Positions 1 to 64,000 of a DNA stretch of 64,000 nucleotides are shown piece after piece (the stretch's first letter is position 1; the number at the start of each line of letters is the position of its first letter). Under the pieces are notes generated by a model that saw only the letters and a program-made list of their open reading frames with translations, did not search any database and was not told where the DNA came from. Where the stretch lies: contig DAONFJ010000002.1 in the NCBI GenBank assembly GCA_035403545.1, positions 14,867-78,866 on the forward strand, given 5' to 3'. The translations under genes and the position numbers were made by a program. The DNA comes from Spirochaetota bacterium (GTDB taxonomy: Bacteria > Spirochaetota > UBA4802 > UBA5550).

Positions 1-2453
1 GCATTAAATGGCTAAGAGACTACTACTTCAAAGGAACATCCCGTAACTGGAATAACGAAACAACTTCATGGACTACAGGTACACCATGGGACGCGCAGTA
101 TAATGAACTGACATTCTATATAGTGCCTGAAACCTACGCCCTGATGCAGACAATATACTCCTCTTACAGGTTATCCGCAAGAAAGGTTGAACTGCACGAA
201 GATTTCTGGCAATGGACTCTCCCTGAAAGAAGAGCATGGTTCAACCGTGAAGTAATGGTAAAGTACCTTCCGAAAGAGATCCTTCCCGGCGACCTCGTCG
301 CGGGAGCGAGATTTAATATAATGACATCGCATTGCCTGACAGAGAAAGAGGCAAAAACGCGTAATAAAATGATATACGGAAAAAATGGTTCCAGGGCGAT
401 GATGAAAAAGTTCCATGATCATGGTTACGGGAACTCCGGCGCGACAAGCGGGCACCTGATACCGGGATATGAGAAGGCCCTGAATCTGGGATGGAAAGGG
501 ATTCATAAAGAGCTTACAGACCGGTATATCAGCCTCTCTTTAAAAGATAAGAAGGGTGAAACGGGAGGCCAGCTCCGTGCGATGATCACTGCTTCAGAGA
601 TGCCCCGTGATGTAGCAGCAGGATATGCGGAGCTTTGCATCTCAATGGCAAAGACTGAAAAAGATAAAACAAGAAGCAATGAACTAATTCAGATGGGGCA
701 GATTCTTTCAAGAGTTCCATGGGAACCGCCTGTTACTTTCTGGGAAGCCGTACAGTCATTGTGGCTGAATCACATGCTGGTTATGAGTGATGAGAACTAT
801 CCGGGGCCTGGCGTGTCTTTCGGAAGAATCGATCAGTATATGTTTCCCTACTGGGAACATTCACTCATGAACGGAATGGACAGGGAGTTTGGGAAGGAGA
901 TTCTCCGGTGTTTCTGGATGCATGCAAATACCGCTTACGATTCAATGATCAGGACAGGTAACCAGGGGATCACCGCGGGCTTTGGACAGCTGCTGACTCT
1001 TGCGGGGTGCGGGGCGGATGGAGAGGATCAGTCTAATGACCTGACATACGCCATACTTGAAGTTATTGATGAGATGTCGCCTATCCTTGAACCAAAACCG
1101 AATGTGCGGCTCCATAGAAATACTCCCGGCAAACTTCTCGACAAAGTCGTAGATATGATTTCCGGAAGTCAGGGAGCCCCGTTTCTGCTGAATTTTGACG
1201 AAAGATCAATGGCAGGGATGATACTTGAAGGGCGTAGATCCGGGATAACAGAACTGATAAATGAAACAAACGTACATGACTACGCACCAGTCGGCTGCCT
1301 TGAAAACACCATGGCGGGGAACGACAGATCCGGAACAGTTGATAATAATCTGAATCTTCTGAAAGCGGTGGAGCTTACACTTACAGGCGGAAAGGATATG
1401 AATCAGTTTGTTGACCCGATTACCGGGATTGCAGATAAATTAATTCAGGACGGCCCGCGAACCGGAGACCCCCGGAAATTCAGGACTTTTGAAGAGTTCT
1501 GGAACGCGTATGAAACTCAGACAAAATATATTGTAAAAAAAATAACGGAACTCTACGAAAAATCTGAAAGTCTCCGTGCAGCATACCATCCTACCCCATA
1601 TTTATCCTGCCTTGTTAAAGGATGTGCGGAGAAAGCCCTGGACATAACCAGAGGCGGAGCGGAGATCAGTATGGTTACTATTGAAGCTGTGACATACGCT
1701 ACAACTGTAGATTCAATCCTCGCAGTGAAGTACCTTGTGTTTGATAAAAAACTTTGTACTATGGATGAACTTGTAGATGCTTTGAGAAACAACTGGCAAA
1801 ATAATAACATACTTCAGGCAATGGCAAAAAATAAAACGCCGAAATACGGAAGAGATGACAATGAAGCTGATGCAATGGCTTTAAGGGTTATGAAACTCTG
1901 GACTGACGAAACATGGAAATATAAAACAGGCGTAACAGGAAGACAGTTCAGACCGGGTATGCTCAGCTGGAACTACTGGGCAGGAGACGGATATATAATG
2001 GCTGCAAGCCCCGATGGAAGGGCAAGAGGCCAGTTCCTTTCAAATGCTATCTGTCCTTCTAATGGTGCAGATATAAACGGCCCCACTTCAAATTCAAATT
2101 CAGTCGGCAAAGCTCTTGGCGGTAAGTCTGATGATAATCCCGAATCATTTCTAGGATATCTTAACCTCCTTCCAAACGGTGCAAGCCATACAATTACATT
2201 CAATCCATCAATCATGCGGAGCGGTGAGCATCGTGAAAAATTCAAGGCATTCCTGCGCGGATATATTGAAAACGGAGGTACAGCTCTTCAGATAAATATT
2301 CTCGATCCTGACATGCTTCGTGACGCACAGAAACATCCGGAAGATTACAGGCACCTTCTTGTGAGGATCACAGGGTATAACGCATACTTTACCGGGATCG
2401 GGCGGGAGCTCCAGGATGAGGTTATTGCGAGATTAAGTCATAGTAAAATTTAG
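1..2453 (+). CDS. Glycyl radical enzyme, PFL2/glycerol-dehydratase-like (eliminase-type) family; 5' end lies outside the window
   Basis: The frame of the 123..2453 ORF has no stop back to nt 3 (IKWLRDYYFKGTSRNWNNETTSW...), so the GTG at 123 is not the true start. C-terminal glycyl-radical motif VRITGYNAYF (Gly codon 2373-2375). Thiyl loop APVGCLEN (Cys codon 1296-1298) with a Cys-x-Glu dyad. Confidence 0.9.
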   Translation, partial: IKWLRDYYFKGTSRNWNNETTSWTTGTPWDAQYNELTFYIVPETYALMQTIYSSYRLSARKVELHEDFWQWTLPERRAWFNREVMVKYLPKEILPGDLVAGARFNIMTSHCLTEKEAKTRNKMIYGKNGSRAMMKKFHDHGYGNSGATSGHLIPGYEKALNLGWKGIHKELTDRYISLSLKDKKGETGGQLRAMITASEMPRDVAAGYAELCISMAKTEKDKTRSNELIQMGQILSRVPWEPPVTFWEAVQSLWLNHMLVMSDENYPGPGVSFGRIDQYMFPYWEHSLMNGMDREFGKEILRCFWMHANTAYDSMIRTGNQGITAGFGQLLTLAGCGADGEDQSNDLTYAILEVIDEMSPILEPKPNVRLHRNTPGKLLDKVVDMISGSQGAPFLLNFDERSMAGMILEGRRSGITELINETNVHDYAPVGCLENTMAGNDRSGTVDNNLNLLKAVELTLTGGKDMNQFVDPITGIADKLIQDGPRTGDPRKFRTFEEFWNAYETQTKYIVKKITELYEKSESLRAAYHPTPYLSCLVKGCAEKALDITRGGAEISMVTIEAVTYATTVDSILAVKYLVFDKKLCTMDELVDALRNNWQNNNILQAMAKNKTPKYGRDDNEADAMALRVMKLWTDETWKYKTGVTGRQFRPGMLSWNYWAGDGYIMAASPDGRARGQFLSNAICPSNGADINGPTSNSNSVGKALGGKSDDNPESFLGYLNLLPNGASHTITFNPSIMRSGEHREKFKAFLRGYIENGGTALQINILDPDMLRDAQKHPEDYRHLLVRITGYNAYFTGIGRELQDEVIARLSHSKI

Positions 2454-2464
2454 GCGGCAGGATT

Positions 2465-3454
2465 ATGCCGATGGTTAAATCAGAAAATAAACTGCAGGGG
2501 ACAGTTCTTGAAATACAGAGGATGTCCACAGAGGACGGCCCGGGGATACGCACTACGGTTTTTATGAAGGGCTGCCCTCTGTCATGTATCTGGTGCCATA
2601 ATCCGGAAAGCATTTCTCCTTTGCCACAGATTCACTGGATGGGTGTAAGGTGTATCGGCTGCGGAACATGTGTTACGGCCTGTCATCGGAAAGCGATAGC
2701 AAGTACGGAGCGCGGAATAACAATAGATAGAGAAATCTGCACCGGATGCGGTTTGTGTGCCGAGCAGTGTCCTACGACTGCGCTTGAACTTCTTGGGAAG
2801 AAAATGAAAGTGACAGATCTCTTTGATGAGATCATAAAAGACCGGGCGTATTTTGAAAACTCATCAGGAGGAGTGACAATTTCGGGCGGTGAGTGCACTC
2901 TTCAGGCTGAATTTGCAGGTGCGCTGCTTATGGAACTTAAAGCTGCAGGAATTCATACAGCAATAGATACATGCGGTTTATTTACCGATTCTGTATTTGA
3001 TAGTATATTTCCTTATACTGATATTGTTCTCTACGATCTAAAAGAAATAAACCCTAATCTGCATAAAAAATTTACAGGCAGCAGCAACGAAAAGATTCTG
3101 AAAAATCTTATCCGGACTGCGGAGTATGTTAAAGGACATCTCTATCCACGTGAAATATGGATACGTACTCCAGTTATTCCCGACACTACAGCACGGATAG
3201 AAAATATTGACGGGATAGGAAAGTTTATCTCGTCACTTCCTCCGGGAGTTGTAAAGCGATGGGATCTCTGCGCGTTTAATAATTTATGTGCTGATAAGTA
3301 CATACGGCTTGGAAAAAAATGGGAGTTTGAAAAAACACCGCTGATTGAAGAATCATTTATGGAAGAACTTGCTGATGCGGCGAGATACTCGGTTTTGGAA
3401 CCGGAGATAGTTTCGTGGAGCGGGGCAACAGTTTCAGGGAATAAGAAGTTATAG
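2465..3454 (+). CDS. Glycyl radical enzyme activating enzyme (radical SAM, with two auxiliary ferredoxin-type clusters)
   Basis: CPLSCIWC = CX3CX2C (nt 2573-2596), plus CIGCGTCVTAC and CTGCGLCAEQCP. Starts 11 nt after the GRE stop. Confidence 0.9.
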   Translation: MPMVKSENKLQGTVLEIQRMSTEDGPGIRTTVFMKGCPLSCIWCHNPESISPLPQIHWMGVRCIGCGTCVTACHRKAIASTERGITIDREICTGCGLCAEQCPTTALELLGKKMKVTDLFDEIIKDRAYFENSSGGVTISGGECTLQAEFAGALLMELKAAGIHTAIDTCGLFTDSVFDSIFPYTDIVLYDLKEINPNLHKKFTGSSNEKILKNLIRTAEYVKGHLYPREIWIRTPVIPDTTARIENIDGIGKFISSLPPGVVKRWDLCAFNNLCADKYIRLGKKWEFEKTPLIEESFMEELADAARYSVLEPEIVSWSGATVSGNKKL

Positions 3455-3507
3455 AAAATTTTATGCCCTCACCAGCTCGATGCTTAAGCACGAGCACACT
3501 CTCCCCG

Positions 3508-3541
3508 CCTTATGGCCGGTAGAGTGTTGCCGGCCATAAGG
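3508..3541 (+). terminator. Perfect 12-bp hairpin after the activase gene; possible terminator or attenuator (no U-tract)
   Basis: CCTTATGGCCGG (3508-3519) and CCGGCCATAAGG (3530-3541) are exact reverse complements with a 10-nt loop. The following sequence is G-rich, not T-rich. Confidence 0.35.
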
Positions 3542-3579
3542 AATGGCCGGGCGAGGGCAAAACAAAAGGAGGAGTAAAA

Positions 3580-4422
3580 ATGAACACAACAAAAACTTTT
3601 ACTGAAGATGAAATAAAAAAACTTGAACCGGCCGAAAAGATCGGTCTCATTGCTACGGTAAACAGTGAAGGTGCTCCTCACATCTCGCTGATTACGTCTA
3701 TCCAGCCTCTGGGCGCCGATAAACTTGTATTCGGCGAATTCAGCTACGGCCTCTCCAAATGGCATGTACGGAATAATCCGAAGAGCGCGTTCCTGATGAT
3801 GACCATGGATAAAAGCCTGTGGCGCGGAAAGTCCCTCTGGAAAGAGAGAAAAAAAGAAGGCCCTGAATATATAATGTATAATGAAAAACCGATGTTCAGG
3901 TATAATACATATTTTGGAATAAATACAGTTCACTATCTTGATATGATTGAGTGTGGAGGTAAGGAATCTCTCCCGTTGATTAAGATTATTTTATCCGTTC
4001 TTCTTACGCGGTTATCCGGTAAAGTTAAAAAGAAGACTTCTGTCGATCCTCTTAGTAATTTATCAATTTCATTTTTTAACAGAATGGATTCACTTAAATT
4101 CCTTGCTTATGTGGGTGATGATGGTTACCCGGAGATCATTCCTGTAATACAGTGCCGTGCCGCTTCATCGGAATCAATTGTTTTTTCACCGGCAGCATAT
4201 TCTGATGAGATGAAAAAAATACCTGAAGGTGCCGAGGTTGCTGTTTTCGCGATGACTCTTGATATGGAGAGTGTTCTGGTTAGAGGAAATTTTCAGGGAT
4301 ACAAAAGATCAAATTTTGTGAATAGAGGTACAGTGGAAATAGACTGGGTTTATAACTCCATGCCTCCGGTTCATGGACAGATATATCCTCCTGTGCCGCT
4401 TAATCCGGTAGATGAATTTTAA
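3580..4422 (+). CDS. Tandem split-barrel flavin-binding-like protein (pyridoxamine 5'-phosphate oxidase family-like)
   Basis: Two halves each resemble the PNPOx-like fold (KIGLIATVNSEGAPHISLITSI; LAYVGDDGYPEIIPVIQC). Strong SD AAGGAGG upstream of the ATG. Confidence 0.45.
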   Translation: MNTTKTFTEDEIKKLEPAEKIGLIATVNSEGAPHISLITSIQPLGADKLVFGEFSYGLSKWHVRNNPKSAFLMMTMDKSLWRGKSLWKERKKEGPEYIMYNEKPMFRYNTYFGINTVHYLDMIECGGKESLPLIKIILSVLLTRLSGKVKKKTSVDPLSNLSISFFNRMDSLKFLAYVGDDGYPEIIPVIQCRAASSESIVFSPAAYSDEMKKIPEGAEVAVFAMTLDMESVLVRGNFQGYKRSNFVNRGTVEIDWVYNSMPPVHGQIYPPVPLNPVDEF

Positions 4423-4433
4423 TACAGGGATTG

Positions 4434-4580
4434 ATGAGTATGAAACCGGATTTTACAATTGGGGAGAGAGTCCGTAAATATTACCGGGCCGATGATATCA
4501 GCTGCCCGGCAACACTGTTAAAAACAGCTGCAGAGATATATGACGTTGAACTCTCCCCGCAGAATTTATTTCAAAAATGA
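4434..4580 (+). pseudogene. 48-codon ORF resembling the N-terminus of C_GCAxxG_C_C-family proteins; possible gene remnant
   Basis: Translation is MSMKPDFTIGERVRKYYRADDISCPATLLKTAAEIYDVELSPQNLFQK*. The ..SCPATLLKTAAEIY.. segment resembles the ..NCAQAVL..a.e.. start of that family, but the ORF stops long before the family's GCAxxG motif would appear. Confidence 0.2.
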
Positions 4581-4638
4581 ATTAAGAGGTTGATTGGCGG
4601 CAGTTAATAATGTAATATTCTGATATCAGGAGAAAAAA

Positions 4639-5397
4639 ATGAAAATCAGGATATTAGGAAACGGCGGAGCGATTAATGATGGGCTTCCCTATAATTCTTT
4701 TTTGGTAGATGATTTTTTTCTTGCTGAAACTCCTCCTGATATAATGAATTCTCTTTTCAGAGAAAAAGTAAATATCGCAAAACTGAGTATTATTTATATT
4801 TCTCATTTTCATGGAGATCATTACTTTGGTCTCCCTTTTCTTATTCTAAGATTATTCTTTAATTCCGGCGGCAGAACTGCTGACAGGAAAATTAAAATCG
4901 CCGGGCCGCAGGGGATAAAATATAAAACTGAAGAGATATGCCGGCTTGCACTGGGAGAAAATCATCCGGTAAATAGCTGGATTGAAAACAGTTTTATCTT
5001 TAACGAACTCGGGCCTGGAAGTAATATTGTTATAGATAACAATACGTCCCTGAAAATATTTCCGATGCACCATTTCATCGAAACTTACGGATTTTCACTA
5101 TACCTGAATGGACATATAGTTTTCACATATTTTGCTGATACAATGTGGAACGATGATCTGCTTAACCAGGTAAAATTATTTCCCGGAATAATCCTGACTG
5201 ATTTGAATGGTGAACCTGCCGATCCCGTAAAAGTTCATATGTCAGAGCAGGACATTATAGAAAAAGCAATTCCTCACAGTGAAGGAAAAATTATCTATTA
5301 CGGCACTCATTTAAAAATACAGAAAGAGTCTGTTCATAAAAATATTAAATATGTTTATCCGGGAGAGACTATTTTAATACAGCATTTCGTACAATAA
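4639..5397 (+). CDS. MBL-fold metallo-hydrolase (RNase Z-like)
   Basis: HFHGDHYFG (HxHxDH) motif. SD GGAG upstream. Confidence 0.8.
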   Translation: MKIRILGNGGAINDGLPYNSFLVDDFFLAETPPDIMNSLFREKVNIAKLSIIYISHFHGDHYFGLPFLILRLFFNSGGRTADRKIKIAGPQGIKYKTEEICRLALGENHPVNSWIENSFIFNELGPGSNIVIDNNTSLKIFPMHHFIETYGFSLYLNGHIVFTYFADTMWNDDLLNQVKLFPGIILTDLNGEPADPVKVHMSEQDIIEKAIPHSEGKIIYYGTHLKIQKESVHKNIKYVYPGETILIQHFVQ

Positions 5398-5548
5398 TGT
5401 TATATTCTGTTTATAGAGAAAATTTTTGATCAATGGTTTCAGTGGTTCTACATTCTGACTCGGCTCCCGTAAATCGTGCGTACAAAAATTAGTTGATATA
5501 AAATGTTAAGCAGTTACTAAATTTTTTATCTATGCACCGTGAGGAATT

Positions 5549-6739
5549 ATGGAAAATAAATCTCTGATAAAAGCGATACTTGAAGTATTTGCAGTGTCAT
5601 TGAAACTTGGATTAACATCTTTCGGCGGGCCAATCGCGCATCTGGGATATTACCATAATGAATATGTGGATAAAAGGAAGTGGCTTGATGAGAGGAGTTA
5701 TCTCGATCTTGTTGCACTCTGCCAGTTTCTGCCAGGACCGGCGAGCACACAGATCAGTATCGCAATAGGAACATTCCGCGCGGGACTTACAGGCGGGATC
5801 GCAGCATGGTGCGGTTTTACACTTCCATCAGCTGTAATGATGGTACTTTTTGCGTTTGTGCTCCGGGGATTTAATATTATTGAATCAGGCTGGCTTCATG
5901 GACTTAAAATTGTAGCTGCGGCAATTGTCGCGCAGGCGATACTGACTATGTGGCAGAGACTCATCACTGACAGGATCAGTCCGCTAATAGCAATCGCAGT
6001 TTTTATAATACTGCTTTTCTGGCAGTCTGCTTTTAACCAGATTATTATTATCGCTGCAGCAGGAGCAGCAGGATTATTTTTTTACAGGAAAAAGGAACTT
6101 CCGGTAATTACTGAAATTCAGGTACCGGTGTCCAGAAAAACAGCAGTTTTATGTTTAACCATTTTTTTTATATTGCTGGTTTTACTTCCTGTGGCTCGTA
6201 ACATGTCGGGCAATCAAATGATTTCCGTAGCGGACAGCTTCTACCGTTCCGGTTCTCTCGTTTTCGGAGGCGGGCACGTTGTACTCCCTCTTCTTGAGCA
6301 TGAAGTTGTTCCAACCGGATGGGTTACCAGGGATGTCTTCCTTGCGGGATATGGTGCAGCTCAGGGAGTTCCCGGGCCTCTATTTACTTTTGCGGCTTAT
6401 CTCGGAGCAATGCTCGGCGGGATAAAATTTGCGCTTATTGCACTGATTGCAATTTTTCTGCCGGCATACCTTTTAATTATTGGAGCTCTCCCTTTCTGGA
6501 ATATGCTGCGGAACAATTCTAAAATTCAGGGTGCGCTTACGGGAATCAACGCGGGTGTAGTCGGCATACTGCTCGCCGCATTATATAATCCGGTCTGGAT
6601 ATCTGCAATTTTTTCAAAATATGACCTTGCTCTTGCAGTTTTGTTGTTCGGGATGCTGTTTTTTATTAAATTACCTCCATGGATTATTGTGATTGCAGGC
6701 GCATCGGGCGGAATGATATTAGAAGCAATCAAGTTCTGA
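5549..6739 (+). CDS. chrA: Chromate ion transporter (CHR family, two-domain)
   Basis: LGLTSFGGPIAHLGYYHNEYV and FLPGPASTQ signatures, repeated in the second half (FGGGHVVLPLL, GVPGPLF). Polytopic membrane protein. Confidence 0.85.
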   Translation: MENKSLIKAILEVFAVSLKLGLTSFGGPIAHLGYYHNEYVDKRKWLDERSYLDLVALCQFLPGPASTQISIAIGTFRAGLTGGIAAWCGFTLPSAVMMVLFAFVLRGFNIIESGWLHGLKIVAAAIVAQAILTMWQRLITDRISPLIAIAVFIILLFWQSAFNQIIIIAAAGAAGLFFYRKKELPVITEIQVPVSRKTAVLCLTIFFILLVLLPVARNMSGNQMISVADSFYRSGSLVFGGGHVVLPLLEHEVVPTGWVTRDVFLAGYGAAQGVPGPLFTFAAYLGAMLGGIKFALIALIAIFLPAYLLIIGALPFWNMLRNNSKIQGALTGINAGVVGILLAALYNPVWISAIFSKYDLALAVLLFGMLFFIKLPPWIIVIAGASGGMILEAIKF

Positions 6740-6777
6740 AAATTATATAAACGGCTGATAACCGGAGGATACCTGAA

Positions 6778-7293
6778 ATGGACGAAAAATCTTTTTTATC
6801 AAAAATGGCTGAGAGTTATAAAATTACTCTTCCCGCAAGATATGAGCAGTTTATCATTGAAAAAGAATATTTAATGTGCGAGGAGAGCCAGGCAGTCTTC
6901 ACGGGATTTATAAGCGGCCTTTATCATCTTCACTTTGTTGACGAGCTGCTCGCTGATGTTTTTAAACTCGGGGCGGCGCAGGGTATTAAAGACATTAAGG
7001 ATACCTGGACGAAAGAGTTTAATATATATATCCCTCTGGCTTATTTTGATCATCCCGAAGTTCCTGAACCGAAAGGCTTCCTTGTGTGGGATAATTCTGA
7101 AGAGATGATGCCTGTACTTATTTTTGATTTTGAAGGGCCGCGTGTTTATGCGGTTGCTGATAATCTTGATGAGTTTCTAAAAAATTTTCCTGATATACAC
7201 AACAAAGAACAGAGAAGCAGAAATGCCTCTGAACTGGCCGATAGAAAATTTGAATTCTGGAAAAAAGGTGATAGAAAAAATTTTAATTTTTAG
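6778..7293 (+). CDS. SMI1/KNR4-like protein
   Basis: N-terminal ..ITLPARYEQFI.. and C-terminal ..AVADNLDEFLKNF.. resemble the SMI1_KNR4 pattern. Weak, by eye only. Confidence 0.35.
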   Translation: MDEKSFLSKMAESYKITLPARYEQFIIEKEYLMCEESQAVFTGFISGLYHLHFVDELLADVFKLGAAQGIKDIKDTWTKEFNIYIPLAYFDHPEVPEPKGFLVWDNSEEMMPVLIFDFEGPRVYAVADNLDEFLKNFPDIHNKEQRSRNASELADRKFEFWKKGDRKNFNF

Positions 7294-7976
7294 AATCCTT
7301 TCAAAGGTTTTAAGACCGTCCCCTGGTTTCTGATTTCACGATATAGCTGACTTGCGGTAATTATAAAAAAAGGGGACACGTCTAACCCTGAACTTTTAAG
7401 AGCTTCTGCGACCCATGTATTGCATGTATTAAACAGGCAGTATCTGTACACAGATTTAAAGAAAATAATTTCACCGGAATATTTTTCTGATGTAATAAAA
7501 AGCGTATCCCCGGTATTTTTTTTAAAACTGTTTTCAATAAATCTGATTAATTTAATATACTGATCTTTCGAGAGAGTCAGCCTCACGGTATAATCACTCC
7601 AGCCGATGAAACTGTCAGCAGTATTGCTGTAACCTTCTATCCGGATTACACTTGTGTTGGGAAGAAGAACCGCTCTTGCTCCCATGCAGAAATTGTCCTT
7701 CGGATTCTGGTAGAATTTTTCCTCTCCCCATCCGATATCAGTGAATCTGAAATTTTTAAAATATTTTAACGCGGTGATTGTTTGTGAAGAATCGTCATCG
7801 ACCGGGATCACTATTCCTGTGTGAAGATTGTTGTTAATTATATAAACAGTATATTGACCGGCAGTATAACCGGTTTCATTTCCCGTATTTAAATTTTCTC
7901 TCCCTGTACATGACGCTGATATAAAAATCTGCAAAGCGGATAATAGAATCAGCAGAAATGAGTTTAGTTTTTTCAT
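7290..7976 (-). CDS. Lipoprotein, DUF2459 (TIGR02117)-like
   Basis: Signal peptide with lipobox ISASC. HTGIVIPV and DIGWGEEKFYQ resemble DUF2459 signatures. Confidence 0.45.
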   Translation of the reverse strand: MKKLNSFLLILLSALQIFISASCTGRENLNTGNETGYTAGQYTVYIINNNLHTGIVIPVDDDSSQTITALKYFKNFRFTDIGWGEEKFYQNPKDNFCMGARAVLLPNTSVIRIEGYSNTADSFIGWSDYTVRLTLSKDQYIKLIRFIENSFKKNTGDTLFITSEKYSGEIIFFKSVYRYCLFNTCNTWVAEALKSSGLDVSPFFIITASQLYREIRNQGTVLKPLKGF

Positions 7977-8022
7977 CAGAAAGTTATCCTATGATTCGAT
8001 TTACCAGGTTCAATTACACTTA

Positions 8023-8622
8023 TCAGAAAAAATATGCTTTGATACCGCTCATCATCATTTCAAGAGAGATGAATGATACGAGTACTGCCATAATTTTTTC
8101 CATCCCTTTTGTGAACTCGGTACCTAGAAACCGTTCAATATATGATGATGCCGAAAGGAGTAATGCACCGATGACGACAGCAGACAAAATAGATGACATT
8201 AAATACAGCTTATCCCATTGATATAAACCAAGATATGAGATCATTCCGAAGGTCATACTCCCCGGGCCGGCCAGCATCGGAATAGCAAGAGGAGATACAA
8301 TTATGTTCCTCAATTTTGTATGGCCGTTTTTTTCATCACCGGAATGAGTTGAGAGAATCATCTGGAAGGCAATATACAGAAGAAGTAAACCCCCGCCGAC
8401 TTTAACCGCTTCTATTGATATATTGAAATAGTTCATAATCTGTCTCCCCAGTATGGAGAAAACAAGAACTATTATGCCTGCTATAGCTGATGATGAAAAG
8501 GCTATTCTTACTCGTTCTCTTTGTGAAAATTTTTTAGTAAGAGAAATAAATAATGGAATAGTCCCAATAAAATCCATAAGTATAAACATCGGTATGAATA
8601 AGGATAAAAACTTCGTTGTCAT
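8023..8622 (-). CDS. MarC-family (UPF0056) integral membrane protein
   Basis: MDFIGTIPLFISLT motif, six hydrophobic segments. The internal ATG at 8622 has GGAG 8 nt upstream, so I prefer it to the 8667 ORF start. Confidence 0.75.
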   Translation of the reverse strand: MTTKFLSLFIPMFILMDFIGTIPLFISLTKKFSQRERVRIAFSSSAIAGIIVLVFSILGRQIMNYFNISIEAVKVGGGLLLLYIAFQMILSTHSGDEKNGHTKLRNIIVSPLAIPMLAGPGSMTFGMISYLGLYQWDKLYLMSSILSAVVIGALLLSASSYIERFLGTEFTKGMEKIMAVLVSFISLEMMMSGIKAYFF

Positions 8623-8827
8623 TTTTATTACTCCAATTGCAGCGGAAGATCGGGTTAATATAATCACTATAGACTTTAAAAATCAAATATTTTACGGATT
8701 ATAACTGGTTTAAAAATAACTGTCGGCATAATTAGTTGATAAAATTTAAATTCATTACTTGATAAAATTTTATGATTTTGTTAATGTTGTTATACGCTAA
8801 AGTCAAGATGCCAGGAGATGTAATTTT

Positions 8828-9181
8828 ATGGATGACAGAAATCAGTCCAGGGTTGTTTTCCATGTTAATGCTTCAATCGAGTATGATGGGCACACCGTTA
8901 ACGGGGATGTTGAAAATCTCAGCATAAAAGGTATATTCATAAATACTGCAGAGAAAATTCCGGTTGATACTGATGTTGATATTTCAATATATCTTTCCGG
9001 AACAACCTCCGAGTTGAGCCTTAAAATCAACGGTGTAATAGTAAGGAACGAATCGAAAGGTGTAGCAGTAAATTTCAAAGAAATTGAATTTGATTCGTTT
9101 ATTCATCTGCGGAATATTATAGAATTCAATTCGGTAAATGATTCTGAAATGATGAAGGAATTTAAAAAGACACAATCATAA
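8828..9181 (+). CDS. Single-domain PilZ c-di-GMP receptor
   Basis: RNQSR = RxxxR (8837-8851) and NLSIKG = (D/N)xSxxG (8915-8932) with canonical spacing. Confidence 0.8.
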   Translation: MDDRNQSRVVFHVNASIEYDGHTVNGDVENLSIKGIFINTAEKIPVDTDVDISIYLSGTTSELSLKINGVIVRNESKGVAVNFKEIEFDSFIHLRNIIEFNSVNDSEMMKEFKKTQS

Positions 9182-9276
9182 TTTCAGGCATACCGGCTTC
9201 GATATCATCGTAAAAAGAATTGAATTTAATACGGCCTGATTTAAATAGAAATATGCAGGATCTGTCAGATAATCTA

Positions 9277-10320
9277 ATGAAAACCATCGTAATCAAATAC
9301 TCAGCGATAATACTTGCACTTATCTCGGCTGCCTTATTCGGAATAACTACTCCTGTAAACAAATTTCTGCTCAATGATATTAATCCTTTTTTTCTTGCCG
9401 GACTTCTATATCTTGGCGCGTCAACAGGATTATTACCCGTAATACTTGTGAGAGGCGAGTTCCCTCATCTGCTTAACCTGAACCGCAGTAATAAAATAAG
9501 ACTATCAGGTTCTATAGTACTGGGCGGTATTCTGGGCCCGATATTAATTTTATCCGGACTGAAGTTTGCCTCAGCTTCTTCTGTTTCATTGTGGCTCAAC
9601 CTTGAACTGGCGGCAACAACTGTTTTGGGATTTCTATTTTTCAAAGATTTTTTAGGGATTAAAGGATGGCTTGGCGTAATGCTTGCCCTGGTTTCAGGAT
9701 TGATACTTACCGTGAACGAAGGCCATTCTGGAATTATCTCTGCGGTACTTGTCGGCTCAGCATGCGTATGCTGGGGATTTGATAATCATTTCACCGCACT
9801 CATCGACGGAATTTCAGCAGTTCAGAGTACGTTTATTAAGGGATTATTCGCGGGAACTCTTAATACTTTTGCCGGATATTATTTTTCTGACAGGTTAATT
9901 TCTGCGGAATTTATATTCTATGCGCTTCTTCTCGGGAGTGTATCTTACGGTATAAGTATTGTTTTATATATAATTTCAGCACAGAAGCTTGGTGCAATCA
10001 GAAGCCAGATAATTTTTTCCAGCGCTCCGTTTTTCGGAGTATTCTTTTCCATGATATTTTTATCGGAAAGCATAAGCCAACTGCAGATCGTTTCATTTTC
10101 ACTATTTGTTTTTTCAATAATACTTTTTATGTTTGAAAAACATGAGCATTATCATCACCACCATGAGGTTGAGCATACTCATTTTCACAGGCATGACGAT
10201 ATGCACCATGAACATCATCATGATAAAAAAATTTCATATCATGAACATCTTCATAAACATGAGAACGAAGAACATGCGCATCCCCACTGGCCGGATATGC
10301 ATCACAGGCATAAACATTAG
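9277..10320 (+). CDS. EamA/DMT-family transporter with a 61-residue histidine-rich C-terminal tail
   Basis: About ten hydrophobic helices in two EamA-like halves. The tail EKHEHYHHHHEVEHTHFHRHDDMHHEHHHDKK...HHRHKH (nt 10135-10317) holds 26 His. The start is ambiguous (TTG 9220, ATG 9253, ATG 9277) and none has a clear SD. Confidence 0.7.
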   Translation: MKTIVIKYSAIILALISAALFGITTPVNKFLLNDINPFFLAGLLYLGASTGLLPVILVRGEFPHLLNLNRSNKIRLSGSIVLGGILGPILILSGLKFASASSVSLWLNLELAATTVLGFLFFKDFLGIKGWLGVMLALVSGLILTVNEGHSGIISAVLVGSACVCWGFDNHFTALIDGISAVQSTFIKGLFAGTLNTFAGYYFSDRLISAEFIFYALLLGSVSYGISIVLYIISAQKLGAIRSQIIFSSAPFFGVFFSMIFLSESISQLQIVSFSLFVFSIILFMFEKHEHYHHHHEVEHTHFHRHDDMHHEHHHDKKISYHEHLHKHENEEHAHPHWPDMHHRHKH

Positions 10321-10360
10321 GGAGTCCCTGCAGAGCCTATTAAGGTTACGCAATAATAAA

Positions 10361-11707
10361 ATGAAAATAACTCTGATAAATCCGCCTATAGAAGATTTTT
10401 ATGTTACCGGGATACGGCGTCAGCCCCTTGGGCTTCTTTATATTGCCGCAGCATTGAAAGCTGCAGGATACAATCCTTCTCTGCTGAACTGTCACAGCGG
10501 AAAAAAAAGTATCATGGAACTTCCGCCGCAGTTCAGCTATCTTGAAACTTATATTAACAGTCCTGATCCCAAACTCCGGTTTCCCTATAAAAATTATGCT
10601 CACTACGGAATGAGCTGGCAGGAGATTGACAGGCAGATTAAAAATTCTCCGGCTGAAATATACTTCATATCATCGCTATTTACTACATACTATATGGAGA
10701 CAGAGCGGGTGATTGAGATAATACGGAAACACGCTAAGAGCGCTTACATTGCAGTCGGCGGTTACCATGCGTCGCTCTATCCTGAATATTATCTTAATGA
10801 TACAGGTGCCGATTTTGTAATCTGCGGTGAAGGGGAGATCCCGTCACTTGAACTTCTCCGCGCAATTGAAAACGGAACAGATCTTCAGTCAGTACCGGGC
10901 CTTGTTTACCGCAGTAATGGTGAAATAAAAAAAAATATACATCTGTCAAAGCCGGATGTTTCTCTCTTACCTTATCCGGCGCGAGAGTTACTTATTGAGA
11001 GAGATTTTAAAGCATACAAAAAATTTTTTGTCTCTATGCTGACTTCAAGGGGATGTCCTAACCGCTGTACATTCTGTACGGGGAAAATTATCTGGGGTGA
11101 CGGACGGCGGGAACGGGCGGCTGAAGACGTGATGAATGAAATCTCGGAGTGCATAACAAAGTTTGGAGCAGGAATAATTAATTTTGAGGATGACAACATT
11201 TTTCCTACAAAAAAACGGGCACATGAATTTTTAGAACTGCTGATCAGAGCGAGAAAGAAAAATGGAATCTCTCCCGAATTTACTGCGATGAATGGAATCT
11301 CGCTGGAAAAAGTTGATGAAGAAATTATCTCACTTATGAAACAGGCCGGATTTGTTGAACTGAACATATCTCTGGTAACGCATTCTGAAGATATACAAAA
11401 GAGCGAGAGAAGGCCTTTCAGCTCTGCAAAGTTTAAAAGTATCGCGGAATCGGCGCGCCGTCACGGCATGAACGTCAGAGGATACTTTATCCTCGGACTT
11501 CCGGGACAGAGTTCAGCCGAGATAAACGAAACTATTTCCTTTCTGAAAAGCAATGACTTAAAAGTATTCCCTTCGGTGTACTATAATATCTATTCGCCGA
11601 AGGACCAGTGGAAGATGCAGAGATCGTCTGCTTTCTATAATGAGAGCGGACTGCTCAGCCGTGATGATCTTTTCCGGAGTTTTAATAAATGTTTCTCTCC
11701 GTATTAA
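10361..11707 (+). CDS. B12-binding-domain radical SAM protein
   Basis: N-terminal MKITLINPP...LGLLYIAAALKAAGY (cobalamin-binding-domain-like) and CPNRCTFC = CX3CX2C (11054-11077). The ORF-track start at 10133 is a spurious extension across the His-tail region. Confidence 0.8.
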   Translation: MKITLINPPIEDFYVTGIRRQPLGLLYIAAALKAAGYNPSLLNCHSGKKSIMELPPQFSYLETYINSPDPKLRFPYKNYAHYGMSWQEIDRQIKNSPAEIYFISSLFTTYYMETERVIEIIRKHAKSAYIAVGGYHASLYPEYYLNDTGADFVICGEGEIPSLELLRAIENGTDLQSVPGLVYRSNGEIKKNIHLSKPDVSLLPYPARELLIERDFKAYKKFFVSMLTSRGCPNRCTFCTGKIIWGDGRRERAAEDVMNEISECITKFGAGIINFEDDNIFPTKKRAHEFLELLIRARKKNGISPEFTAMNGISLEKVDEEIISLMKQAGFVELNISLVTHSEDIQKSERRPFSSAKFKSIAESARRHGMNVRGYFILGLPGQSSAEINETISFLKSNDLKVFPSVYYNIYSPKDQWKMQRSSAFYNESGLLSRDDLFRSFNKCFSPY

Positions 11708-11798
11708 TAAAATTCTGTTGCTTTTTTGATTACATCTGCTTAAATTAAAAGATAAATATTTTTATTTTCTGAATTTTATTCCGTTGAAAGGATTATAA

Positions 11799-12587
11799 AT
11801 GATTCAGCTGAAAAGGGAGAAATCCCGTTTAAAAAAGAAATTAACTCTTTATTTTATCCTGATCGCGATTGTTTCAATTTCAGTCAGCATTGAAATGATA
11901 TTTGAATTCAGTTCTGCAAAATTCAGGAATGACATCCGGAATAATGTAATGACTGAAGTTCAGAATGGAATACCTGAAGCATATATTAAAAGAGTTAATG
12001 TTGAAAAAATCAATAGTGTAATTAATGATCCCATCATTGACCTGAGAAACAGAATGGTACTTCTCCTCCTTGTGGTGTTTGCAAGTATTATCGGTGCCTT
12101 CATCATGTTTGCGAAAGACATCGTCTCTCCTATGGACGGTATAGTTGAGGCGACCAAAAAGATTGTGGATGGAGATCTTACGGTAACTGTTCCGGTAATG
12201 TCCGATGATGAAATAGGGCAGATTGCAACGCTCATAAATGATATGAACATCAATCTGAATAATATGATCATGGAAATCAGGCAGGAAGTATCAAAGTATA
12301 AAAGCAAGATTCAGCAGGCTGCAGATGCCATCGCTTCTATCTCACAAAAAAATGCCGTGACAATAATTGAAAACAGGGCAATGAAAGTTTCGGATTTTAA
12401 AAAGATGATGAAACTCAGCGCTGATGTAGTGAAGCTCCTTAATATGATGCTCATAGATCTTGGCGCGCTTGAAACTTTTGTTAAAATGTATAAAACCTAT
12501 GCTATACATACAGAAATTAATCAGAGAGAACTCGACAAGGTGCTTGATCAGTACGATATAAAGTTAAGTTCCGAGGAAAATGAATAA
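11799..12587 (+). CDS. Two-TM membrane protein with a HAMP domain and coiled-coil tail, no recognisable output domain
   Basis: HAMP signature PMDGIVEATKKIVDGDLTVTVPVMSDDEIGQIATLINDMN after the second TM segment. SD AAGGA upstream. Confidence 0.65.
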   Translation: MIQLKREKSRLKKKLTLYFILIAIVSISVSIEMIFEFSSAKFRNDIRNNVMTEVQNGIPEAYIKRVNVEKINSVINDPIIDLRNRMVLLLLVVFASIIGAFIMFAKDIVSPMDGIVEATKKIVDGDLTVTVPVMSDDEIGQIATLINDMNINLNNMIMEIRQEVSKYKSKIQQAADAIASISQKNAVTIIENRAMKVSDFKKMMKLSADVVKLLNMMLIDLGALETFVKMYKTYAIHTEINQRELDKVLDQYDIKLSSEENE

Positions 12588-13369
12588 TGAGTTTTGAGTA
12601 CTGGTATATGTTCCCCGTGGCGGTTGTTATTGCGATACTTGCCAATTCATCAGGATTTTCGGGCGGAGTTTTATTTCAGCCGATATATAACCTTTTTCTG
12701 AATATTCCGATCCAGAGTGCAATCGCTACCGGCATAGCAACAGAGACTGTCGGCATGACCAGCGGAGCCATAAGATATATCTATTATAAAATGGTCGATC
12801 TCCCGATTGCATTCACAATGATTATGCTTACAATACCTGGAATAGTTCTCGGGAATCATGCGCTTATTGTTATAAATGGAGATCTCCTCAAACTTATACT
12901 TGGTTTTATTATTCTTTTTATCGCCACAATGCAGTTTGCTAATGCTGTTAAAAAATCCTTCGGCAGAAGGGAGAGTGTTCCTGTTGAGGATATATATCCC
13001 TTTATGTGGATTCCGCCTGTCAGCGGATTTTTTTCCGCAGCTACAGGAACCGGAGTCTGCGAGATTTCTCAACCTCTGCTTGAGAAGGGGTTAAATCTTA
13101 AAACAAGAAAAGCCAATGCCACAGCAATTATGATTGAAGCTACCGCGGACTGGATTATAACAATTCTTAATATCCATGCCGGATTTATTATTTGGGAGAT
13201 ATGGATATTTACAGGAACCGGTGTAATACTGGGCGGCCAGATTGGTCCGTATATTTCACGGTTTCTGCCGGAGAGATTAATTAAAATTATATTTTCAATC
13301 TCAATAATACTCATCGGGGTGTTTTATATATATAAAGGTTATATCTGGATGATGAAAGGCCGGGTATAA
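12587..13369 (+). CDS. TauE/SafE-family (sulfite exporter-like) permease
   Basis: Polytopic, with the SSGFSGGVLFQP motif near the N-terminus. Its ATG overlaps the previous stop (TAATG). Confidence 0.7.
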   Translation: MSFEYWYMFPVAVVIAILANSSGFSGGVLFQPIYNLFLNIPIQSAIATGIATETVGMTSGAIRYIYYKMVDLPIAFTMIMLTIPGIVLGNHALIVINGDLLKLILGFIILFIATMQFANAVKKSFGRRESVPVEDIYPFMWIPPVSGFFSAATGTGVCEISQPLLEKGLNLKTRKANATAIMIEATADWIITILNIHAGFIIWEIWIFTGTGVILGGQIGPYISRFLPERLIKIIFSISIILIGVFYIYKGYIWMMKGRV

Positions 13370-13378
13370 GCATATTAT

Positions 13379-15067
13379 ATGGGATTGATCAGTTTCCTTG
13401 AAAGCCCGGCAGGGCAGGCAGTTCTCTATTTCAGCCAGACAATTCTTTTTGCAATGATGCTTTATATTCTTGCCGCGGAGTTCACCCGGACTAAAGACAA
13501 AACCCTTGTCTATAAACTGACGGCAGCATGCAGCATAACAACTATAAGCGGGTGTACTGCTTTAATTTTTATTCTTGACGCGTTTTATAATGTAAAAATT
13601 ACACAGAAATTTTTTCCTCTTATTTTTAATTCCCTGTTTGCGGTTGTTGTTTTGTCTTTGACCAGGGCATTCATTTTTGATTTTGTTTCCAACAGAGAGA
13701 GGTTTCGTAAACTGATTAACGCAGGTATGGTTCTTTCGGGTGTGATATATGTTGTTATGCAGATTTACTGGCTGAAAGTTTTCACGGAGGGGATGCAGTT
13801 CTGGAAGTCGGGCCTGCAGTTGTTATTTTCATTATTTTTTATTTCTATACTGATCTTTGCGGTTTATTATCTCGTCAGATTCAGAAAAAGTTATAAATTT
13901 AGGCTGATAACAGCTTTTTTGTCAATAGCTGTTGTTCAGCTGATTAATATTTACGGATCTATTGCAGATTTTATTCCTCCTTCGCTTGCAATAATTAAAG
14001 CAGCAGCTCCGATGCTTGTCCCGGTAATGTTTACCAGTGTTGTGTTTAAGGAACTAATAGGAAGAGTTGTACTCATGGTAGAACAGGTAAGGATTACTTT
14101 TGAGCATCAGAGAGAACTGATTTTTGAACTGATAAATATCGGTGCCGAGTTATCCTCAATGTCCGATAATCTTGTGAAAACAGCTCTCGACGGATGGGCC
14201 AAACTCTCTTTTGTGGCGGAAACAATTAAAGAACAGATAAATGACAGTGACACTCTGAGTGAAATAAACCGGGCTTCGTCTGAAAGATTAAAATCTATTG
14301 ATATTAAATCTATTGAGGATTCCATCAGTAAACTTATTGAAGCAGTTTCAGTTCCGGACAATATAAATAATGATACCCGGGAAAGTTCTTTTAATAATAT
14401 TCTTGCAGGTATGGGAAAGGCCTCGGTACTGATCTCGGAAGCATCTGCCGGCGCGGAGAGACTGAAGCTGCTTCTTCCTGCTGTGAGTTCAGCTCTTGAT
14501 AATATAGATGATATTTCGGACAGGACAAATATTCTTTCACTGAACGCATCCATTGAAGCGGCAAGGGCCGGAGTGCATGGAAGGGGTTTTGCAGTTGTTG
14601 CAGAGGAGATCGGAAGACTGGCGGAGAGTTCTCTAACCGGTTCAAAAGAGGTAAGGAATAATATTTCAGAGATAATTACTCTGTTTAAATTATATGAAGA
14701 TAAAGCCGGGGGCGCGGTTGCAGATATGAACAGACTGGCGGAATCACTTGGGAATATCAGCATAGCTTCAGCGGGTGAAAAAAAAGGGGAGACAGATCCT
14801 GCTGTTACTGAAGGGATTATGACAGGAATTGAAATATATAATTCTGTTGTTGCGGAGACCATGAGTAAAACAGATAGTATTGATATAATCACCGGAAGAA
14901 GCAGGCACCACGCCGAGGAGATGAAGAACAAAATCAGCGCACATATTACCAATATTGAATCTATAGCAGGTATCAGCGACATGATCAATGAACTTGTTAC
15001 AAAGCTTAATGGTAAAATTAATGTTATAATTGAGCAGACCGGGGAACTGGAGAAGCTTACTTCATAG
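13379..15067 (+). CDS. Methyl-accepting chemotaxis protein with a 7-TM N-terminal module
   Basis: Signalling hairpin [40 protein letters not shown]. Seven hydrophobic segments in aa 1-225. Starts 10 nt after the TauE gene. Confidence 0.85.
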
Positions 15068-15135
15068 TTTAATATAACTCATAAAAACCGGAGTTTGAGC
15101 CTGAATCAAAAAAAATCTAATGAGACATAAATAGA

Positions 15136-15165
15136 TTGACAACTTTAATGAAGTTTACAATAAAT
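15136..15165 (+). promoter_or_regulatory. Candidate sigma70-type promoter upstream of pyrB
   Basis: TTGACA (15136-15141), 18-nt spacer, ATAAAT (15160-15165). About 100 nt upstream of the pyrB ATG. Confidence 0.25.
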
Positions 15166-15262
15166 ATATAGGTTACAGGCATAAAAATTGATCCGTTCTC
15201 TCTGAACCGATAAATTGATTGAAAGCCACAACCACTTTATATATGGAAAGTATAAAAGTGAA

Positions 15263-16216
15263 ATGAATTCATTAAACAGAAAAGATCTCCTTGATATTAA
15301 ATCCCTCTCTCCTGACGAGATAATGCTCATATGCAATACTGCGAAATACTTCAAAGACGTTTTTACGCGTGATGTCAAAAGTGTGCCGGTACTCAGAGGT
15401 AAAACTGTCTGCACACTGTTTTATGAACCTTCTACGCGGACACGGCTCAGCTTTGAGATGGCGGCAAAACTGCTCTCGGCGAATACGATAAATGTTCCTG
15501 TTACAACATCCAGTGTTGTAAAGGGAGAATCACTTATCGATACGGTAAGAACCCTTGAGGCCATGAAGGCTGATTATATTGTAATGAGGCATGGGGCATC
15601 TTTAGCGCCCCATTTTTTGTCTAAAAACATTAAAGCATCGGTAATTAACGGCGGTGACGGATACCACTCTCATCCCACTCAGGCTCTTCTTGATACATAT
15701 TCCATTCTTGAAAAAAGAGGATCAATAAAGGGGCTGCATATCGGAATTATCGGAGATATAAAGCACTCAAGGGTTGCAAGATCGGATATAGCCGCATTTA
15801 CAAAACTCGGAGCGAAGATCACTCTCTGCGGGCCGTCTACTCTGCTTCCCGATGAATTCAAACAGTATGGTGTAGACATTACGTATGACCTGGATAAACT
15901 CCTCCCGAAGCTCGATGTAATAAATATGCTGCGTATCCAGAGAGAGCGGCAGAAAGGATCGCTGTTCCCTTCAATAAGAGAATATAATCTTCTCTATTCT
16001 CTCACTGAGGAAAGATTCTTAAAATGCAAACCTGATATTATTGTAATGCATCCCGGTCCGATGAACCGCGGAATTGAACTTGATGATGCAGTGGCGGATT
16101 GCCCTAATTCAATTATTAACGAACAGGTAACAAACGGAGTCGCGGTAAGAATGGCTATTTTTTATCTCCTGGCTGGCGGCACGCCGCTTAGTGATGCTGA
16201 TACTGAGGGTAATTAA
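15263..16216 (+). CDS. pyrB: Aspartate carbamoyltransferase catalytic subunit
   Basis: YEPSTRTRLSFE, SHPTQALLD and HPGPMNRG motifs. I prefer the ATG at 15263 (MNSLNRKDLL) to the ORF start at 15215. Confidence 0.92.
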   Translation: MNSLNRKDLLDIKSLSPDEIMLICNTAKYFKDVFTRDVKSVPVLRGKTVCTLFYEPSTRTRLSFEMAAKLLSANTINVPVTTSSVVKGESLIDTVRTLEAMKADYIVMRHGASLAPHFLSKNIKASVINGGDGYHSHPTQALLDTYSILEKRGSIKGLHIGIIGDIKHSRVARSDIAAFTKLGAKITLCGPSTLLPDEFKQYGVDITYDLDKLLPKLDVINMLRIQRERQKGSLFPSIREYNLLYSLTEERFLKCKPDIIVMHPGPMNRGIELDDAVADCPNSIINEQVTNGVAVRMAIFYLLAGGTPLSDADTEGN

Positions 16217-16221
16217 AATAT

Positions 16222-17505
16222 ATGGGAATACTGATTAAAAACGGAAGAGTTATTGATCCGGCAAGCGGAACAGATGACAAACTCGATATTGTTATAAGTG
16301 AAAATAAAATTGCAGATATTGCAAAAAATATTAAGCCAGCTTCAGGCGATGAAGTTATAGATGCCAATGGCTCCCTTGTTCTCCCGGGCCTTATAGATAT
16401 ACATGTTCATTTCCGCGAGCCGGGAAGAGAAGATGTTGAGACAATAATCGGCGGATCGCTGGTCGCTGCTAAAAGCGGATTTACATCAGTATGTACAATG
16501 CCTAATACTTCACCAGTGATTGACAACCAGGCCCTTGTGCGTTTTATAATAATGGAAGCCGCGAAGGGCCCGATAAATGTTTTCCCTACTGCCAACATTT
16601 CCAAGGGCGGAAAAGGTGAAGAGATCTCCGAGATGGGCGAGCTTGTCAGAGGGGGAGCTGTAGCATTTACAGATGACGGCAAGCCTGTAATAAATTCAAT
16701 TTTGATGAGGCGTGCTCTTGAATATTCGCGTATGTTTAACGTACCGGTTCTCTCCCACGCTGAAGATAAACTTCTTGCAGACGAAGGGCTGATGAATGAG
16801 GGTTTAAACTCAAACAGGCTGGGGCTTCGTGGAATTCCTTGTGAAGCTGAAGAGGTTATGATAGCAAGAGATATAATACTCACAAGGCTCGCGAAAGGAA
16901 GACTCCATATATGCCATGTATCATCAGCCGGATCTGTTGAACTGGTGAGGCGCGGTAAGGCTGACGGAATCAGTGTATCGTGCGAAACGGCTCCTCATTA
17001 TTTTTCTTTGAATGATGATGCCGTAGAAGAACATCTCTCTATGGCAAAAATGAATCCGCCGCTGCGCAGCGAACATGACCGGAAAGAAATAATCCGCGGG
17101 CTGAAAGACGGAACAATAGACGTCATAGCAACTGACCATGCTCCTCACGCACTGTTCGAAAAGATGCAGGAGATGGAGTATGCCCCGTTCGGAATAATCG
17201 GGCTTGAAACTTCGGTGCCTCTTATTATTACAGAACTTGTTCGTAACAATAATTTCTCTTATATTGAAGCATTCTCTAAAGTGACATGCAATCCGTCAAG
17301 GCTCCTTAATCTTGGCAGAGGTGAACTGAAGAAAGGAGCAATGGCTGATGTAGTTATCATCAATCCTGACGAAAAAATTGTCGTAGATAAAAAGTTTCTG
17401 ATCTCGAAATGTAAAAATACTCCGTTCATCGGAAAAGAACTTTTCGGTAGCATCGAATACACAATCTGTAACGGGAAAATAGTGCATAAGAGAACCAGGT
17501 CTTAA
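16222..17505 (+). CDS. pyrC: Dihydroorotase
   Basis: DIHVHFREPG and ATDHAPH metal-binding motifs. Starts 5 nt after pyrB. Confidence 0.92.
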   Translation: MGILIKNGRVIDPASGTDDKLDIVISENKIADIAKNIKPASGDEVIDANGSLVLPGLIDIHVHFREPGREDVETIIGGSLVAAKSGFTSVCTMPNTSPVIDNQALVRFIIMEAAKGPINVFPTANISKGGKGEEISEMGELVRGGAVAFTDDGKPVINSILMRRALEYSRMFNVPVLSHAEDKLLADEGLMNEGLNSNRLGLRGIPCEAEEVMIARDIILTRLAKGRLHICHVSSAGSVELVRRGKADGISVSCETAPHYFSLNDDAVEEHLSMAKMNPPLRSEHDRKEIIRGLKDGTIDVIATDHAPHALFEKMQEMEYAPFGIIGLETSVPLIITELVRNNNFSYIEAFSKVTCNPSRLLNLGRGELKKGAMADVVIINPDEKIVVDKKFLISKCKNTPFIGKELFGSIEYTICNGKIVHKRTRS

Positions 17506-17510
17506 GATAG

Positions 17511-19454
17511 ATGAAATCATTCCCATCTGAAAAACATATATCGGCATCCGAAACAGCACAGATGCTCGGAATTTCTGAAACTTCTGTGAAGAACTGGGTG
17601 CGTCACGGATTTATTGAAACTGCTGCTGGAGATTCAGAACATCTTTTTCTTGAGGATGATGTCCTCTCTCTTCGCAGCCGTATAATCAGCGGTGATTTAA
17701 AGAGGCTCAACAGCAGGGCGAATAAATCAAACTCATCAAGAACTTTTCTTCCCAACGAACTTTTTACAACCGATGATGAAAAACGTGCAGTATCTGAAAT
17801 CTCTTCTTTTATAATGAGACATAATATCCCGGTATCCTCGGCGCTGTTTTTTCTGTCACTGAATCTTCTAAAAAAGAAAGGAATGCTGGAGGGGACCACT
17901 CCTGAAGAAATTTTATACTCGCCTGAAATAAATATAAGAAACAGAAAGAAACTTGGTGAGACCCTGCTGCATTGGAGAGATAATCTCTCCGGTGAAACGA
18001 GGCCTGAATTTTTTGACATACTGAATGCTGATATTCCCGACCACAGCAACATCGCCGGGATTATATACCAGTCAATCCTCATGGAAGGGGATAAAAGTAA
18101 ACTTGGATTATACTATACACCGGACGATGTAGTATCTGAAATTATCGGAAGGATCGCGGCTCCCGGGAACCTGTTCCTTGATCCATGCTGCGGCACAGGA
18201 CAGTTTCTTCTTGCATTCGCTGATATAACGGATAATCCTGAAAATATCTATGGTATTGATATAGATCCAATAGCGGTTAATGTAGCAAAAATAAACCTGC
18301 TGATAAAATTTCATCATAAAGATTTTAACCCGAAGGTATTCTGCGCTGATTCACTTCTTGATTTTAATGAATCTATTCTTCTTGATGACAGAAATAAGTT
18401 CTCTGAATTCGACTGCATCGCAACCAATCCTCCATGGGGTTCATACTTTAAAAAAAGTGAATTAAAGAATCTTAAGTTTTATTATCCGGAAATTTTATCC
18501 GGTGAATCATTTTCATTTTTTCTGGTTAAAAGTTTACGCATGCTGAAAGATGGAGGCATTTTATCCTTTGTTCTTCCTGAATCTATATTGAATGTAAAAA
18601 TTCATAGTGATATAAGAAAATATATTATTTCAAATTATCATATCTCCAGAATTGAGCAGAAGAAAAAAATATTCAAGAACGTATTCAGCCCTGCAGCTGT
18701 GATTGATATAAAAAATACTGAAAATACTGATGAAGTAGAGATAGTAACTTTAAGCGAAACTTTCGGAATAAACAGCGGCAGGTTCAGCAGCAACAGTAAT
18801 TATATTTTTGACATTAATATAGACTCTAATGACGAAAAAATTCTTTCAAAAGTATATTCTCTTCCTCATAGAACCCTTAAAGGAAATGCCGTCTGGGCGC
18901 TCGGAGTTGTGACAGGGAACAATACGGAGTATATAAAAGATAAAAAAGATAAATGGAATGAACCTGTAATTAGAGGCAAAGATATCGCTCAATATAAAAT
19001 TACTCCGCCCGTAACATTTATTAAATTTGATCCTGAACGTTTTCAGCAGACTGCCGATGTTAGTTTTTACAGATGCAGTGAAAAGCTTATATACCGCTAT
19101 ATATCAAACAGGCTTATCTTTGCATGTGACAGGGACCAGAGGGTAACGCTTAACAGTGCAAATATTCTGATACCGCAGCTTGACGGGGTGGATTTGAAAG
19201 TTATAATGGCACTCTTTAATTCTGAGCTCTATCAGTATATTTTTCAGAAAAAGTTTTCTTCTGTCAAGGTGCTGAGAAGCCATCTTGAAGAACTGCCGGT
19301 TCCTGTGATAAATGAATCTCAGAGCCAGTCTGTTATCAGGCTGGTTGAGGATATTGAAACCGGGAGTTCCTGCGATCAGCTTAATGAATTTGTTTACAGA
19401 ATTTTCAGATTAAACAAAACAGAGATTAATCATATAAAGAGCAGAATAAAATAA
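17511..19454 (+). CDS. N6-adenine DNA methyltransferase (Eco57I/TaqI-like gamma class) with an N-terminal excisionase/MerR-type HTH
   Basis: HTH ISASETAQMLGISETSVKNWVRHGFI. Motif I LDPCCGTGQFLLAF. Motif IV NPPW (18426-18437). TaqI_C-like C-terminal target-recognition region (VIRGKDIAQYKI). Starts 5 nt after pyrC. Confidence 0.8.
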   Translation: MKSFPSEKHISASETAQMLGISETSVKNWVRHGFIETAAGDSEHLFLEDDVLSLRSRIISGDLKRLNSRANKSNSSRTFLPNELFTTDDEKRAVSEISSFIMRHNIPVSSALFFLSLNLLKKKGMLEGTTPEEILYSPEINIRNRKKLGETLLHWRDNLSGETRPEFFDILNADIPDHSNIAGIIYQSILMEGDKSKLGLYYTPDDVVSEIIGRIAAPGNLFLDPCCGTGQFLLAFADITDNPENIYGIDIDPIAVNVAKINLLIKFHHKDFNPKVFCADSLLDFNESILLDDRNKFSEFDCIATNPPWGSYFKKSELKNLKFYYPEILSGESFSFFLVKSLRMLKDGGILSFVLPESILNVKIHSDIRKYIISNYHISRIEQKKKIFKNVFSPAAVIDIKNTENTDEVEIVTLSETFGINSGRFSSNSNYIFDINIDSNDEKILSKVYSLPHRTLKGNAVWALGVVTGNNTEYIKDKKDKWNEPVIRGKDIAQYKITPPVTFIKFDPERFQQTADVSFYRCSEKLIYRYISNRLIFACDRDQRVTLNSANILIPQLDGVDLKVIMALFNSELYQYIFQKKFSSVKVLRSHLEELPVPVINESQSQSVIRLVEDIETGSSCDQLNEFVYRIFRLNKTEINHIKSRIK

Positions 19455-19457
19455 AAA

Positions 19458-20348
19458 TTACTCTGCAAGTTTTTCATTCATGAATTCCATCATATCAGGA
19501 ATCTGTCCACGCCAGTAAAGCCATCCGTAAGCACCGTATTTATTATCTTTATACACAATACTGTATTCAGCAGGTGATTTTTTCTGCAGCTGTTTAAGTT
19601 TTATAGCCATGAGCTGCGATTGCCCGGGCTGGTATGCGTCCTGTTTCAATCCGTGATATAGATAAACGTGTACTCCTTTAAGTTTGTCAGCAAGTTTAAT
19701 CGGATTATCCTCATTCTCCCATCTTGCCTGGAAGTTTCTGTAGCTGCCGTAAACTGCTTCTATCATTTTACTATTCTGAAGAACAGTCGGATCGTAATAG
19801 CCGGAGATTCCAGCAGCTGCACCGAATTTTTCAGGATACTGGCACGCAGTGAGTATTGCACCATGAGCTCCTGCAATTACACCTGCAATTCCGGTGCTCT
19901 CTTTTTTCAGTGCTAGAGAAAAGTTATCATTGAGGAATTTTATTAGTGTTTCACCAAGAAATTTTCCTCCGGGAATAACGTTCCATTTGTATGTTGTTTC
20001 AGGATAGTAATTAGTTTCATAAACAGATTTATTCATATCAGGACAGACTATTACCATGTTGTATTTATTAGCCTGTGATTCAATGGAAGCACCGGTTTCC
20101 CAGTCTTTTTCATTATTTGCGTACTGGTGCAATGCTATTATTGTGCGCAGTTTCTGCCCTTTACTGTAGCTTTTCGGGAAGTAAATCTGAATCTTTGCTG
20201 ACGACGCTGCACCCATAAATTCGGTTTTCACCATTACATTTCTCAGCCATTTACCGGGCTGAACCTGGCTGCTGTAATCAACATCTGCCGCATTACCGGT
20301 TAGTGCAGCAGAAAGAAAAAACGTAAATAATATGAGAGTCTTTTTCAT
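19458..20348 (-). CDS. Secreted esterase-fold (esterase D / PF00756-like) protein, apparently lacking the nucleophile Ser
   Basis: Signal peptide MKKTLILFTFFLSAALTGNAA. TGIAGVIAGAHGAILTACQYPEKFGAAAGISGYY aligns to the aIaGxSMGGxGAL block with Ile in the Ser position. The ATG at 20348 has GAGGT 8 nt upstream. Confidence 0.6.
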   Translation of the reverse strand: MKKTLILFTFFLSAALTGNAADVDYSSQVQPGKWLRNVMVKTEFMGAASSAKIQIYFPKSYSKGQKLRTIIALHQYANNEKDWETGASIESQANKYNMVIVCPDMNKSVYETNYYPETTYKWNVIPGGKFLGETLIKFLNDNFSLALKKESTGIAGVIAGAHGAILTACQYPEKFGAAAGISGYYDPTVLQNSKMIEAVYGSYRNFQARWENEDNPIKLADKLKGVHVYLYHGLKQDAYQPGQSQLMAIKLKQLQKKSPAEYSIVYKDNKYGAYGWLYWRGQIPDMMEFMNEKLAE

Positions 20349-20584
20349 GAAAATATACCTCATGTGTAAATTATAATTTTTTAAACATCCCGCAGTATTA
20401 AGCGGAGATATTATTGTGATTTTATTCTGTTATAGGTTAAGATATAAATATAATTTAATCAATTTACACGTGATGAGTCAAGCAGTTTAATGAAACTGAA
20501 GTACTATCCCGGGTTAAGCTTACTTTCGCTCCATCTGCCAGCGCGGTGCAGAGCAGGGAATTTCAGCCTCTTCCCCTGTTATAC

Positions 20585-21259
20585 TCAAATTATATATCCG
20601 TTTTCTTTCATGCTGTAGTAGGATGAATTTGTGAGAATTATATGATCAAGGAGCGGTATTCCTACGATTTTTCCGGCTTCTGCGAGCCGTTTTGTAGTAT
20701 CAATATCCTGCTTCGATGGTGATGCATTACCGGATGGATGATTATGTGTTACAATTATCCCTGATCCGGCTTCCTTTATCGCGTCCCTGAATACTTCTCT
20801 CGGATGAACTATGGCTTCAGTGATAGTTCCGATTGAGACAATAATTTTTTTAAGAAGCATATTTTTGTTGTTCACCACAAGTACACGGAACTCCTCCTTC
20901 TGAAGGCATGCAATTTCCGGCAGGAGCAGATTCCATACTGCATTAGGTGAGCTTATATGTTTTAAGTCAGTTATATCTGTGATCACTCTTCTTCCGATTT
21001 CGAATGCAGCCTGAATTTTTACAGCTTTTTTCAGTCCCAGGCCTTTTTCTGCTGCTATCTCTCTTAGTCCGGCTTTGGAAACCGCGGAGAGCCCTCCCAT
21101 ATTTTTTATCATTTTGGCCGAGAGTTCCAGAACATCAATATCCTTGATCCCGGTCCCGACAATTACAGCAAGGAGTTCTATATCTGAAAGGTCGCGTACA
21201 CTCTCACCGTCAATACATTTCTGTATGGGGAGTTTGAAACCGGTACACATTTTATCCAT
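20585..21259 (-). CDS. radC: RadC-family JAB/MPN domain protein
   Basis: VTHNHPSGNASPSKQDIDTTKRL (JAMM HxHPSG...S..D motif). Its ATG overlaps the PLD gene stop by 1 nt. Confidence 0.88.
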   Translation of the reverse strand: MDKMCTGFKLPIQKCIDGESVRDLSDIELLAVIVGTGIKDIDVLELSAKMIKNMGGLSAVSKAGLREIAAEKGLGLKKAVKIQAAFEIGRRVITDITDLKHISSPNAVWNLLLPEIACLQKEEFRVLVVNNKNMLLKKIIVSIGTITEAIVHPREVFRDAIKEAGSGIIVTHNHPSGNASPSKQDIDTTKRLAEAGKIVGIPLLDHIILTNSSYYSMKENGYII

Positions 21260-22289
21260 TATCTGGCCTCGCCGTAAATTCTGTTAAATTCTTCAATGTA
21301 TTTGGAGGCTAATTCTCTGCTGTCTATTATTATGATATTTTCATCATTTTTATTATTCGCATTTTTTGAAATATTGAATGATCCGGTGATAACGCGGTAA
21401 TCATCAATAATGATTACTTTGTGGTGCATTACACCTGTATTTCTATCAAGCCGCACAGGTATATCTTCTATTTTCATTTTAGTATATTCGGAGTATTCAG
21501 TGCCTGAACCTTTTGTTTCAAACACACCTTCAACAGCTATTCCCTCCTTGAACTTTTCAATTATCAGTTCACCAATCTGGTCAGAGGTAAATGAGAACTG
21601 CATGAATTTTATTGACTTTTCCGCTTTTTTAATTCTTCCATAGATAATTTTTTCTACATTGTCTTCAGGCGCAAAATATACATTGATATTCATGTCGTCG
21701 AGTTTTACATAATATTTTTTCTGAAGTTCCGCGAAAGCACCCTCTTCTTTTTTATTACCGAAAATTCGCGACTCAAACATCTCCGTAAATTCAGAAAAAT
21801 ATATTTCGGCCAGTTCCTCTGACCGGATCAGTAATGCATTGTTATTGTTTTTCCAGGTACAGTTCTCTGTTGTGTTATATGATCCGGTAAAAACAGATGT
21901 GCCGTCTATAACTGCAAATTTATTATGCATCAGGCCATTACCGGTATCTGCAACAACAGGTATTCCGCTTTCTATAATTTTTGTAATTGTTTCCCCGGCA
22001 CAGGTGTCATTCTCCGTAACAAGTTTTACATCAACACCGCGAATATAAGCTGCAATGAGTTCATCTGCGATTTTCATTGATGATATATCGTAGAAGGCGC
22101 CGTAGAAACTTTTTTCAGAATTTTTTATTGCGGCGATAAGGCCATCCTGAGGATTTATTACCTTTGTTTTGTTTGATTTTGACGGGTTGGTAAAGTAAAC
22201 TTCCCATTTTCTTTCCGTGAAACCGTAAGAAGAGATATTAAATAAAATTAATAAAATAATGATAATTTTTTTCAGAGAGATAACCTCAT
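21259..22289 (-). CDS. Phospholipase D / Nuc-like family protein with two HKD motifs and an N-terminal hydrophobic leader; start-codon anomaly
   Basis: HNKFAVID...GSYNTT and HHKVIIID...GSFNIS. The frame stays open 74 codons upstream of the ORF-track Met (to a TAA at 22302-22300) and encodes LKKIIIILLILFNISSYGF...YFTNP...IAAIKNSEKSFYGAFYDISS. The only nearby ATG (22289-22287) is out of frame. Confidence 0.75.
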
Positions 22290-22396
22290 GATGCTTTATT
22301 TAATTCCATTGAAGTCCGGAACCTGAAGTTAAAAAATTTTATATTCGACAGGGACTATTCAAGTCACATGGCCATACTGTCACAACAGGACGTCTT

Positions 22397-22474
22397 AAAA
22401 AATAAAATGCCGCAGAGATAATGTTAAGGAGGCACTAATAGCAAATAAAAAATTTTTTGCATTCTCTGCGGCAT
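22397..22474 (-). terminator. Rho-independent-like terminator after the 314-aa gene
   Basis: ATGCCGCAGAGA (22407-22418) and TCTCTGCGGCAT (22463-22474) are exact reverse complements with a 44-nt partly self-pairing loop. On the minus strand the stem is followed by TTTATTTTTT. Confidence 0.5.
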
Positions 22475-22567
22475 AAAGTTTACCCGATGTTCAGGGCACT
22501 TATTTATTTTTTGATTGGCTAAAATCAAATATTAATACGTCTGAAGTGAATAAATGATAAAATTTTT

Positions 22568-23512
22568 TTATCCGGCTCTTAATTTTTCTTCTTTTTCCAG
22601 AACTAAATTTTCATATTCTGTGTACAGAAGCTGTTCTTCCCTTCCCGGATTCATTGACCTTACTTTCGATACAAGAGTTCTATACGGCGATAGTTTTCTG
22701 ATATCTGTTTCAGATTCAATTTTTTCGTTTAAAATTTTATCATCTCGTACAATAAGCGCGAGGTAGAATTCGTATGCATTTTTAAGGTCGGTAAGCATTG
22801 CTTTATTTTTAATTACATCAGGTTCATCTTTTTTATTTTCAAGAATATCATTTATAAAGAAAATTATAAATTGTGTATCAAAAGCCGAAATATCAAAATC
22901 GAGAAGCAGCTGATTTAAATTTGAAAGAGCCATGTTTTTGAGATGGTATGATGCAAGAAAAACAGGATTATCGGACATTGTGTTAATACTGATATAATCA
23001 GAACTTTTGTCTTCAGGCTCCGGCAGAGGTGTTTCATTTTTTTCTGTTGCAACTTTAATAATCTCGCCGGGACGGTACCGGCTTGCTATTACTGAAATTT
23101 CTATTTCTGAAAGTGATTCATCGACAACCAGGTAATCGATATCTGTATCAGAAGGTATGTCTTTAAGCATTAAGGAATAACTTTTTATTAATATAATTTT
23201 TACCGGTATAAGATCCAGGGATGTAACATAATGAATGAACAGGTGTTTTCTTTTCTTTTCAGTAATATTCCGGTATGGCAGGATTAAAGTATCATCTCTT
23301 ACTTTTAAGAGAGAGTATTCTTTTAAATAATCACGTTCGATGTGAAAAATATTCCCGAGAAATACAACTGTGGGGAGTTTATGCAGCAGCGATCTTCCCT
23401 CTTTGTCAGCAGAAAAAGATTCCCCATTGCTGTTGAATACAAGGAATTTCAGTTTATCAAACAATATTTTTATCGTATAACCAGATGGTGTTTTTTCTTC
23501 AGTGAAATCCAT
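22568..23512 (-). CDS. Hypothetical protein (314 aa), no motif recognised
   Basis: Long ORF co-directional with tsaD, starting 70 nt downstream of it. Ordinary amino-acid composition. No signature I can name. Confidence 0.6.
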   Translation of the reverse strand: MDFTEEKTPSGYTIKILFDKLKFLVFNSNGESFSADKEGRSLLHKLPTVVFLGNIFHIERDYLKEYSLLKVRDDTLILPYRNITEKKRKHLFIHYVTSLDLIPVKIILIKSYSLMLKDIPSDTDIDYLVVDESLSEIEISVIASRYRPGEIIKVATEKNETPLPEPEDKSSDYISINTMSDNPVFLASYHLKNMALSNLNQLLLDFDISAFDTQFIIFFINDILENKKDEPDVIKNKAMLTDLKNAYEFYLALIVRDDKILNEKIESETDIRKLSPYRTLVSKVRSMNPGREEQLLYTEYENLVLEKEEKLRAG

Positions 23513-23582
23513 AGCCTGCCGTTTGCTTAAATAATATTTTTTTTATTTACGCATTAACATATGAGATTTGCAAGCAATAATT

Positions 23583-24584
23583 TTATGGTTTGGGGCTTAC
23601 ATCTGTGGCGAATGAATCAAAGATGTTGCGGATATAATATTGATATGATATGCCTGCGATCATTGCGGCATTATCAGTACACATGAGAGGTGAAGGAATA
23701 AGAACTTCTTCATAATTTTTTCTTTCCGTTTCAATAAGTTCCCTTAATCTTCCGTTGGCAGCTACTCCGCCTGCGACCAGCATTTTTTTTATTCCCGATT
23801 TTCTTGCCGCAGTGAAGAGCCTTCTAACCAGAAGTTCCAGCGCTCTCTCCTGGAAGCTGTAAACAATTTCTGATTTTTCCTGGCCGGGATTCTGCTTAAT
23901 ATAATTTATAACTGCTGTTTTTAATCCTGAGTAGGAGAACCTTGTATCATCCGGATCGGTGAGTATTTTCGGGAAGAAAACTTTTTTTAACCGGGACTCT
24001 TTCGCCAGGTTTTCTACAAGCGGCCCTCCCGGATAGCCAAGGCCGATATATTTTGAAACTTTATCAAAAGCCTCGCCGACTGCATCATCAACAGTTTTTC
24101 CGATGAGTATCATCTCACCAGGGCCGTTCACTCTGTAAAGAGCAGTATTTCCGCCTGATACCAGAAGTCCGATGAAGGGATATGCAGGTTCGTTCCCTTC
24201 CAGGAAGGGCGCGTAAAGGTGAGCTTCGAGGTGATTCACTGCAATTAACGGAATGTTCAACGCGAAAGAAATGGCTTTAGCACTTTGCAGCGCGATGAGT
24301 AACGATCCGATCAGGCCCGGTCTGTTTGTAGCGGCAACATAATCGAGATCACTGAATTTAAATTTTCCATCATCCAGAGCCATCTCTATGAGGTTATTTA
24401 TTTTTTCCAGATGTGCCCTTGATGCTATCTCCGGCACAACACCTGAATATTCACAATGAAGTTCAACCTGGCTGTAAATTCTATTTGAGATTATTTTCCT
24501 GCCGTCAATGACAATTGAGGCGGAAGTTTCATCACATGAACTTTCAAGTCCAAGCCCGATAATCTGTCCGGATTTATTACTCAT
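23583..24584 (-). CDS. tsaD: tRNA N6-adenosine threonylcarbamoyltransferase
   Basis: GLESSCDETSASIV N-terminus, NHLEAHLYAP metal-binding motif, Kae1/Gcp family length. Confidence 0.92.
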   Translation of the reverse strand: MSNKSGQIIGLGLESSCDETSASIVIDGRKIISNRIYSQVELHCEYSGVVPEIASRAHLEKINNLIEMALDDGKFKFSDLDYVAATNRPGLIGSLLIALQSAKAISFALNIPLIAVNHLEAHLYAPFLEGNEPAYPFIGLLVSGGNTALYRVNGPGEMILIGKTVDDAVGEAFDKVSKYIGLGYPGGPLVENLAKESRLKKVFFPKILTDPDDTRFSYSGLKTAVINYIKQNPGQEKSEIVYSFQERALELLVRRLFTAARKSGIKKMLVAGGVAANGRLRELIETERKNYEEVLIPSPLMCTDNAAMIAGISYQYYIRNIFDSFATDVSPKP

Positions 24585-24587
24585 TAT

Positions 24588-25952
24588 TTACTTGTTCAGC
24601 TTTTCGATAGCAGATGTGAGCTGATTATCAAATTCGAGATCATATATCTGGTTTTTATGATACTTTGCAATTTCTCTTTTAAGAATAAAGTCTGCTGTAG
24701 TATCTGAAATTTTTACATTTTTATTTTTAAGAAACTTTCTGAATTCAGATTTCATATTTTCGTTATAAACGGTTTTTATGGAAACAAATTCATTCAGGAG
24801 TTTATCTCTGCTTATTTTTTTCAGCTCTTCTGTTTCATTTTCAGGAAAATCAGCAACTTTAACTTCGTAATCCGGCATTATACCTTTGCCATGAATCATA
24901 GCGCCTGATGGTGTATAGTATTTGGCGATGGTTACAGCAATACCTACCTCTTTATCAAGACTGTAGGTTTTCTGAACAGATCCCTTTCCGAAAGTTTTTT
25001 CACCGACAAGGAGAGCTTTATTATTATCACGTAACGCACCGCTTAATATCTCGGATGCGGATGCGCTTCCTTTGTTAACAAGCACAATAATTTTCCCCGT
25101 GTAAACCGGATCTTTCACTGATTTAAAAAAGTTTTCCTTACCGCCTTCAGAACGCCCCTTTGTCGATACAATTGTGAGATCTTTTTCCAGGAAGAAATCA
25201 GATATCTCCGCTGCTGCAGTAAGCAGCCCGCCGGGATTGTATCTAAGGTCAATGATAAGCTTATTAATTTTATTTGCATTAAAAAAATCCAGAGCTTTCT
25301 TTACGTCCTGGGTTGTGTCATTTCCGAATGTTTTTATTCTCAGATAACCGGTGTTATATTCTTTTATCAGGGCATATTCAGTACTGTCAATTTTTACCGG
25401 AGCCCTCTCAATGTTGTAGCTGATCTCTTCATTGAACCCTTCACGTTTTATTGTTACATTTACTTTTGTTCCAGGGAGGCCTTTTATATTTTTTATAATT
25501 TCATCAAGATTTTTATCTTTAATAATTTCATTGTTTACTTTTGTTATAATATCTCCAGACTCAATTCCTGCTTTCATTGCAGGAGAGTTTTCTATCGGGC
25601 TGACTACAACAATTTCACCATCCTTGACTGCTATTTCTACACCTATGCCGACAAATTTTCCGGAAGTCATCTCCTGCAGTTCTGCTGTTGATTCTTCATT
25701 GAGAAATCTTGTAAAGGGGTCACCTAGAGAATCAATCATCCCTTTAATTGCGCCATAGAATAATTTTTTATTATCCGGCTGGTCAACATATTCAGTTGTT
25801 ATAATCTGGTAAGCCTGATGAAAGAATTCAAGATACTTATGAGCGGGTTCACCGGCCTGGGCAACAAATGAAAAATTTATTCCCAGGAAAAGCCCTGTGG
25901 CAAAAGCGAGTATTATTAAATGAGTTTTTCTCTCTGAAAATTTTTTAAACAT
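24588..25952 (-). CDS. S41 carboxy-terminal processing protease with a PDZ domain
   Basis: PDZ segment GIGVEIAVKDGEIVVVSPIENSPAMKAGIESGDII. Catalytic block NKGSASASEILSGALRDN and TFGKGSVQ. I prefer the ATG at 25952 (MFKKFSERK + TM). Confidence 0.88.
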   Translation of the reverse strand: MFKKFSERKTHLIILAFATGLFLGINFSFVAQAGEPAHKYLEFFHQAYQIITTEYVDQPDNKKLFYGAIKGMIDSLGDPFTRFLNEESTAELQEMTSGKFVGIGVEIAVKDGEIVVVSPIENSPAMKAGIESGDIITKVNNEIIKDKNLDEIIKNIKGLPGTKVNVTIKREGFNEEISYNIERAPVKIDSTEYALIKEYNTGYLRIKTFGNDTTQDVKKALDFFNANKINKLIIDLRYNPGGLLTAAAEISDFFLEKDLTIVSTKGRSEGGKENFFKSVKDPVYTGKIIVLVNKGSASASEILSGALRDNNKALLVGEKTFGKGSVQKTYSLDKEVGIAVTIAKYYTPSGAMIHGKGIMPDYEVKVADFPENETEELKKISRDKLLNEFVSIKTVYNENMKSEFRKFLKNKNVKISDTTADFILKREIAKYHKNQIYDLEFDNQLTSAIEKLNK

Positions 25953-26183
25953 GATTAGCTCCGGTTTTAAATATATAGGCATAAAATCAATGATATGTAG
26001 ATTAAAATTAAAATCTGTTACCGGCAGTGTCAATAATTAAGTGTGTTTATTGAAATTTATTATAAATCCTGACCAATATCAGTCTATTGTAAATCATCTG
26101 AAAATTTCCATACTCACAACTTGTGAAAATAGCTTTATTCTTTGCACAGAATAGGAGTACGGTTTTTTTATATGCTGCAGATA

Positions 26184-27059
26184 TTATCTTGGTTTAGCAA
26201 TATAATTCGGTGAAGTACAGGGCCCGGTTTTTAAAAGGACAGCGTTTCCACCATTCTTAATATCATAGATCCAGAGATATCCGGAGCCTGAGTCAACGAA
26301 CACAATTTTCTCACCATCGGGGGAAACCGCAAGGTAGACCGGATTCAGTCCCTGGGATGTGAAATCAATACTTGAATATGATGAAAAATCGCTTTCGTAA
26401 ATATATATTTCACTGCTCACCGAACATGCCAGCCTTCCATCATAAAAATAAGTAGGGTAAGACAAACCGAGCATAGTTGCAAAAACATTCACGTTTGTGT
26501 TAATGTTAAGAACGCTTATCGCGACCAAATCAAAATCCCAATAAGCAATATAATCCTCATAGCATGCAACTGCGCTGGCATTAGAGTAGGAGTGGCTGTT
26601 GTCTGATGTCACCAGGCCGGTTTTCATATCCAGCTTGTATAGCGCGCTGTAATTAATTCCTGCTGGAAGTTCATACTGAACAAAATATATATATCGTGAA
26701 TCAGCGGACCATGTGGGAAAATAATGGTACTGGTCGGCTGCCGGTGAGGTTTCCTGTTTCATGTCCGAACCATCTGTATTCATCGTCCATATCTGCGCCA
26801 TTGTGTCCGGGCCGACAGTAACCGTTTTAGAAAAAACGATCCTTGAACCATCGGATGAACATACAGGGCTGGTAACTGCCTGGAAAGGGCCGGCTATTTT
26901 TTTAAAGTTTCCCCCATTCTCGTCTATTGAGCATATATAATAACCCCCGGGTTCAAACAGGTTAAAAAAAATAACAAGATCAGTTTCGTCCCTGCCTCCG
27001 CATGATAATGCTGTAAATATGATTAAAAAAGCGATCAGATTCAGAAATAATTTTTTCAT
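26184..27059 (-). CDS. Lipoprotein with TolB-like (PD40/WD40-like) beta-propeller repeats
   Basis: Lipobox TALSC. Repeated ..SSDGSRIVFS.., ..PTWSADSRYIYF.., ..VSPDGEKIVFV.. motifs. Confidence 0.65.
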   Translation of the reverse strand: MKKLFLNLIAFLIIFTALSCGGRDETDLVIFFNLFEPGGYYICSIDENGGNFKKIAGPFQAVTSPVCSSDGSRIVFSKTVTVGPDTMAQIWTMNTDGSDMKQETSPAADQYHYFPTWSADSRYIYFVQYELPAGINYSALYKLDMKTGLVTSDNSHSYSNASAVACYEDYIAYWDFDLVAISVLNINTNVNVFATMLGLSYPTYFYDGRLACSVSSEIYIYESDFSSYSSIDFTSQGLNPVYLAVSPDGEKIVFVDSGSGYLWIYDIKNGGNAVLLKTGPCTSPNYIAKPR

Positions 27060-27173
27060 AAAATAGATCCTTTATTACTCAGTTTAATTTTTACCGATAA
27101 GTTTCATTAGGGACAGATAAACCCCGGAGAATAACGTTAAGGCTCCCTGTGGTTTATCGTAAATTTCTGTATT

Positions 27174-27199
27174 GAAAACCGTACTCTCATGCTGTACGG
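27174..27199 (-). terminator. Candidate terminator after the fumarase-Nudix operon
   Basis: CCGTAC (27179-27184) / GTACGG (27194-27199) with a 9-nt loop. The minus strand reads the stem followed by TTTTC. Confidence 0.4.
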
Positions 27200-27259
27200 A
27201 TAACATTGTTTTCATTCAATCCGGGTGCGGGGGTTTGCAGTCTGGATATGCTTATTTAT

Positions 27260-27859
27260 TTATTCCCCTTTAAAAATTTTTCGTGCAAAATCTGTAAGAA
27301 TCCTTGCAGTCATGCCCCAGATTGTAGTTTTTCCATAATCGTAAAAGTAAACATCAAACTCTTTTCCCTGATGGGTGATTTTTTCGCATTTATTATACTC
27401 TTCATTATAAAAAATAGAGAATGGAACCTCCAGCATTTCATCAATTTCATCTTTGCATACAATATATTCAGGAATTTTTCCCAGAGCTCCGACAAAGACA
27501 TAAACATGAAAACCCATTATTGAAATATACTCATCAAACTCACCGAGAATTTCAATCTCTTCCTGAGCGATGCCCACTTCCTCCATGGTTTCGCGGAGAG
27601 CTGTATCGAGGAAATTTTTATCAGTAGAATCATATCCGCCGCCGGGGAACGATACCTGCCCTTTGTGTGTTGAAACTTTATCGGTTCTCAGGGTAAGTAT
27701 AACATGCGGCTGACCTTCTTTTTCCATGAAGAGTATCATAACTGCGGATTTTCTGTATTCGGGAAAATCTATTGTTCTTTTTTTTCTTCCTGTTAATTTT
27801 CCGGTGATATAGTTTTTAAAAGCATTAAAGTCATCTGTACTGCTGAACTGCATGTTCAT
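27260..27859 (-). CDS. NUDIX hydrolase (CoA pyrophosphatase-like)
   Basis: Nudix box GGGYDSTDKNFLDTALRETMEEVGI. The ATG at 27859 is preceded by GGAGAGG. It overlaps the upstream gene's 3' end by 29 nt. Confidence 0.8.
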   Translation of the reverse strand: MNMQFSSTDDFNAFKNYITGKLTGRKKRTIDFPEYRKSAVMILFMEKEGQPHVILTLRTDKVSTHKGQVSFPGGGYDSTDKNFLDTALRETMEEVGIAQEEIEILGEFDEYISIMGFHVYVFVGALGKIPEYIVCKDEIDEMLEVPFSIFYNEEYNKCEKITHQGKEFDVYFYDYGKTTIWGMTARILTDFARKIFKGE

Positions 27860-28379
27860 AAATATCCTCTCCATACATATCGATTGCAACAACAACGGGA
27901 AAATCTTCGACAAAAAGTTCGTGAACAGCTTCAGACGCAAGATCATCAAAAGCTATTATCTTTGAAGACTTTATTCTTTTACTTAAGTATGCGCCTGCTC
28001 CGCCGAATGAACTGAAGTATACCGCACAGTATTTCTGAATCAGCTCTTTTGTATGCCGGTCTCTCTTCCCTTTGCCTATCATTCCTTTTATTCCCAGCTC
28101 AAGCATCATGGATGAGAAAGGGTCCATTCTCGACGATGTTGTGGGACCGGCTGCTCCGATAATCTCACCCGGTTTCGCGGGGGTCGGCCCGACGTAGTAT
28201 ATAAGTTCACCTTTAAGTTCAAAGGGAAGTATTTCTCCCGCAGCGGACATCTGTGCTATCCTTTCATGCGCCTTGTCTCTAGCGGTGAGCAGCTTTCCTG
28301 TTATCAGGCAGAGATCTCCGCATTTCAGGGTTTTAATTACATCACTGGAGAGAGGCGTAGTTATTTTTTTCCATTCCAT
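27831..28379 (-). CDS. Fe-S type hydro-lyase beta subunit (class I fumarate hydratase / tartrate dehydratase C-terminal domain)
   Basis: GKLLTARDKAHERI, GPTTSSRMD and GKGKR motifs. 1-nt overlap with the alpha subunit gene. Confidence 0.88.
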   Translation of the reverse strand: MEWKKITTPLSSDVIKTLKCGDLCLITGKLLTARDKAHERIAQMSAAGEILPFELKGELIYYVGPTPAKPGEIIGAAGPTTSSRMDPFSSMMLELGIKGMIGKGKRDRHTKELIQKYCAVYFSSFGGAGAYLSKRIKSSKIIAFDDLASEAVHELFVEDFPVVVAIDMYGEDIYEHAVQQYR

Positions 28380-29224
28380 CAGAGGATTCTCCTTCCTTTA
28401 CGGAATGAGTGGCAGTTTAAATTAAGTGCTACGGGGAGAGACGCAATGTGGGCCGGAGCTTCCTTTATATAAACTCCCGCGGCGCTGTTGTTACCACCAA
28501 AACCCATGGGCCCTATTCCCGTGTTGTTAACTCTCTCTAAAATTCTAATTTCAAGGTCTCTGTAAAAAGGATCGGGATTGTGATCGCCCGGATTTTTAAG
28601 GAGAGCTTTTTTTGCGTTCAGCATCGCCGCGTCAGCAGTGCCTCCTATCCCTATACCGAGAAAAATCGGAGGGCAGGGATTCGGTCCGGCTGCCGTAACA
28701 GTTTCTTCAATGAAATCAATTATTTTTTCAACGGAGTCTGTAGGACGGAACATCCTGAGCGCGCTCATGTTCTCCGAGCCGCCGCCTTTCAGCATAACAT
28801 CTATGGTGAGTGTTTTGCCCGGAACAATATCAGTATGGATGAATGCAGGTGTATTTGTACCGGTATTTTTTCTGCGCAGCGGATCTGCCACGATAGATTT
28901 TCTGAGATAGAATTTACTGTATGCTTCAGCGACTGCAGAGTTTACCGCGTCGTAAAGATATTCTCCGGTTATTTCAATTTCCTGCCCCAGTTCGAGAAAT
29001 ATAATGACAGAACCGCAATCCTGGCAGAGAGGAATTTTTTCCTCCTCTGCAATTTTAATATTTTCTATCAGTATGTTAAGAGTTTCAGCTGCCAGGGGTA
29101 ATGTCTCCCGGCTTCTCATCTCCGTAAAAATATTTTTAATTTCCGGCGGAGTTATAAAATTTGCATTGTAGATAAGCTCACTGATGGCTTTTCTGATTTC
29201 ATCTGTATGGATGGTTCTTTTCAT
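28379..29224 (-). CDS. Fe-S type hydro-lyase alpha subunit (class I fumarate hydratase N-terminal domain)
   Basis: CQDCGSVIIF cluster-ligand motif, GGGSENMS, typical length of 281 aa. Confidence 0.88.
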   Translation of the reverse strand: MKRTIHTDEIRKAISELIYNANFITPPEIKNIFTEMRSRETLPLAAETLNILIENIKIAEEEKIPLCQDCGSVIIFLELGQEIEITGEYLYDAVNSAVAEAYSKFYLRKSIVADPLRRKNTGTNTPAFIHTDIVPGKTLTIDVMLKGGGSENMSALRMFRPTDSVEKIIDFIEETVTAAGPNPCPPIFLGIGIGGTADAAMLNAKKALLKNPGDHNPDPFYRDLEIRILERVNNTGIGPMGFGGNNSAAGVYIKEAPAHIASLPVALNLNCHSFRKGRRIL

Positions 29225-29556
29225 AGGTTTAATTCTTCAGGTTATTTTAAGTATAGATTATTCGGGAGTCCGGATGTCAAGGAAAATTACATGATACATG
29301 TGCCATTCTGCATCACTCCCGAAGTTATTAAGTCTTTTGTAGATTGCAGTTGTTCTTTGTTGATTTTCCTCTGCTCCGGGGAGAGGGCGGTTCTTAAAAT
29401 GACCGCTGAAATTTGACGCGACGGGAAATTTCGATTTAACAGCAGGAGTAATTGTATCTTTTTCAGATGATACAGGAAGAGTTTCAGATTTTTATCCTTA
29501 TGGTGAGCAGCCGCTTCTTACGCAATGGCCCGGTATTCTTTCTGACAGGTTTTAAA

Positions 29557-31023
29557 TTACTCCGGCAGTGCTCTGCAGCATTCACCTTTTGGAACTGATT
29601 TCAGTGTATCAGGATTATATTCGCGGCATAGTTTTCCCAGGTAAACAATCGCTTTTCTGATTTTTTCGTTCCAGTACCCGGCGCTTATCCTCAGGCAGTT
29701 GTTGAACTTCGGCTTCATCGAAAAGAGGCAGCCCGGGGCTATGAGTATATTCTTTTTTAAAGCTTCATGATAAATATCGAGCGAATCGATTCCTTCGGGA
29801 AGGGTTATCCAGAGGAGAGTGCCCCCTTCAGGATCAGTAATTTTTGTTCCTTCGGGAAAGTTTTCCAGAATGCATGCTCTTACATCCGCCACCTGAATTT
29901 TAAGTGATTCACGGAGTTTTCTCATATGGCGGTCGTAACCCCCCTCTTTCAGGAAACGTGCTGCAGCGATCTGGTTGATCGCTCCGGTAGAGATGTTCAG
30001 CAGGGTCTTAAGCCCGTTTATTCCGTCAAAATACTTTTCTCCGGGCGCAATCCAGCCTATGCGGAGCCCCGGTGAAACTGTTTTTGTTATTGAAGAACAG
30101 TGGATCACGTTACTGGTTGTATCGTAAGCTTTGCATGCAGAGGGCCTGGTGTCAAAGTAAAGGTCTCCATATATATCATCCTCGATCAGTGTTACATTAT
30201 ATTTATCAAGGAGAGTTACCATTTCTTTTTTCTTGTCGTCGGGCATTGCGAAGCCTAACGGGTTATTGAAGTTTGAAATTGTGAACATTGCTTTAACAGG
30301 ATGATTTTCAAGGACGAACTTAAGTGTATCAAGGTTAACTCCATCCTTTTCCGATGCCGGTATTTCAATAAGTTTCAGGTTCAGGCGCTGAAGTAGCTGC
30401 AGCGAACTGAAATAGATAGGGCTTTCATAGATAAGCGTGTCACCCGGTTTGCAGACAGTCATCAGTGCCAGGAAGATTGCTTCATGGCAGCCGTTTGTTA
30501 TAATTATCTCTTCGGGATTAAGATTCATGCCGCCGGATAGGCTCATCCGCGCGATCTGTTTACGGAGCTCGGGATAACCAGGCGAAATGATATAACTGAA
30601 TGAATCGTGATTATGGTAGCGGAGAGCCTCCTGCATATACTTTCCCAGTTTATCAAGAGGCCAGAAATCAGGATGAATATTTGATAACCCCAAATTGAGT
30701 TCCGGGCTGTAATTGCCGGAATACTGGAAGGCGCCGTATATCTGGCACATCCCGACCTGCTGAGGGTCCATCAGCGACGGATCAAAGACTGATGGTTCAT
30801 GATACTTCGCGCTTTTTTTAACGTAAAATCCTGATTGCGGCACAGCTTCAATATGATTCTGTTTTTCGAGAGTCCAGTATGCTTCCTTTACGGTGTTTAC
30901 ACTTACTCCAAGCTCACTGCTCAGCTGCCGCATGGACGGGATTCTGTCCCCTTCCTTAAGAATGCCGTTCTGTATAAGGTTAAGAATTTTATCTGCAACC
31001 TGTTCATACCGTGTGGCCTTCAT
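29557..31023 (-). CDS. MocR/GabR-type regulator (GntR HTH fused to a class I aminotransferase-like domain)
   Basis: HTH GDRIPSMRQLSSELGVSVNTVKEAYWTLE. PLP-lysine block SSITKTVSPGLRIGW. The ATG at 31023 has GAGGTG upstream. Confidence 0.85.
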   Translation of the reverse strand: MKATRYEQVADKILNLIQNGILKEGDRIPSMRQLSSELGVSVNTVKEAYWTLEKQNHIEAVPQSGFYVKKSAKYHEPSVFDPSLMDPQQVGMCQIYGAFQYSGNYSPELNLGLSNIHPDFWPLDKLGKYMQEALRYHNHDSFSYIISPGYPELRKQIARMSLSGGMNLNPEEIIITNGCHEAIFLALMTVCKPGDTLIYESPIYFSSLQLLQRLNLKLIEIPASEKDGVNLDTLKFVLENHPVKAMFTISNFNNPLGFAMPDDKKKEMVTLLDKYNVTLIEDDIYGDLYFDTRPSACKAYDTTSNVIHCSSITKTVSPGLRIGWIAPGEKYFDGINGLKTLLNISTGAINQIAAARFLKEGGYDRHMRKLRESLKIQVADVRACILENFPEGTKITDPEGGTLLWITLPEGIDSLDIYHEALKKNILIAPGCLFSMKPKFNNCLRISAGYWNEKIRKAIVYLGKLCREYNPDTLKSVPKGECCRALPE

Positions 31024-31303
31024 TAGATTCACCTCTTCCATGTTAGGCTTACATCTCTGCACAAATAAATAAAGATACAGTTTTAATAAAATATAGGGAC
31101 ACAGTAATACTTTTTATGATTCTGTGATTGAATGAAAATCTACAACTGGCGCTTTAAATTAAAACCATTTTATTCTATTTTTATAAAAAAATCAGCAACG
31201 GCTTAAAGCGGACGGTATTTTTATTCTACACCGCACGGCGCGCCGGAGATCAGTTTTACCGGCGGTTCCGGGCCATTGCAGAAAACAGAGGGTGGTTAAC
31301 GCT

Positions 31304-31663
31304 ATGAACCGGACAAAAATAAAAGAAAAAAATCTGTTTATCGGGAAAGATGAGCATGTTTCATTCAGCGCAGGCGAGTTTAAAATCAGATGCATCAAAG
31401 GAGTAATATGGGTTACATGGCCATGGAGCGGTGATGTAATTCTGAAAGCCGGGGATGAGATATCTCTAAGAGCTGAGGGGACTCTCTGCATGAATGCTTT
31501 TACAGGCTCGTTAGTTGAAATTAATAAAAGAGAAATATTCACATGCGTTAAGGATATACCGCGGTTAATGCTGAAGAAAACTTTCAGGGCAGTACTGATA
31601 TACATAAAAAACGGAGAGAAAAATTCGGTATTCGGCGATTCTGTTCATTCAATAACCAGATAA
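31304..31663 (+). CDS. Small DUF2917-like protein
   Basis: IKGVIWVTWPWSGDVILKAGDEISL resembles the G.lWvT..g...D..L..Ge signature as I recall it. Divergent from the MocR gene. Confidence 0.4.
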   Translation: MNRTKIKEKNLFIGKDEHVSFSAGEFKIRCIKGVIWVTWPWSGDVILKAGDEISLRAEGTLCMNAFTGSLVEINKREIFTCVKDIPRLMLKKTFRAVLIYIKNGEKNSVFGDSVHSITR

Positions 31664-31770
31664 AAAACTGAAGACTGATACTGAGGTTTGTTGTATCATT
31701 TCTGTTCTTCATTTTAATAATCAGAAGCTGCGATAAATGAGACCGGATCTGTTATCAGAATATGCCTCTC

Positions 31771-33603
31771 TTAATTTAAATCAATATATTCAGGCCTGCC
31801 GAAATAATATCCCTGGCAGAAATGAATATTATTGTTCAGAGCAACCTGGTGCATCTCCCTGCTTTCGATATACTCAGCTACAATTTTTTTCCCCGCTTTA
31901 TGGCAGTAATCAGCTATGCTTTCTATCATGCTTAATGCATTGATATCTGACACTACTGATTTCATGAGCATGCCGTCTATCTTGACAATGTCTATTGAAA
32001 GATTAAGCAGCGTTGAAAAATTTGAAAAACCTGAACCGAAATCATCTATCGCCACCAGGCAGCCGAGTTCCTGCACGGTCTTTATGAATTTGCGGGACAG
32101 GTCAATTTCGACCAGCTCTTCACTCTCCAGTATTTCTATAATAAGATTTCCCTTCTGCTGCCTGATAATTTCGCATATCCTGATAACCTCCTCCATAAAA
32201 CCGGGATGTATGATATCGCCCAGAGTAATGTTGATCGAAACATCATTGCCTGTTTTCATGATGAAACTGCATGCGTTCCTGAGGACAAATCTTGTCAGCT
32301 GATTGTATAGTCCTGTATTTTTTGCAACAGGGAGATAGTCCAATACAGATTCATAAGCCCCTTTTTTTGTACGCACTCTTAATAGGGCCTCATACCAGAC
32401 TGTCTCACCTGTAACAGTATCAACAACCGGCTGATATACTGTTCTCAAAAAATCATTCCGGATGTTATCCAGAATCGTTGAATACAGTTCGGAAGATTTT
32501 CGAATATGTACCCTGTCATCATACATCTCATTATAAATATAAATATTGTGCAGCAGTTTATCAGCCATGCTGAGTGCAATATCAGCCCTTGATAAAGCAT
32601 CGGCTGTGTAATCAGCATGAATTTTTGCCGCGCCGATTCTGTAAGCAGGACAGAATTCCTGGTCTCTTTCAATCAGTTTTATCGACTGCAGCTCAAACCA
32701 CAACACATTCAGGAAATTCTCGACGTTCTGGCCAGATAAAATTTGAGAATCTTCCCTGATTAACAGTCCAAATTCATGCCCCAGGAGTTTAAAGCAGCTA
32801 TACCCGTCGCGCTGAGCTATTCCGCTGAGGGTCTTTGCAACAAACAGAAGAATTTTTTCGGCAATTTCATAACCAAAAAGAGATGAGAGTTCACTGAAAT
32901 TCTGTATACGTACAATTACGAGAACAAATCCTTTATTTACAGGGAAACTTTTAATCATTGTTTCTTTATTCGGGAGCCTGGTAGCTGCATCAAAAATAAG
33001 ATTTTTAATAAGGTTACTTAGATGTTTTTCGTTCTGCATCTGCCCTGAGAATAATAAAATAAAGATAATTATAATTGCCATTGCAACCATGAGCAGATGG
33101 TATTCCGGAAAAACAAGATTCCATGGAACAGCGGAGGAAAAAAAAGAAAGTATGAACGCAAGTGAAACAGATAGAAAAAAAAGGAGCGACCATACCGCTC
33201 CTTTTACAAGCCCTGCCAGCTGAAAAGCAAATGGCGCAAATACAATCATGATAAAAATACTAACCTGCCTGCTTTTGGGAAGGTAAGCTGCAAGAAAGAA
33301 TCCTGCAAATGCTATGCCGATAGTCAGGGACACTATTATCCTCGATGACCTGGAATAAAAAATGAATATAAAGACAGAAATAAGAATAACTAAAGGAATA
33401 ACATAATTCAGTATGTATCCTGTCTCACCATCTGCTAAATCAGAAAAAAGAAATACAGCTGGTATTGCTGCCGCAAAAAAATATGAAATTATGAGCAGCC
33501 GCCGGTTACTCTGAAAAATATCTGAAGCAAGCTTGATATACCATTCTGATTTTTTGTAATCATATTCTTCAGGCAGCTTAGATAAAAATATCTTATTAAG
33601 CAT
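31771..33603 (-). CDS. Membrane sensor with a degenerate GGDEF domain and an intact EAL phosphodiesterase domain
   Basis: About 7 N-terminal TM segments. LGHEF replaces GG(D/E)EF. EAL set intact: YEALLRV, EILESE, DDFGSGFSN, KIDG, AEYIES, QGYYFGRP. Confidence 0.85.
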   Translation of the reverse strand: MLNKIFLSKLPEEYDYKKSEWYIKLASDIFQSNRRLLIISYFFAAAIPAVFLFSDLADGETGYILNYVIPLVILISVFIFIFYSRSSRIIVSLTIGIAFAGFFLAAYLPKSRQVSIFIMIVFAPFAFQLAGLVKGAVWSLLFFLSVSLAFILSFFSSAVPWNLVFPEYHLLMVAMAIIIIFILLFSGQMQNEKHLSNLIKNLIFDAATRLPNKETMIKSFPVNKGFVLVIVRIQNFSELSSLFGYEIAEKILLFVAKTLSGIAQRDGYSCFKLLGHEFGLLIREDSQILSGQNVENFLNVLWFELQSIKLIERDQEFCPAYRIGAAKIHADYTADALSRADIALSMADKLLHNIYIYNEMYDDRVHIRKSSELYSTILDNIRNDFLRTVYQPVVDTVTGETVWYEALLRVRTKKGAYESVLDYLPVAKNTGLYNQLTRFVLRNACSFIMKTGNDVSINITLGDIIHPGFMEEVIRICEIIRQQKGNLIIEILESEELVEIDLSRKFIKTVQELGCLVAIDDFGSGFSNFSTLLNLSIDIVKIDGMLMKSVVSDINALSMIESIADYCHKAGKKIVAEYIESREMHQVALNNNIHFCQGYYFGRPEYIDLN

Positions 33604-33704
33604 TTAAATTCCCTGTTTTATTATTTATTGTTTTTTATACAATTTTTAATATAAGTTGCTGCAAATAGTCAAGCGGGATTATAAAAATTTTATCCTTCTA
33701 TGAG

Positions 33705-33751
33705 CCCTCAATATTCAGCAGATACTGGATAGTGAGAAAAAATATTGAGGG
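33705..33751. other. 11-bp perfect inverted repeat in the divergent promoter region
   Basis: CCCTCAATATT (33705-33715) and AATATTGAGGG (33741-33751), 25-nt spacer. Confidence 0.5.
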
Positions 33752-33968
33752 TGGGTAAAAAAAGAGAGAAGAAGAAATATAATAATTTATTTCTTCCGGC
33801 AGATCCGGGGGCATAAATAATTTTTTAAAATATCCTGTTAGCATTAACCGGTCTTATATTGCTTGACATTCCTGCCGGTATATAAGTTTTTTAAAATAGT
33901 TTTTATAATATTAATAGACGATAGAAAAGAGTGATGGAATATATAAAAAAAATTTCAGGAACAGATTG

Positions 33969-34694
33969 ATGAGCGGAACTTCATGCATAAAACTTTTAAT
34001 CTGTATCAGCCTGCTGTTAGCGGTTTCATGTACAACTGTAAGTATCTCTCCTGATGTAAATGTAAATGAACATTTAAAAGCAGAAAACAGGATAATGAAG
34101 AAAACTCTTACTCTTGTGGTGAGAGAGAACAGCGTATTAAAAGATGAGAACATTCAGTATAAGAGTGAGAACAGCGGCCTGAAAACCAGGAACAAACTGC
34201 TCGTATCGGAAATGGAATCTCTGAAAAAAAAGCATGAGCAGGATGTCGCTCTCCTCAATGAAAAATATGAGAACCTGAATAAAAAAAATATTATCCTGGA
34301 GCAGGAGAGTTCTTTAAAAATACAGGAACTCAACGCTATGAACAAAGCCCTGGAAGAGAAAATGACAGGTGAGATGACAAAGCTCAATGAGAATATCAGA
34401 AAGCAGGAGGAGACGTTCAATAAAGAACGTGCTTCAATAGAGACAGCTTTTTCCGCAAAAGAACTGGAATATCAGAAACAGATTGCACAGCTGAAAAATG
34501 ATAAAATCACGGTCAATATGGAACTTGAATCAATTAAGACCAGGCTCGCAGAATCCGATACAAATCTTAAATCTGTAAAGGACGACCTTCAGAGAAAGGA
34601 AGCTTTTATCAAGGAACAGAATGAGAAAATCAATTCCATGAACAGCACTGTTAATAAGAATGATTCAGCGGAAATAAAAACCGTGGCTCCGTGA
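33969..34694 (+). CDS. Coiled-coil lipoprotein
   Basis: Lipobox LLAVSC. The rest is heptad-like and E/K/N/L-rich. Its stop TGA overlaps the next gene's GTGATG start region. Confidence 0.7.
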   Translation: MSGTSCIKLLICISLLLAVSCTTVSISPDVNVNEHLKAENRIMKKTLTLVVRENSVLKDENIQYKSENSGLKTRNKLLVSEMESLKKKHEQDVALLNEKYENLNKKNIILEQESSLKIQELNAMNKALEEKMTGEMTKLNENIRKQEETFNKERASIETAFSAKELEYQKQIAQLKNDKITVNMELESIKTRLAESDTNLKSVKDDLQRKEAFIKEQNEKINSMNSTVNKNDSAEIKTVAP

Positions 34695-36847
34695 TGCGTC
34701 ATCAACCCGATATTTTAAACAACAGATCAAAACGCCTTCTGTTAGTAATAATTTTTTTTTCAACAGCATTACAGCTGTTTCTATTCTCTCCGCTTTATGC
34801 AGAGACAAAGTTTACACTGCTCCTTACATCAAATCTTCAGGGACGGTTTTCAACTGAAAAAGAAAATCAGGATGATACAGACCCCATGCTTCTTCTTGCG
34901 CAGTCCATTATAAAAGAAAGGAATAAATCCGGTTTTGACCTCTATCTGGACCTTGGGAATGCTTTTTATCCGGGCACACTTTCAAGATACAGTTACGGTT
35001 CAATAATGATGGATTTTTTCAGTTACTTTAAATGTGAGGCTACACTGGTTTCCTCCAGGGATATCAGCATAGGGCTCTCCAACCTTGAATTTCTTTCTCA
35101 GGGAAAAACAACAAAGATGCTTTCCGCGAACATTACAAAGGACAACCAGCCGGTGTTCACTCCTTATACTGTGATAAAACATTCAGGAAAAAAGATAGGG
35201 ATTATCGGAGTCTCATCATCGGATGGGCTTATTGATATAGCAGATAAAAGGATTCTTAATATTTCTTTCAGTGAGTATCGCGAGTCGATTAAAGAGAAAG
35301 CGGAAATATTGAAAAAAGAGGGATGTGACAATCTCATACTTCTTTCAGGGCTTTCGTACAGAAATAACCTGGAGCTTATGAGGGATATACCTGAAGTAAA
35401 TCTCATAATAAGCGGAGGTGATTCCACCGGAAGCCTTTTCTCAATTCCATCCTCACGGGTTGATCTTCAGTGGGGGAGATCTATTATTACGTTATTGCAG
35501 AACGACGGATATTACAGGCTTGACCTGGCACTGGGGGATGGGATCAGCGTTACAGCTTTGAATTTCAGCAAGCCGTCCAGATATGCAACGTCAGATCCGG
35601 AATATGATGAATTTACTAACAGGCTTTCTATCTGGAAAGATAATTATAAAGAGGAGAATTATCTTATAGCGGAGAATGTACCCGCATCAGTGATTACAGA
35701 TGAAACAGCGGCCAATATGCTGAGGCACAGGCATAGAAGTGAAATCGGTATTATTGAAAAATATTCCATACTTACACAAAAGTTATCCGGACCTCTTTAT
35801 TACTCGGCATTGATGACGCTTGTAAATGATGACTATCCTGTATTCAAATACCGGTTAACGGGAGCAGACCTGAAAAAAATTGAGGAGAGCGGCAGTGATC
35901 TTGTTATTACAGGCCTGGATAAAGGGAGGGTGCAGAGTTACCCTGTGGCGGACAAACAGACGTACAGTATATGTTCCACTCAATTTGCTTACGACAGGAT
36001 ATCAAGAATTCTCAGAAAACATGTTGAATACAGCAATACATGGAACACACTGCAGGATGAGATAGAAGACGACATGAAAACTGAGATGAATCTGACATCC
36101 GGCAACTTTGATTATCTTGAAGACAGGTTCAGAATACTTGTCGACATATCACTCTCCGGATTTTATGACAAATCGGTAATTGAGAGGGATGACAACATTG
36201 AAACCCCGCCCGGCCAGCCTGAAGAATCATACCTGCGGTGGGGGATGGAAGGTACGGCAAATCTGACAATATATAACAGGGACCATCAGCTGAAATTTAC
36301 ACCATACGTATATTATATAAAACAGGATGATGAGTACCTGCAGAATCTTCTCAGGGGAACCTTGCTGTATACCTACAGCCCAAACAGTTATGTAAGGCCT
36401 TACCACAAATCCCAGATCGATACAATTCTTGTCGAAGTTGAAGGAAGGCCTGTGCTCGCAAGGGAGACAGTCGGCGTATCTCTTTACACGGAAAGGGTGT
36501 CCGGTAAAATCGGTACAGGTTTTGAGAAACAGATTCAGGATCCCGAAACTCCCGGAGTCTACGGTATTGAAGCATTACTCGACGCCAGCCTGCCGTTAAC
36601 TGATGTAATGACATATACATTTAAACTCGACTCATTCATATCGCGCACGCGTAACAGCAGCAGTTCTGTTGAACTTGAAGCCCGGACTGAAATATCCAAC
36701 GCTCTTTCGTATAAGATTAACAGTATGCTTGGAGTATCGATGAGATACAAATGGTTTCGTCTTTACGCCAGTGATCCGCGGGAATCCTATAAATATTCCC
36801 AGACGCTTCTCTCTGTTGATCTTAATACAGATTTTAAATTATTTTAA
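34691..36847 (+). CDS. Secreted 5'-nucleotidase/metallophosphatase-fold protein with degenerate catalytic motifs and an outer-membrane-type C-terminal region
   Basis: Signal peptide. The order of blocks matches UshA-like enzymes but the residues are replaced (TSNLQG, LGNAFYPG, SSRDISIG, LLSGLS, ISGGDST). The C-terminal 250 aa have alternating patterns and end in ..DFKLF (terminal Phe). Confidence 0.6.
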   Translation: MMRHQPDILNNRSKRLLLVIIFFSTALQLFLFSPLYAETKFTLLLTSNLQGRFSTEKENQDDTDPMLLLAQSIIKERNKSGFDLYLDLGNAFYPGTLSRYSYGSIMMDFFSYFKCEATLVSSRDISIGLSNLEFLSQGKTTKMLSANITKDNQPVFTPYTVIKHSGKKIGIIGVSSSDGLIDIADKRILNISFSEYRESIKEKAEILKKEGCDNLILLSGLSYRNNLELMRDIPEVNLIISGGDSTGSLFSIPSSRVDLQWGRSIITLLQNDGYYRLDLALGDGISVTALNFSKPSRYATSDPEYDEFTNRLSIWKDNYKEENYLIAENVPASVITDETAANMLRHRHRSEIGIIEKYSILTQKLSGPLYYSALMTLVNDDYPVFKYRLTGADLKKIEESGSDLVITGLDKGRVQSYPVADKQTYSICSTQFAYDRISRILRKHVEYSNTWNTLQDEIEDDMKTEMNLTSGNFDYLEDRFRILVDISLSGFYDKSVIERDDNIETPPGQPEESYLRWGMEGTANLTIYNRDHQLKFTPYVYYIKQDDEYLQNLLRGTLLYTYSPNSYVRPYHKSQIDTILVEVEGRPVLARETVGVSLYTERVSGKIGTGFEKQIQDPETPGVYGIEALLDASLPLTDVMTYTFKLDSFISRTRNSSSSVELEARTEISNALSYKINSMLGVSMRYKWFRLYASDPRESYKYSQTLLSVDLNTDFKLF

Positions 36848-36986
36848 ATATAACACCGGCGATGGGCAGAGTTCAAACCTTCAGTGTTGTTTATCGTTTA
36901 TTGATTGTTTTATATTTAAATTAATTGAATAATCCTCCGGCAAATACTATTTTAATACAATCATTCACATAACAAACCGGGAAATT

Positions 36987-37490
36987 ATGAAAAGTGTAAT
37001 CATTGATACATCATCAGCAATATTAATGTATAAGTGCCATACTATTCCGGCACTGCTGAAGTACTGCTCTCCGGTCATCTCCAGCGCGGTGAAGGCGGAA
37101 CTTATAGTTCCCGGATATGAAGGATGGGAATTTTTTACAGAGCTATGCAGAAATAGCATGATAAAAGTTCTTGAACTTGAAACAGAAAAGGCTGATGAAT
37201 TGGCCGGCTCACTTCATATCGGCGAGCGTAGTGCCATAGCTCTGTACTATGAAGGTAAAGGTGATTTTATCATCATGGATGACGGAAAGGGGAGTGCTTT
37301 CTGCAGAGATAATAAAATACCGTATATCAATGCGCTCCTTGCAGTAAAAATTCTTTTTTTTAAACGGCTTGTAACTGAAACTGAATTTGATAATGCCCGG
37401 AGATGGATGATTGCAAACGGCAGGTATTCTAAAAAAGTAATAGAATGGGCTGAAAATGCTGATGAAAATTTACTCTCGGCATTCATTTAG
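36987..37490 (+). CDS. PIN-like DUF3368-family protein
   Basis: MKSVIIDTSSAI N-terminus and HIGERSAIALYYEGKGDFIIMDDGKG block (compare GEAEAIALA...lliDD). Confidence 0.55.
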   Translation: MKSVIIDTSSAILMYKCHTIPALLKYCSPVISSAVKAELIVPGYEGWEFFTELCRNSMIKVLELETEKADELAGSLHIGERSAIALYYEGKGDFIIMDDGKGSAFCRDNKIPYINALLAVKILFFKRLVTETEFDNARRWMIANGRYSKKVIEWAENADENLLSAFI

Positions 37491-37520
37491 ATTTTATTTA
37501 TATTACCGGTTTCTGCAGTT

Positions 37521-38117
37521 TTATTTCTCTCCGCATGCGATGAAAATATCTATTTTTATTTCTCCGCCGGATTTTTCGGGAGTGCAGCTCTGGTTCAGTT
37601 TTTCAATTGAAATATTTTTAAAGCCGGCGTTTATAAACCAGTCGTAAAGATCGGGGAAAGAAAAACCGGGCCATCTGTGGTGATAGTTTTTAATGAGCTC
37701 TTCATGGCTGTGAAACATAAGATCTGTTATTGCGGCTTTTCCGCCCGGTTTTAATATACGGATAATTTCTTTAATTGCAGCCTGAGGGTCTTCCACATGG
37801 TGGAGGTACATATTGGCAAATGCGTAATCCACAGATTCATCGCCGAGTTTTATAACATCCTGATTTGTCAGTACTGCCTGGAACTCTTTGATATCTGCGA
37901 ATTTTTCTTTCATAAGTTCTATCATGGCAGGAGATGAGTCCACGGCTATAACTTTCAGTTCAGCATCAAGAAGTCCCTCGGACATAAAACCTTTAACTGC
38001 GCCTATATCAGCGGCAGTTTTTCCGCTTACAGTTTTAAGCTGAATGATGGCCTCATCCCTGACTCTTTCCAGCAGGAATTCCTCTATCATTGAATCTTCA
38101 TTTTCCGGATTACTCAT
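37521..38117 (-). CDS. Class I SAM-dependent methyltransferase
   Basis: AADIGAVKGFMS (motif I-like), VIAVDSSPAMIE, RILKPGGKAAITD. The ATG at 38117 has GAGGT upstream. Confidence 0.7.
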   Translation of the reverse strand: MSNPENEDSMIEEFLLERVRDEAIIQLKTVSGKTAADIGAVKGFMSEGLLDAELKVIAVDSSPAMIELMKEKFADIKEFQAVLTNQDVIKLGDESVDYAFANMYLHHVEDPQAAIKEIIRILKPGGKAAITDLMFHSHEELIKNYHHRWPGFSFPDLYDWFINAGFKNISIEKLNQSCTPEKSGGEIKIDIFIACGEK

Positions 38118-38489
38118 ATATTTTAACCTCGCCTGTTTCTGATTATTATAAAAATATTGATTATTCGGTTGCGCAGCGTTTTGCATCTGCTATTTCTGCG
38201 CCGGGCAGTATACACACATGAATCCCGGAATTTTAAAAAATATCCGTATAATTTCATGATTTTATATCCATCCGGTATAGTGTAATCCGCGTTGATTTTG
38301 TGATTAATAATATTATCTTTCTTCAACTGTCTATTCCTTTTCAGGCAAGTTAAAGAATATTAAATCCGTTAATAAATTTTTTATTGCATTTACTTTTATA
38401 CGGCATAATATGTCAGATGAATTATGATAGTTATAATTTTTCCACCCGGCAAAGACTGGCGGAAAATAATAAAATCTTCAGGTTAATTA

Positions 38490-39359
38490 ATGGAAATCGC
38501 GCTCTGTTACAGAATATTGCAAATCGGGGAGACTTCAACTGACGAGGATATCTCACGCTCATTTAAAGCCATGGCAATGAAATATCATCCCGATAAAAAT
38601 CCCCAGAGACGAGAATGGGCGAATGAACAGATGACTGTACTGAATACAGCCTACTCCACCCTCATGAGTTACAGATTCAATCAGGGAAGCGCGGAAGCAG
38701 CACAGGAATTTAAAAAATCTGAAGAGGAACATCGTGCCAAACCGGCATCGGAGAATGCTGACCACAGAAATGACGCGCAGAGAGGATATGCGAGAGAAGA
38801 GGATAGAGAGTATCTTATAAGCAAATTCGTCAAAGCCAGAGAGGATGCAAAAGATGGCATGTACCGGTATTTTCAGTATAACCTCTATAATTTTCATAGG
38901 AGAGAGGAAAGGGGTAACCGGAAAATTTATAATGATATAATTGTATCTTTAAGAAAATCGTATCATCTTATAAAAAAGTATTCATCACTGACCCGGGACC
39001 GTGAGCTCCTTGAACATTTTAATATATTCGGAAAAATGATTTTTGATTTTTACAGGGCTTCGGAGTGCCTTAACATTATTGATTCATATAACGACAGCTA
39101 TGAAGTGGATGCATACCGGATGTACAGGAGAGGTGACGAACATCTTCACAAAACTGAAAAAGAACTGTTCTTCGACAGGCACAACAGAGGATTCATCGAC
39201 AGAAGAAAAACGGTTCCGGAACTTCTGGATGCTGAACATATTTTCAGAAGAACACTTCAGCTGTATAAAGATTCATCCTGGGCAGTGGAATCATCCATTA
39301 AACTGGAATATGTATTATCATTAAAAGATTATATCTCACTCTTTTTTTCTGAGGAATAA
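38490..39359 (+). CDS. J-domain (DnaJ-like) protein with an uncharacterised C-terminal region
   Basis: CYRILQIGETSTDEDISRSFKAMAMKYHPDKN with the HPD tripeptide. Confidence 0.75.
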   Translation: MEIALCYRILQIGETSTDEDISRSFKAMAMKYHPDKNPQRREWANEQMTVLNTAYSTLMSYRFNQGSAEAAQEFKKSEEEHRAKPASENADHRNDAQRGYAREEDREYLISKFVKAREDAKDGMYRYFQYNLYNFHRREERGNRKIYNDIIVSLRKSYHLIKKYSSLTRDRELLEHFNIFGKMIFDFYRASECLNIIDSYNDSYEVDAYRMYRRGDEHLHKTEKELFFDRHNRGFIDRRKTVPELLDAEHIFRRTLQLYKDSSWAVESSIKLEYVLSLKDYISLFFSEE

Positions 39360-39477
39360 CAGGATTTTTTACAATTGACACCTTATGCTATAATTATTGA
39401 ATTGAATAAAAGCCCTCTCCGTGGGCGCGGTGGCTTCAGGAAATGAATAAAAATCAGATTGGTATGGAAAAAACAGC

Positions 39478-40641
39478 ATGACCTTATACAGCAATGATTC
39501 ACCAATATATACTGAGATAGACCTGGGTGCTTTCAGGCATAATCTTAAAGAGATAAAAAGAATTTTAAATCCCGGTGCAAAGATAATGGCTGTGGTAAAA
39601 GCTGACGCTTACGGACATGGCGGAGAGATGATTGCGTGTGAAGCAGTTTCCGGCGGTACTGCTTTTTTTGCAGTTGCAAGGATGAATGAAGCTATTCACC
39701 TGAGGGATTGCGGGATAGAGGCTCCTATTCTATTATTTGATGATTGCGTTTCTGAAAATACGGCGAGGTATATTGAACTGAATGTCCGTCCTACCATAAG
39801 TACTTTTGATGAAGCGGAAAGATTTTCGAATAAAGCATCACAGAATAGAACTAAATTAAAAGTTCATATAAAAATAGATACAGGTATGGGACGGCTCGGT
39901 TTTATCGCTGATGGGCTTACGTCAGACCAGGAATACTATCCACTTGCCGGTGAGATAAAAAAAATTTCGGAACTTCCGTTTATTGAAATTGAAGGTGTTT
40001 ATTCACACTTCGCGAATGCTGACACAAAAGATAAAACTCATGCTAACCATCAACTTGACCTTTTTCTGAAGTTAAAGAGAGAACTGGAGAATATACTGCC
40101 TCAGAAAATACTTTTTCATATGGCTAACAGCGCAGCAATAATGGAAATACCGGAATCGCATTTTGACATGGTAAGGCCGGGAATAATAATGTACGGCCTG
40201 TATCCTTCCGGCGAGGTTGACAAAAGCAGAATCGATCTTAAGCCGGTAATGTCGTTAAAATCAAAAATAATTCATATTAAAAAAGTAGGCCCTGGATTTA
40301 AAGTAAGCTACGGCAGCACTTTTACAACAGACAGGGATACGGTAATAGCAACAGTTCCGGCAGGATATGCTGACGGCTTAAGCAGATTATTGTCTTCAAA
40401 GGGTGAGATGCTTGTCCGCGGTAAGAGAGCTCCGATTATGGGAAGGGTCTGCATGGATCTTACAATGATTGATGTAACATTTATTGATGGAGTTACACTA
40501 AATGATGAAGTTGTAATAATGGGGAGCCAGGGCGCAAATACAATATCCGCCGATGAAATTGCAGAAAAAACAGGAACAATAAATTACGAAGTGGTCTCGT
40601 CAATCGCACCCAGGGTTCCTAAAAAATTTATTAATGTTTAA
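39478..40641 (+). CDS. alr: Alanine racemase
   Basis: PLP-lysine motif AVVKADAYGHG and C-terminal block RVCMDLTMIDV. Confidence 0.9.
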   Translation: MTLYSNDSPIYTEIDLGAFRHNLKEIKRILNPGAKIMAVVKADAYGHGGEMIACEAVSGGTAFFAVARMNEAIHLRDCGIEAPILLFDDCVSENTARYIELNVRPTISTFDEAERFSNKASQNRTKLKVHIKIDTGMGRLGFIADGLTSDQEYYPLAGEIKKISELPFIEIEGVYSHFANADTKDKTHANHQLDLFLKLKRELENILPQKILFHMANSAAIMEIPESHFDMVRPGIIMYGLYPSGEVDKSRIDLKPVMSLKSKIIHIKKVGPGFKVSYGSTFTTDRDTVIATVPAGYADGLSRLLSSKGEMLVRGKRAPIMGRVCMDLTMIDVTFIDGVTLNDEVVIMGSQGANTISADEIAEKTGTINYEVVSSIAPRVPKKFINV

Positions 40642-40687
40642 ATATTTAATGGATAACAATAAACAATATATGTAGTATAAATAAGCC

Positions 40688-40738
40688 CCCGCATCCCCGG
40701 GGGAACAGAGCTGATCCTTGCCCCCTCGGGAGTGCGGG
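40688..40738 (+). other. GC-rich imperfect hairpin downstream of alr
   Basis: CCCGCA/TGCGGG (6 bp) + TCCC/GGGA (4 bp) + GGGGG/CCCCC (5 bp) around a 17-nt loop. No U-tract follows. Confidence 0.4.
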
Positions 40739-40773
40739 AGATATGTTATACAGAAAAATTTTAAGAGAAAAAG

Positions 40774-41040
40774 ATGATAGAGAGCGGTGTAACAAAAAAA
40801 GAAATTCTATACCCTGCCGAGATTGTTTACAAAGCGGTATTCAGAAATATGCCATATACGATGGATACTATAAAAAATATTATTCACGAACATGCTGATA
40901 GTGTGAGTGTAACTGCTAAAGAGAGTTCAGGGGGGAAGTTTATTTCCTATACAATTACTGCTGTATTTGAATCAGAAGAAAGATTAAATTCGTCATGTAC
41001 ACATATTACAACGCTTGAAGGATTTATGATGTTGTTTTAA
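40774..41040 (+). CDS. DUF493 (YbeD-like) small protein
   Basis: 88 aa. YPAEIVYKAVFRN start, SSGGKFISYTIT, and an ending ..GFMMLF typical of the family. Confidence 0.55.
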   Translation: MIESGVTKKEILYPAEIVYKAVFRNMPYTMDTIKNIIHEHADSVSVTAKESSGGKFISYTITAVFESEERLNSSCTHITTLEGFMMLF

Positions 41041-41488
41041 CAGCAGATTGCAGTTTTTCAAATTCCTGCTCTGTAAAAATTTTAATTCCCGATTTTATAA
41101 AAAGGTCTGCAGTAATACCGTTACCTTCAATGAGCTTCCCTGAAAAAGTTCCGTCGTAAATAAATCCGAATCCGCAGGATGGACTTTTTGATTTAAGAAT
41201 TGCCTGAGTGATCCCGTTTTTTTTTGCAGTTTCGAGCGATAACAATGCTCCGCGAGTAAAAGGTTCAGTATAGTCGTTGCCATCCTTTCCTTTTATTTCG
41301 GGACATCCGTTATTATTTTTACGCAGTTCACATCTTACGCGCGGGACAGGGAGGCCTCCAAGTACTTCAGGACAGACCGGTATAGCTAAATTATTTTCAA
41401 CCATAACCTTGATGGTATCATTAGTATTTGAATTGCCGTCATATCTGCATCTCTCACCTGCGAGACATGCGCTGACAATATATTTCAT
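41024..41488 (-). CDS. DUF523 family protein
   Basis: VSACLAGERCRYDGNS N-terminal signature. Its 3' end overlaps the convergent DUF493 gene by 17 nt. Confidence 0.7.
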   Translation of the reverse strand: MKYIVSACLAGERCRYDGNSNTNDTIKVMVENNLAIPVCPEVLGGLPVPRVRCELRKNNNGCPEIKGKDGNDYTEPFTRGALLSLETAKKNGITQAILKSKSPSCGFGFIYDGTFSGKLIEGNGITADLFIKSGIKIFTEQEFEKLQSAVKTTS

Positions 41489-41511
41489 AAAGCAAACTCT
41501 ATCTTCACGGC

Positions 41512-42741
41512 TTATGCTCTTTGCCTTTGAGCCATTCCGGCTACTGCTCCGGTACTCCAGGCAAACTGAAGGTTAAATCCGCCGCTGTCTCCATCTATAT
41601 CCAGGAGTTCTCCTGTAATAAAAAGGTTTTTGACAATTTTAGATTCCATTGTTGAGGGATCGATTTCGTTTACAGATACTCCGCCTGCGGCCGCAACAGC
41701 TTCATCGAAACCTCTTGTTTTTCCCGGTGTAATACGGAAATCTTTTAAAGATGAGAGAATTTTTTTTATCTCGCTGATGGAGAGAGATCCGCATCTTTTT
41801 TCATGATCTATACCTGATATTGAAAGTATAACTTCCGGCATCCTTTCCTTCAGAATTCCAAGCAGCGCAAAAGATAATTTTTTGCTTTTATCTGTAAAAA
41901 GAATATCTAAAGTCTGTTCAAGTTCGTGCAGGCACATTGACGGGAAAAAGTCGATAGATACATCGGGAATTTTTCCCGTAAGAACAAGCTCATTAACGCT
42001 TCTTGAAACTTTGAGTGAAGCCGGCCCTGAAATTCCGTATGCCGTAAAAAGTAATTCATCGCATGATTCCGCGGTACATTTTTCTTTATATAAAACTTTA
42101 ACTCCACAGTCCCATTTAATTCCCTGAAGAGTGTGAAGGGCTTTAAGCGGGATGTTAATAGGAAGTATTACAGGGAAAGGTTCATAAACTTTATGGCCAA
42201 GACTTTTTGCAAGTTCATATCCGGAATTTGAAGCTCCGGCTGCCGGGAAAGCAGAGCTGCCGCATGCAAGAATGACTGAATCAAAAATTTCCTCCTCCAT
42301 ACCCGCAGTAATAAGCCTGAATTTATTTTTTTCCGGAATTATTTTGTCAATCTTTCTGTGAATACGTATATCCACGCCCCGCTTAACAAGTTCATATTCA
42401 AATACTTTGGGGACTATTGAAGCTTGAAGTGACGCCGGGAAGAGTTTTCCGTCATCTTCTTCAATTAGCGGTATACCTATTGAGTTAAAAAATTTTTCTG
42501 TTTCTGCAAGGCCGAATGCAGATAATATGCGGTCAGTAAATTCAGGATTGTGGCCATGGTATCTGCTGAGGTTTATATTTCTGTTGGTAATATTACACCG
42601 GCCGTTTCCCGTAACAAGTATTTTACGGCCGATTTTTTTCTGTTTTTCGAAGAGAGTTACATCGCAGTTTTCAGAAGCGAAATATGCTGCAATTAATCCT
42701 GATGCGCCGCCTCCGATTACTGCTGTCTTTTTATCTGCCAT
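41512..42741 (-). CDS. HI0933/YhiN-family FAD-dependent oxidoreductase
   Basis: VIGGGASGLIAA dinucleotide fold, TGNGRCNITN, C-terminal GELLDIDGDSGGFNLQ. Confidence 0.82.
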   Translation of the reverse strand: MADKKTAVIGGGASGLIAAYFASENCDVTLFEKQKKIGRKILVTGNGRCNITNRNINLSRYHGHNPEFTDRILSAFGLAETEKFFNSIGIPLIEEDDGKLFPASLQASIVPKVFEYELVKRGVDIRIHRKIDKIIPEKNKFRLITAGMEEEIFDSVILACGSSAFPAAGASNSGYELAKSLGHKVYEPFPVILPINIPLKALHTLQGIKWDCGVKVLYKEKCTAESCDELLFTAYGISGPASLKVSRSVNELVLTGKIPDVSIDFFPSMCLHELEQTLDILFTDKSKKLSFALLGILKERMPEVILSISGIDHEKRCGSLSISEIKKILSSLKDFRITPGKTRGFDEAVAAAGGVSVNEIDPSTMESKIVKNLFITGELLDIDGDSGGFNLQFAWSTGAVAGMAQRQRA

Positions 42742-42766
42742 CGTAATTTTCAGTTTTAATCCGGAA

Positions 42767-43270
42767 CTATTTTTTTAAAGCTTCCCAGTTATCCTGGGTC
42801 CCGATGTATCTGTAATAACCTTTTATAGTTTTTTTATCTAAGGTAAATATTCCGTAAAAATCCTGTTCAAAATAAGCTGTTCCGCCATACCTGATGAGAT
42901 CTTCTTTTGTTTTAATTATTCTTTTAAAATAAATTTTATCTTCAGTAACCTTCAGATCATTAAGCGGCTGGGGAACACCATTTCCCCAGTTAAAAAATTT
43001 TATTGTACCATAAAATTTTCCGTCGGCAATTCCGAGAAAAAGTTCACCTTTATAACCCGACATTGATACATCGAACAGTCCTGTATGGTTTGAAATGTCT
43101 GTAATTCCGCTTTCATTAACATTGTTTCCTGGCAATATCACGTCTGCCGCAATACTGGATGAACTTCCGTTGGTTTCTGCTGATATGGTATCTCTGTTCA
43201 TCGATTTTCTGCATACTGTGAGCGTAAACGCAGTAATAATAATTGCAATGAATATTATTATTTGTTTCAT
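42767..43270 (-). CDS. Hypothetical lipoprotein
   Basis: Lipobox LTVC. No other motif recognised. Confidence 0.55.
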   Translation of the reverse strand: MKQIIIFIAIIITAFTLTVCRKSMNRDTISAETNGSSSSIAADVILPGNNVNESGITDISNHTGLFDVSMSGYKGELFLGIADGKFYGTIKFFNWGNGVPQPLNDLKVTEDKIYFKRIIKTKEDLIRYGGTAYFEQDFYGIFTLDKKTIKGYYRYIGTQDNWEALKK

Positions 43271-43292
43271 ATAATTTCCTGTGCACGGTTTT

Positions 43293-44318
43293 CTACTGTT
43301 TATTATCGGGAAGAACTTTGTCTTTCTTAATTAACCCTGCATAGAAAAGAAGGATAGCTCCGATCCCTGACCAGACAAATGTTCTGAATCTTCGTATGAT
43401 CCCGACAGAAAGACCGATTATAGGATCATGCCCGAGTATAGAGAGCGCAATAGAATATGATCCTTCGCTTGTACCTACGTTAGCGGGAACGAAAAAGAGA
43501 GCGCTTGTGGCTATGAATCCGAATACATAAATAAAGAGTCCCTCTGTAAGTGAAATCCCTGCAGCGGGGCTTATATAATTGACAATAAGATATATCTCAA
43601 GCGAACATGAAATAATTGAACCGAAGTAGTGCATGGCGAGTGAAATGTAAAAATGTTTTAAATTATTTCTGCTGCTGAAAATGTATTTTATCTCATCGTC
43701 GACAAGGCTGATTTTTTCCATATTTTTTTCTGTAAGTATTTTATTACTTATTTTTCCGGGCAATTTTCTGATGATGTTAAGCAGAATATCATCACTATGT
43801 TTTTTCACGAACCGGAATGACAGATAGAGAATGAGAATAAAAAATAAAAAGAGAGAGATGAACAGCGCAACGTTCTGCATAAGATGAGATTTGAATACGA
43901 AGAGGCCGGCAAAGAGTCCTGTAAGAACCATGAGTACACTTGAAACAATATGTATCAGCCTGTCGAGAACTACTGTTGCAAGCCCTATGTTCATCGGCAG
44001 AATATCTTTTACATACATCGCTTTAAGAGGTTCACCTGCGGCAGACCCGAGAGCGTTTATAGATGACGTGGCATCACCGGCCACCCGTGCCAGAAAAAAT
44101 TTATAAAAATGAGATTTTTTTACCGGGTAGTTAATAAGAACACGCCAGCCGTAGGCGAGAAATATATTTGTAAAAATATAAATCGAACATATTATAATAA
44201 ATCCCGGCCACCCTATCCTTGATATCTGCTCGATTGTTGATTCAACGCCGAAGGATCTAAACAGCACGAAGAGAAGCGCGCCGCCGGCAAAGAGGAATAT
44301 GTATTTTGATTTTTTCAT
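43293..44318 (-). CDS. Polytopic membrane protein, flippase-like (LPG_synthase_TM/UPF0104-like)
   Basis: About 8 TM segments. ARVAGDATSSINALGSAAGEPLKA-type loop as in the UPF0104 family. By eye only. Confidence 0.4.
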   Translation of the reverse strand: MKKSKYIFLFAGGALLFVLFRSFGVESTIEQISRIGWPGFIIICSIYIFTNIFLAYGWRVLINYPVKKSHFYKFFLARVAGDATSSINALGSAAGEPLKAMYVKDILPMNIGLATVVLDRLIHIVSSVLMVLTGLFAGLFVFKSHLMQNVALFISLFLFFILILYLSFRFVKKHSDDILLNIIRKLPGKISNKILTEKNMEKISLVDDEIKYIFSSRNNLKHFYISLAMHYFGSIISCSLEIYLIVNYISPAAGISLTEGLFIYVFGFIATSALFFVPANVGTSEGSYSIALSILGHDPIIGLSVGIIRRFRTFVWSGIGAILLFYAGLIKKDKVLPDNKQ

Positions 44319-44333
44319 CTGATTCCTTTAAAA

Positions 44334-46130
44334 TTATAGTGATATTATTAATACGGTCAAATCATCGAGAAGGTCCTGGTCAGGATATAATTCCCTGATT
44401 TTATTTCTCATGATATTAAGCATTTCCTCCGGAGTTTTATCAATATTGCTGATAATAATTTCAGACAGTGCTGAAAATCCGATATCGATATCGAGTGTTT
44501 CTCCTCCGAGAGATTCAACCAGGCCGTCCGTAAAAAGGAAAAGAACATCTCCTTTTTCGTAAATAATTGTTTTTTCTGCATAATTAGCGGGAGTAATTAT
44601 TCCGAAAGGTTTTCCCTTTGCCTGAAGTTTTACGACTTCCAGATTTTTTCTGCGGATCAGTATCTGATCATTATGCCCGGCTGAACTGAACGTAATTATG
44701 TTTGATACTGTATCCACCAGAACGTAGAATACGGTTACGAACATGCCGTATTCACTTTCCTGAAAAATTGCGGTGTTTGAAATCTGGAAAAGCCCTGCTG
44801 GCCTATGGTTGTTTTTTGATCCGAATTTCAGTATGTTTTTAACTGTTCCGGTAAAGAGAGCAGCAGGTATTCCCTTCCCCGAAACATCCGCAATCATTAT
44901 ACCGCAATTGTAATCATCTACTTCGTAGAAGTCAAAAAAATCTCCGCCTACATGTTTCGCCGGTTCGTACAAAACTGATACAGTAATTCCATTGAAGCCG
45001 GATGGTATTTTAACCAGGTTTTTTCTCTGAATATCAGCGGCGATATCAAGTTCCTGTTTAAGTTTTTTACGTTTTTCCTCCTGCCGCCTGTCCGCGAAGG
45101 TCCTGTAAACTCCTGTCATATGGCTTATTAATGCTGAGAGAACATTCAGTTCAAAATCATCGAATAACCTTCTGTTCTTTTTATCTGTAAGATTCAGAAC
45201 TCCGGCAATCCGGTTATTGTAATAGAGAGGAACAGATACAAATGCGTTTGTTTTATATTCTTTATTTTTTTTACAGTATTCGGGGAGATCATTTTTTACG
45301 TTGCTTACATTTATCATTTTTCCGGTTTTAAACACGTGTGCTGCTATAGAATCATCGGGGATTACAGCTCCAGCCGGAACGCTTGAACCATAAGCCGCAA
45401 TGATTTCAAGCCGCTTTCTATCGGGGACAAAAAGTATAAGCGAGGCTCTTTCTACATTGAGAGATTCCGCAAGGGTTCGGACTACATTCATGAAAAAATC
45501 TTTTTCATTATCAACCAGTGCAACGGATCGTGACAGTTCATAGAGAGCGTTAAGTTCCTCGACTCTTTTTTTCAGGTCTTCATATAAAAGCCGGTTCGTA
45601 ATCGATGATGCAGATATTGTGGCAATTACTTCGAGCAGTTTCAGGTCGAGAGTTGAGAAATGATCCCTGCCTGATTTATTTACTATCTCCAGGACTCCGA
45701 CAAATTCATCCCTTGCCATCATCGGAGTGCATAGGATATTTTTTGTAACAAAACCGGTATCAAGGTCTATACCGTTGTAAAAACGTTCATCCGTGTTAAC
45801 ATCATTTACAATTATAGATTTTTTATTATTGAATACATTCCAGGCAAAACCTGAGTTTTCCGGTATGCTGATTCCCAGCATTTTTTTCATCCCTTCGTCA
45901 GTTGTGGATTTGAAGTAGAGGAGGTTCTCAGTCTGCTGATAAAGAAGGAGTGATGCCGCTTCAGCTTGAAGAATCTCTTTTGATATTTCTACGATAGAAA
46001 TATAAAGTTCCTCCAGCCCTTTTCTTGGAACAATCTCCTCAGTAATTTTAAAAAAAACTGAAATATCAATCAGGGCATGTTCTTTCAAATGTTTCTGTTC
46101 CTCTTTCTCAGAATATCGGTTTATAGTCAA
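44334..46130 (-). CDS. Tandem-GAF PP2C-type (SpoIIE-family) serine phosphatase
   Basis: Two GAF-like segments followed by GGDFFDF, ADVSGKGIPAAL and TDGLVES phosphatase motifs. Confidence 0.85.
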   Translation of the reverse strand: MTINRYSEKEEQKHLKEHALIDISVFFKITEEIVPRKGLEELYISIVEISKEILQAEAASLLLYQQTENLLYFKSTTDEGMKKMLGISIPENSGFAWNVFNNKKSIIVNDVNTDERFYNGIDLDTGFVTKNILCTPMMARDEFVGVLEIVNKSGRDHFSTLDLKLLEVIATISASSITNRLLYEDLKKRVEELNALYELSRSVALVDNEKDFFMNVVRTLAESLNVERASLILFVPDRKRLEIIAAYGSSVPAGAVIPDDSIAAHVFKTGKMINVSNVKNDLPEYCKKNKEYKTNAFVSVPLYYNNRIAGVLNLTDKKNRRLFDDFELNVLSALISHMTGVYRTFADRRQEEKRKKLKQELDIAADIQRKNLVKIPSGFNGITVSVLYEPAKHVGGDFFDFYEVDDYNCGIMIADVSGKGIPAALFTGTVKNILKFGSKNNHRPAGLFQISNTAIFQESEYGMFVTVFYVLVDTVSNIITFSSAGHNDQILIRRKNLEVVKLQAKGKPFGIITPANYAEKTIIYEKGDVLFLFTDGLVESLGGETLDIDIGFSALSEIIISNIDKTPEEMLNIMRNKIRELYPDQDLLDDLTVLIISL

Positions 46131-47058
46131 ACTGATGGATTGCGTTAATAAACCGGATAGTATGAGTCTGCTGTCTAATTACCAGAGAGTTTGTTTTTGC
46201 CCCTCCTGAAATGTACTGCACACCGGGGAGCAGTACTCCGTCAGTTACTCCTGTTATAGATATAAGAATATCATCCGTTTTAACCAGATCTTTTATTTTA
46301 TATATTTTGTCTGCGTTTCCCCTGCCGAGATTTTCAGCCACTGCTTTTTCAAAGTAATCATTGTAATACATTTTTGCCTGCATATCTCCGCCGAGGCATT
46401 TTAATCCTGCTGCGGAAATAACAGCCTCCTTCGCGCCCCCAATGCCCATAAATATATCTATTGATGCATTTTCAATTGCTGTCGAGATCACTCCTGAAAT
46501 ATCACCGTCTGTTATAAACTTTATTCTCGCACCGCATTTCCGGATTTCCTCAACCATCTGGTTATTCATATCCCTGTCAAGAACACAGATTGTCATGTCT
46601 TCAATGTATTTTCTCTTGGCCCGCGCAACTCTTTTAATATTAATGTCCGGAGGCTGATTAATATCTATTACGCCTTTTGCATCAGGGCCTACGGCAATTT
46701 TAGTCATCAGGGAGGGGGGCATTTTCATAAATGCATTTTTTCCTCCGAATGCGATGACAGCAATAGCGTTGTGACCTCCGGTCGCGCATGTCCTTTTACC
46801 TTCGAGAGGTTTGGCTGCTATATCAACCGTCATTCCGTCCCCGTTACCGACTTTTCTGCCGTCATAAAGGTACAAATCCTTATTTGCTGCACCGATTGCT
46901 ATTTCACCGTCAATATCCATCGTTTCCAGAAGTTTCCACATAGCTTCATCAGAAGCGCGGTAACACAGATCGTCATCTCCTTTACCCATATGTCTGCTTG
47001 CGTAAAGCGCTGAAAGCTCAGTAAGCCTGGTTGCCTCAAGAGTGAGGTTCCTGTTCAT
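46108..47058 (-). CDS. GlpX-family (class II fructose-1,6-bisphosphatase-like) protein with substituted active-site positions
   Basis: Collinear with GlpX along its whole length (TRLTELSAL..GKGD, DGDISG, GIGGAKEAVISAA). However GEGExDEAPML reads GAANKDLYLY and DIAVDPxEGT reads DIAAKPLEGK. Confidence 0.7.
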   Translation of the reverse strand: MNRNLTLEATRLTELSALYASRHMGKGDDDLCYRASDEAMWKLLETMDIDGEIAIGAANKDLYLYDGRKVGNGDGMTVDIAAKPLEGKRTCATGGHNAIAVIAFGGKNAFMKMPPSLMTKIAVGPDAKGVIDINQPPDINIKRVARAKRKYIEDMTICVLDRDMNNQMVEEIRKCGARIKFITDGDISGVISTAIENASIDIFMGIGGAKEAVISAAGLKCLGGDMQAKMYYNDYFEKAVAENLGRGNADKIYKIKDLVKTDDILISITGVTDGVLLPGVQYISGGAKTNSLVIRQQTHTIRFINAIHQFDYKPIF

Positions 47059-47223
47059 AAATCCTCCGGATATCGTTCCAGGTAAAATTAAATCGAGTAT
47101 GAATAGTCATAGTACGGCAGTTAACAGTTATTTTCAACACATTTTCAGATTTGAATATTTTGATATAAATTTCCCTGCTGGATTTTCACTGTTTGCATTT
47201 TGTAAAAAATGTAAAGATTTTTA

Positions 47224-47252
47224 TTGACTGTATTTATGTCTCATTGTATAAT
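47224..47252 (+). promoter_or_regulatory. Near-consensus sigma70-type promoter for the ATP-grasp fusion gene
   Basis: TTGACT (47224-47229), 17-nt spacer, TATAAT (47247-47252). 30 nt upstream of the GTG at 47283. Confidence 0.6.
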
Positions 47253-47282
47253 AATGTGACATAAAACATCCGGAGAAAACCT

Positions 47283-49511
47283 GTGAAAAAAACAATAATG
47301 ATAATTGGCGGCGGACTGCTTCAGGCTCCTGTTATTACAACCGCGAAGAAGATGGGTTATCAGGTAATAGTTACTGATTATAATCCAGATGCTATTGGCA
47401 TGAAAGATGCAGATATTCCTATCGTTATGAGTACACGTGATGTACAGGGATCTGTGCGGGTCGCGAAAAGACAGAATGAAATTACACCTATCAGCGGTGT
47501 GTTGACTGTGGGGACCGATGCATCTATGACTGTTGCTGCAGTGGCGAATGCTCTTAATCTGCCCGGTATTAAATTTGATGATGCCGAAGCTGCGACAAAC
47601 AAACTTAAAATGAGAATGAGATTTAAAGAACATAATATACCATCTCCGGCATTTCTCCCCGTATGGACTCTTTCAGATGCTAAAAAAGGATGTAAAATAC
47701 TGGGATTCCCTGTGGTTATGAAGCCCTCAGATAATATGGGAGCAAGAGGGGTTATGAGAATCGATAACGCTAACCAGGTTGCCGATGCGTTTAAATTTGC
47801 CAAAAGCGCGTCACCAAGCGGTGAACTTATTATTGAGCAGTTTATGGACGGCCCTGAGTTATCAATAGATGCGATAATTTTTAATGAAGAGATTACTATT
47901 ACCGGTGTAGCGGACCGTATTATAGAATACCCTCCGAATTTTGTTGAAACAGGGCATACAATGCCGTCACATCTGAAGATTGAAATGCTTGAGGATGCCT
48001 GTGATGTTATGAGGCGTGGAGTTAAAGCACTCGGTCTTACAACCGGCGCTGCCAAGGGTGACATTAAAGTAACAAAAAGCGGGGCAATGATAGGAGAGAT
48101 TGCTGCAAGGCTTTCAGGCGGATTTATGTCCGCATATACTTATCCTCTTTCCTCGGGAGTTGATCTGATGAAAGCGATGATTGAAGTATCTCTCGGACAG
48201 GAGCCGGGTAATCTTGAACCGGTGTTCAACAGGGTTGCAATAGAGAGAGCAATTATCTGCAAACCGGGTGTCGTGAAAAAAATATCCGGCCTCGAAGAGG
48301 CTCTCAAGGTTCCCGGCATTGAAGAGATATTCCTTAATATTAAAGAGGGAGATACTGTTGTTAAACCTACATCAAACGTCGAAAAATCAGGGAACATTAT
48401 CGCGGTAGCTGATACTCTTCAGCAGGCTGAAGCAGCGGTAAAGCAGTGCATGGAATTGTTTAAAATCGAAACATCTGATGATACCGAAATTTCGATGAAA
48501 GCGATAAACGCTTCAGCAAGAGAGAAGTTTAAGAAAATATGTTATGTATGCAAGAACTGTGACGGTTATGAATGCGCCTCCGGAGTTCCCGGAATGGGCG
48601 GAACAGGGAGCGGCGAGTCTTTCAGAAGAAACGCCGATGCACTGAAGAAATTCAAGGTTATAACTACTCTCATCCATGATGATATTGTACCTGATACATC
48701 ATCTGAGATTTTCGGTAATAAGATATCTTTTCCTGTGATGGCTGCGCCGATAACAGGCTCTGTTACAAACATGAGCGGTGCGATTGAGGAACTCGATTAC
48801 AACATAGCAGTTGTCAGGGGATGCAAAAATTCGGGAACTATAGCATTTGTGGGTGACGGGGCGACTCCTGATAAATATAAAATCGGACTTGAAGCAATTA
48901 AAGAGGAGAACGGCTGGGGTATACCGATTTTCAAACCGAGAAAAGATAATAAAGAGATAATAAAGAGAATCAAGGCTGCGGAAAAGGCAGGAGCAATTGC
49001 CGTGGGAATTGATATCGACGCAATTGTATTTAAAACTATGGCAATGAGGAATCAGGAAGTCGCGCCAAAGAGTGTAAGTGAACTCCGTGAGATTAAGTCA
49101 GCAACAAATCTTCCTTTTATACTCAAAGGCATAATGAATCCAAGGGACGCAGAGATGGCATGCAAGGCCGGTGCAGATGCGATAATAGTTTCAAATCACG
49201 GCGGTAGAGTGCTTGACCAGATGCCGGGATCTATGGATGTTCTCGAAGAAATAGTTGCTGCTGTAGGCAAATCAATTACAATCATGATAGACGGAGGATT
49301 CCGTGACGGAGTGGACATTCTGAAGGCGCTGGCGCTTGGAGCTGATTTTGTTCTTATCGGCAGACCGGTTGCTATTGCGGCGGTCGGAATGGGTGTAGAG
49401 GGAACATCATTCTATCTTGATAAACTTAAGGATGAATTTAGAAAGACTATGATTCTTACAGGATGTAAGAAAGTTAAAGATATCAGCAGTGATCTTATAA
49501 GGAAAATCTGA
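47283..49511 (+). CDS. Fusion protein: ATP-grasp ligase domain + CX2CX2CX4C linker + FMN-dependent alpha-hydroxy-acid oxidase/dehydrogenase TIM barrel
   Basis: N-terminal MIIGGGLLQAPVI...FPVVMKPSDNMGARGV...ELSIDAI (ATP-grasp). CYVCKNCDGYEC (48540-48575). C-terminal IIVSNHGGRVLD and IDGGFRDGVDILKALALGADFVLIGRP. Confidence 0.8.
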   Translation: MKKTIMIIGGGLLQAPVITTAKKMGYQVIVTDYNPDAIGMKDADIPIVMSTRDVQGSVRVAKRQNEITPISGVLTVGTDASMTVAAVANALNLPGIKFDDAEAATNKLKMRMRFKEHNIPSPAFLPVWTLSDAKKGCKILGFPVVMKPSDNMGARGVMRIDNANQVADAFKFAKSASPSGELIIEQFMDGPELSIDAIIFNEEITITGVADRIIEYPPNFVETGHTMPSHLKIEMLEDACDVMRRGVKALGLTTGAAKGDIKVTKSGAMIGEIAARLSGGFMSAYTYPLSSGVDLMKAMIEVSLGQEPGNLEPVFNRVAIERAIICKPGVVKKISGLEEALKVPGIEEIFLNIKEGDTVVKPTSNVEKSGNIIAVADTLQQAEAAVKQCMELFKIETSDDTEISMKAINASAREKFKKICYVCKNCDGYECASGVPGMGGTGSGESFRRNADALKKFKVITTLIHDDIVPDTSSEIFGNKISFPVMAAPITGSVTNMSGAIEELDYNIAVVRGCKNSGTIAFVGDGATPDKYKIGLEAIKEENGWGIPIFKPRKDNKEIIKRIKAAEKAGAIAVGIDIDAIVFKTMAMRNQEVAPKSVSELREIKSATNLPFILKGIMNPRDAEMACKAGADAIIVSNHGGRVLDQMPGSMDVLEEIVAAVGKSITIMIDGGFRDGVDILKALALGADFVLIGRPVAIAAVGMGVEGTSFYLDKLKDEFRKTMILTGCKKVKDISSDLIRKI

Positions 49512-49592
49512 GGGAAGCATCTTGCCAGGGTGTTGCATTCATAAAACAGGTTAACTATCTCCGAAATTTTACTTAATGCCCTCATCCTCCGG

Positions 49593-49621
49593 CCCCTTCT
49601 CCCGAAAAGCGGGAGAAGGGG
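49593..49621 (+). terminator. Terminator-like 12-bp GC-rich hairpin after the fusion gene
   Basis: CCCCTTCTCCCG (49593-49604) / CGGGAGAAGGGG (49610-49621) with a 5-nt loop, followed by ..ACTTTTAAT. Confidence 0.55.
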
Positions 49622-49650
49622 AGAATACTTTTAATAAAAATTTTTATATT

Positions 49651-49687
49651 ATAAAAACCCTCTCCCGGCTGTAAGCAGGGAGAGGGT
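49651..49687 (-). terminator. Rho-independent terminator of the minus-strand acyl-CoA operon
   Basis: ACCCTCTCCC (49657-49666) / GGGAGAGGGT (49678-49687) with an 11-nt loop. On the minus strand the stem is followed by TTTTTAT. Confidence 0.65.
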
Positions 49688-49725
49688 GTGCAGGCGTCAG
49701 TGATGCACTGAGTGCAGTTTTAGAT

Positions 49726-50523
49726 TTATTTAACCTTAAACTCCGGCGATCTCTTATCAACAAACGCAGCCATACCTTCTTTCTGATCTTCCGTGGAAAA
49801 GCATAGAGCGAATACCTGATTTTCAAAAGCAATCGCTGTTTCTATATCGGTTTCAAATCCTCTGTTTATTGCCATCTTCGAATACCGGACTGCTAACTGT
49901 GCCTTTGACACAATTTTTTGAGCCATCTCCATAGATGAAGCCATAAGCTGTTCGGCAGGAACAACTTTATTGACAAGACCGATTTTTTCCGCTTCTGATG
50001 CAGGAATAATATCCGCTGTATAAATAAGTTCTCTTGCTTTTGCAACTCCGGCTAATCTTGACAGCCGGACGCATCCTGAAAAACCGGGTGTTATGCCAAG
50101 ACCGACTTCCGGCTGACCGAATTTTGCGTTTTCAGAAGCAATCCTTATGTCGCAGCACATCGCAAGTTCACACCCGCCGCCGAGTGCAAAACCGTTTACA
50201 GCAGCGATTGTAGGAATCTTAAGCTTCTGAATATTTCTGAAGACTGTAGCTCCCAGTTCGCCATATTTAAGGCCGCTGATGCTGTCGAAGTTTTTCATTT
50301 CGGTAATATCAGCTCCGGCAACAAAAGCTTTGCCTTCACCTGTAATTATAAGTACATGAATACTTTCATCACCGGAAATTTTTTCTGTTGCGTCGCTCAG
50401 TTCAAGAAGAAGTTCAGTGTTCAGAGCGTTGAGAGCCTTGGGCCTGGAGAGGGTTAGTATTCCGATATGGCCTTCTTTGATGAATTTAAGGTTACTATAA
50501 CTCATTTCAGTTATTTTTGTCAT
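49726..50523 (-). CDS. Enoyl-CoA hydratase (crotonase family)
   Basis: ITGEGKAFVAGADI, AAVNGFALGGGCELAMCCDIRIA and FGQPEVGLGI motifs. Confidence 0.9.
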   Translation of the reverse strand: MTKITEMSYSNLKFIKEGHIGILTLSRPKALNALNTELLLELSDATEKISGDESIHVLIITGEGKAFVAGADITEMKNFDSISGLKYGELGATVFRNIQKLKIPTIAAVNGFALGGGCELAMCCDIRIASENAKFGQPEVGLGITPGFSGCVRLSRLAGVAKARELIYTADIIPASEAEKIGLVNKVVPAEQLMASSMEMAQKIVSKAQLAVRYSKMAINRGFETDIETAIAFENQVFALCFSTEDQKEGMAAFVDKRSPEFKVK

Positions 50524-50643
50524 AAACAGCTCCTTGTTAAATATGAGAGCCCCCTAAACCCCCGGAAGGGGACTTTTAATTCATTTACTATAAAAAAAGG
50601 ATTTAATTGCTAATTGAATTAAGCCCGCTTCGGGGGGTTGGGG

Positions 50644-50670
50644 CCGGCACAGTGAGTTTCACCGTGCCGG
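50644..50670 (-). other. Intercistronic hairpin between the thiolase and crotonase genes
   Basis: CCGGCAC-a-GTGA / TCAC-c-GTGCCGG (11 bp, one mismatch, 3-nt loop), 9 nt after the thiolase stop. No U-tract. Confidence 0.4.
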
Positions 50671-50679
50671 CATCAAAAT

Positions 50680-51966
50680 CTATCTTTCGAAAACCATCGC
50701 CATTCCCATACCGCCGCCGATACACATGGTAACTATACCGGTTGAGAAATTTTTTCTTTTCATCTGATACATTGTGGTGACAGCCATTCTGGCCCCTGTA
50801 CAGCCGATCGGATGCCCAAGTGATATCCCGCTTCCAAGCTGATTTGGAAATTCATTATCCAGGCCGAGTTCTCTGAAGCATCCTATTGCCTGGGAAGCGA
50901 ATGCTTCATTTACTTCAACCATGTCCAGATCCTTTATTGTCATACCTGCAAGTTTAAGTGCTCTTCTTACAGCAGGGACAGGACCAAGTCCCATGTATGC
51001 GGGATCTACTCCGCCTGTCGCGAAAGACTTAATTTTTACTATAACTTCCAGGCCGAGCTCTTTCGCTTTTTCTGCGCTCATCATAAGCACAGCAGCAGCA
51101 CCGTCATTTATGCCTGATGCATTAGCCGCAGTTACGGTTCCGTCTTTTTTGAATGCCGGCTTCATCTGGCCCATTTTTTCAAGAGTAGTGTCCATAGGCC
51201 TTTCGTCAGTATCAACTATTATATCACCTTTTCTGGAAGGTATTATCACCGGAACAATTTCATCTTTAAACAGTCCGTCTTTAATTGCTTTCAACGCTCT
51301 CTGATGGCTCTGCAGCCCAAGTTTATCCTGTTCCATTCTGCTTATGCCATAGAGTTCAGCTATATTTTCCGCTGTAATACCCATATGGTATCCGTTGAAT
51401 ATTTCATACAAACCGTCATATACCATAAGGTCATGAATATCACCCACGCCTGTGAGTTCCATCCTATGTCCCCATCTTGCTTTTTTCAGTGCAAGTGGAG
51501 TATTGCTCATGCTCTCCATCCCGCCGGCTACAACGACATCTGACTGTCCGGTCATGATTGCCTGAGCTGCCATTGCTATTGCTTTAAGCCCTGAACCGCA
51601 GACTTTATTTATTGTACAACCGGCAGCCTCTTTAGGAATTCCCGCATAAATATGAGCCTGCCTTCCGGGATTCTGCCCCTGTGCAGCCTGCAGAACGCAT
51701 CCCATTACAGTTTCATCTACCGTAATTTCTTTCGCGCCCGGGTCGTATTTATATCCCTCTTTTTCAATATTGATCTGCCCTTTCCCTTTTAGTTTATCAG
51801 GTGCAAATTCATTCTGTTCTTTTCCTGGTACTGGTTTTAAATTTATTTTTTTGAATACTTCTCTCATAACAAGAGAACCCATTTCAATCGCTGATACATC
51901 TTTTAAAGAACCACCGAAAGAACCGATTGAGGTTCTGGCACCGCTTACTATTACTACTTCTTTCAT
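50680..51966 (-). CDS. Acetyl-CoA C-acetyltransferase (thiolase II) with an N-terminal-region insertion
   Basis: NKVCGSGLKA (acyl-Cys), GHPIGCTGAR and CIGGGMGMAMVFE motifs. 428 aa, with about 36 extra residues at aa 46-82. Confidence 0.9.
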   Translation of the reverse strand: MKEVVIVSGARTSIGSFGGSLKDVSAIEMGSLVMREVFKKINLKPVPGKEQNEFAPDKLKGKGQINIEKEGYKYDPGAKEITVDETVMGCVLQAAQGQNPGRQAHIYAGIPKEAAGCTINKVCGSGLKAIAMAAQAIMTGQSDVVVAGGMESMSNTPLALKKARWGHRMELTGVGDIHDLMVYDGLYEIFNGYHMGITAENIAELYGISRMEQDKLGLQSHQRALKAIKDGLFKDEIVPVIIPSRKGDIIVDTDERPMDTTLEKMGQMKPAFKKDGTVTAANASGINDGAAAVLMMSAEKAKELGLEVIVKIKSFATGGVDPAYMGLGPVPAVRRALKLAGMTIKDLDMVEVNEAFASQAIGCFRELGLDNEFPNQLGSGISLGHPIGCTGARMAVTTMYQMKRKNFSTGIVTMCIGGGMGMAMVFER

Positions 51967-52043
51967 TAAGTTTCCTCCGGAAAAATTATTTGTGAACTCT
52001 CCCTGTCCTCAACTTCAGAACAGAGTTTTTTATCATTCTAAAC

Positions 52044-53207
52044 CTATTCAGTAAATTCTGCAAGTACATTTAACGCAATTACCAGTCTCTGAATTTCTGA
52101 AGTACCTTCATAAATTTCAGTTATCCTTGCATCTCTGTAAAGCCTTTCCGCGATATACTCTTTTACATATCCGTACCCGCCATGGATCTGAATACATTTG
52201 TGTGCGCATCTATGTGCACATTCAGATGCATATAGTTTAGCCATAGCCGCGTATTTACCCGCAGGGCGCCGGTTTTTCCCATTTTTTGAGAGAATATCGG
52301 CAGCCTTATAAACGAGAAGCCTTGATGCTTCAATTTCAGTTGCCATATCCGCGATCATCCACTGAATCGCCTGAAGCTTGCCTATAGCCGCTCCGAACTG
52401 TTCCCTTATATTCGCATACTTTGCCGCTTCTTCAAGAGCAGCCTGAGCTATACCAAGCGCCTGGGCAGCTATACCGACCCGTCCTCCGTCAAGTGTGTGC
52501 ATGGCAATTTTAAATCCTTCACCCGGTTCTCCGAGCATTCTTCCTTCGGGTATTTTACAGTCCTGATATACCATTTCTGTTGTTGAGGACGCGCATATGC
52601 CAAGTTTATCTTCAACTTTTCCTACGGTAAAACCGGGATCGCCTTTTTCTATTATGAAAAAAGATGTATTTTTATTTTTCAATGCATCTTTATCGGTAAC
52701 TGCCAGAGTTACATGCACATCCGCATACCCTCCGTTTGTGATGAAATTTTTTGTGCCGTTGAGAGTATAGTCATTTCCGGTTTTAACCGCCATTGTTTTT
52801 GTACCGCCGGAGTCTGATCCCGCACTCGGTTCCGTAATTGCAAATGCCCCGATATGTTCACCTGTACAGAGCTTGGGGAGATACTTTTTTTTCTGCTCTT
52901 CTGTTCCAAAATAATAGATAGGGGAGAGGCATAGAGAGTTGTGAGCTGACACTATAACTCCGGATGAAGCGCAGACTCTGGAAATTTCTTCAACAGCAAT
53001 GGCATATGAAACATAATCCATGCCCGCGCCATTATATTGCTCCGGGTAAACAACTCCCATTATACCTAGCTCTCCAAGTTTTCTTGTTGTCTCAAGAGGG
53101 AATTTATGGGTTTTGTCTATCTCAACAGCCTGTTCTCTGAGTTCTTTTTCCGCGAAACCACGGCACATATCACGCACCATCAATTGCTCTTCTGATAATT
53201 CAAACAT
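52044..53207 (-). CDS. Acyl-CoA dehydrogenase (short-chain/butyryl-CoA type)
   Basis: AFAITEPSAGSD, catalytic YEGTSEIQ, 387 aa. Confidence 0.9.
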   Translation of the reverse strand: MFELSEEQLMVRDMCRGFAEKELREQAVEIDKTHKFPLETTRKLGELGIMGVVYPEQYNGAGMDYVSYAIAVEEISRVCASSGVIVSAHNSLCLSPIYYFGTEEQKKKYLPKLCTGEHIGAFAITEPSAGSDSGGTKTMAVKTGNDYTLNGTKNFITNGGYADVHVTLAVTDKDALKNKNTSFFIIEKGDPGFTVGKVEDKLGICASSTTEMVYQDCKIPEGRMLGEPGEGFKIAMHTLDGGRVGIAAQALGIAQAALEEAAKYANIREQFGAAIGKLQAIQWMIADMATEIEASRLLVYKAADILSKNGKNRRPAGKYAAMAKLYASECAHRCAHKCIQIHGGYGYVKEYIAERLYRDARITEIYEGTSEIQRLVIALNVLAEFTE

Positions 53208-53757
53208 TGTTTCCTCCTGATAATTCCGTTGAATTAAAATTTAGTTTAATCCCTGTAAATAATTTCAGATTTAAATGGTGATTCAAATAAATATATAATA
53301 CCGAATCTGCAATCCCGGTTTTACCCCAAAGATATTTCTCTATGTTTATGAGAAGTCACTAAAGCCGGCATTACAGAGAATTTATTTGTGAAACAACTTA
53401 ATCTGATTATTAACGGGAATTTAAAATAGTAAGATTAACATACTATTATACAATTTTAAGAACAAATGCAATAGGCTTATTATGTAGTTTTCTGTGGTAG
53501 AATGTACTATTTTTTTGTAGTAGTTTTTGTAGTTATTCCCGACTGTGAGGTCGTTTTGATACTTGAATTTACCCTGTTTTTATATATATTACGTCAAACA
53601 TTCAGCGGTTTCATGTAATAACAGGTTATATTCTGTTACTTCAGATCAGTTTTAAACCCGGCTGCAGTTTGTAATAAGCCGGTGAAAACTAAAAACCGCC
53701 TGGAATATCGTTTTGAAACACCTGTCCGGAAAGACAGGTAAAAATCGGGGGGATAGG

Positions 53758-54957
53758 ATGAACAGTATGGGAACGACAGAAAGCAGGGCAGGGAGCGTCG
53801 GCTTCAGGCTTACTGAAGAACAGGAGATGATCAGGCAGATGACGGCGGATTTTGCTGATAATGAAATCAAGCCATTTGCCGGAGAGTGGGACAAGAATGA
53901 GCATACTCCCATGGATGTACTTGACAAGATGTATGAACTCGGACTTACAAATATCGGTGTTCCGTCAGAGTATGGCGGGATGGAGCTTGATAATGTGACA
54001 AGATACATTGTCGCGGACGAAATAGCGCAGAGAGATGCAGGCCTTGCAACTACAATTGTTGCTTCATCACTGCTTGCTACTGACCCTGTTATGGTTGCGG
54101 CCAATGATGAGCAGAAGAAGTGGTGGTTTGGAAGAATGCTTGAGGGAGCAATGTGCGCGTTTTGTCTTACAGAGCCGAATGCAGGATCGGATGCACTGGG
54201 TATGTCTATGAAGTGTACGAAGGATGGAAATGACTGGATATTAAACGGTGTTAAACAGTTTATTACCAACGGCCCTTTTGCGAAACAGTTTACAGTCTTT
54301 GCTACAATGGACCGTTCTCTGGGAAATAAGGGAATCTGCTGTTTCATGGTTGATAGAGATTTCCCGGGAGTTAAGATCGGCAACAAAGAGGATAAACTTG
54401 GCATAAGGATATCAAGTACATCAGAAGTGATTTTTGAGGATGTAAGAGTACCCGGATGGATGTGCATAGGCGGAGAGGGCAAAGGCGCGCCTGTTCTTAT
54501 GGAAACTCTCGATTATTCCAGGACTGCAGTTGCAGCAATGGCAACAGGGATATCTACTGCAGCGCTGAATTTCTCGATAGAATACGCAAATGACAGGAAA
54601 CAGTTTGGTAAACCGATAGCCTCATTCCAGGCGATTCAGTTTATGCTTGCCGATATGGCTGCAACGACAGAAGCATCGAGGCTCTTATACCTGAAAGCAG
54701 CATGGCTTCAGGATAACGGTTTGCCGTTTAAGATGGCGTCAAATATCGCGAAGATGTATTCCGCTGATGCGGCAATGAAAAATTCAATCGATGCGGTTCA
54801 GATATACGGCGGTTATGGTTACTCGAAAGAGTATCCCGTGGAGAAGCTTATGAGAGACGCAAAGATAATGCAGATATTCGAGGGTACAGTTCAGGTACAG
54901 AGAATGGTAATAGGCAAGTATCTGTCGACTGAAGGGAAGTATACTTACACTTACTGA
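53758..54957 (+). CDS. Acyl-CoA dehydrogenase (second, divergent paralog)
   Basis: CLTEPNAGSD and FEGTVQVQ motifs. I prefer the ATG at 53758 (GGGGGATAGG upstream) to the ORF start at 53713. Confidence 0.88.
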   Translation: MNSMGTTESRAGSVGFRLTEEQEMIRQMTADFADNEIKPFAGEWDKNEHTPMDVLDKMYELGLTNIGVPSEYGGMELDNVTRYIVADEIAQRDAGLATTIVASSLLATDPVMVAANDEQKKWWFGRMLEGAMCAFCLTEPNAGSDALGMSMKCTKDGNDWILNGVKQFITNGPFAKQFTVFATMDRSLGNKGICCFMVDRDFPGVKIGNKEDKLGIRISSTSEVIFEDVRVPGWMCIGGEGKGAPVLMETLDYSRTAVAAMATGISTAALNFSIEYANDRKQFGKPIASFQAIQFMLADMAATTEASRLLYLKAAWLQDNGLPFKMASNIAKMYSADAAMKNSIDAVQIYGGYGYSKEYPVEKLMRDAKIMQIFEGTVQVQRMVIGKYLSTEGKYTYTY

Positions 54958-55011
54958 AACTGAAATACGGGTCTGTCTGCTTCAGATAAGAAGGAATAGT
55001 TAAACAAATAT

Positions 55012-55067
55012 TTTTTGTCATTCCGGTATTTGCAGGAATTGAAGGCGCAAAACCGGAATGACAAAAA
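55012..55067. terminator. 16-bp perfect inverted repeat between convergent genes (bidirectional terminator candidate)
   Basis: TTTTTGTCATTCCGGT (55012-55027) / ACCGGAATGACAAAAA (55052-55067) with a 24-nt loop. The arms carry their own T/A runs. Confidence 0.55.
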
Positions 55068-55147
55068 TAGAATAATCTGAATTTCATGACAGCCTTTTAT
55101 TCTTTATATAATTTGAAAATATAGAATCCGAAGAAGCTAAACCTGAT

Positions 55148-56443
55148 TCAGTGAAGAATACACTGGTCCATGAGCTGGGGTATCTCAAACGTAAATTCAG
55201 CCCATTCTCCATGCTTTGAATCAGCCCATATGCGGCCGCCATGGAGGAGAATTATTTTCCACGTGACGTAAAGCCCCACACCATGCCCTTTTCTTTCAGA
55301 AAGTTCAGGCGTCTGCAGTATAGAAAACCTTTTGAAGAGCCGTATTTTTTCACTCTCGGGGAATCCGGGGCCTTCATTCCATACAGATACCTTAATTCTC
55401 CCGGCATCTGCATTTATATTAAGTTTAATCACCGCTCCCCGGTTACTGTATTTTACGGCATTGCTCAGAAAATTTGTAAGAACAATTTTCAGCAGTTCGG
55501 GATCGCATTTTATTACGGGAAGATCCGGAGATACATTCTGCTCAAATTTAATCTGTTTTTCCTGAAACATCATATTTATAATTTCAAGAGAATGAGCAAC
55601 GACATCTCTGAAAAAATCAACTTCTCTGGGCCTGACCTGAAACTCTCCGGTTTCAATAGACGCCAGGCTCAGATATTCCGCAGTAAGGTTGAGCAGGTAT
55701 TCAGCTTTTCTGATTATCCTGTCTGCCGCCTGTTTCTGTTTACCGGCAATCTCTCCATAATATCCACCGGCCAGGGTCTTCGCGGTCATAACTATTGATG
55801 CGAGCGGATTTTTAAGTTCATGGCTGACGAAACTGAGCATCTCCATATATGAAGACATGGCAGTGGAAAGTTCTGCTATGCGGTAGGCTTTTTCAACCGC
55901 CTGGCCCAGTCTGTGGGCATAAGCCATCTGCAGGCTTATCTGGTGAATGCCGTACGCGTCCGGTTTGCGTGACCGGCACATGAACATTCCTATATACCGG
56001 TCTTCAGATTTCAAAGGGCATACCATGGATGACTTGATTCCTTCTTTCAGAAGCATGCGTGCAGATTCACTCATGGGGTTACTACGGGCATGAAGCTCCA
56101 TGTCATTGATTACGCTGGGCATGCCGGATAGAAAAACCTTTTGAATTGAACCGCCTATTATATCCGACGCGAATCCTTTTTTAAGATATACAGGTTCATA
56201 GTCCGACTTAACAAACTGAATTTCCATTCGCAGGTTATCTTCTTCAATGAAGGCAACATCGATCCTGTCACATGGTATTATTTTTTTTATCTCTCCAAAT
56301 ATGAAGTCGAGTATTTCATCCAGTGATTTGCTGCCTGCCACATCAAGGTTGATGTGATTCAGTATCGATCTTTCTTCATCTGTGAAAGAGGGCTCCGGTA
56401 TCAGATCTGTTTCGTTAAAAAAAAGCAGAGACTCTTTTTTCAT
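55148..56443 (-). CDS. Cytoplasmic GAF-domain sensor histidine kinase
   Basis: H-box FVSHELKNPL, N-box LSNAVKY, G-boxes NEGPGF / GHGVGL. No TM segments and no adjacent response regulator. Confidence 0.88.
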   Translation of the reverse strand: MKKESLLFFNETDLIPEPSFTDEERSILNHINLDVAGSKSLDEILDFIFGEIKKIIPCDRIDVAFIEEDNLRMEIQFVKSDYEPVYLKKGFASDIIGGSIQKVFLSGMPSVINDMELHARSNPMSESARMLLKEGIKSSMVCPLKSEDRYIGMFMCRSRKPDAYGIHQISLQMAYAHRLGQAVEKAYRIAELSTAMSSYMEMLSFVSHELKNPLASIVMTAKTLAGGYYGEIAGKQKQAADRIIRKAEYLLNLTAEYLSLASIETGEFQVRPREVDFFRDVVAHSLEIINMMFQEKQIKFEQNVSPDLPVIKCDPELLKIVLTNFLSNAVKYSNRGAVIKLNINADAGRIKVSVWNEGPGFPESEKIRLFKRFSILQTPELSERKGHGVGLYVTWKIILLHGGRIWADSKHGEWAEFTFEIPQLMDQCILH

Positions 56444-56648
56444 AATTTCCCCATTAGTTTTGCTGAAAAACTATTAACTTTATCAGTATATTAATCCGTA
56501 AAGATTACCGTAATAATGACTTAAGTTAATTTCTAATAACTATATAGTAGCATAATAATAACAGATAGTCAATTATGCTGTTGACATGTTTAATATCTGC
56601 TGATGTCATATATGAACTGCAACCTGCTGATTATGAGAGGGGAATGAT

Positions 56649-57125
56649 ATGACCGCAAAAGCTTTCCAGGATTATTATCCTGATGATTATGCTCATTGCT
56701 ACGGCTGCGGGCGCCTGAACGAAAAGGGAATGCATATTAAGAGCTACTGGGATGGGGATGAAAGTTTTTGCCGGTTTACTCCCGCACTTTACCAGTCAGG
56801 AGGATTTCCCGGTAACATCTATGGCGGATTGATTGCATCACTTATTGACTGCCATTGTGCCGGAACAGCTGCAGCGGCAAGACTCAGGGAAGATGGTTTT
56901 ATGCCGGGTGAAAGGCCGCTGTCACGGTTTGTAACAGCATCCCTTAAAGTCGATTATATTAAGCCGACACCTGCAGGTATAGAACTCGAGATACGGGCCA
57001 GAGTGATGGAGATCAAAAACCGCAAGGTTGTATTAAGTGCAACTGTAATTGCCGATGGTATTGTAACAGCAAAAGGGGAAGCTGTTATGGTGCAGCTTCC
57101 CGAAAATTTGGAAAAAAGGATATGA
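56649..57125 (+). CDS. PaaI-family hotdog thioesterase with an N-terminal CxxC knuckle
   Basis: HCYGCG followed by GNIYGGLIASLIDCHCAG (hotdog core). Confidence 0.75.
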   Translation: MTAKAFQDYYPDDYAHCYGCGRLNEKGMHIKSYWDGDESFCRFTPALYQSGGFPGNIYGGLIASLIDCHCAGTAAAARLREDGFMPGERPLSRFVTASLKVDYIKPTPAGIELEIRARVMEIKNRKVVLSATVIADGIVTAKGEAVMVQLPENLEKRI

Positions 57126-57149
57126 ATCTCTCCTTCATTATCTGAAAGT

Positions 57150-59216
57150 TTATACAGCCATTAGTTTACTTTCAAGGCTCTTCATTCTGTCCATATCTTC
57201 AATCAGGGCAAGGAGGCTTTTAAAAAGTTCGAGTATTTTAGCAGAGTCATTTTGTATGGTGATTGAGTTTTCCAGGAGGCTTTGAATTCCCTGATCAATT
57301 GATGAACTGTTTTTAACAACCTGCTGCATCCCGTTATTAAGTGAAGCAATCGCCTTGCTTATATTTTTAATCTCTCCGGTTATTCCTGTTATAACATTAT
57401 TGCTCTCCCTGAGCTGAGCCTGGGTGCTGTCGGCAAGTTTTTTTACTTCATCGGCAACAACCGCAAATCCTCTTCCCTGATCTCCCGCTCTTGCTGCTTC
57501 AATTGCGGCGTTCAGCGCCAGCATATTGGTCTGATCAGACAGCTCCGATATTACATCGAGGATGGATTTTACCTCCCCGGCTGATGTTTCCATACCTTTA
57601 GCACCTTCGGCAAGGGATGAGTATGATTTCGAAGCGCCGGATACTCCTTCCAGGAAAACCATGAACTGCTGGTTGACAGTTGTGAGATCTCTATGGACCC
57701 TGTCTGAAAATTCTCTTATGTTTCCGAAATTATCAACGTTTTCCTTAACCATAGCTATCCTTGTGTCTACAGTATCAAACATGTTTTTTCTTATTGAGTT
57801 GATCTGCTCCAGCTGATTAATTTTCCTGCTGTTAAAGTAATCCTTAAAGCATGAATACTGGTGAACAAATGTATCGACATAATAGTCCCGGAATTTTCCC
57901 TCTTCCAGTTCCCGGAAGAAAAAAATTGCCGTTAATGTCTGATTTATATTAACACCTAACAGTTCCCCAAAGGTTGAAAAACCCGCGGCCGGGATACCTC
58001 CGAAATGAGTAATCCTGCTTAAATTTTTTTCATTATTAAGCCTGCGGAGAATACAGTCATTAAGCACAGCGCCGACCGGTTCCGCGTAACCTTTCTTGTC
58101 TGCCATAAATTTATCAAAATCTTTCCGTGTTGTCTCAACGAAATCTGTTTTTCTGATAAGGTAAAGTTCATCACCTTTAGAAACGTCACAATAAAAATTT
58201 ATCTGTTTTTCAGCCGTATCGATACCGGATACAGACCTTACGTAGAGCTCATCATCAATTTCTATACCGAAAGAATAGTCGTTGAGTTTTCCTTCGAGGT
58301 TTTCAGGCCTGCATCCGAAATGTGTACATAGCTCATCAAGAAAATTAGTTACAGTCTGCGTCGCAGGATTATATACTGTTTTTACATATCTCTTCGCGGT
58401 GTCTGAATCCAGGATCATGAATTTAGTCCCGGTCTTTTCGAAATTCTGCGATTTGAGTATACCGAATTTAATTCCTTTCCTAAGCTTGATAAATGAAATT
58501 ACTGCATGGTTTTCATAAATTTTTCCGTCGCTGTAAATAAATGTATTTTTAAAATCAAGCTTCCCTCCCGCTGATCCGCCTGCAAAGAGGCACGGGAAAA
58601 CGCCCGAGTTATATACAGCTTCCATAAAAAAACTTTCACTGTTTGAAAGTCCGTCAATCAGGGTAAACGCTATTGTATCTTCATAATGGATTCTGAATGG
58701 AAGCTCGATTTTTTTCAGTTCACTTCCTATAAGATCAATTCTGTCCTGAATTGTCCTTATAATCCTGCCTGACCTTATATCCTCTGAGAAAAGCGGAATT
58801 ACTTTAACGGCGGCATCCTCTATCATATCTTTGCTGAAGCTCTGCAGAACAATCCCGTCCCATTTATCACCGGTGTCATGGTATGCAGATACCCCGGTTT
58901 GGCTGTCGCATGACAGTTCACCGGCGGTTGTACAGAGAACAATGTTTTTTACACCCGGAAGAGAATTTTTTATTTGTGAAGATACTGAACGGAAATCAAG
59001 GTGCGGGGAGATAAAACCTGTCACAAATTCAGGCGGCACATCCCGGGTATATAAAACTTTCATACTTTGCGGATTAATTCCGGATGAACTGAATTTATAA
59101 TTTTTTATTACCGGGTCTTTTATTTCTATTTCGGGGTTTGCAGTTTCTGCTATTTCTTTTATTACGATTTTATCAGTAGAATTTTTTTTTGACAGCAAGT
59201 TTTTCATAGAAATCAT
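57150..59216 (-). CDS. Soluble methyl-accepting chemotaxis protein with an N-terminal FIST-type sensor
   Basis: Signalling hairpin [42 protein letters not shown]-like blocks LFAGGSAGG and [12 protein letters not shown]. No TM segments. Confidence 0.8.
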
Positions 59217-59620
59217 AATAACCCTTCTGTATTTTTTTTGCTGAAAAAATATAGATTATCATCTGCATCAGACCGGCCTGGAGCCTGAAATTATTCTATA
59301 AAAGATTCGGGTCAAAATATATAAAATTATATAAATAAATTAATCAAACCAATTACAGCATAATAAACCATAATTTTTCATATATACAATTATTTATTTA
59401 TATTGAATATTCAGTCAATAAAATATTAAAAATTTTTTTAAGAGACTGCGGCGAACATTTTGTCCGCCTTTAGAAGGTTCTTTTTGTGGAGGGCTCAATA
59501 CAGGCAGGCATCTAAAATTAACACTGACCGGAATCCGGCAGGCAGTTAGTTAACAGTTCAACAAGTTTATTAACCACACAACCGAAGTCAGACAGAAATA
59601 TTTATTCAATCATCGGTATT

Positions 59621-60121
59621 TCAGATACCGCACTTATTTTTTCGTTCATTGACTGATTCAAGCCGCACTCTTCTTCTTTCAATAGCTTCACAGTTTCTTC
59701 TTTTCTCATCATCTGTTTCAAGAATTATCTGGTTTATCACTTTCGGCTTATATTGTTCATCAAGCGCAACAAAGGTCAGGTAAGCTGAACCTGTGTGTCT
59801 TACTTCGCCGGTCAGGAAACTTTCAGCTTCAACTCTTACACCGATTTCCATTGATGATTTTCCCACATAATTGACGCTTGCGCTTACACGGAGAAGATCT
59901 CCGACAAATACCGGTGAATGAAAATCGACTTTATCTATAGATGCTGTAACAACATTTCCGCCTGTATGCCTTACACCGACAATACCTGCCGTGTTATCTA
60001 TAAGTTTTAATATCACGCCCCCGTGGACGTTCCCTGCGAGGTTTGCATCCTGCTGGGTCATCTGCTGGACAACTGTTACACTTGTTGCTTTTACTTTTTT
60101 ACTTTCCATATTGTACTCCAT
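59621..60121 (-). CDS. Acyl-CoA thioesterase (hotdog fold, YciA/ACOT-like)
   Basis: QDANLAGNVHGGVILKLIDNTAGI core motif. Confidence 0.8.
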   Translation of the reverse strand: MEYNMESKKVKATSVTVVQQMTQQDANLAGNVHGGVILKLIDNTAGIVGVRHTGGNVVTASIDKVDFHSPVFVGDLLRVSASVNYVGKSSMEIGVRVEAESFLTGEVRHTGSAYLTFVALDEQYKPKVINQIILETDDEKRRNCEAIERRRVRLESVNERKNKCGI

Positions 60122-60441
60122 AAAATATTATTATTTATAATTGTCTCAAAAAAAACTATTTCATCCGCCTGAACACCTGTTGGTTAGGGTTATTATGAGT
60201 TTTTGTTTTAATGATAATAATTATCAGGTCTATTTAAATTTTTTAAGTTACGAAAATTATTTTAGTAATTAACCATATACTAAATATATAATATTTTTTT
60301 AAATTTGTCAAAAAAAAATGTAAATGGGAATTTTTTAGCATGCAGTAATTCGCATCAGATTTATTTTATTTAAAGCAGTAAAAAATTTTTAAACAACTCC
60401 TTCATGTCAGGAGAGGGGAAAGATGAAATCAGCTAAATCCA

Positions 60442-62430
60442 TTACTTCAAATTCAAAAGAATATTCTCTGATTCTCTCGCAGCCATTGTTCCTGTCCCTT
60501 TTCTGAGAATGGCGACTATCCCTGTGGAATCCAAACCTCCCGTAAAAATTCCGTAGCTGTAGTGAGAGTTTGTGCCTGCAATAACAGTTCCGGTTTTACC
60601 CCACAATAACTCTCTGCTGATTTTGTGAGGTGAAGAGATTTCGGGGTGTATGTTCCCGGCATTGATCTCTTTTGCTGTTCCTTCGGTAAATGTTTTATGA
60701 AGCGCGCTGAAAATTATTTCTGATTCTTCTGATGGATGAACTTTATTCTCCATATAAATATATCTGTTTAACTTTATAATTCCTTCAATGGTTACAGTCA
60801 GGTTAAAATTAACTCCCGCGAGAAGATTTGAAAAATCTTTTCTGCTGTTTATTCCCGGGATTGTTAATTCAATTCCCTGTCTAACAGTAAAATCAGTGAT
60901 CCATCTTTTAAAATCCGCAACATCTATTTTATCATATAATGAAGCGAAGTATTTATTGCAGGAATGGCAAAGCGCGCTGCTGATATTCATTTTCCCATGC
61001 CCTGCTTTATTCCAGCAGTGATCCGGTATAAATTTATCCTTCTCTCTGTCAGTGCACGTATAGGAATAATTATGGAACAGATCTTTTCTTTCCTCCGCGA
61101 GATATAGAGCTATGAAGAGTTTAAAAATTGAACCGCAGGGGATAATTCTGTTTCTGAATGAAATCCCGGCGCTGCTTTGAATTGTTTCTCCTGAATCATA
61201 ATCGAAAATGATGTACTGAAGCTGGTGGTTTACACCTGATTGCGGGATGTTGTACTCCAGTCCGGAATAGTAATGTTCAAGTATTTCATAGCGGGAGTAC
61301 CCTTTTCCCGCGAGCTGTATTGCTCCTTCAAAACTCATCCCTGCACCATGTCCAAGCCCTGATCCTGTGAATCTGTAAACTCCGTTACCTCTTGCGACGG
61401 AGTAGTTATTGCTTTTTAAAAAGTTCCATCCCTTCACCCTGTTTACTGTTAAACGGAAACTTTCCGGAGAGAAGTTTTCTTTTCCTGCACCTGTTTCAAG
61501 AAGTACTATTTCCTTGTTTTTATCGAATGTAATGTTTTTTAAAAATATATTTTTGCCGGGGTACAAAATACCGGCAAGTTCATTCTCCTCTATGACTGCT
61601 GACCAGTTAAGATGTTTTTCCCGGCTAAGGGTAAGATTCTCTGAATAAATAATATCTTTTGGTGCTGCAGTAATTCTTCCCTGGCCGTTGAATATAGATT
61701 CAGTGAAGAGTATACCTCCGCCTGATGAATGAAAGAAAAGCCCGCCTTTCAAATTATCAGTTTTAATTGATACTGTGTCATTAAATGTTTTGCCGCTTTT
61801 CCCTCTATACGTCTGGCAGCATGTAAGGTCGCAGAAATGGTATCCTTTATGTTTATTCGTAAGGTATGGAAGTGAGCATCTCGCCTTAATGAGGTGAGCA
61901 AGCGCGTATAAAGCTTCGGAGTCTCTTTCAGAGAGATCGCCAAGTTCACCCCATGCTGAATCTATGGCGAACTGATTTACTGTTTCCTCTACCGACAATT
62001 CAATATCTGTTCCCGTAATTTTTATGAACAGGGGGAGAGGGTAATGGCGTTTTTCTCCATTTAACTCCATGGAGAAATTATCACCCCGGTTCTTCGGGTA
62101 TAGAGTTAAATCCGTTCCTGTTAAAATATCATTATCTGTTTTTATAACGAAAGAATTGTTTTCGTAAAGAATGGTAAGAGCACGACAGGGAATTCTTTTT
62201 CTTCCTGTTAAAATTTCTCCGGTATCAGGCAATGATATCTGAAGATGGCCTATATTGCCCGCTTTAAGAAGGCGGATATGTTTTGAGAGAATGAGTATTT
62301 TGACTTTGCCGCTGCCGTTTTGAGGCATTTTTTCCGCTCTCACTCCAATTATGAGAGCGGAAAAAATTAATATGGTTATTACCAGCCGCGGAACTGTTCC
62401 ACGGTTAATTCTGTTTTTCACTGTAGACAT
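60442..62430 (-). CDS. Fusion of a SpoIID/LytB-type domain and a serine transpeptidase/beta-lactamase-like domain, with an N-terminal signal anchor
   Basis: SpoIID blocks SEALYALAHLIKAR, FCDLTCCQTYRG, GLGHGAGMSFEGAIQLA..ILEHYYSG. C-terminal SxxK (SIFK), SxN (SCN) and KTG (GKTGT) in the canonical order. Confidence 0.75.
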   Translation of the reverse strand: MSTVKNRINRGTVPRLVITILIFSALIIGVRAEKMPQNGSGKVKILILSKHIRLLKAGNIGHLQISLPDTGEILTGRKRIPCRALTILYENNSFVIKTDNDILTGTDLTLYPKNRGDNFSMELNGEKRHYPLPLFIKITGTDIELSVEETVNQFAIDSAWGELGDLSERDSEALYALAHLIKARCSLPYLTNKHKGYHFCDLTCCQTYRGKSGKTFNDTVSIKTDNLKGGLFFHSSGGGILFTESIFNGQGRITAAPKDIIYSENLTLSREKHLNWSAVIEENELAGILYPGKNIFLKNITFDKNKEIVLLETGAGKENFSPESFRLTVNRVKGWNFLKSNNYSVARGNGVYRFTGSGLGHGAGMSFEGAIQLAGKGYSRYEILEHYYSGLEYNIPQSGVNHQLQYIIFDYDSGETIQSSAGISFRNRIIPCGSIFKLFIALYLAEERKDLFHNYSYTCTDREKDKFIPDHCWNKAGHGKMNISSALCHSCNKYFASLYDKIDVADFKRWITDFTVRQGIELTIPGINSRKDFSNLLAGVNFNLTVTIEGIIKLNRYIYMENKVHPSEESEIIFSALHKTFTEGTAKEINAGNIHPEISSPHKISRELLWGKTGTVIAGTNSHYSYGIFTGGLDSTGIVAILRKGTGTMAARESENILLNLK

Positions 62431-64000
62431 CTAATATTGTCGGGAGAGTCCATCCCTGAATTGTCTCTTCATACATACATTCAATTCTTGCAGGCCGCAT
62501 TATAAATGAACCGGGAAGCTCGGCACGTATTACATAAGCAACTTCATACTCTCTTTCTTTTTCTATTCCCGTGAAGAAGAATACCATTCTGTTATCTCTT
62601 CTTTCTACATGGGAGTAGGGCTGAAATTCGTTGTATGCGCTCTCTTTAACCACTTCAAATCCTGCCGGGAGAAAATCCTGCAGTATCATAAAACCAAAAC
62701 TGTCATCGGCGCGGAATTTGACACGTACAAGAAGCTCATCTCCCACATTGATCTTTCCTTTCTCGTCAACCTCCTGTGGCACAAGATACTCCTGCATCTT
62801 CAAATCTTTAACCCTGTTGAGGTAATAAATTTCCCTTCTTGCGGCAACACCGTTAGAGAGAGCTGCAATGCCCCGTTTCTCGGACTTCATGAACGAGAAG
62901 AGCCCTTTCGGCTTAAAGTAAAGGGTACCGCGCAATGTTGCCGACCAGGTTGTATCAGCGGAGTCTGTGCCTGAAACTGTAAGTCTGTAGTTTTCGGCTT
63001 TTATTTTATTATCAAGTTTTATTGTACGTCTCAAATCTTCGGTGCCTGAGTTGAGAGTGTATGATATTTTATCAAGTTTTCCGTTATTCAGTGCAAATTC
63101 AAGGTCACCGGAAGTTTTAAAATCAATGCCTTTAGCGGTAAGATAATCGCATAAGGCAAGAATCACTGTCCCTGACTCTTTGGTTGAGTCCCATGACCCG
63201 GACTTGAACCTTTTTGATATGGACGCAACTGCCTGTGATGTCATTGCTGAACTGTTATCTGATATTAAAAGCGCAGATAGTACATGCGCGGTTATCTCGG
63301 TGTTGCCGCCAGGCCAGTTCCATGCCTGTCCCTTAGTTGCAGGCCAGTATATTCCTGATGGATCCCGTTTTGCCGATTCATTAATTTTTTTCCTGAGTAA
63401 TTTTAACGCGTCATCAATCTCATTTGACTCGTATTCCTGAAGAGTTTCTTTCCCTTTAAATGTATTTACTGCTTTAATTAAGTTTGCAGCCTGGTAAGGA
63501 TTCAGGTCTTTAGAAAAAGCTATCCGCTTGAATGCCGGATGGTTCCATTTCCCGAACATCGAGTAGATGTATGCAAGATACGAAAGTTCATCGTTATCCA
63601 TTTTTTCAGGTGCTTCAAAAATCCGTTGTATCGCTGTGAGGCCCTGGCTGAATGTGTAGTCACTGACCGGATACCCGTAGTTTCTCGCCTGAAACAGCGA
63701 GTACATCGCAAACCCGGTAGTGTATGTGTTGCCTCTGTCACCTTCCCACCAGCCCCAGGTGCCGTCATAGTTCTGTGCTTTTACTATACGCTGAATTCCG
63801 TCGGGGATATTACTCTCCACCTGGTTCCTGAGTTTTTCAGGAATCGCTTTTGAATAACCGCTCCCTTTGAGCAGTTTAAGCATGGCGAGATTCGGGAGGA
63901 ATTTATTTATAGTCTGTTCAAGGCATCCGTAAGGGTACTCGTTCAGGTACTCAACTGACTTAATGATCTGTGTAACAGGTGAAGGATTTACCGAGAGAAA
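62405..64000 (-). CDS. Bacterial alpha-2-macroglobulin (thioester type), C-terminal part; 5' end outside the window
   Basis: The frame is open from the ORF-track Met (63883) to nt 64000 and reads ..VEYLNEYPYGCLEQTINKF.. (CLEQ, nt 63925-63914). It continues with AQNYDGTWGWWEG and the C-terminal MG/receptor-like domain. Confidence 0.85.
   Translation of the reverse strand, partial: FLSVNPSPVTQIIKSVEYLNEYPYGCLEQTINKFLPNLAMLKLLKGSGYSKAIPEKLRNQVESNIPDGIQRIVKAQNYDGTWGWWEGDRGNTYTTGFAMYSLFQARNYGYPVSDYTFSQGLTAIQRIFEAPEKMDNDELSYLAYIYSMFGKWNHPAFKRIAFSKDLNPYQAANLIKAVNTFKGKETLQEYESNEIDDALKLLRKKINESAKRDPSGIYWPATKGQAWNWPGGNTEITAHVLSALLISDNSSAMTSQAVASISKRFKSGSWDSTKESGTVILALCDYLTAKGIDFKTSGDLEFALNNGKLDKISYTLNSGTEDLRRTIKLDNKIKAENYRLTVSGTDSADTTWSATLRGTLYFKPKGLFSFMKSEKRGIAALSNGVAARREIYYLNRVKDLKMQEYLVPQEVDEKGKINVGDELLVRVKFRADDSFGFMILQDFLPAGFEVVKESAYNEFQPYSHVERRDNRMVFFFTGIEKEREYEVAYVIRAELPGSFIMRPARIECMYEETIQGWTLPTILDVYSEKQN

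Follow-up and report, generated by a model that had tools for sequence, protein, structure and literature searches.

Two overlapping genes in the window analyzed here, a 64,000-nucleotide stretch of a Spirochaetota genome (contig DAONFJ010000002.1), encode a protein in which a complete 5'-nucleotidase fold stripped of its metal ligands is fused to a predicted 12-stranded outer membrane beta-barrel, and a lipoprotein made up largely of a charged, proline-free rod. On balance, we believe that the pair probably forms an outer membrane module in which the nucleotidase-like body is a noncatalytic platform for binding or scaffolding, suspended from the outer membrane into the periplasm and complexed with the rod-like lipoprotein. 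A ligand-binding or scaffold role had been proposed as an inference in a preliminary description made from the sequence alone.

Both open reading frames and the GTGATG start/stop junction are present in the ORF list and the sequence as first described (Table 1). The lipoprotein gene has an alternative in-frame TTG start at 33966 and an RBS-like AGGAA 8 nt 5' of its ATG at 33969. The fusion gene starts either at GTG 34691 (718 aa) or at ATG 34694 (717 aa), so that its overlap with the lipoprotein stop amounts to 4 or 1 nt, respectively, and a 717-aa protein identical to the fusion protein is found in a public protein collection (P0001). Because both genes are conserved in more than 100 genomes, chance ORFs can be ruled out. 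In a scan for promoters and terminators, promoter-like sites occurred at chance level, and terminator-like short hairpins numbered seven versus 2.2 expected, six of them within the two coding regions.

Table 1. Features of the lipoprotein gene and the pseudo-5'-nucleotidase/barrel fusion gene (positions in the window)
Feature	Position	Strand	Description or basis
Partner lipoprotein gene	33969..34694	+	241 aa from ATG 33969; TGA stop 34692-34694; ORF list
Lipoprotein signal peptide, lipobox-like LAVSC	33969..34031	+	Acylated Cys is C22 (TTG numbering), 34029-34031
Conserved lipoprotein head motif LKAENRIMKKTLTLVVRENSVLKDEN	34074..34151	+	15-40 residues past lipid anchor
Proline-free helical rod, probable coiled coil	34152..34640	+	~170 residues; composition, profile matches
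Variable, low-complexity, Lys/Pro-rich lipoprotein tail	after 34640, to 34691	+	
Pseudo-5'-nucleotidase/barrel fusion gene	34691..36847	+	718 aa; ORF list
Sec-type signal peptide, fusion protein	34691..34801	+	aa 1-37, ...SPLYA/ETK; basic n-region, hydrophobic core
N-terminal metallophosphatase-like domain	34805..35590	+	HMMER vs 2z1a, PDB profile search, hhalign vs UshA, Foldseek
Hallmark loop from motif II, DLGNAFYPGTLSRYSYGSIMMDFF	34949..35020	+	Most conserved stretch of fusion protein
5'-Nucleotidase C-terminal-like (substrate-binding) domain	35597..36079	+	Weak Pfam 5_nucleotid_C match aa 338-399; Foldseek
Short conserved linker (…DYLEDRFR)	36080..36130	+	Joins nucleotidase-like part to first barrel strand
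12-stranded outer membrane beta-barrel and stop codon	36131..36847	+	aa 481-718, ends TDFKLF

The signal peptide region of the fusion protein was modeled by AF2 as a helix (residues 10-30) followed by a low-confidence stretch, and all aligned homologues have comparable N termini. Behind it, aa 39-463 form the complete two-domain UshA/5'-nucleotidase fold. Foldseek searches with the full-length AF2 model (pLDDT 84.9) retrieved 2z1a, UshA, CD73, and NadN with E values of 1e-18 to 9e-23 over about 500 columns covering both domains, 2z1a itself matching with an E value of 8.8e-23 over 502 columns. At the sequence level, the fusion protein matched PDB 2z1a over aa 83-254 (E 4e-11); its best NCBIfam match was UshA_like_PCGU (2e-20, 72.8 bits versus a cutoff of 275), and Pfam 5_nucleotid_C (PF02872), matched by 25 of 35 family members, scored 16.9 bits, below its cutoff of 23.6, while Pfam Metallophos (PF00149) gave no match. 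The homology to 5'-nucleotidases is real, though weak in sequence, and the block order and fold attributed to the protein in the preliminary description are upheld by HMMER alignment against 2z1a, hhalign against UshA, and Foldseek (E 9e-23). The fusion protein shares its two-domain fold, motif-block order, and secreted or periplasmic setting with UshA, Thermus 2Z1A, human CD73, NadN, and SoxB; however, it reaches none of the curated family thresholds, lacks all seven metal ligands and the His-Asp dyad, and has a C-terminal outer membrane barrel and an obligate lipoprotein neighbor, features not known for the UshA family. A published census of ushA-like genes listed Leptospirales as negative (PMC10454023).

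As reference positions, we used UshA D41, H43, D84, N116, H217, H252, and Q254 for the dinuclear site and H117 and D120 for the catalytic dyad. The ligands are replaced by N48, Q50, N90, S122, G220, D244, and T246 in the fusion protein: HMMER alignment against 2z1a set LDLGN, SSRDIS, LSG, and GGDST against LDAGD, GNHEFD, LSH, and GGHSH, respectively, and hhalign against Escherichia coli UshA set TSNLQG against TNDHHG. All seven ligands and the catalytic pair are replaced in 103/103 distinct family members, none of which keeps the canonical ligand set, a histidine ligand, or the dyad. Column by column, D41 and D84 are Asn and H252 is Asp in all 103 members, and H217 is Gly in 100; H43 has become mainly Q, E, or N and N116 S, A, or T, the Q254 position is variable (T, S, or A), H117 is mostly K, R, Q, N, M, or A, and D120 is mostly N, Q, R, S, or H. 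The replacement of every metal ligand motif, as initially claimed, is therefore found at the very positions proposed, and intact DxH, GD, GNHE, H, and GH motifs are absent at every offset in the 103 members. A canonical enzyme with shifted motifs is ruled out, as HMMER, profile, and hhalign results agree on the placement of the blocks and no histidines lie nearby.

The replacement residues N48, N90, and D244 are themselves invariant, as are D87 and D124, so that the old active site looks repurposed rather than decayed. In the motif II loop, D87, G89, N90, Y93, P94, and G95 each occur in 103/103 members, and S98, S101, G103, and D108 are invariant in alignment A1; the loop is retained in the distant subfamilies B and C, and pLDDT values below 50 at aa 96-99 indicate that part of it is flexible. 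The invariant Asn/Asp set at the old metal site could still bind a hard cation and support some chemistry. A new enzyme that acts on an envelope substrate, its His-free site (N48, D87, N90, D124, D244, and S121/S122) either holding Ca2+ or Mg2+ or working through a Ser/Asp mechanism, would explain why the invariant replacements at ligand positions (103/103) supply oxygen donors of the kind that hard-cation sites typically use and why purifying selection in the protein is strongest across the whole former active-site region. A binding site, however, would show equally strict conservation, the histidine ligands and the His-Asp dyad are kept in no member, and the Gly at the H217 position cannot ligate metal; we know of no precedent for His-free catalysis in the 5'-nucleotidase family and consider a new enzyme quite unlikely. 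Noncatalytic proteins with the metallophosphatase fold include Vps29 of the retromer and the B subunits of DNA polymerases alpha, delta, and epsilon, which resemble the nucleotidase-like body in having a calcineurin-like phosphoesterase fold with lost metal ligands and which act as protein-binding scaffolds. Those proteins, however, are eukaryotic or archaeal, cytosolic, and single-domain, whereas the fusion protein is a barrel-fused member of the 5'-nucleotidase branch in the bacterial envelope.

For the C-terminal part, AF2 predicted 12 strands spanning aa 481-717 (pLDDT 85-86; pTM 0.78), and Foldseek matched them to outer membrane barrels, including OmpG, porins, PcoB, and FapF, at a probability of 1.0. 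In 93 of the 103 members, the chain ends in F, W, or Y, and the signal peptide, the even-stranded barrel, and the C-terminal aromatic residue are together those of an outer membrane protein. The outer-membrane-type C terminus had been recognized from the sequence with a start near residue 470; the barrel and its aromatic end held, and the start was moved about 10 residues further toward the C terminus. No Pfam match to the barrel was found at E<=1, and the barrel family gave no Pfam, NCBIfam, or PADLOC match at threshold; among 35 members, the weak single-member matches were DUF481 (0.0048) and OMP_b-brl (0.051). Searching 1.84 billion representative proteins with the barrel profile, we recovered only 700- to 760-aa proteins or their fragments, in 75 clusters at 50% identity, and no stand-alone barrel relatives.

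Short turns in the barrel alternate with longer loops, and loops 1-2, 3-4, 5-6, 9-10, and 11-12 account for almost all of the indels, a pattern that suggests the usual topology, with the N terminus of the barrel in the periplasm. The linker of about 17 residues, in which Y475, L476, R479, and R481 are conserved, was modeled with a pLDDT of about 90 and contains only a four-residue helix (474-477). These features bear on the possibility that the barrel exports the body to the cell surface, in the manner of the globular passenger of EstA, and that body and surface lipoprotein together form an adhesin or surface fibril. The order of an N-terminal passenger and a C-terminal barrel, the autotransporter number of 12 strands, and the export of many spirochaete lipoproteins to the surface would fit such display, yet the linker has no pore-spanning helix, the extracellular loops are short, no Pfam Autotransporter (PF03797) match was found at E<=1, and no autotransporter was among the top 50 fold matches. 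In addition, the module appears to work after transfer to Desulfobacterales, which argues against a need for lineage-specific export of surface lipoproteins, and we regard autotransporter-like display as very unlikely. Of the surface and periplasm-spanning arrangements considered at the outset, the predicted loop topology and the short linker narrow the choice toward the periplasmic one, without settling it.

The barrel might also be more than an anchor. FapF, the Pseudomonas amyloid secretion channel, and PcoB are small outer membrane barrels of about 12 strands, FapF having in addition a periplasmic coiled coil. With the barrel-only model, Foldseek TM-scores to such proteins were 0.43 to 0.65, with no detectable sequence relation, the best scores being those of channel-forming 12- to 14-strand barrels (PcoB, 0.52/0.65; OmpG, ~0.46; FapF, 0.43). 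The coiled coil of FapF is part of the same chain, which has no enzyme-like domain, whereas the candidate coiled coil here is a separate lipoprotein. Further, charged residues are conserved at alternate in-strand positions (E520, R555, K573, R591/E592, E612/K613, E627, D647, R665, D710, and K716), and those inside the barrel could indicate a channel. We therefore weighed a channel for uptake or export that is capped on its periplasmic side, in which the barrel is a specific pore (as are Tsx, NanC/KdgM, PcoB, and FapF), the dead nucleotidase traps or gates a phosphorylated or nucleoside-like solute without hydrolyzing it, and the lipoprotein regulates the pore or links it to inner membrane partners. 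PhoU and a PhoR/PhoB-like pair adjoin the genes of subfamily B, and a PhoU fragment adjoins one Desulfobacter locus; neither PhoU nor a transporter gene recurs across 80 subfamily A loci, however, leaving the phosphate regulon link a weak lead, and no inner membrane partner is encoded nearby. Tsx is absent from the top 50 fold matches, and the nucleotide-binding residues of UshA have no evident counterparts in a low-confidence region of the hhalign alignment, where L, D, and Q stand opposite R410, F429, and F498 and where R375 and R379 are unpartnered. Such a channel thus seems unlikely.

The lipoprotein has a signal peptide that ends in a loose lipobox of the spirochaetal type (LAVSC). Every sequence of the 20-sequence alignment A3 has the lipobox cysteine, C22, and nearly all 69 lipoprotein family members show a hydrophobic stretch and then a Cys. 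Its head motif (consensus AEN…RENxVLKxEN) has R53, N55, E61, and N62 invariant and E40 and E54 nearly invariant in the same alignment, and it is found in the Desulfobacterales copies and, as a RENKVL version, in subfamily C. In the window's copy, the 175-residue core (aa 35-209) contains no Pro and two Gly, 32 to 46% of the rod residues are charged across the family, and the alignment has few indels, one of which is a 7-residue insertion, i.e., one heptad. Profile searches against Pfam, NCBIfam, and PDB returned coiled-coil families or chains only, at noise level, and assignment of the lipoprotein to a known family was rejected. An anti-phage defense role was likewise rejected, the PADLOC matches being coiled-coil noise only. 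We consider the rod a probable coiled coil. The initial view of an almost entirely coiled-coil protein is favored by the composition and the profile matches, but in a crude test the heptad periodicity signal was weak (z = -0.1 for the window's copy and -1.2 to 4.4 for the family).

The two genes travel together, in keeping with the conservation expected of a functional pair in the preliminary description. In 77 of 79 evaluable GTDB loci, which span two phyla, and in 12 of 12 relatives' loci, the gene immediately upstream of the barrel gene is that of the lipoprotein, and the junctions are mainly 4-nt or 1-nt overlaps. Among relatives' genomes, the lipoprotein was found in 27 of 41, adjoining the barrel gene in all except one (G037), where the two are on different contigs; none of 11 genomes without the barrel gene has it. 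The large protein has no adjoining lipoprotein gene in one paralogue (L022), one further locus (L051), and subfamily B and can therefore exist without a neighboring partner gene. Uncultured Leptospirales often carry the pair, and it occurs sporadically in Desulfobacterales (9/201 genomes). The Desulfobacterales copies fall into at least two clades within the Leptospirales ones and are accompanied by the lipoprotein. The tree requires at least two transfers of the pair between Spirochaetota and Desulfobacterota, and the pair therefore moves and seems to work as a unit that relies on universal export machinery only. No other neighboring gene recurs in more than 8 of the 80 loci, and a link to the EAL or PIN-like neighbor genes in the window was rejected, as these are not conserved in relatives.

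Taken as a noncatalytic platform with a lipoprotein partner, the two translationally coupled genes would constitute a self-contained outer membrane module. The large protein would be exported by Sec and its C-terminal barrel inserted into the outer membrane by BAM. A short, rigid linker would suspend the 425-residue body from strand 1, at its periplasmic end. Having lost the His/Asp ligands and the catalytic His-Asp pair, the body would be incapable of two-metal phosphoester hydrolysis, and the former active-site region, to judge from the strictest conservation in the protein, may now bind a ligand or partner. The lipoprotein, tethered through its N-terminal Cys to the membrane that also contains the barrel, would have its head helix level with the nucleotidase-like body, probably docking on the body or the barrel rim, and the remaining helical rod of about 170 residues would project some 20 to 25 nm into or across the periplasm.

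Pairs of outer membrane proteins and lipoproteins, and envelope struts, are familiar from OmpA/Pal/Lpp, LptD-LptE, and LpoA/LpoB, which are alike in combining a barrel having a periplasmic domain with an outer membrane lipoprotein or in sending a helical lipoprotein into the periplasm. There is no homology to these systems, however, and a peptidoglycan-binding domain, whether OmpA-like or LysM, is absent here. Lpp is a short trimeric coiled coil whose C-terminal Lys is linked to peptidoglycan; the rod described here is about three times longer and ends in a variable tail with no conserved C-terminal Lys, and it matches Lpp only as coiled-coil noise (E 0.045). Carried further, the pair could be a new envelope device in which the pseudo-nucleotidase under its own barrel holds the head of a periplasm-spanning lipoprotein of about 25 nm, acting as a laterally transferable strut or ruler or as a trans-periplasmic sensor whose His-free Asp/Asn pocket reads a cation or a phosphorylated envelope ligand; we offer this more specific version as speculation and think it unlikely.

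A full-text literature search found no description of the pseudo-nucleotidase/barrel family or of the pair, in agreement with the earlier statement that no described system with this arrangement was known. If the platform interpretation is true, the pair would be a case, in the bacterial envelope, of an enzyme fold that has taken on a structural or binding role, of which we found no described example. The pair is also a compact two-gene outer membrane unit that has passed at least twice between Spirochaetota and Desulfobacterota. The invariant residues at the old metal site pose a sharp, testable question as to the present ligand of the pocket. Practical impact is likely modest unless a function emerges, because the family is small, with 75 clusters, and its carriers are anaerobes from the environment. 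One carrier, Desulfosarcina variabilis strain Montpellier (NZ_CP159846.1, barrel gene near 2.755 Mb), is in culture, so that localization, complex formation, periplasm geometry, and ligand binding are directly testable.

The analysis supports an outer-membrane module comprising a rod-like lipoprotein and a noncatalytic protein of 5'-nucleotidase fold that carries a barrel as its own anchor. The large protein is a distant 5'-nucleotidase homolog. In Pfam, it has no match to Metallophos and only a subthreshold match to 5_nucleotid_C (aa 338 to 399; 16.9 bits versus a cutoff of 23.6), and its best NCBIfam match is UshA_like_PCGU (2e-20; 72.8 bits versus a cutoff of 275). By phmmer against the PDB, Thermus 5'-nucleotidase 2z1a matches aa 83 to 254 at 4e-11, and the family profile matches NadN, snake venom 5'-nucleotidase, SoxB, CD73, and UshA. 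A Foldseek search of the PDB with the full-length AlphaFold2 model (35-sequence alignment; mean pLDDT, 84.9; pTM, 0.69) gave alignments of ~500 columns, which take in both fold domains, with 2z1a (E value, 8.8e-23), UshA, NadN, and CD73. No curated family in Pfam, NCBIfam, or PADLOC claims either protein of the pair, and a full-text literature search found no published description of the nucleotidase-barrel family. Relatives also contain stand-alone open reading frames (ORFs) of ~310 to 346 aa that resemble only the metallophosphatase-like domain and are ~25% identical to aa 4 to 300 of the large protein (see table).

The preliminary description held that every metal-ligand motif of the UshA family had been replaced. 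Its placing of the motif blocks agrees with both the 2z1a alignment and an hhalign alignment to Escherichia coli UshA, and among 103 distinct family members compared by these alignments, none keeps the canonical residue set. Metal ligands D41 and D84 of UshA correspond to N48 and N90 in the window (N in 103/103 for both), H252 to D244 (D in 103/103), and H217 to G220 (G in 100/103); H43 corresponds to Q50 (mainly Q/E/N), N116 to S122 (S/A/T), and Q254 to T246 (T/S/A and others). The catalytic dyad, H117 and D120, is represented by R123 (mainly K/R/Q/N/M/A) and S126 (mainly N/Q/R/S/H). Counterparts of the substrate-binding Arg and Phe of the UshA C-terminal domain were not evident by hhalign, whose alignment is of low confidence there. 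D87, G89, N90, Y93, P94, G95, D124, G242, G243, and D244 are invariant in the 103 members, and no segment of the large protein is more conserved than DLGNAFYPGxLS(K/R)(Y/F)SYGS. Because this region is strongly conserved rather than decaying, the sequences point to a former active site that was repurposed and is not a relic. A new enzyme working with the invariant Asp/Asn set is a rival reading that we consider quite unlikely. Under the preferred noncatalytic reading, the former active-site pocket would bind a ligand or a partner.

The outer-membrane-type C terminus proposed earlier is borne out by modeling, which places a 12-strand outer-membrane barrel at aa 481 to 717 of the full-length model; a separate model of aa 462 to 718 has the same strands (pLDDT, 86.4; pTM, 0.78). 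The terminal aromatic residue noted in the window's copy likewise extends across the family (F/W/Y in 93 of 103 members). At probability 1.0, Foldseek matched the barrel only to outer-membrane barrels (Legionella porin, OmpG, DcaP, FadL, PcoB, and FapF), with modest TM-scores of 0.3 to 0.65; it is therefore predicted to be a generic barrel and no member of any solved family. A barrel-only profile run against 1.84 billion representative proteins gave 75 matches, all 700- to 760-aa proteins or their fragments, and among these representatives the barrel is found in the nucleotidase-barrel architecture only. Outer-membrane barrels usually have variable extracellular loops and both termini in the periplasm. 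Here, in keeping with that arrangement, turns of 3 to 5 residues alternate with longer loops, and nearly all family indels fall in loops 1-2, 3-4, 5-6, 9-10, and 11-12. The linker from the body to strand 1, with a conserved DYxYLDRRFR, is only ~17 residues long and is confidently modeled with a single four-residue helix. There is no Pfam Autotransporter match in the large protein, and no autotransporter is among the top fold matches of the barrel. On the basis of this topology and the short linker, the most likely location of the nucleotidase-like body is the periplasm, where it would be suspended from the barrel, and autotransporter-like display of the body at the surface is very improbable.

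The partner was initially described as an almost entirely coiled-coil lipoprotein. Its signal peptide does end in an invariant Cys (C22), followed by a tether of ~15 to 25 residues, a conserved head, (L/I)xAENxxMKKxLxLxxRENxVLKxEN (R53, N55, E61, and N62 invariant), a proline-free helical region of ~170 residues (32 to 46% charged), and a variable Lys/Pro-rich tail. The helical region aligns with few indels, one of them a 7-residue (single-heptad) insertion, and coiled-coil proteins were the only matches in profile searches. A simple heptad-periodicity test was weak (z = -0.1 for the window's copy; family range, -1.2 to 4.4), and we therefore describe the protein as a helical rod that is probably a coiled coil. 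If straight, a helix of 170 residues would span ~25 nm. This reach is comparable to the width of a periplasm and is suggestive of a strut, a ruler, or a link across the periplasm. The head probably docks on the nucleotidase-like body or the barrel rim; the conserved head and the conserved element of the body would both lie within a few nanometers of the outer membrane's inner leaflet.

Coordinates of the gene pair, its neighbors in the window, and related genes elsewhere
Feature	Location	Strand or orientation	Remarks
Lipoprotein ORF	33966/33969-34694	Same strand as barrel gene	ATG at 33969, AGGAA 8 nt before
Barrel-gene ORF	34691-36847	Same strand as lipoprotein ORF	Start GTG 34691 or ATG 34694
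Polytopic membrane protein, 7TM-GGDEF-EAL	31771-33603	Minus; divergent from pair	GGDEF degenerate; upstream, spacer ~360 bp
PIN-like (DUF3368-type) gene	36987-37490		140 nt downstream of barrel gene
Subfamily B barrel gene	L098:4001-6190		Protein P0179
Subfamily B barrel gene	L099:3001-5172		Protein P0181
Stand-alone metallophosphatase-like ORF	G033:C15:23175-24047
Stand-alone metallophosphatase-like ORF	G017:C53:8452-9240
Stand-alone metallophosphatase-like ORF	G028:C4:98924-99589
Stand-alone metallophosphatase-like ORF	G021:C184:2078-2905
Stand-alone metallophosphatase-like ORF	G037:C39:16542-17234

The pairing of the two genes is tight. In the window, the barrel-gene start overlaps the lipoprotein TGA stop inside GTGATG (an identical 717-aa barrel-gene product is in a public protein collection), and across the family the junctions cluster at -4 and -1 nt overlaps. 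In 12 of 12 relatives' loci, the barrel gene is immediately preceded on its own strand by the lipoprotein gene, as it is on Desulfobacter and Desulfosarcina contigs. Among 41 related genomes, 27 encode the lipoprotein, next to the barrel gene except in G037, whose two matches are on different contigs, and none of the 11 without the barrel gene has it. The coupling proposed in the preliminary description also recurs among GTDB species representatives: of their 80 loci, 79 have enough upstream sequence, and 77 of these carry the lipoprotein gene. The two without it are the second paralog of a two-copy genome and one further locus. Any other neighboring gene family appears in at most 8 of the 80 loci; the PIN-like gene was not found, and the 7TM-GGDEF-EAL gene is not conserved, beside homologs of the pair in other genomes. 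The second paralog (L022:2995-5190), in a genome also holding locus L016, lacks an upstream lipoprotein gene; either the two copies share a single lipoprotein or the paralog acts alone.

The window's relatives are labeled as uncultured Leptospirales, an order scored as lacking ushA-like genes in a published census (PMC10454023). In an even sample, 37 of 301 Spirochaetota genomes encode the barrel (35 from the window's own order and 2, subfamily B-like, from another family), compared with only 9 of 201 Desulfobacterales genomes, one of them the cultured Desulfosarcina variabilis strain Montpellier. In a maximum-likelihood phylogeny, at least two well-supported clades of Desulfobacterales sequences sit inside the spirochete diversity, and the phylum label requires several changes on the tree. 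The lipoprotein accompanies the barrel gene in both phyla, and the pair therefore behaves as an autonomous, transferable unit. In one uncultured Desulfobacter locus (L013; 6557-6997 and 10176-12308), the lipoprotein gene is directly preceded by a truncated PhoU-like gene, with an OmpR-type two-component system downstream, an arrangement not repeated in the 80 other loci of subfamily A, the window's own branch.

Weaker barrel-profile matches define two more subfamilies, B and C, with the same layout and without the catalytic motifs. Subfamily C carries DLGNTFYPGYLSRFSYGS; at the one locus translated (L097), the upstream lipoprotein has a RENKVL motif, and at another (L100), an uncharacterized 258-aa gene overlaps the barrel-gene start. 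Subfamily B, hosted by another spirochete lineage, carries DLGDNYLPGAIGNFSSG and has no adjoining lipoprotein gene (L098 and L099). It is flanked by Memo/AMMECR1 and PhoU, and in L099 a PhoR/PhoB-like two-component pair adjoins PhoU. This PhoU neighborhood, like the charged residues conserved inside the barrel, would suit a specific channel that holds a substrate trap on its periplasmic side, a reading that we regard as an unlikely alternative to the noncatalytic, barrel-anchored module. Subfamily B is a rarer and more divergent branch of the nucleotidase-barrel architecture, with only two homologs in a collection of 5.8 billion proteins.

Follow-up and report, generated by a model that had tools for sequence, protein, structure and literature searches.

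The window (the whole stretch of DNA that was analysed, 64 kb long) carries a gene for a 742-aa protein in which an ATP-grasp ligase domain is joined, through a four-cysteine (Cys4) motif, to a flavin barrel of the FMN_dh family. Far from being rare, the fusion is near-universal in Spirochaetota, and Nitrospinota have it as well. We hypothesize, tentatively and with a confidence slightly below even, that the enzyme prepares a 2-hydroxy or 2-oxo acid and ligates the same acid as the N-acyl group of a pseudaminic-type nonulosonic acid (NulO); we infer the substrates as well as which of the two steps comes first and in which direction they run. The initial annotation had regarded the fusion as an unusual pairing of activities, which the taxonomic survey overturns, and had proposed a coupled two-step reaction, an idea that stands as a prediction.

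The open reading frame (P0001) starts with GTG and runs through its three parts as one uninterrupted gene, the ORF check finding no internal stop. The features of the locus, each with its basis, are:

47224..47252, plus strand: putative sigma-70-like promoter (TTGACT, 17 nt spacer, TATAAT), a consensus match only
47272..47275, plus strand: GGAG ribosome-binding site, 7 nt 5' of the GTG start, read from the sequence
47283..49511, plus strand: ATP-grasp / Cys4 / FMN_dh fusion protein P0001 (ORF, Pfam, homologues, AF2 model)
47283..48482, plus strand: L-amino-acid-ligase-type ATP-grasp carboxylate-amine ligase domain (pre-ATP-grasp, ATP-grasp, LAL_C2), residues 1-400 (Pfam, PDB matches, Foldseek)
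48483..48539, plus strand: linker with one helix (405-416), residues 401-419 (AF2 secondary structure)
48540..48575, plus strand: CYVCKNCDGYEC, the CX2CX2CX4C motif (C420, C423, C426, C431), residues 420-431 (conservation)
48588..49508, plus strand: FMN_dh (alpha-hydroxy-acid dehydrogenase-type) TIM barrel, residues 436-742 (Pfam, PDB, Foldseek)
49191..49208, plus strand: S637-N-H639-G-G-R642, catalytic His and substrate-binding Arg of the family (conservation)
49593..49621, plus strand: GC-rich hairpin 3' of the stop codon with a 12-bp stem, probably a terminator (folding energy)

The promoter-like site agrees with the consensus at 11 of 12 positions and falls in a 224-bp divergent intergenic region that the fusion gene has in common with a glpX-like gene (46108-47058, minus strand). 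The hairpin (dG -25.7 kcal/mol, z -3.5, stem without mismatch) is probably the terminator of the fusion gene, and was missed by a consensus terminator scan because the T-run begins about 7 nt past the stem. With the glpX-like gene diverging on one side and an enoyl-CoA hydratase gene (49726-50523, minus strand) converging on the other, the fusion gene is most likely transcribed alone, as had been proposed from the start together with the promoter and terminator. Further neighbours in the window are a SpoIIE/GAF phosphatase, an LPG-synthase-like membrane protein, an HI0933-like flavoprotein, a DUF523 gene and a crotonase/thiolase/acyl-CoA dehydrogenase set, and none of the neighbours within the 64 kb gives a hint of a pathway. 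The glpX-like neighbour is kept in 33 of 44 loci, within the order only and not in other families.

The fusion protein has more than 1,200 homologues, the best 120 of which are all full length (709-767 aa). A match is present in 287 of the 301 Spirochaetota genomes sampled, most spirochaete families, and Nitrospinota too, have full-length fusions, and stop-free full-length matches are found throughout the phylum; independent assemblies give 44 fusion-containing loci. An assembly or frameshift artefact, including the join of two genes that had been a concern for this locus, is ruled out by a fusion that is kept in hundreds of independent assemblies. No universal partner gene emerged from a comparison of 46 diverse fusion loci. 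One homologue (P0124, 927 aa) has a low-complexity insert of about 180 residues at the position of the linker, and the Leptospira interrogans orthologue, LA2659, is annotated merely as hypothetical.

The ligase half is a member of the ATP-grasp LAL family by its fold, its LAL_C2 subdomain and its conserved residues. ATP-grasp_4 and ATP-grasp_3 of Pfam match residues 104-281 (ATP-grasp_4 with 53 bits against a cutoff of 27) and LAL_C2 matches residues 325-397 (65 bits against 29.4), the sequence matches in the PDB include 3vot (E 2e-27), 4dim and 4wd3, and a Foldseek search with the AF2 model returns 3vot with a TM of 0.87. Among 36 fusions K107, K147, E222, R276, G279 and G280 are invariant and E185, E192, D260 and E272 nearly so (90% or more), and the nucleotide- and Mg-binding set of the LAL family (two Lys, acidic Mg ligands, Arg-x-x-Gly-Gly) is present, with the role of each residue taken from knowledge of the family. 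The L-amino acid ligases themselves (BL00235 / PDB 3VOT; RizA 4WD3; BacD/YwfE 3VMM, 3WNZ) share the three-part ATP-grasp fold, the LAL_C2 subdomain and the ATP- and Mg-binding Lys, Glu and Arg with the window's protein, but the identity is only 18-24% and only the latter is fused to a flavoenzyme. The clade of the window's protein is found in NulO sugar clusters and not in peptide-antibiotic clusters. This operon context argues for an acceptor other than a free L-amino acid, and the nucleophile is probably an amino sugar rather than the amino acid used by the known ligases.

The Cys4 motif lies exactly at the nucleotides where it had been placed initially. Its four cysteines are invariant in 36 fusions of 29-92% identity, the motif is found in 239 of 255 distinct fusions and in 74 of 75 stand-alone homologues, and an invariant P436-G437 comes after it. 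Aligned with HAO1, the segment immediately precedes the position of the canonical Tyr24; the AF2 model has low pLDDT there (53-77). Iron-sulfur flavoproteins likewise have a conserved set of Cys ligands, but the CX2CX2CX4C spacing differs from that of a textbook 4Fe-4S site.

The barrel behind the motif matches PF01070 with an E of 6.5e-72 (242.9 bits against a cutoff of 24.9), and its relatives in the PDB are HAO1 and glycolate oxidase (1e-40 to 1e-36) and L-lactate oxidase (6e-35 with the single-domain chain); Foldseek finds mandelate oxidase with a TM of 0.77. The two signatures on which the initial annotation had based a glycolate/lactate oxidase-type barrel are both there, VSNHGGRVLD at residues 636-645 and DGGFRDGVDILKALALGA at residues 670-687. 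H639, G640, G641 and R642 are invariant in 36 fusions, SNHGGR is found in 225 of 255 fusions and SNRGGR in seven, and Lys230, His254, Arg257 and Asp157 of glycolate oxidase are kept as the invariant K615, H639, R642 and D579. The FMN alpha-hydroxy-acid oxidases and dehydrogenases (glycolate oxidase/HAO1, L-lactate oxidase, LldD, mandelate oxidase Hmo, flavocytochrome b2, MftD) thus have in common with the window's protein the PF01070 barrel, the FMN-phosphate motifs, the His and Arg of SNHGGR, the KG Lys and the DxD Asp. Unlike them, the window's barrel has an extra N-terminal CX2CX2CX4C, a shorter loop 4 and no Tyr24, Tyr129 or Arg164, which are the canonical carboxylate- and transition-state-binding residues of PF01070 enzymes. 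In the alignment with HAO1 and lactate oxidase, invariant P436 stands in the place of Tyr24 and variable P548 in that of Tyr129, and the shortened loop past D579 holds no conserved Arg as an equivalent of Arg164; these equivalences are tentative, as the N-terminal half of the barrel aligns weakly (18-22 bits). None of the NCBIfam equivalog cutoffs is reached by the barrel (L-lactate oxidase 132 against 645, LldD 116 against 550, MftD 119 against 471, IDI-2 53 against 281).

The loss of the three residues, together with a Cys4 segment at the Tyr24 site, points to a divergent dehydrogenase and not to an oxidase, and from its sequence the flavin domain is probably one that bears a metal or an Fe-S centre. 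The family assignment thus holds for the fold and the His/Arg/Lys/Asp core, but not as an ordinary oxidase, and with those residues lost, membership of the family does not reveal the substrate. Stand-alone Cys4-FMN_dh copies are common in strict anaerobes, which makes O2 unlikely as the acceptor. In Clostridium and Proteiniclasticum such a copy is found directly upstream of ptb-iorAB, genes of 2-oxo-acid:ferredoxin chemistry, and this neighbourhood is in keeping with a true redox enzyme of anaerobes that acts on 2-hydroxy/2-oxo acids. No link to NulO is evident for some of the organisms and contexts in which stand-alone Cys4-FMN_dh proteins are found. The AF2 model of the whole protein, which the initial annotation had called for, has a mean pLDDT of 90.6 and a pTM of 0.62, a value at which the arrangement of the domains is uncertain. 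Foldseek matches to pyruvate carboxylase (rmsd 22-25 Å) were dismissed as a sign of kinship, only the order of ATP-grasp and then TIM barrel being in common.

That the context gives no clue to a substrate, as had been concluded at first, is true for the window but not for the comparison between genomes, where NulO biosynthesis is tied to the ligase half. The closest stand-alone relatives of the ATP-grasp domain, at orthologue level (52-53% identity), come from five loci of Gemmatimonadales and Ca. Glassbacteria, and in all five the gene order is PseG-like, ATP-grasp, NeuB/PseI-like; GT9 and PseF-like genes lie upstream in four, and the fifth (L170) ends at a contig edge. The annotated block of these operons showed no acetyltransferase. 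There is no FMN_dh homologue in the Gemmatimonadales genomes either, so the flavin step is no general requirement of the NulO pathway. In the trees, the ligases of NulO clusters group with a Nitrospinota fusion inside the clade of the window's protein (FastTree 97 and 91; IQ-TREE SH-aLRT 94 and 90), and we regard their nesting within the fusion clade (supports 90-94) as moderately supported and not decisive. A sister clade, ATP-grasp plus an extension, occurs in operons of a PseF-like gene, a methyltransferase-domain protein (583-586 aa) and the ATP-grasp gene (L255, L256, L258), and in P0265 and G110 the sister-clade ATP-grasp is fused into a protein of 1352-1382 aa, which we read as probably composed of PseF-like, PseG-like, methyltransferase and ATP-grasp parts.

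In three lineages the fusion has such neighbours itself. In one locus (L165) a PseG-like plus methyltransferase gene directly adjoins it on the same strand, in another (L153) a methyltransferase of the same type precedes it in a tight operon, and in a Nitrospinota locus (L174) a PseG-like gene (138 bits, below the cutoff of 153) lies two genes upstream. No NulO gene neighbours the fusion gene in the 64-kb window or in most spirochaete loci. The genome of the window does contain NeuB, PseF-like, PseG-like and same-type methyltransferase genes, spread over four contigs, and with the pathway scattered in this way a solitary fusion gene is to be expected. The presence of the fusion tracks that of NeuB across the phylum: NeuB (PF03102) is found in 49 of 51 sampled spirochaete genomes, and all five sampled genomes at least 90% complete that have no ATP-grasp match (families f36, f47 and f48) also have no NeuB, a co-absence that amounts to three families, two of them with strongly reduced genomes. 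Of the two halves, the ligase has the stronger link to NulO. In Nitrospinota, an HpcH/HpaI-type aldolase-like gene, present in 18 loci, lies directly 3' of the fusion in most loci examined and comes before it in one (L234). Members of this family produce 4-hydroxy-2-oxo acids from pyruvate. Only 7 of 26 relatives have the HpcH-like partner, and the window's genome lacks it.

According to the mechanism that we propose, the C-terminal FMN barrel would interconvert a 2-oxo acid with its 2-hydroxy counterpart, with H639 as the base and R642 and K615 keeping substrate and flavin in place. The Cys4 site, which probably has a metal or Fe-S centre, would pass the electrons to a partner and not to O2. 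The N-terminal ATP-grasp domain would phosphorylate the carboxylate of the acid with ATP, and an amine would capture the acyl-phosphate, the best candidate being the 4-amino group of a UDP-4-amino-4,6-dideoxy-hexose intermediate. The product would carry an amide-linked 2-hydroxyacyl (or 2-oxoacyl) group, most likely as the non-acetyl N-acyl substituent of a pseudaminic-acid-type NulO, which could end up in the glycosylation of flagellin or other surface proteins. The fusion would hold the acid-processing and ligation steps together. In the canonical pathway, the same 4-amino sugar is acylated by PseH with acetyl-CoA. PseH, a GNAT N-acetyltransferase, would thus be a functional analogue for the proposed step only, without homology to the fusion, and works with acyl-CoA where the fusion is proposed to use ATP and a free acid by way of an acyl-phosphate. 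VanH and VanA follow the same logic, a 2-oxo acid being reduced to a 2-hydroxy acid that an ATP-grasp ligase then joins, but VanH is a separate, NAD-dependent and D-specific dehydrogenase and VanA a Ddl-type ligase that forms an ester, and the ATP-grasp fold is the sole homology to the fusion. No contextual support was found for PanE/PanC-like or VanH/VanA-like readings, which came from first principles.

The proposed chemistry has a precedent in Treponema denticola, where the flagellin glycan bears a non-acetyl N-acyl group of such a kind (PMC13439194). To make this group, a reduced 2-oxo-3-deoxy acid is required together with an O-methyltransferase and an amide ligase. In a more specific version of our reading, which is possible although we consider it rather unlikely, spirochaete flagellin glycosylation would have in the fusion its missing acyl-branch enzyme. 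A hitherto unrecognised Fe-S/FMN branch of the 2-hydroxy-acid oxidase superfamily would then reduce a 2-oxo-3-deoxy sugar acid with neither NAD(P)H nor O2, and the ATP-grasp domain would replace PseH by installing the acid on the UDP-4-amino sugar. Brachyspira keeps the ligase (58% identical) with a degenerate C-domain in which both SNHGGR and Cys4 are lost, and the separate subgroup of seven has Arg for the catalytic His, so the redox step must be dispensable or different there. These same sequences could speak for a protein in which the ligase alone is catalytic and the barrel is a structural, oligomerisation or regulatory (e.g. redox-sensing) module. We find that very improbable, as the FMN-binding and catalytic set and the Cys4 are complete in 225 of 255 fusions, down to 29% identity, which indicates selection for catalysis in most lineages, that of the window included.

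The best structural matches and the LAL_C2 subdomain are those of dipeptide ligases, the gene is solitary among housekeeping genes in most genomes, and its near-universal conservation in the phylum would suit core metabolism. All this agrees with a free-standing small-molecule enzyme with no link to NulO, its LAL-type domain joining an amino acid or amine to a 2-oxo or 2-hydroxy acid made by the flavin domain, and its product an N-(2-hydroxyacyl)- or N-(2-oxoacyl)-amino acid or dipeptide-like metabolite, such as an osmolyte, a signal or a cofactor precursor. We think it unlikely, since it leaves unexplained the repeated neighbourhoods of PseF, PseG, NeuB and methyltransferase genes, the gene fusions of the ATP-grasp clade and the co-absence with NeuB. 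The steps could also come in the reverse order within the NulO pathway, the ATP-grasp domain putting an L-amino acid on the sugar amine and the flavin domain then oxidatively deaminating or dehydrogenating the alpha-position of the amide-bound residue to a 2-oxoacyl group, later reduced to 2-hydroxyacyl. A flavin domain without the free-carboxylate binders Tyr24 and Arg164 would suit an amide-bound substrate, the ligase family normally activates amino acids, the Gemmatimonadales version has no flavin domain, and MftD, which acts on an alpha-amino amide, is among the best NCBIfam matches, far below its cutoff. The stand-alone Cys4-FMN_dh proteins, however, lack the same residues, have no ligase and stand beside 2-oxo-acid:ferredoxin oxidoreductase genes, which points to free acids, and ligation before oxidation appears improbable to us.

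Genes of RNA modification lie near the fusion or its stand-alone relatives in some loci: mnmA is immediately upstream on the same strand in the Leptospira-like family (L127-L129), mnmE adjoins it in four loci of three families, RluA-like genes are near it in four loci, and a DUF523/TudS-like gene adjoins the stand-alone copies in 15 Clostridium loci, with another 6 kb off in the window. U32 genes were also among the neighbours weighed for a link to tRNA modification. These are, however, housekeeping genes whose adjacency varies between families, the fusion protein has no tRNA-binding domain, a 2-hydroxy-acid dehydrogenase would have no chemical rationale there, and the associations with NulO include true gene fusions, so that an enzyme of tRNA wobble-uridine (xm5s2U) or other RNA modification is the least probable of the readings.

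We found no characterisation of an ATP-grasp / FMN_dh fusion in the literature, where it could have turned out to be an already described enzyme family, and, in the papers searched, no link between ATP-grasp ligases and the acylation of NulO, the sole co-mention being an entry in a reference list. The fusion is among the few large and strongly conserved spirochaete proteins that are still without a function, in the lineages of Leptospira and Treponema as well. Should the role in NulO be wrong, the family remains a widespread ligase-dehydrogenase. If it is right, the enzyme that gives bacterial sialic-acid-like sugars unusual acyl groups gets a name, ATP-grasp ligases become an alternative to acyl-CoA transferases in the tailoring of sugars, and anaerobes would be using a subfamily of the glycolate/lactate-oxidase fold that is marked by Cys4 and possibly by Fe-S. 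There would also be a concrete gene to which the flagellin glycan owes its acyl part; in T. denticola this glycan is needed for flagellar assembly. If the acyl-branch reading is true, it would provide an ATP-dependent and CoA-independent route to non-acetyl N-acyl nonulosonic acids, and because filament assembly in T. denticola requires flagellin glycosylation, this route could be needed for the motility of Leptospira and Treponema.

The fusion gene is a single open reading frame in the window, and its translation reveals no internal break. The gene and its surroundings are as follows:

41024-41488, minus strand: DUF523 / 2-thiouracil-desulfurase-like gene (PF04463), 6 kb from the fusion
46108-47058, minus strand: glpX-like gene, homologous to GlpX-type class II FBPase (PF03320, E 1.9e-105), divergent from the fusion
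47224-47252, plus strand: promoter-like site, 11/12 positions matching the consensus
7 nt 5' of the GTG start, plus strand: GGAG, a ribosome-binding-type site read from sequence
47283-49511, plus strand: fusion ORF, 742 aa, GTG start, uninterrupted
49593-49621, plus strand: hairpin with a perfect 12-bp stem, dG -25.7 kcal/mol, z -3.5
49659-49687: second, GC-rich hairpin followed by a minus-strand T-run, a probable terminator

The initial annotation described a monocistronic gene with a near-consensus promoter and its own terminator. The promoter-like match stands; the hairpin is there, but the U-tract does not directly follow the stem, and the consensus scan therefore called no terminator. With the glpX-like gene divergent and an enoyl-CoA hydratase gene convergent on the other side, the natural reading is that the fusion is its own transcription unit, and the second hairpin probably terminates the convergent crotonase-thiolase-acyl-CoA dehydrogenase operon (49726-53207, minus strand). 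The glpX-like gene adjoins the fusion in 33 of the 44 same-order loci and was not found beside it in other spirochaete families. The window context is uninformative on the pathway, as the annotation had said of substrate clues, but the NulO (nonulosonic acid) gene context of relatives is not.

The fusion is real, common and very widespread. The best 120 database homologues are all of 709-767 aa, at 69-100% identity, and almost every one carries the label of a Spirochaetota or Leptospirales MAG. Matches occur in 287 of 301 sampled genomes of the phylum, and full-length, stop-free fusions (41-78% identity) in most of its families; together with the 44 independent genome loci that encode it, this rules out an assembly join of two genes. 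One family with 3.4-4.8-Mb genomes, which we infer to be Leptospira, has the fusion at about 51% identity. The L. interrogans orthologue LA2659 is about 3-fold up in macrophage co-culture (PMC2964297). Full-length fusions are also found in Nitrospinota, one Dependentiae MAG and one groundwater bacterium. A literature search found no paper characterising the protein or placing it in a characterised enzyme family.

Pfam recovered the domains named in the annotation, and LAL_C2 as well: ATP-grasp_4 and ATP-grasp_3 cover residues 104-281, LAL_C2 (the L-amino-acid-ligase C-terminal subdomain) residues 325-397 (65 bits, cutoff 29.4), and FMN_dh (PF01070) the barrel (E 6.5e-72). The four-cysteine (Cys4) motif CYVCKNCDGYEC lies at residues 420-431 (nt 48540-48575), and VSNHGGRVLD and DGGFRDGVDILKALALGA are both present in the barrel. 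An AF2 model, with 36 diverse fusions as input, has mean pLDDT 90.6 and pTM 0.62; the single domains are predicted with confidence, their relative arrangement is not. In Foldseek the N-terminal half matched the L-amino-acid ligase BL00235 (3VOT, TM 0.87) as well as 4DIM, RizA and BacD, and the C-terminal half mandelate oxidase (TM 0.77). A 927-aa homologue (P0124) has a Lys/Glu/Ser-rich low-complexity insert of about 180 residues in the linker between ligase and Cys4, so the two halves accommodate a long flexible tether.

The ligase residues that bind nucleotide and Mg vary hardly or not at all among fusions at 29-92% identity, and in the barrel K615, H639, R642, D579 and the FMN-phosphate motifs are invariant, the four residues corresponding to Lys230, His254, Arg257 and Asp157 of glycolate oxidase. 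The assignment to a glycolate or L-lactate oxidase type holds for this catalytic core but not for the rest. In a tentative alignment with HAO1 (of glycolate-oxidase type) and lactate oxidase, the fusions have an invariant proline (P436) at Tyr24, a variable residue at Tyr129, no conserved Arg at Arg164 and a shortened loop after the DxD motif. The NCBIfam equivalogs for lactate oxidase, LldD, MftD and IDI-2 all score far under their cutoffs for the C-domain, which is thus a distinct subfamily, with the dehydrogenation machinery kept and the substrate site rebuilt. The four invariant cysteines directly precede the Tyr24 position, so that the motif, judged by the alignment and not the model, is probably at the active-site entrance; a metal or Fe-S centre is probable here, and the low model confidence at this segment (pLDDT 53-77) would be as expected of a cofactor-dependent loop.

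Searched exhaustively, the cluster representatives yielded full-length fusions with as little as about 30% identity, and each half also as a separate protein: the flavoprotein as Cys4-FMN_dh of 300-350 aa (43-56% identity), and the ligase either as an ATP-grasp protein of about 400 aa or, in a large group, with an added extension of about 140 aa. The stand-alone flavoproteins are widespread in strict anaerobes, i.e. Clostridium (C. difficile and C. sporogenes among others), Desulfobacterota and Nitrospirota; 74 of 75 keep both Cys4 and SNHGGR, and their neighbours are for the most part housekeeping genes. In Clostridium and Proteiniclasticum the genes directly downstream of them encode phosphate butyryltransferase and indolepyruvate:ferredoxin oxidoreductase, a context that fits a 2-hydroxy/2-oxo-acid redox enzyme with ferredoxin, not O2, as electron partner. 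At 15 Clostridium-type loci a DUF523 gene is directly upstream, in a block U32 peptidase - MutS2 - DUF523 - FMN_dh; the proximity of the two families, adjacent there and 6 kb apart in the window, may be due to chance or to a genuine connection.

Cys4 and SNHGGR are both kept in 225 of 255 distinct fusions, while seven have SNRGGR (catalytic His to Arg). The Brachyspira fusions (717-723 aa) have lost both motifs and retain a ligase about 58% identical. The ligase is thus the constant element, and a few lineages have an altered redox half or can do without it. A spirochaete subgroup with SNRGGR keeps Cys4 (L202 1791-4058, L214 6995-9238). The Brachyspira barrel (ORF at about 6990-9160; L198, L203, L207, L221, L226, L228, L230) is degenerate, with SNNNKY in place of SNHGGR, and looks like a pseudo-enzyme domain. 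One genome (G024:C12:27954-30095, L146) has a second, far more divergent ATP-grasp-FMN_dh paralogue in a 732-aa frame, 28% and 35% identical to the two halves, as well as a stand-alone ATP-grasp gene.

No universal neighbour was found across 46 diverse fusion loci, a NulO neighbour is absent at most fusion loci, and the flavin half by itself shows no tie to NulO genes. Unlike the window's own context, that of the ligase half is informative. A stand-alone ATP-grasp at 52-53% identity to the window's N-terminal half is encoded at five loci, in Gemmatimonadales and Ca. Glassbacteria; the order at each is PseG-like - ATP-grasp - NeuB/PseI-like, with GT9 and a PseF-like cytidylyltransferase upstream in four; the fifth ends at a contig end. 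Trees place these ligases as sister to a Nitrospinota fusion, within the clade holding the window's protein, with moderate support (FastTree 97, 91; IQ-TREE SH-aLRT 94, 90), and their genomes have no FMN_dh homologue. In the sister clade, the ATP-grasp-plus-extension proteins, three spirochaete genomes have PseF-like - methyltransferase-domain protein - ATP-grasp operons, and in P0265 and G110 the ligase is inside a single polypeptide of 1352-1382 aa, which as read from sequence would run PseF-like, PseG-like, methyltransferase, ATP-grasp. The fusion itself abuts a single gene with PseG-like and methyltransferase parts in one spirochaete family (L165), follows a methyltransferase of this kind in another (L153), as part of a tight operon that also includes a CsaB-like pyruvyl transferase, and in one Nitrospinota genome (L174) has a PseG-like gene two genes upstream (138 bits, under the cutoff of 153). 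Of 51 sampled spirochaete genomes, 49 have NeuB. It is missing from all five sampled genomes that are at least 90% complete and without an ATP-grasp match, a joint absence that comes from three families only, the other genomes without a match being 57-88% complete. The window's genome has NeuB (C18), a PseF-like/PseG-like pair (C56) and a cluster-type methyltransferase (C35), each alone among unrelated genes; NulO genes are scattered as a rule in this organism. An HpcH/HpaI aldolase-like gene is directly 3' of the fusion in most Nitrospinota loci examined (18 with the gene), and in reversed order in one unclassified bacterium; it occurs in only 7 of 26 relatives and is absent from the window's genome. 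A second aldolase, of another family, adjoins the Cys4 flavoproteins in L261 (6887-10799, G015), a tight same-strand run of class II aldolase (PF00596, 395 aa), two Pfam-less proteins, a short stand-alone Cys4-FMN_dh (308 aa) and pseudouridine synthase. In a Treponema-like genome (L257 5342-11291, G225) an ATP-grasp-plus-extension gene is flanked by genes for a pallilysin-domain protein and an N-acetylmuramoyl-L-alanine amidase, with the flagellar sheath gene flaA two genes further on.

PseH acylates the 4-amino group with acetyl-CoA as donor. The T. denticola flagellin glycan is a pseudaminic-type sugar (PMC13439194), and its N-acyl group corresponds formally to a 2-keto-3-deoxy-hexonate that is 2-O-methylated and reduced at position 2. 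For such a group to be made and installed, an aldolase has to supply a 4-hydroxy-2-oxo acid, and three further activities are needed: 2-oxo/2-hydroxy-acid oxidoreductase, O-methyltransferase and amide-forming ligase. Precisely these activities occur in the gene family, either fused or as neighbours, and we therefore propose that the flavin domain would interconvert 2-oxo and 2-hydroxy acid, and that the ATP-grasp domain would activate the carboxylate as acyl-phosphate, instead of the acetyl-CoA of PseH, and transfer the acyl onto the 4-amino group of a UDP-sugar intermediate. The acid in the window's organism, the order of steps and the electron partner are inferred.

In a variant of this scheme the enzyme would ligate an amino acid and only then oxidise it, in its amide form, at C-alpha, a reaction known from MftD; this would account for the missing carboxylate-binding residues. 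A NulO-independent small-molecule ligase-dehydrogenase is a rival, as is a non-catalytic C-domain. A tie to tRNA modification is a weak candidate: mnmA (tRNA 2-thiouridylase) is directly upstream in the same orientation, about 20 nt away, in a Leptospira-like family (L127, L128, L129), and mnmE adjoins the fusion in three other families.

The initial observation of a fusion is thereby confirmed, and its interpretation finds partial support. The protein is a predicted bifunctional enzyme, as yet uncharacterised and assembled from two known enzyme kinds, and the hypothesis for its function is specific and testable.

Follow-up and report, generated by a model that had tools for sequence, protein, structure and literature searches.

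A thioester alpha-2-macroglobulin gene overlapping a SpoIID-transpeptidase fusion gene in spirochaetes, and its relation to YfaQ/MagE

Bacterial alpha-2-macroglobulins (A2Ms) are periplasmic protease traps, and the right edge of the window (the whole 64,000-nucleotide stretch of Spirochaetota DNA analyzed here) raises the question of what such a trap is paired with when its neighbor joins a SpoIID-type and a transpeptidase-type domain. The preliminary description saw a variant of the YfhM-PbpC pair, in which PBP1c had exchanged its GT51 domain for a SpoIID domain while keeping its own transpeptidase. We lean toward a different answer, which we consider reasonably probable: the two genes are the last of a periplasmic A2M operon that belongs to the Mag/YfaS lineage and takes a form specific to spirochaetes, its partner protein being a two-domain peptidoglycan enzyme homologous to YfaQ/MagE.

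The macroglobulin gene and its overlapping neighbor

The features at the level of the two genes are as follows.

62405-64000, minus strand: 3' part of the thioester A2M gene, 531 codons plus stop (TED_complement and bMG10 in Pfam)
63914-63925, minus strand: thioester motif C-L-E-Q inside YPYGCLEQT (translation)
62405-62430, minus strand: 26-nt overlap of A2M stop and fusion start, frame shift +1 (ORF coordinates)
60442-62430, minus strand: gene for the 662-aa SpoIID::transpeptidase fusion protein (ORF, Pfam, NCBIfam, phmmer, homologue alignment, predicted structure)
62338-62397, minus strand: N-terminal hydrophobic helix, aa 12-31 (predicted model and homologue N-termini)
60397-60413, minus strand: weak terminator-like hairpin directly past the fusion stop (sequence)

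The reading frame that runs off the right edge had been taken for the C-terminus of a thioester A2M with its CLEQ at 63925-63914, and this is what we found. Window positions 62405-64000(-) encode the C-terminal 531 residues; the frame reads EYLNEYPYGCLEQTINKF from 64000 and later AQNYDGTWGWWEG, and this part matches TED_complement (E 8e-14) and bMG10 (E 3e-21) in Pfam, each above cut-off. The gene continues past the window, and on an identical public contig (L001) the complete protein has 1791 aa, with MG2, bMG3, A2M_BRD, A2M, TED_complement and bMG10 all above the Pfam cut-offs and three CarboxypepD_reg domains at the N-terminus. The elements of a thioester-form bacterial A2M (MG, bait-region and A2M domains, a TED with CxEQ and a C-terminal MG10) are thus all present. 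Of 64 A2M ORFs listed from related loci, 60 retain GCxEQ; L064 has HCTEQ instead, and the other three are truncated or split and stop short of the site. Since the window A2M keeps both bait region and thioester, it should trap proteases covalently. Its N-terminus (MKRLRLLFSILMLLAGLVLISNASPD) has no Cys and hence no lipobox in the window clade; lipobox-like ..SC, ..GC or ..AC is found at the A2M N-termini of several other spirochaete clades.

The A2M stop codon (62405-62407, minus strand) falls within the neighboring gene, whose ATG sits 26 nt ahead of it and whose own stop occupies 60444-60442 on the minus strand. We found no clear Shine-Dalgarno sequence before the fusion start, which together with the 26-nt overlap makes translational coupling of the two genes likely. 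Overlap or abutment of A2M and partner also occurs in close relatives and in the Pseudomonas A2M/DUF2300 pair. The hairpin at 60397-60413 probably marks the end of the operon, and the next gene has a promoter-like site ahead of it, at 60311-60283.

The 662-aa product was described as signal-anchored, with a SpoIID and a transpeptidase part, and both the reading frames and the searches reported below bear this out. Its predicted structure is confident overall (pLDDT 87, pTM 0.86); pLDDT is low before residue 41, the stretch that includes the helix at residues 12-31. N-termini are hydrophobic in every homologue of an alignment of 36 fusion proteins (33-74% identity), and we read the helix as a predicted signal anchor or signal peptide that would place both domains in the periplasm.

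The two domains of the fusion protein

The domains and their motifs map to the window as follows.

61246-62307, minus strand: SpoIID/LytB-type domain, aa ~42-395, including an N-terminal beta-rich part (Foldseek, hhalign)
61945-61947, minus strand: codon of E162, equivalent of the SpoIID catalytic Glu, C. difficile E101 (alignment)
61816-61851, minus strand: H194..C200-D-L-T-C204-C205-Q, equivalent of the SpoIID zinc site H134/C140/H145/C146 (5txu-numbered alignment)
60445-61221, minus strand: penicillin-binding transpeptidase-type domain, aa ~404-662, class-B-like without pedestal (PF00905, NCBIfam, Foldseek, hhalign)
61120-61131, minus strand: SxxK, S434-I-F-K437 (G433, S434 and K437 invariant)
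60955-60963, minus strand: SxN, S490-C-N492 (S490, C491 and N492 invariant in the 36 fusions)
60589-60597, minus strand: KTG, K612-T-G614 (K612 and T613 invariant)

Profile searches had been proposed as a check on both domains, and they separated the two: the transpeptidase passed its Pfam model, whereas PF08486 gave no match anywhere in the fusion protein and TIGR02669 gave a partial match of 55.4 bits, below its cut-off of 83.3 and confined to the C-terminal 64 residues. The SpoIID assignment comes instead from other comparisons. The fusion matches the solved SpoIID structures 5i1t/5txu by phmmer (E 5e-7); its predicted model has SpoIID 5i1t as best Foldseek match (E 2.9e-8, TM 0.60 on target); and hhalign pairs it with A2M-linked SpoIID proteins that themselves pass TIGR02669 (E 3.6e-54, prob 100, 325 columns). 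Fold, catalytic Glu and zinc ligands of SpoIID are therefore all found in a domain that the curated family model does not recover. E162 is invariant among the 36 homologues and aligns with the Glu of 'AEM' in established SpoIID proteins; C200 and C205 are likewise invariant, H194 is kept in at least 90%, and position 204 is C or H. The catalytic role of C. difficile E101 and the roles of the other SpoIID residues are taken from PMC6221140. With catalytic Glu and zinc site intact, we infer a domain of lytic-transglycosylase type. SpoIID works on glycan strands from which the peptides have been removed; the spirochaete cluster shows no amidase.

For the C-terminal domain, PF00905 scores 32.3 bits against a cut-off of 22.1, with SIFK, SCN and GKTGT in the order of penicillin-binding proteins, as originally noted. 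The best HMM and fold matches are class B proteins (PBP2/MrdA, SpoVD and FtsI), and the Foldseek search with the predicted model of the whole protein returned transpeptidases of the same kind. When stand-alone transpeptidase proteins are also taken into the alignment, only the Ser and Cys of SxN stay invariant, the third position usually being N (D in L073, S in L076). KTG ends in G throughout the window clade, whereas distant clades have A or S there, which is unusual for active penicillin-binding proteins. The domain would be a PBP2-like DD-transpeptidase or DD-peptidase, judging by its intact motifs and modeled fold. Across both domains the motifs singled out at first reading are invariant or nearly so in the 36 homologues; the agreement as a whole is far beyond chance.

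This conservation bears on the possibility that the fusion is a non-catalytic adaptor, which mainly binds peptidoglycan and A2M so as to anchor or stabilize the trap at inner membrane and wall and keeps its motifs for binding rather than turnover. There is something to recommend it: the fusion carries a membrane anchor and the A2M of the window clade is without a lipobox Cys, the Mag partners MagB, MagA and MagF stabilize MagD, KTG has become KTA or KTS in distant clades, and YfaQ is conserved even though it has lost SxN (now SCG), KTG, the zinc cysteines and GLGHG. However, the catalytic Glu, the zinc ligands, SxxK, SxN and K-T are invariant in the 36 fusions and the catalytic residues are also kept in stand-alone SpoIID and transpeptidase proteins, which argues for selection on catalysis; moreover, many clades have lipoprotein A2Ms for which an anchor is unneeded. 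On balance we consider a mainly adaptor role unlikely, and continue with a two-domain enzyme of the YfaQ/MagE lineage as the preferred reading.

Conserved linkage and the question of descent

The proposal that the pair is an A2M-associated module is well supported by its conservation. A2M and fusion are linked in 41 of 51 distinct full-length spirochaete loci (~80%), down to 33% identity, all carriers being uncultured MAGs; in the remaining ten (~20%, a few scattered clades) no A2M lies within reach of the fusion. These ten are what one would cite in favor of a housekeeping wall enzyme that lies beside the A2M by chance. We hold such a coincidence to be most improbable, since about 80% of loci preserve the overlapping or abutting arrangement across deep divergence, transpeptidase, SpoIID and A2M occur together in at least seven further phylum-level lineages and in three fusion states, and E. 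coli and Pseudomonas carry a degenerate form of the same association. Within the spirochaetes the gene order is AMMECR1, A2M, fusion in L001-L006, and a VanW-type gene is part of the cluster in most clades. Where the start is unambiguous, nearly all listed loci encode AMMECR1 and VanW with a signal sequence. The Cys/His/Asp triad of VanW, which is an L,D-transpeptidase domain (PMC11348318), does not vary.

Could this module descend from a type I pair of the YfhM/PbpC kind, its PBP1c having lost GT51, gained SpoIID and kept its transpeptidase? The A2M is a YfhM-like thioester form, and a transpeptidase protein overlaps its stop much as pbpC abuts yfhM in E. coli. It also holds, beyond the window, that no pbpC adjoins the A2M in L001 or L002, where AMMECR1 and unrelated genes lie upstream; no GT51 gene adjoins it in L001-L004, and the class A protein near L005 scores as PBP1A (569 bits vs cut-off 509) and stays below cut-off for PBP_1c (324 vs 494). 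Even so, replacement of PBP1c is quite unlikely in our view, and as to descent it is already contradicted: (i) the transpeptidase is closest to PBP2/MrdA, SpoVD and FtsI; (ii) it has no match to TIGR02073 PBP_1c, NF008414 PbpC or, by BLAST, E. coli PbpC, and the fusion has no Transgly (GT51) or PBP_1c match at E<0.1; (iii) SpoIID comes first and the transpeptidase second, and in other phyla the two are separate genes; (iv) the protein is homologous to YfaQ of the type II operon and (v) module A2Ms score 380-626 bits among themselves vs 131-169 bits to YfhM. An analogy of function, wall work beside a trap, may nevertheless apply.

The separate genes point to the origin that we favor. In 17 of 19 loci outside the spirochaetes (WOR-3, Kryptonia, Deltaproteobacteria, Myxococcales, UBA10199, Sericytochromatia, Pseudomonadota) a thioester-type A2M is followed by a transpeptidase-only gene and then a SpoIID gene, whose products score 69-134 bits with PF00905 and 194-216 bits with TIGR02669, respectively; the fusion transpeptidase aligns with these stand-alone transpeptidases at prob 99.95, E 5e-38 (hhalign). 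MagC/DUF1175 often lies upstream, and YfaP/DUF2135-like genes downstream, of the A2Ms in WOR-3, delta and myxo loci. Fusions of the form TP::SpoIID and TP::SpoIID::HExxH (TP, transpeptidase) also occur, transpeptidase first and collinear with E. coli YfaQ. The spirochaete protein thus appears to be a fusion of the same two genes, and its reversed domain order suggests that this fusion was independent.

Profile comparisons tie these proteins to YfaQ, whose own Pfam SpoIID match is 27 bits vs a cut-off of 23. The fusion transpeptidase aligns with the N-half of YfaQ (prob 95.2, E 2.5e-8), stand-alone SpoIID with its C-half (prob 95.2, E 2.6e-8) and the TP::SpoIID::HExxH fusions with YfaQ collinearly over 327 columns (prob 96.2, E 2.6e-9). 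For the SpoIID region of the fusion the connection to the YfaQ C-half is indirect: the two gave no alignment with each other, and the stand-alone SpoIID proteins supply the intermediate step. At a Pseudomonas locus (L086) the genes run YfaP, DUF2138, MagC, A2M, DUF2300/SpoIID, YfaP. The suggestion that the partner is undescribed thus holds in part: a homologous A2M neighbor is already recognized as DUF2300, while its nature was set out only in a 2025 preprint, which describes the YfaQ N-domain as transpeptidase-like and the C-domain as SpoIID-like and never mentions macroglobulin. According to that preprint, yfaQ deletion gives wider cells and a phenotype profile resembling peptidoglycan and envelope mutants.

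Under the preferred reading, the A2M would trap proteases covalently in the periplasm, and the fusion would present two peptidoglycan-enzyme domains there from an inner-membrane anchor; co-produced, the two would act side by side at inner membrane and wall. Beside the trap, the fusion may serve in wall remodeling or repair, or in anchoring. The window-clade A2M has no lipobox, so the fusion may also tether it to the membrane. A physical complex should not be assumed, since MagE and MagD of P. aeruginosa gave no binary complex that was stable, and MagE turned up in the cytoplasmic fraction. The exported AMMECR1 protein and, in most clades, the VanW-type L,D-transpeptidase would belong to the same cluster.

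Comparison with known systems

YfhM (ECAM)-PbpC resembles the spirochaete pair in having a thioester A2M with bait region, TED and MG10 and, downstream, a membrane-anchored periplasmic peptidoglycan enzyme of penicillin-binding transpeptidase fold; its proposed logic is a protease trap plus wall maintenance (PMC4498604, PMC5764988). In contrast to PbpC, the fusion lacks GT51 and a PBP_1c model match and its transpeptidase is class-B-like, and the A2M is distant from YfhM (about 150 bits), with three N-terminal CarboxypepD_reg domains and no lipobox in the window clade.

With SpoIID of endospore formers (5i1t, 5txu, 4rwr) the fusion shares the fold, the catalytic Glu, the H/C/H/C zinc site and the C-terminal GxGHGxG...HYY motifs. 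It differs in that the organism is no spore former, the domain is fused to a transpeptidase, TIGR02669 stays below cut-off and PF08486 does not match, and it carries DFCDLT[HC]CQ and GWNF[IL]KSNN signatures common only to A2M-linked SpoIID proteins. Class B penicillin-binding proteins (PBP2/MrdA, SpoVD, FtsI) provide the best HMM and structural matches to the transpeptidase and the same SxxK, SxN, KTG order, but here the domain spans no more than about 255 aa, lacks the N-terminal pedestal, which couples class B proteins to SEDS polymerases, and shows an invariant Cys pair and a CW..GHG motif peculiar to its family.

The closest counterpart is YfaQ (E. coli b2226, 'tandem DUF2300')/MagE (P. 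aeruginosa magABCDEF, COG5445), the little-understood partner of the type II A2M YfaS/MagD in the E. coli and Pseudomonas macroglobulin operons. Like it, the fusion gene lies directly after the A2M gene, as in a type II operon, with stop and start abutting or overlapping, and encodes an exported protein with a transpeptidase-like and a SpoIID-like part. Unlike in YfaQ, SpoIID precedes the transpeptidase, the C-terminal HExxH (HEYLH) domain is missing, a membrane helix would serve as anchor where YfaQ has a cleaved signal peptide, and the motifs are intact where YfaQ has SCG for SxN and no KTG, zinc cysteines or GLGHG. The A2Ms differ as well, since type II A2Ms are without thioester and GCLEQ is present here. 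The accessories are AMMECR1 and sometimes VanW, in place of MagA/F (DUF2135), MagB (DUF2138) and MagC (DUF1175) of the Mag operon, none of which was found in any spirochaete locus by tblastn with E. coli and deltaproteobacterial queries. By these comparisons the spirochaete protein appears to be an independently fused, reversed-order relative of YfaQ/MagE that has kept its catalytic motifs and has a thioester A2M as partner.

Macroglobulin and fusion genes

The minus-strand frame that runs off the right edge of the window encodes a thioester alpha-2-macroglobulin (A2M), as the preliminary description held. It reads ..EYLNEYPYGCLEQTINKF.., with CLEQ at nt 63925-63914 (minus strand), and its 531 window residues match the Pfam models TED_complement (thioester domain; E 8e-14) and bMG10 (E 3e-21). 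Every detail of that description checked out. The described 26-nt overlap is also present: the ATG of the partner gene, a SpoIID::transpeptidase (TP) fusion, lies 26 nt ahead of the A2M stop in a different frame, without an obvious Shine-Dalgarno sequence. A weak hairpin follows the fusion stop and a promoter-like site (60311-60283) precedes the next gene.

Genes of the window near the fusion, and the full A2M gene on a public contig
Right edge to stop at 62405-62407, minus strand: 3' part of the A2M gene, open frame of 531 residues
60442-62430, minus strand: fusion gene, 662-aa ORF
59621-60121, minus strand: 4HBT/hotdog thioesterase gene, 166-aa ORF (in L001 called from the second Met, 162 aa)
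57150-59216, minus strand: FIST-FIST_C-MCP chemoreceptor, downstream of the fusion (stretch 55148-59216)
56649-57125, plus strand: second 4HBT gene
55148-56443, minus strand: GAF-HisKA-HATPase histidine kinase, downstream of the fusion
L001:2239-7614: full A2M gene

The first 4HBT gene comes next after the fusion, with the promoter-like site as its own, and its product has no signal peptide; the gene also lies downstream of the fusion in approximately 19 related loci, immediately so in most. The histidine kinase neighbour is retained in contigs L001 and L002, and the chemoreceptor only in L001, L002 having an MFS transporter at that place.

The whole A2M gene is present on L001 (ENA ERZ795026), which is identical to the window, and encodes 1791 aa in the order three N-terminal CarboxypepD_reg domains, bMG3, MG2, A2M_BRD, A2M, TED and bMG10. 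A signal sequence is present at the N-terminus of this window-clade protein, where no lipobox Cys was found, and no NCBIfam model matched it. Residues 40-300 make up the three CarboxypepD_reg/Ig-like domains, giving spirochaete A2Ms a length of approximately 1790 aa. In other phyla, the A2Ms linked to TP and SpoIID measure 1480-1590 aa and appear to lack this N-terminal region, since their alignment begins only at residue ~215-480 of the spirochaete protein. All related loci together yielded a list of 64 A2M ORFs, of which 60 have GCxEQ; the exceptions are HCTEQ in locus L064 and three truncated or split ORFs that stop short of the site. The window A2M scores 380-510 bits against other TP/SpoIID-linked A2Ms, and lies at roughly the same distance from E. 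coli YfaS (162 bits) and YfhM (153 bits); with scores this similar, we dropped the idea that it is nearer to YfaS. Only the deltaproteobacterial A2M is clearly closer to YfaS (261 bits) than to YfhM (169 bits).

A transpeptidase part carrying SxxK, SxN and KTG had been proposed for the 662-aa protein, and PF00905 (Transpeptidase) indeed matches residues 430-594 above the Pfam cut-off. The profile result for the SpoIID part was weaker, the NCBIfam SpoIID_LytB model giving a partial match under cut-off (residues 329-392). Solved structures matched by phmmer were SpoIID (5i1t, 5txu) and class B PBPs, and the nearest NCBIfam models for the TP part were pbp2_mrdA and SpoVD. AlphaFold2, given 36 homologues, produced a confident model (pLDDT 87.4, pTM 0.86) with a helix near the N-terminus (aa 12-31), then a part to ~395 that is rich in beta structure and SpoIID-like, and a penicillin-binding fold from ~404. 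Foldseek against the PDB placed 5i1t first, followed by SpoVD, PBP2, PBP3 and isolated FtsI transpeptidase domains.

Across 36 family members of 33-74% identity (alignment A1), the invariant residues are E162, E172, C200-D-L-x-x-C205-Q, G358/G360/H361 and H386-Y387 in the SpoIID part, and S434-x-x-K437, S490-C-N492 and K612-T613 in the TP part. Gly as the third KTG residue (G614 in the window) is restricted to the window's clade and near relatives, and distant fusion clades have KTA or KTS; these are unusual in active penicillin-binding proteins. In C. difficile SpoIID the catalytic residue is E101 and the zinc ligands are H134, C140, H145 and C146 (PMC6221140). By alignment with 5txu and these residue roles, E162 is equivalent to the catalytic Glu, and H194, C200, C/H204 and C205 to the zinc site; both equivalences were upheld when profiles were aligned with those of bona fide SpoIID proteins. 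Given that motifs and equivalences are kept, both fusion domains look catalytically competent.

The fusion family comprises approximately 90 clusters at 90% identity (~47 representatives at 50%) and occurs only in uncultured Spirochaetota, many of them labelled Leptospirales, and in a few bins that carry the label Smithella. Three Smithella or Smithellaceae bins (L040, L043, L046) hold a complete spirochaete-type cluster of VanW, AMMECR1, A2M and fusion, which is either mis-binning or lateral transfer. The order AMMECR1, A2M (~1790 aa), fusion occurs in all six loci for which gene tables were made (34-100% identity), with VanW ahead of AMMECR1 in the more distant of them. By tblastn over all fetched loci, the fusion is linked to an A2M in 41 of the 51 distinct full-length loci. 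The other 10 are spread over four scattered clades, so that the linkage is ancestral with several losses. One distant spirochaete clade has a gene for an 80-aa LapA_dom membrane protein between A2M and fusion (L003:9749-9991).

No pbpC was found adjoining A2M or fusion among the neighbouring genes of the loci examined. The only nearby class A PBP passes the PBP1A-family threshold and falls under the PBP_1c threshold (NCBIfam). Its gene is divergently oriented, lies 2 kb upstream of the VanW-AMMECR1-A2M cluster and occurs in one clade only.

Class A PBP near the cluster
L005:368-2665, minus strand: class A PBP gene (PBP1A family), also in L006 and L044

Separate partner genes and the link to YfaQ/MagE

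A genome scan gave weaker matches to the fusion (24-34% identity) in WOR-3, Kryptonia, Cloacimonadota, Myxococcales, Deltaproteobacteria, UBA10199, Sericytochromatia and Pseudomonadota MAGs. ORF-level analysis revealed that these phyla have two separate genes, TP then SpoIID, with an A2M of 1480-1590 aa just upstream in 17 of 19 such loci. The TP-only protein (~300 aa) matches PF00905 at 69-134 bits, its nearest model being pbp2_mrdA; the stand-alone SpoIID (340-580 aa) matches PF08486 at 74-87 bits and TIGR02669 at 194-216 bits, well over cut-off. In profile comparisons the fusion SpoIID half matched the stand-alone SpoIID (prob 100, E 3.6e-54) and the fusion TP half the stand-alone TP (prob 99.95, E 5e-38). 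Shared signatures are DFCDLT[HC]CQ and GWNF[IL]KSNN for SpoIID, and a Cys pair, CW..GHG and SCN for TP. Judged from these sequences, homology of the halves to the separate proteins is beyond doubt. The stand-alone TP family is small and runs directly into genuine PBP2 proteins (35-45% identity), which suggests that it derives from a PBP2 transpeptidase whose pedestal was lost. We also considered whether the short TP could be a class D beta-lactamase or a BlaR sensor, and rejected this; such models score far below pbp2_mrdA, and these proteins are absent from the top 50 structural matches of the fusion model.

In E. coli K-12 the operon has the gene order yfaA, yfaT, yfaS, yfaQ, yfaP. Two deltaproteobacterial loci begin with an unknown 546-aa protein, MagC (PF06672), a thioester A2M, a YfaP-like protein and NIF3, and go on through further genes to TP, SpoIID and a 248-aa protein. 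MagC/YfaT homologues precede the A2M in WOR-3 loci too, and YfaP-like genes follow it in deltaproteobacterial and myxococcal loci. YfaQ itself ("tandem DUF2300", 549 aa) has a SpoIID match over the Pfam cut-off (residues 312-374). Its N-terminal part aligns with the fusion TP (prob 92-95, E down to 2.5e-8) over SxxK, the Cys pair and the SxN position, and the stand-alone SpoIID profile aligns with its C-half (prob 95.2, E 2.6e-8), including the catalytic Glu and EALKAQ. When the SpoIID half of the fusion was compared directly with the YfaQ C-half, hhalign found nothing significant (E 0.6), so this connection runs only through stand-alone SpoIID and collinear three-domain fusions.

Two kinds of fusion with the domain order of YfaQ came out of an exhaustive representative search, TP::SpoIID of 670-720 aa and TP::SpoIID::HExxH of 830-880 aa, both with solid Pfam matches on TP and SpoIID alike. 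The locus of one YfaQ-order fusion reads A2M, YfaP-like, TP::SpoIID, Peptidase_MA_2. Aligned with the YfaQ family, the three-domain fusions give a collinear match through 327 columns (prob 96.2, E 2.6e-9). HExxH is the third domain of the 832-882-aa proteins P0377, P0424 and P0449, and in unfused loci a Peptidase_MA_2-like gene follows SpoIID.

HExxH (Peptidase_MA_2-like) genes of ~200-250 aa, after SpoIID in unfused loci
L082:12222-12965
L083:12216-12962
L087:4048-4731

At the C-terminus of E. coli YfaQ is an HEYLH motif, which is invariant. The ~248-aa HExxH protein matches it weakly (12 columns, prob 24%), and the alignment of TP::SpoIID::HExxH with YfaQ stops short of the HExxH/HEYLH region; there is only a hint of kinship here.

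In Pseudomonas locus L086 the order is YfaP, DUF2138, MagC, A2M, DUF2300/SpoIID, YfaP. Read with the COG numbers and masses of Mag proteins tabulated in PMC3735191 (Table 2), this order assigns the YfaQ homologue to the position of MagE and shows MagA and MagF to be YfaP-like, not DUF2300 proteins. A 2025 preprint (10.1101/2025.02.11.637708) states that the YfaQ N-domain "shares features of transpeptidases", that its C-domain resembles SpoIID and that yfaQ deletion gives wider cells and a phenotype profile like that of peptidoglycan/envelope mutants; it makes no mention of macroglobulin. YfaQ keeps SxxK and the Glu, has SCG for SxN, and lacks KTG, the zinc cysteines and GLGHG; it looks decayed as an enzyme.

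These results contradict the proposal that the partner arose from PBP1c by a swap of GT51 for SpoIID with the transpeptidase retained: the TP is of class-B type, TP and SpoIID are separate in other phyla, and both fusion orders, TP::SpoIID and SpoIID::TP, exist.

Accessory genes and a possible mechanism

Accessory genes of the module
L001:1384-1977, just past the window's right edge: AMMECR1-domain (PF01871) gene, product with N-terminal signal sequence
L003, L005, L019, L021, L024-L058: VanW-domain gene upstream of AMMECR1, product with signal sequence
L071, L074, L076, L077: VanW-domain gene after A2M

AMMECR1 proteins are normally cytoplasmic. The AMMECR1 gene also occurs in L002-L058, L071, L074, L076 and L077, immediately upstream of A2M in spirochaetes; in other phyla, four loci have it behind SpoIID. 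VanW is part of the cluster in most clades and is not adjacent in the window clade; its Cys98/His121/Asp133 triad is invariant in 30 of 30 sequences. VanW was recently defined as an L,D-transpeptidase catalytic domain (PMC11348318). In the literature searched we found no report of a macroglobulin linked with SpoIID, AMMECR1 or VanW.

We can only infer the module's function. Its products all carry predicted export signals or membrane anchors. TP and SpoIID occur beside A2Ms in three states (separate, TP::SpoIID and SpoIID::TP), a Rosetta-stone argument that they act together, which suggests that TP and a SpoIID-type transglycosylase work on one substrate patch. The substrate of SpoIID is peptide-free glycan; no amidase was evident among the spirochaete cluster genes examined, and the HExxH protein of other phyla might provide a peptidase. 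In our working model: (i) the A2M would trap proteases entering the periplasm, as demonstrated for ECAM (YfhM) and MagD in the cited papers; (ii) the anchored fusion would cut glycan strands and crosslink or trim stem peptides nearby, repairing or remodelling damaged wall; (iii) in the window clade the fusion may also tether the lipobox-less A2M to the membrane; and (iv) in most clades the cluster VanW proteins, their triad kept, would bring a third crosslinking activity. In the published Mag study, MagE formed no stable binary complex with MagD.

A broader scenario is conceivable, although we consider it rather unlikely. The A2M-linked wall enzymes (a TP-only PBP, the "CDLTHCQ" SpoIID and an HExxH peptidase-like protein, joined in some lineages by a VanW L,D-transpeptidase and exported AMMECR1) would form an ancient cross-phylum periplasmic machine, and YfaQ/MagE of enterobacteria and pseudomonads would be what is left of it after catalytic decay. 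Thioester-bearing Mag-like systems would then bridge two A2M types treated separately in the literature. Beyond repair, the intact enzymes might link the trap to the wall chemically. For instance, transpeptidation could join A2M, or its adduct with a protease, to peptidoglycan, or the sacculus could be opened around A2M and then resealed. All intact versions of the module come from uncultured bacteria.

Relation to known macroglobulin systems

The preliminary description's view of a new A2M-associated wall module holds insofar as a thioester A2M is encoded with a motif-intact SpoIID::TP; the partner family is less novel, YfaQ/MagE being a known member of an A2M operon and the bipartite nature of YfaQ having been noted before. 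What is new, as far as the genes indicate, is a thioester-bearing, Mag-related A2M module whose YfaQ-type partner is motif-intact and fused in reverse order, with AMMECR1 and VanW accessories. From the first model a functional analogy survives, that of a presumed protease trap encoded with wall enzymes, and the old idea that A2M and wall enzymes cooperate is backed by a second, independent enzyme set.

The module represents a third A2M arrangement, in which a thioester A2M accompanies recognisable and, by their motifs, apparently active peptidoglycan enzymes homologous to DUF2300 YfaQ/MagE. The literature describes the accessory proteins of the mag/yfaS operon as being of unknown function, and a concrete, testable enzymology hypothesis now follows for YfaQ/MagE, a Mag-complex subunit. 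The type I/type II dichotomy is blurred, which should be of interest to the bacterial A2M and peptidoglycan fields, and our data suggest that the two systems are ends of a continuum.

The literature on bacterial A2Ms (PMC4498604 and PMC5764988 among it) describes type I A2Ms as thioester-bearing lipoproteins encoded with pbpC, and type II A2Ms as lacking the thioester and belonging to the mag operon. Only these two contexts are described in the literature searched, and the window module fits neither. Like type I (YfhM/PbpC), the window A2M has a thioester, but its partner is not a homologue of PBP1c; and while that partner is homologous to YfaQ/MagE of type II (mag/yfaS), the window A2M bears the thioester that type II lacks.
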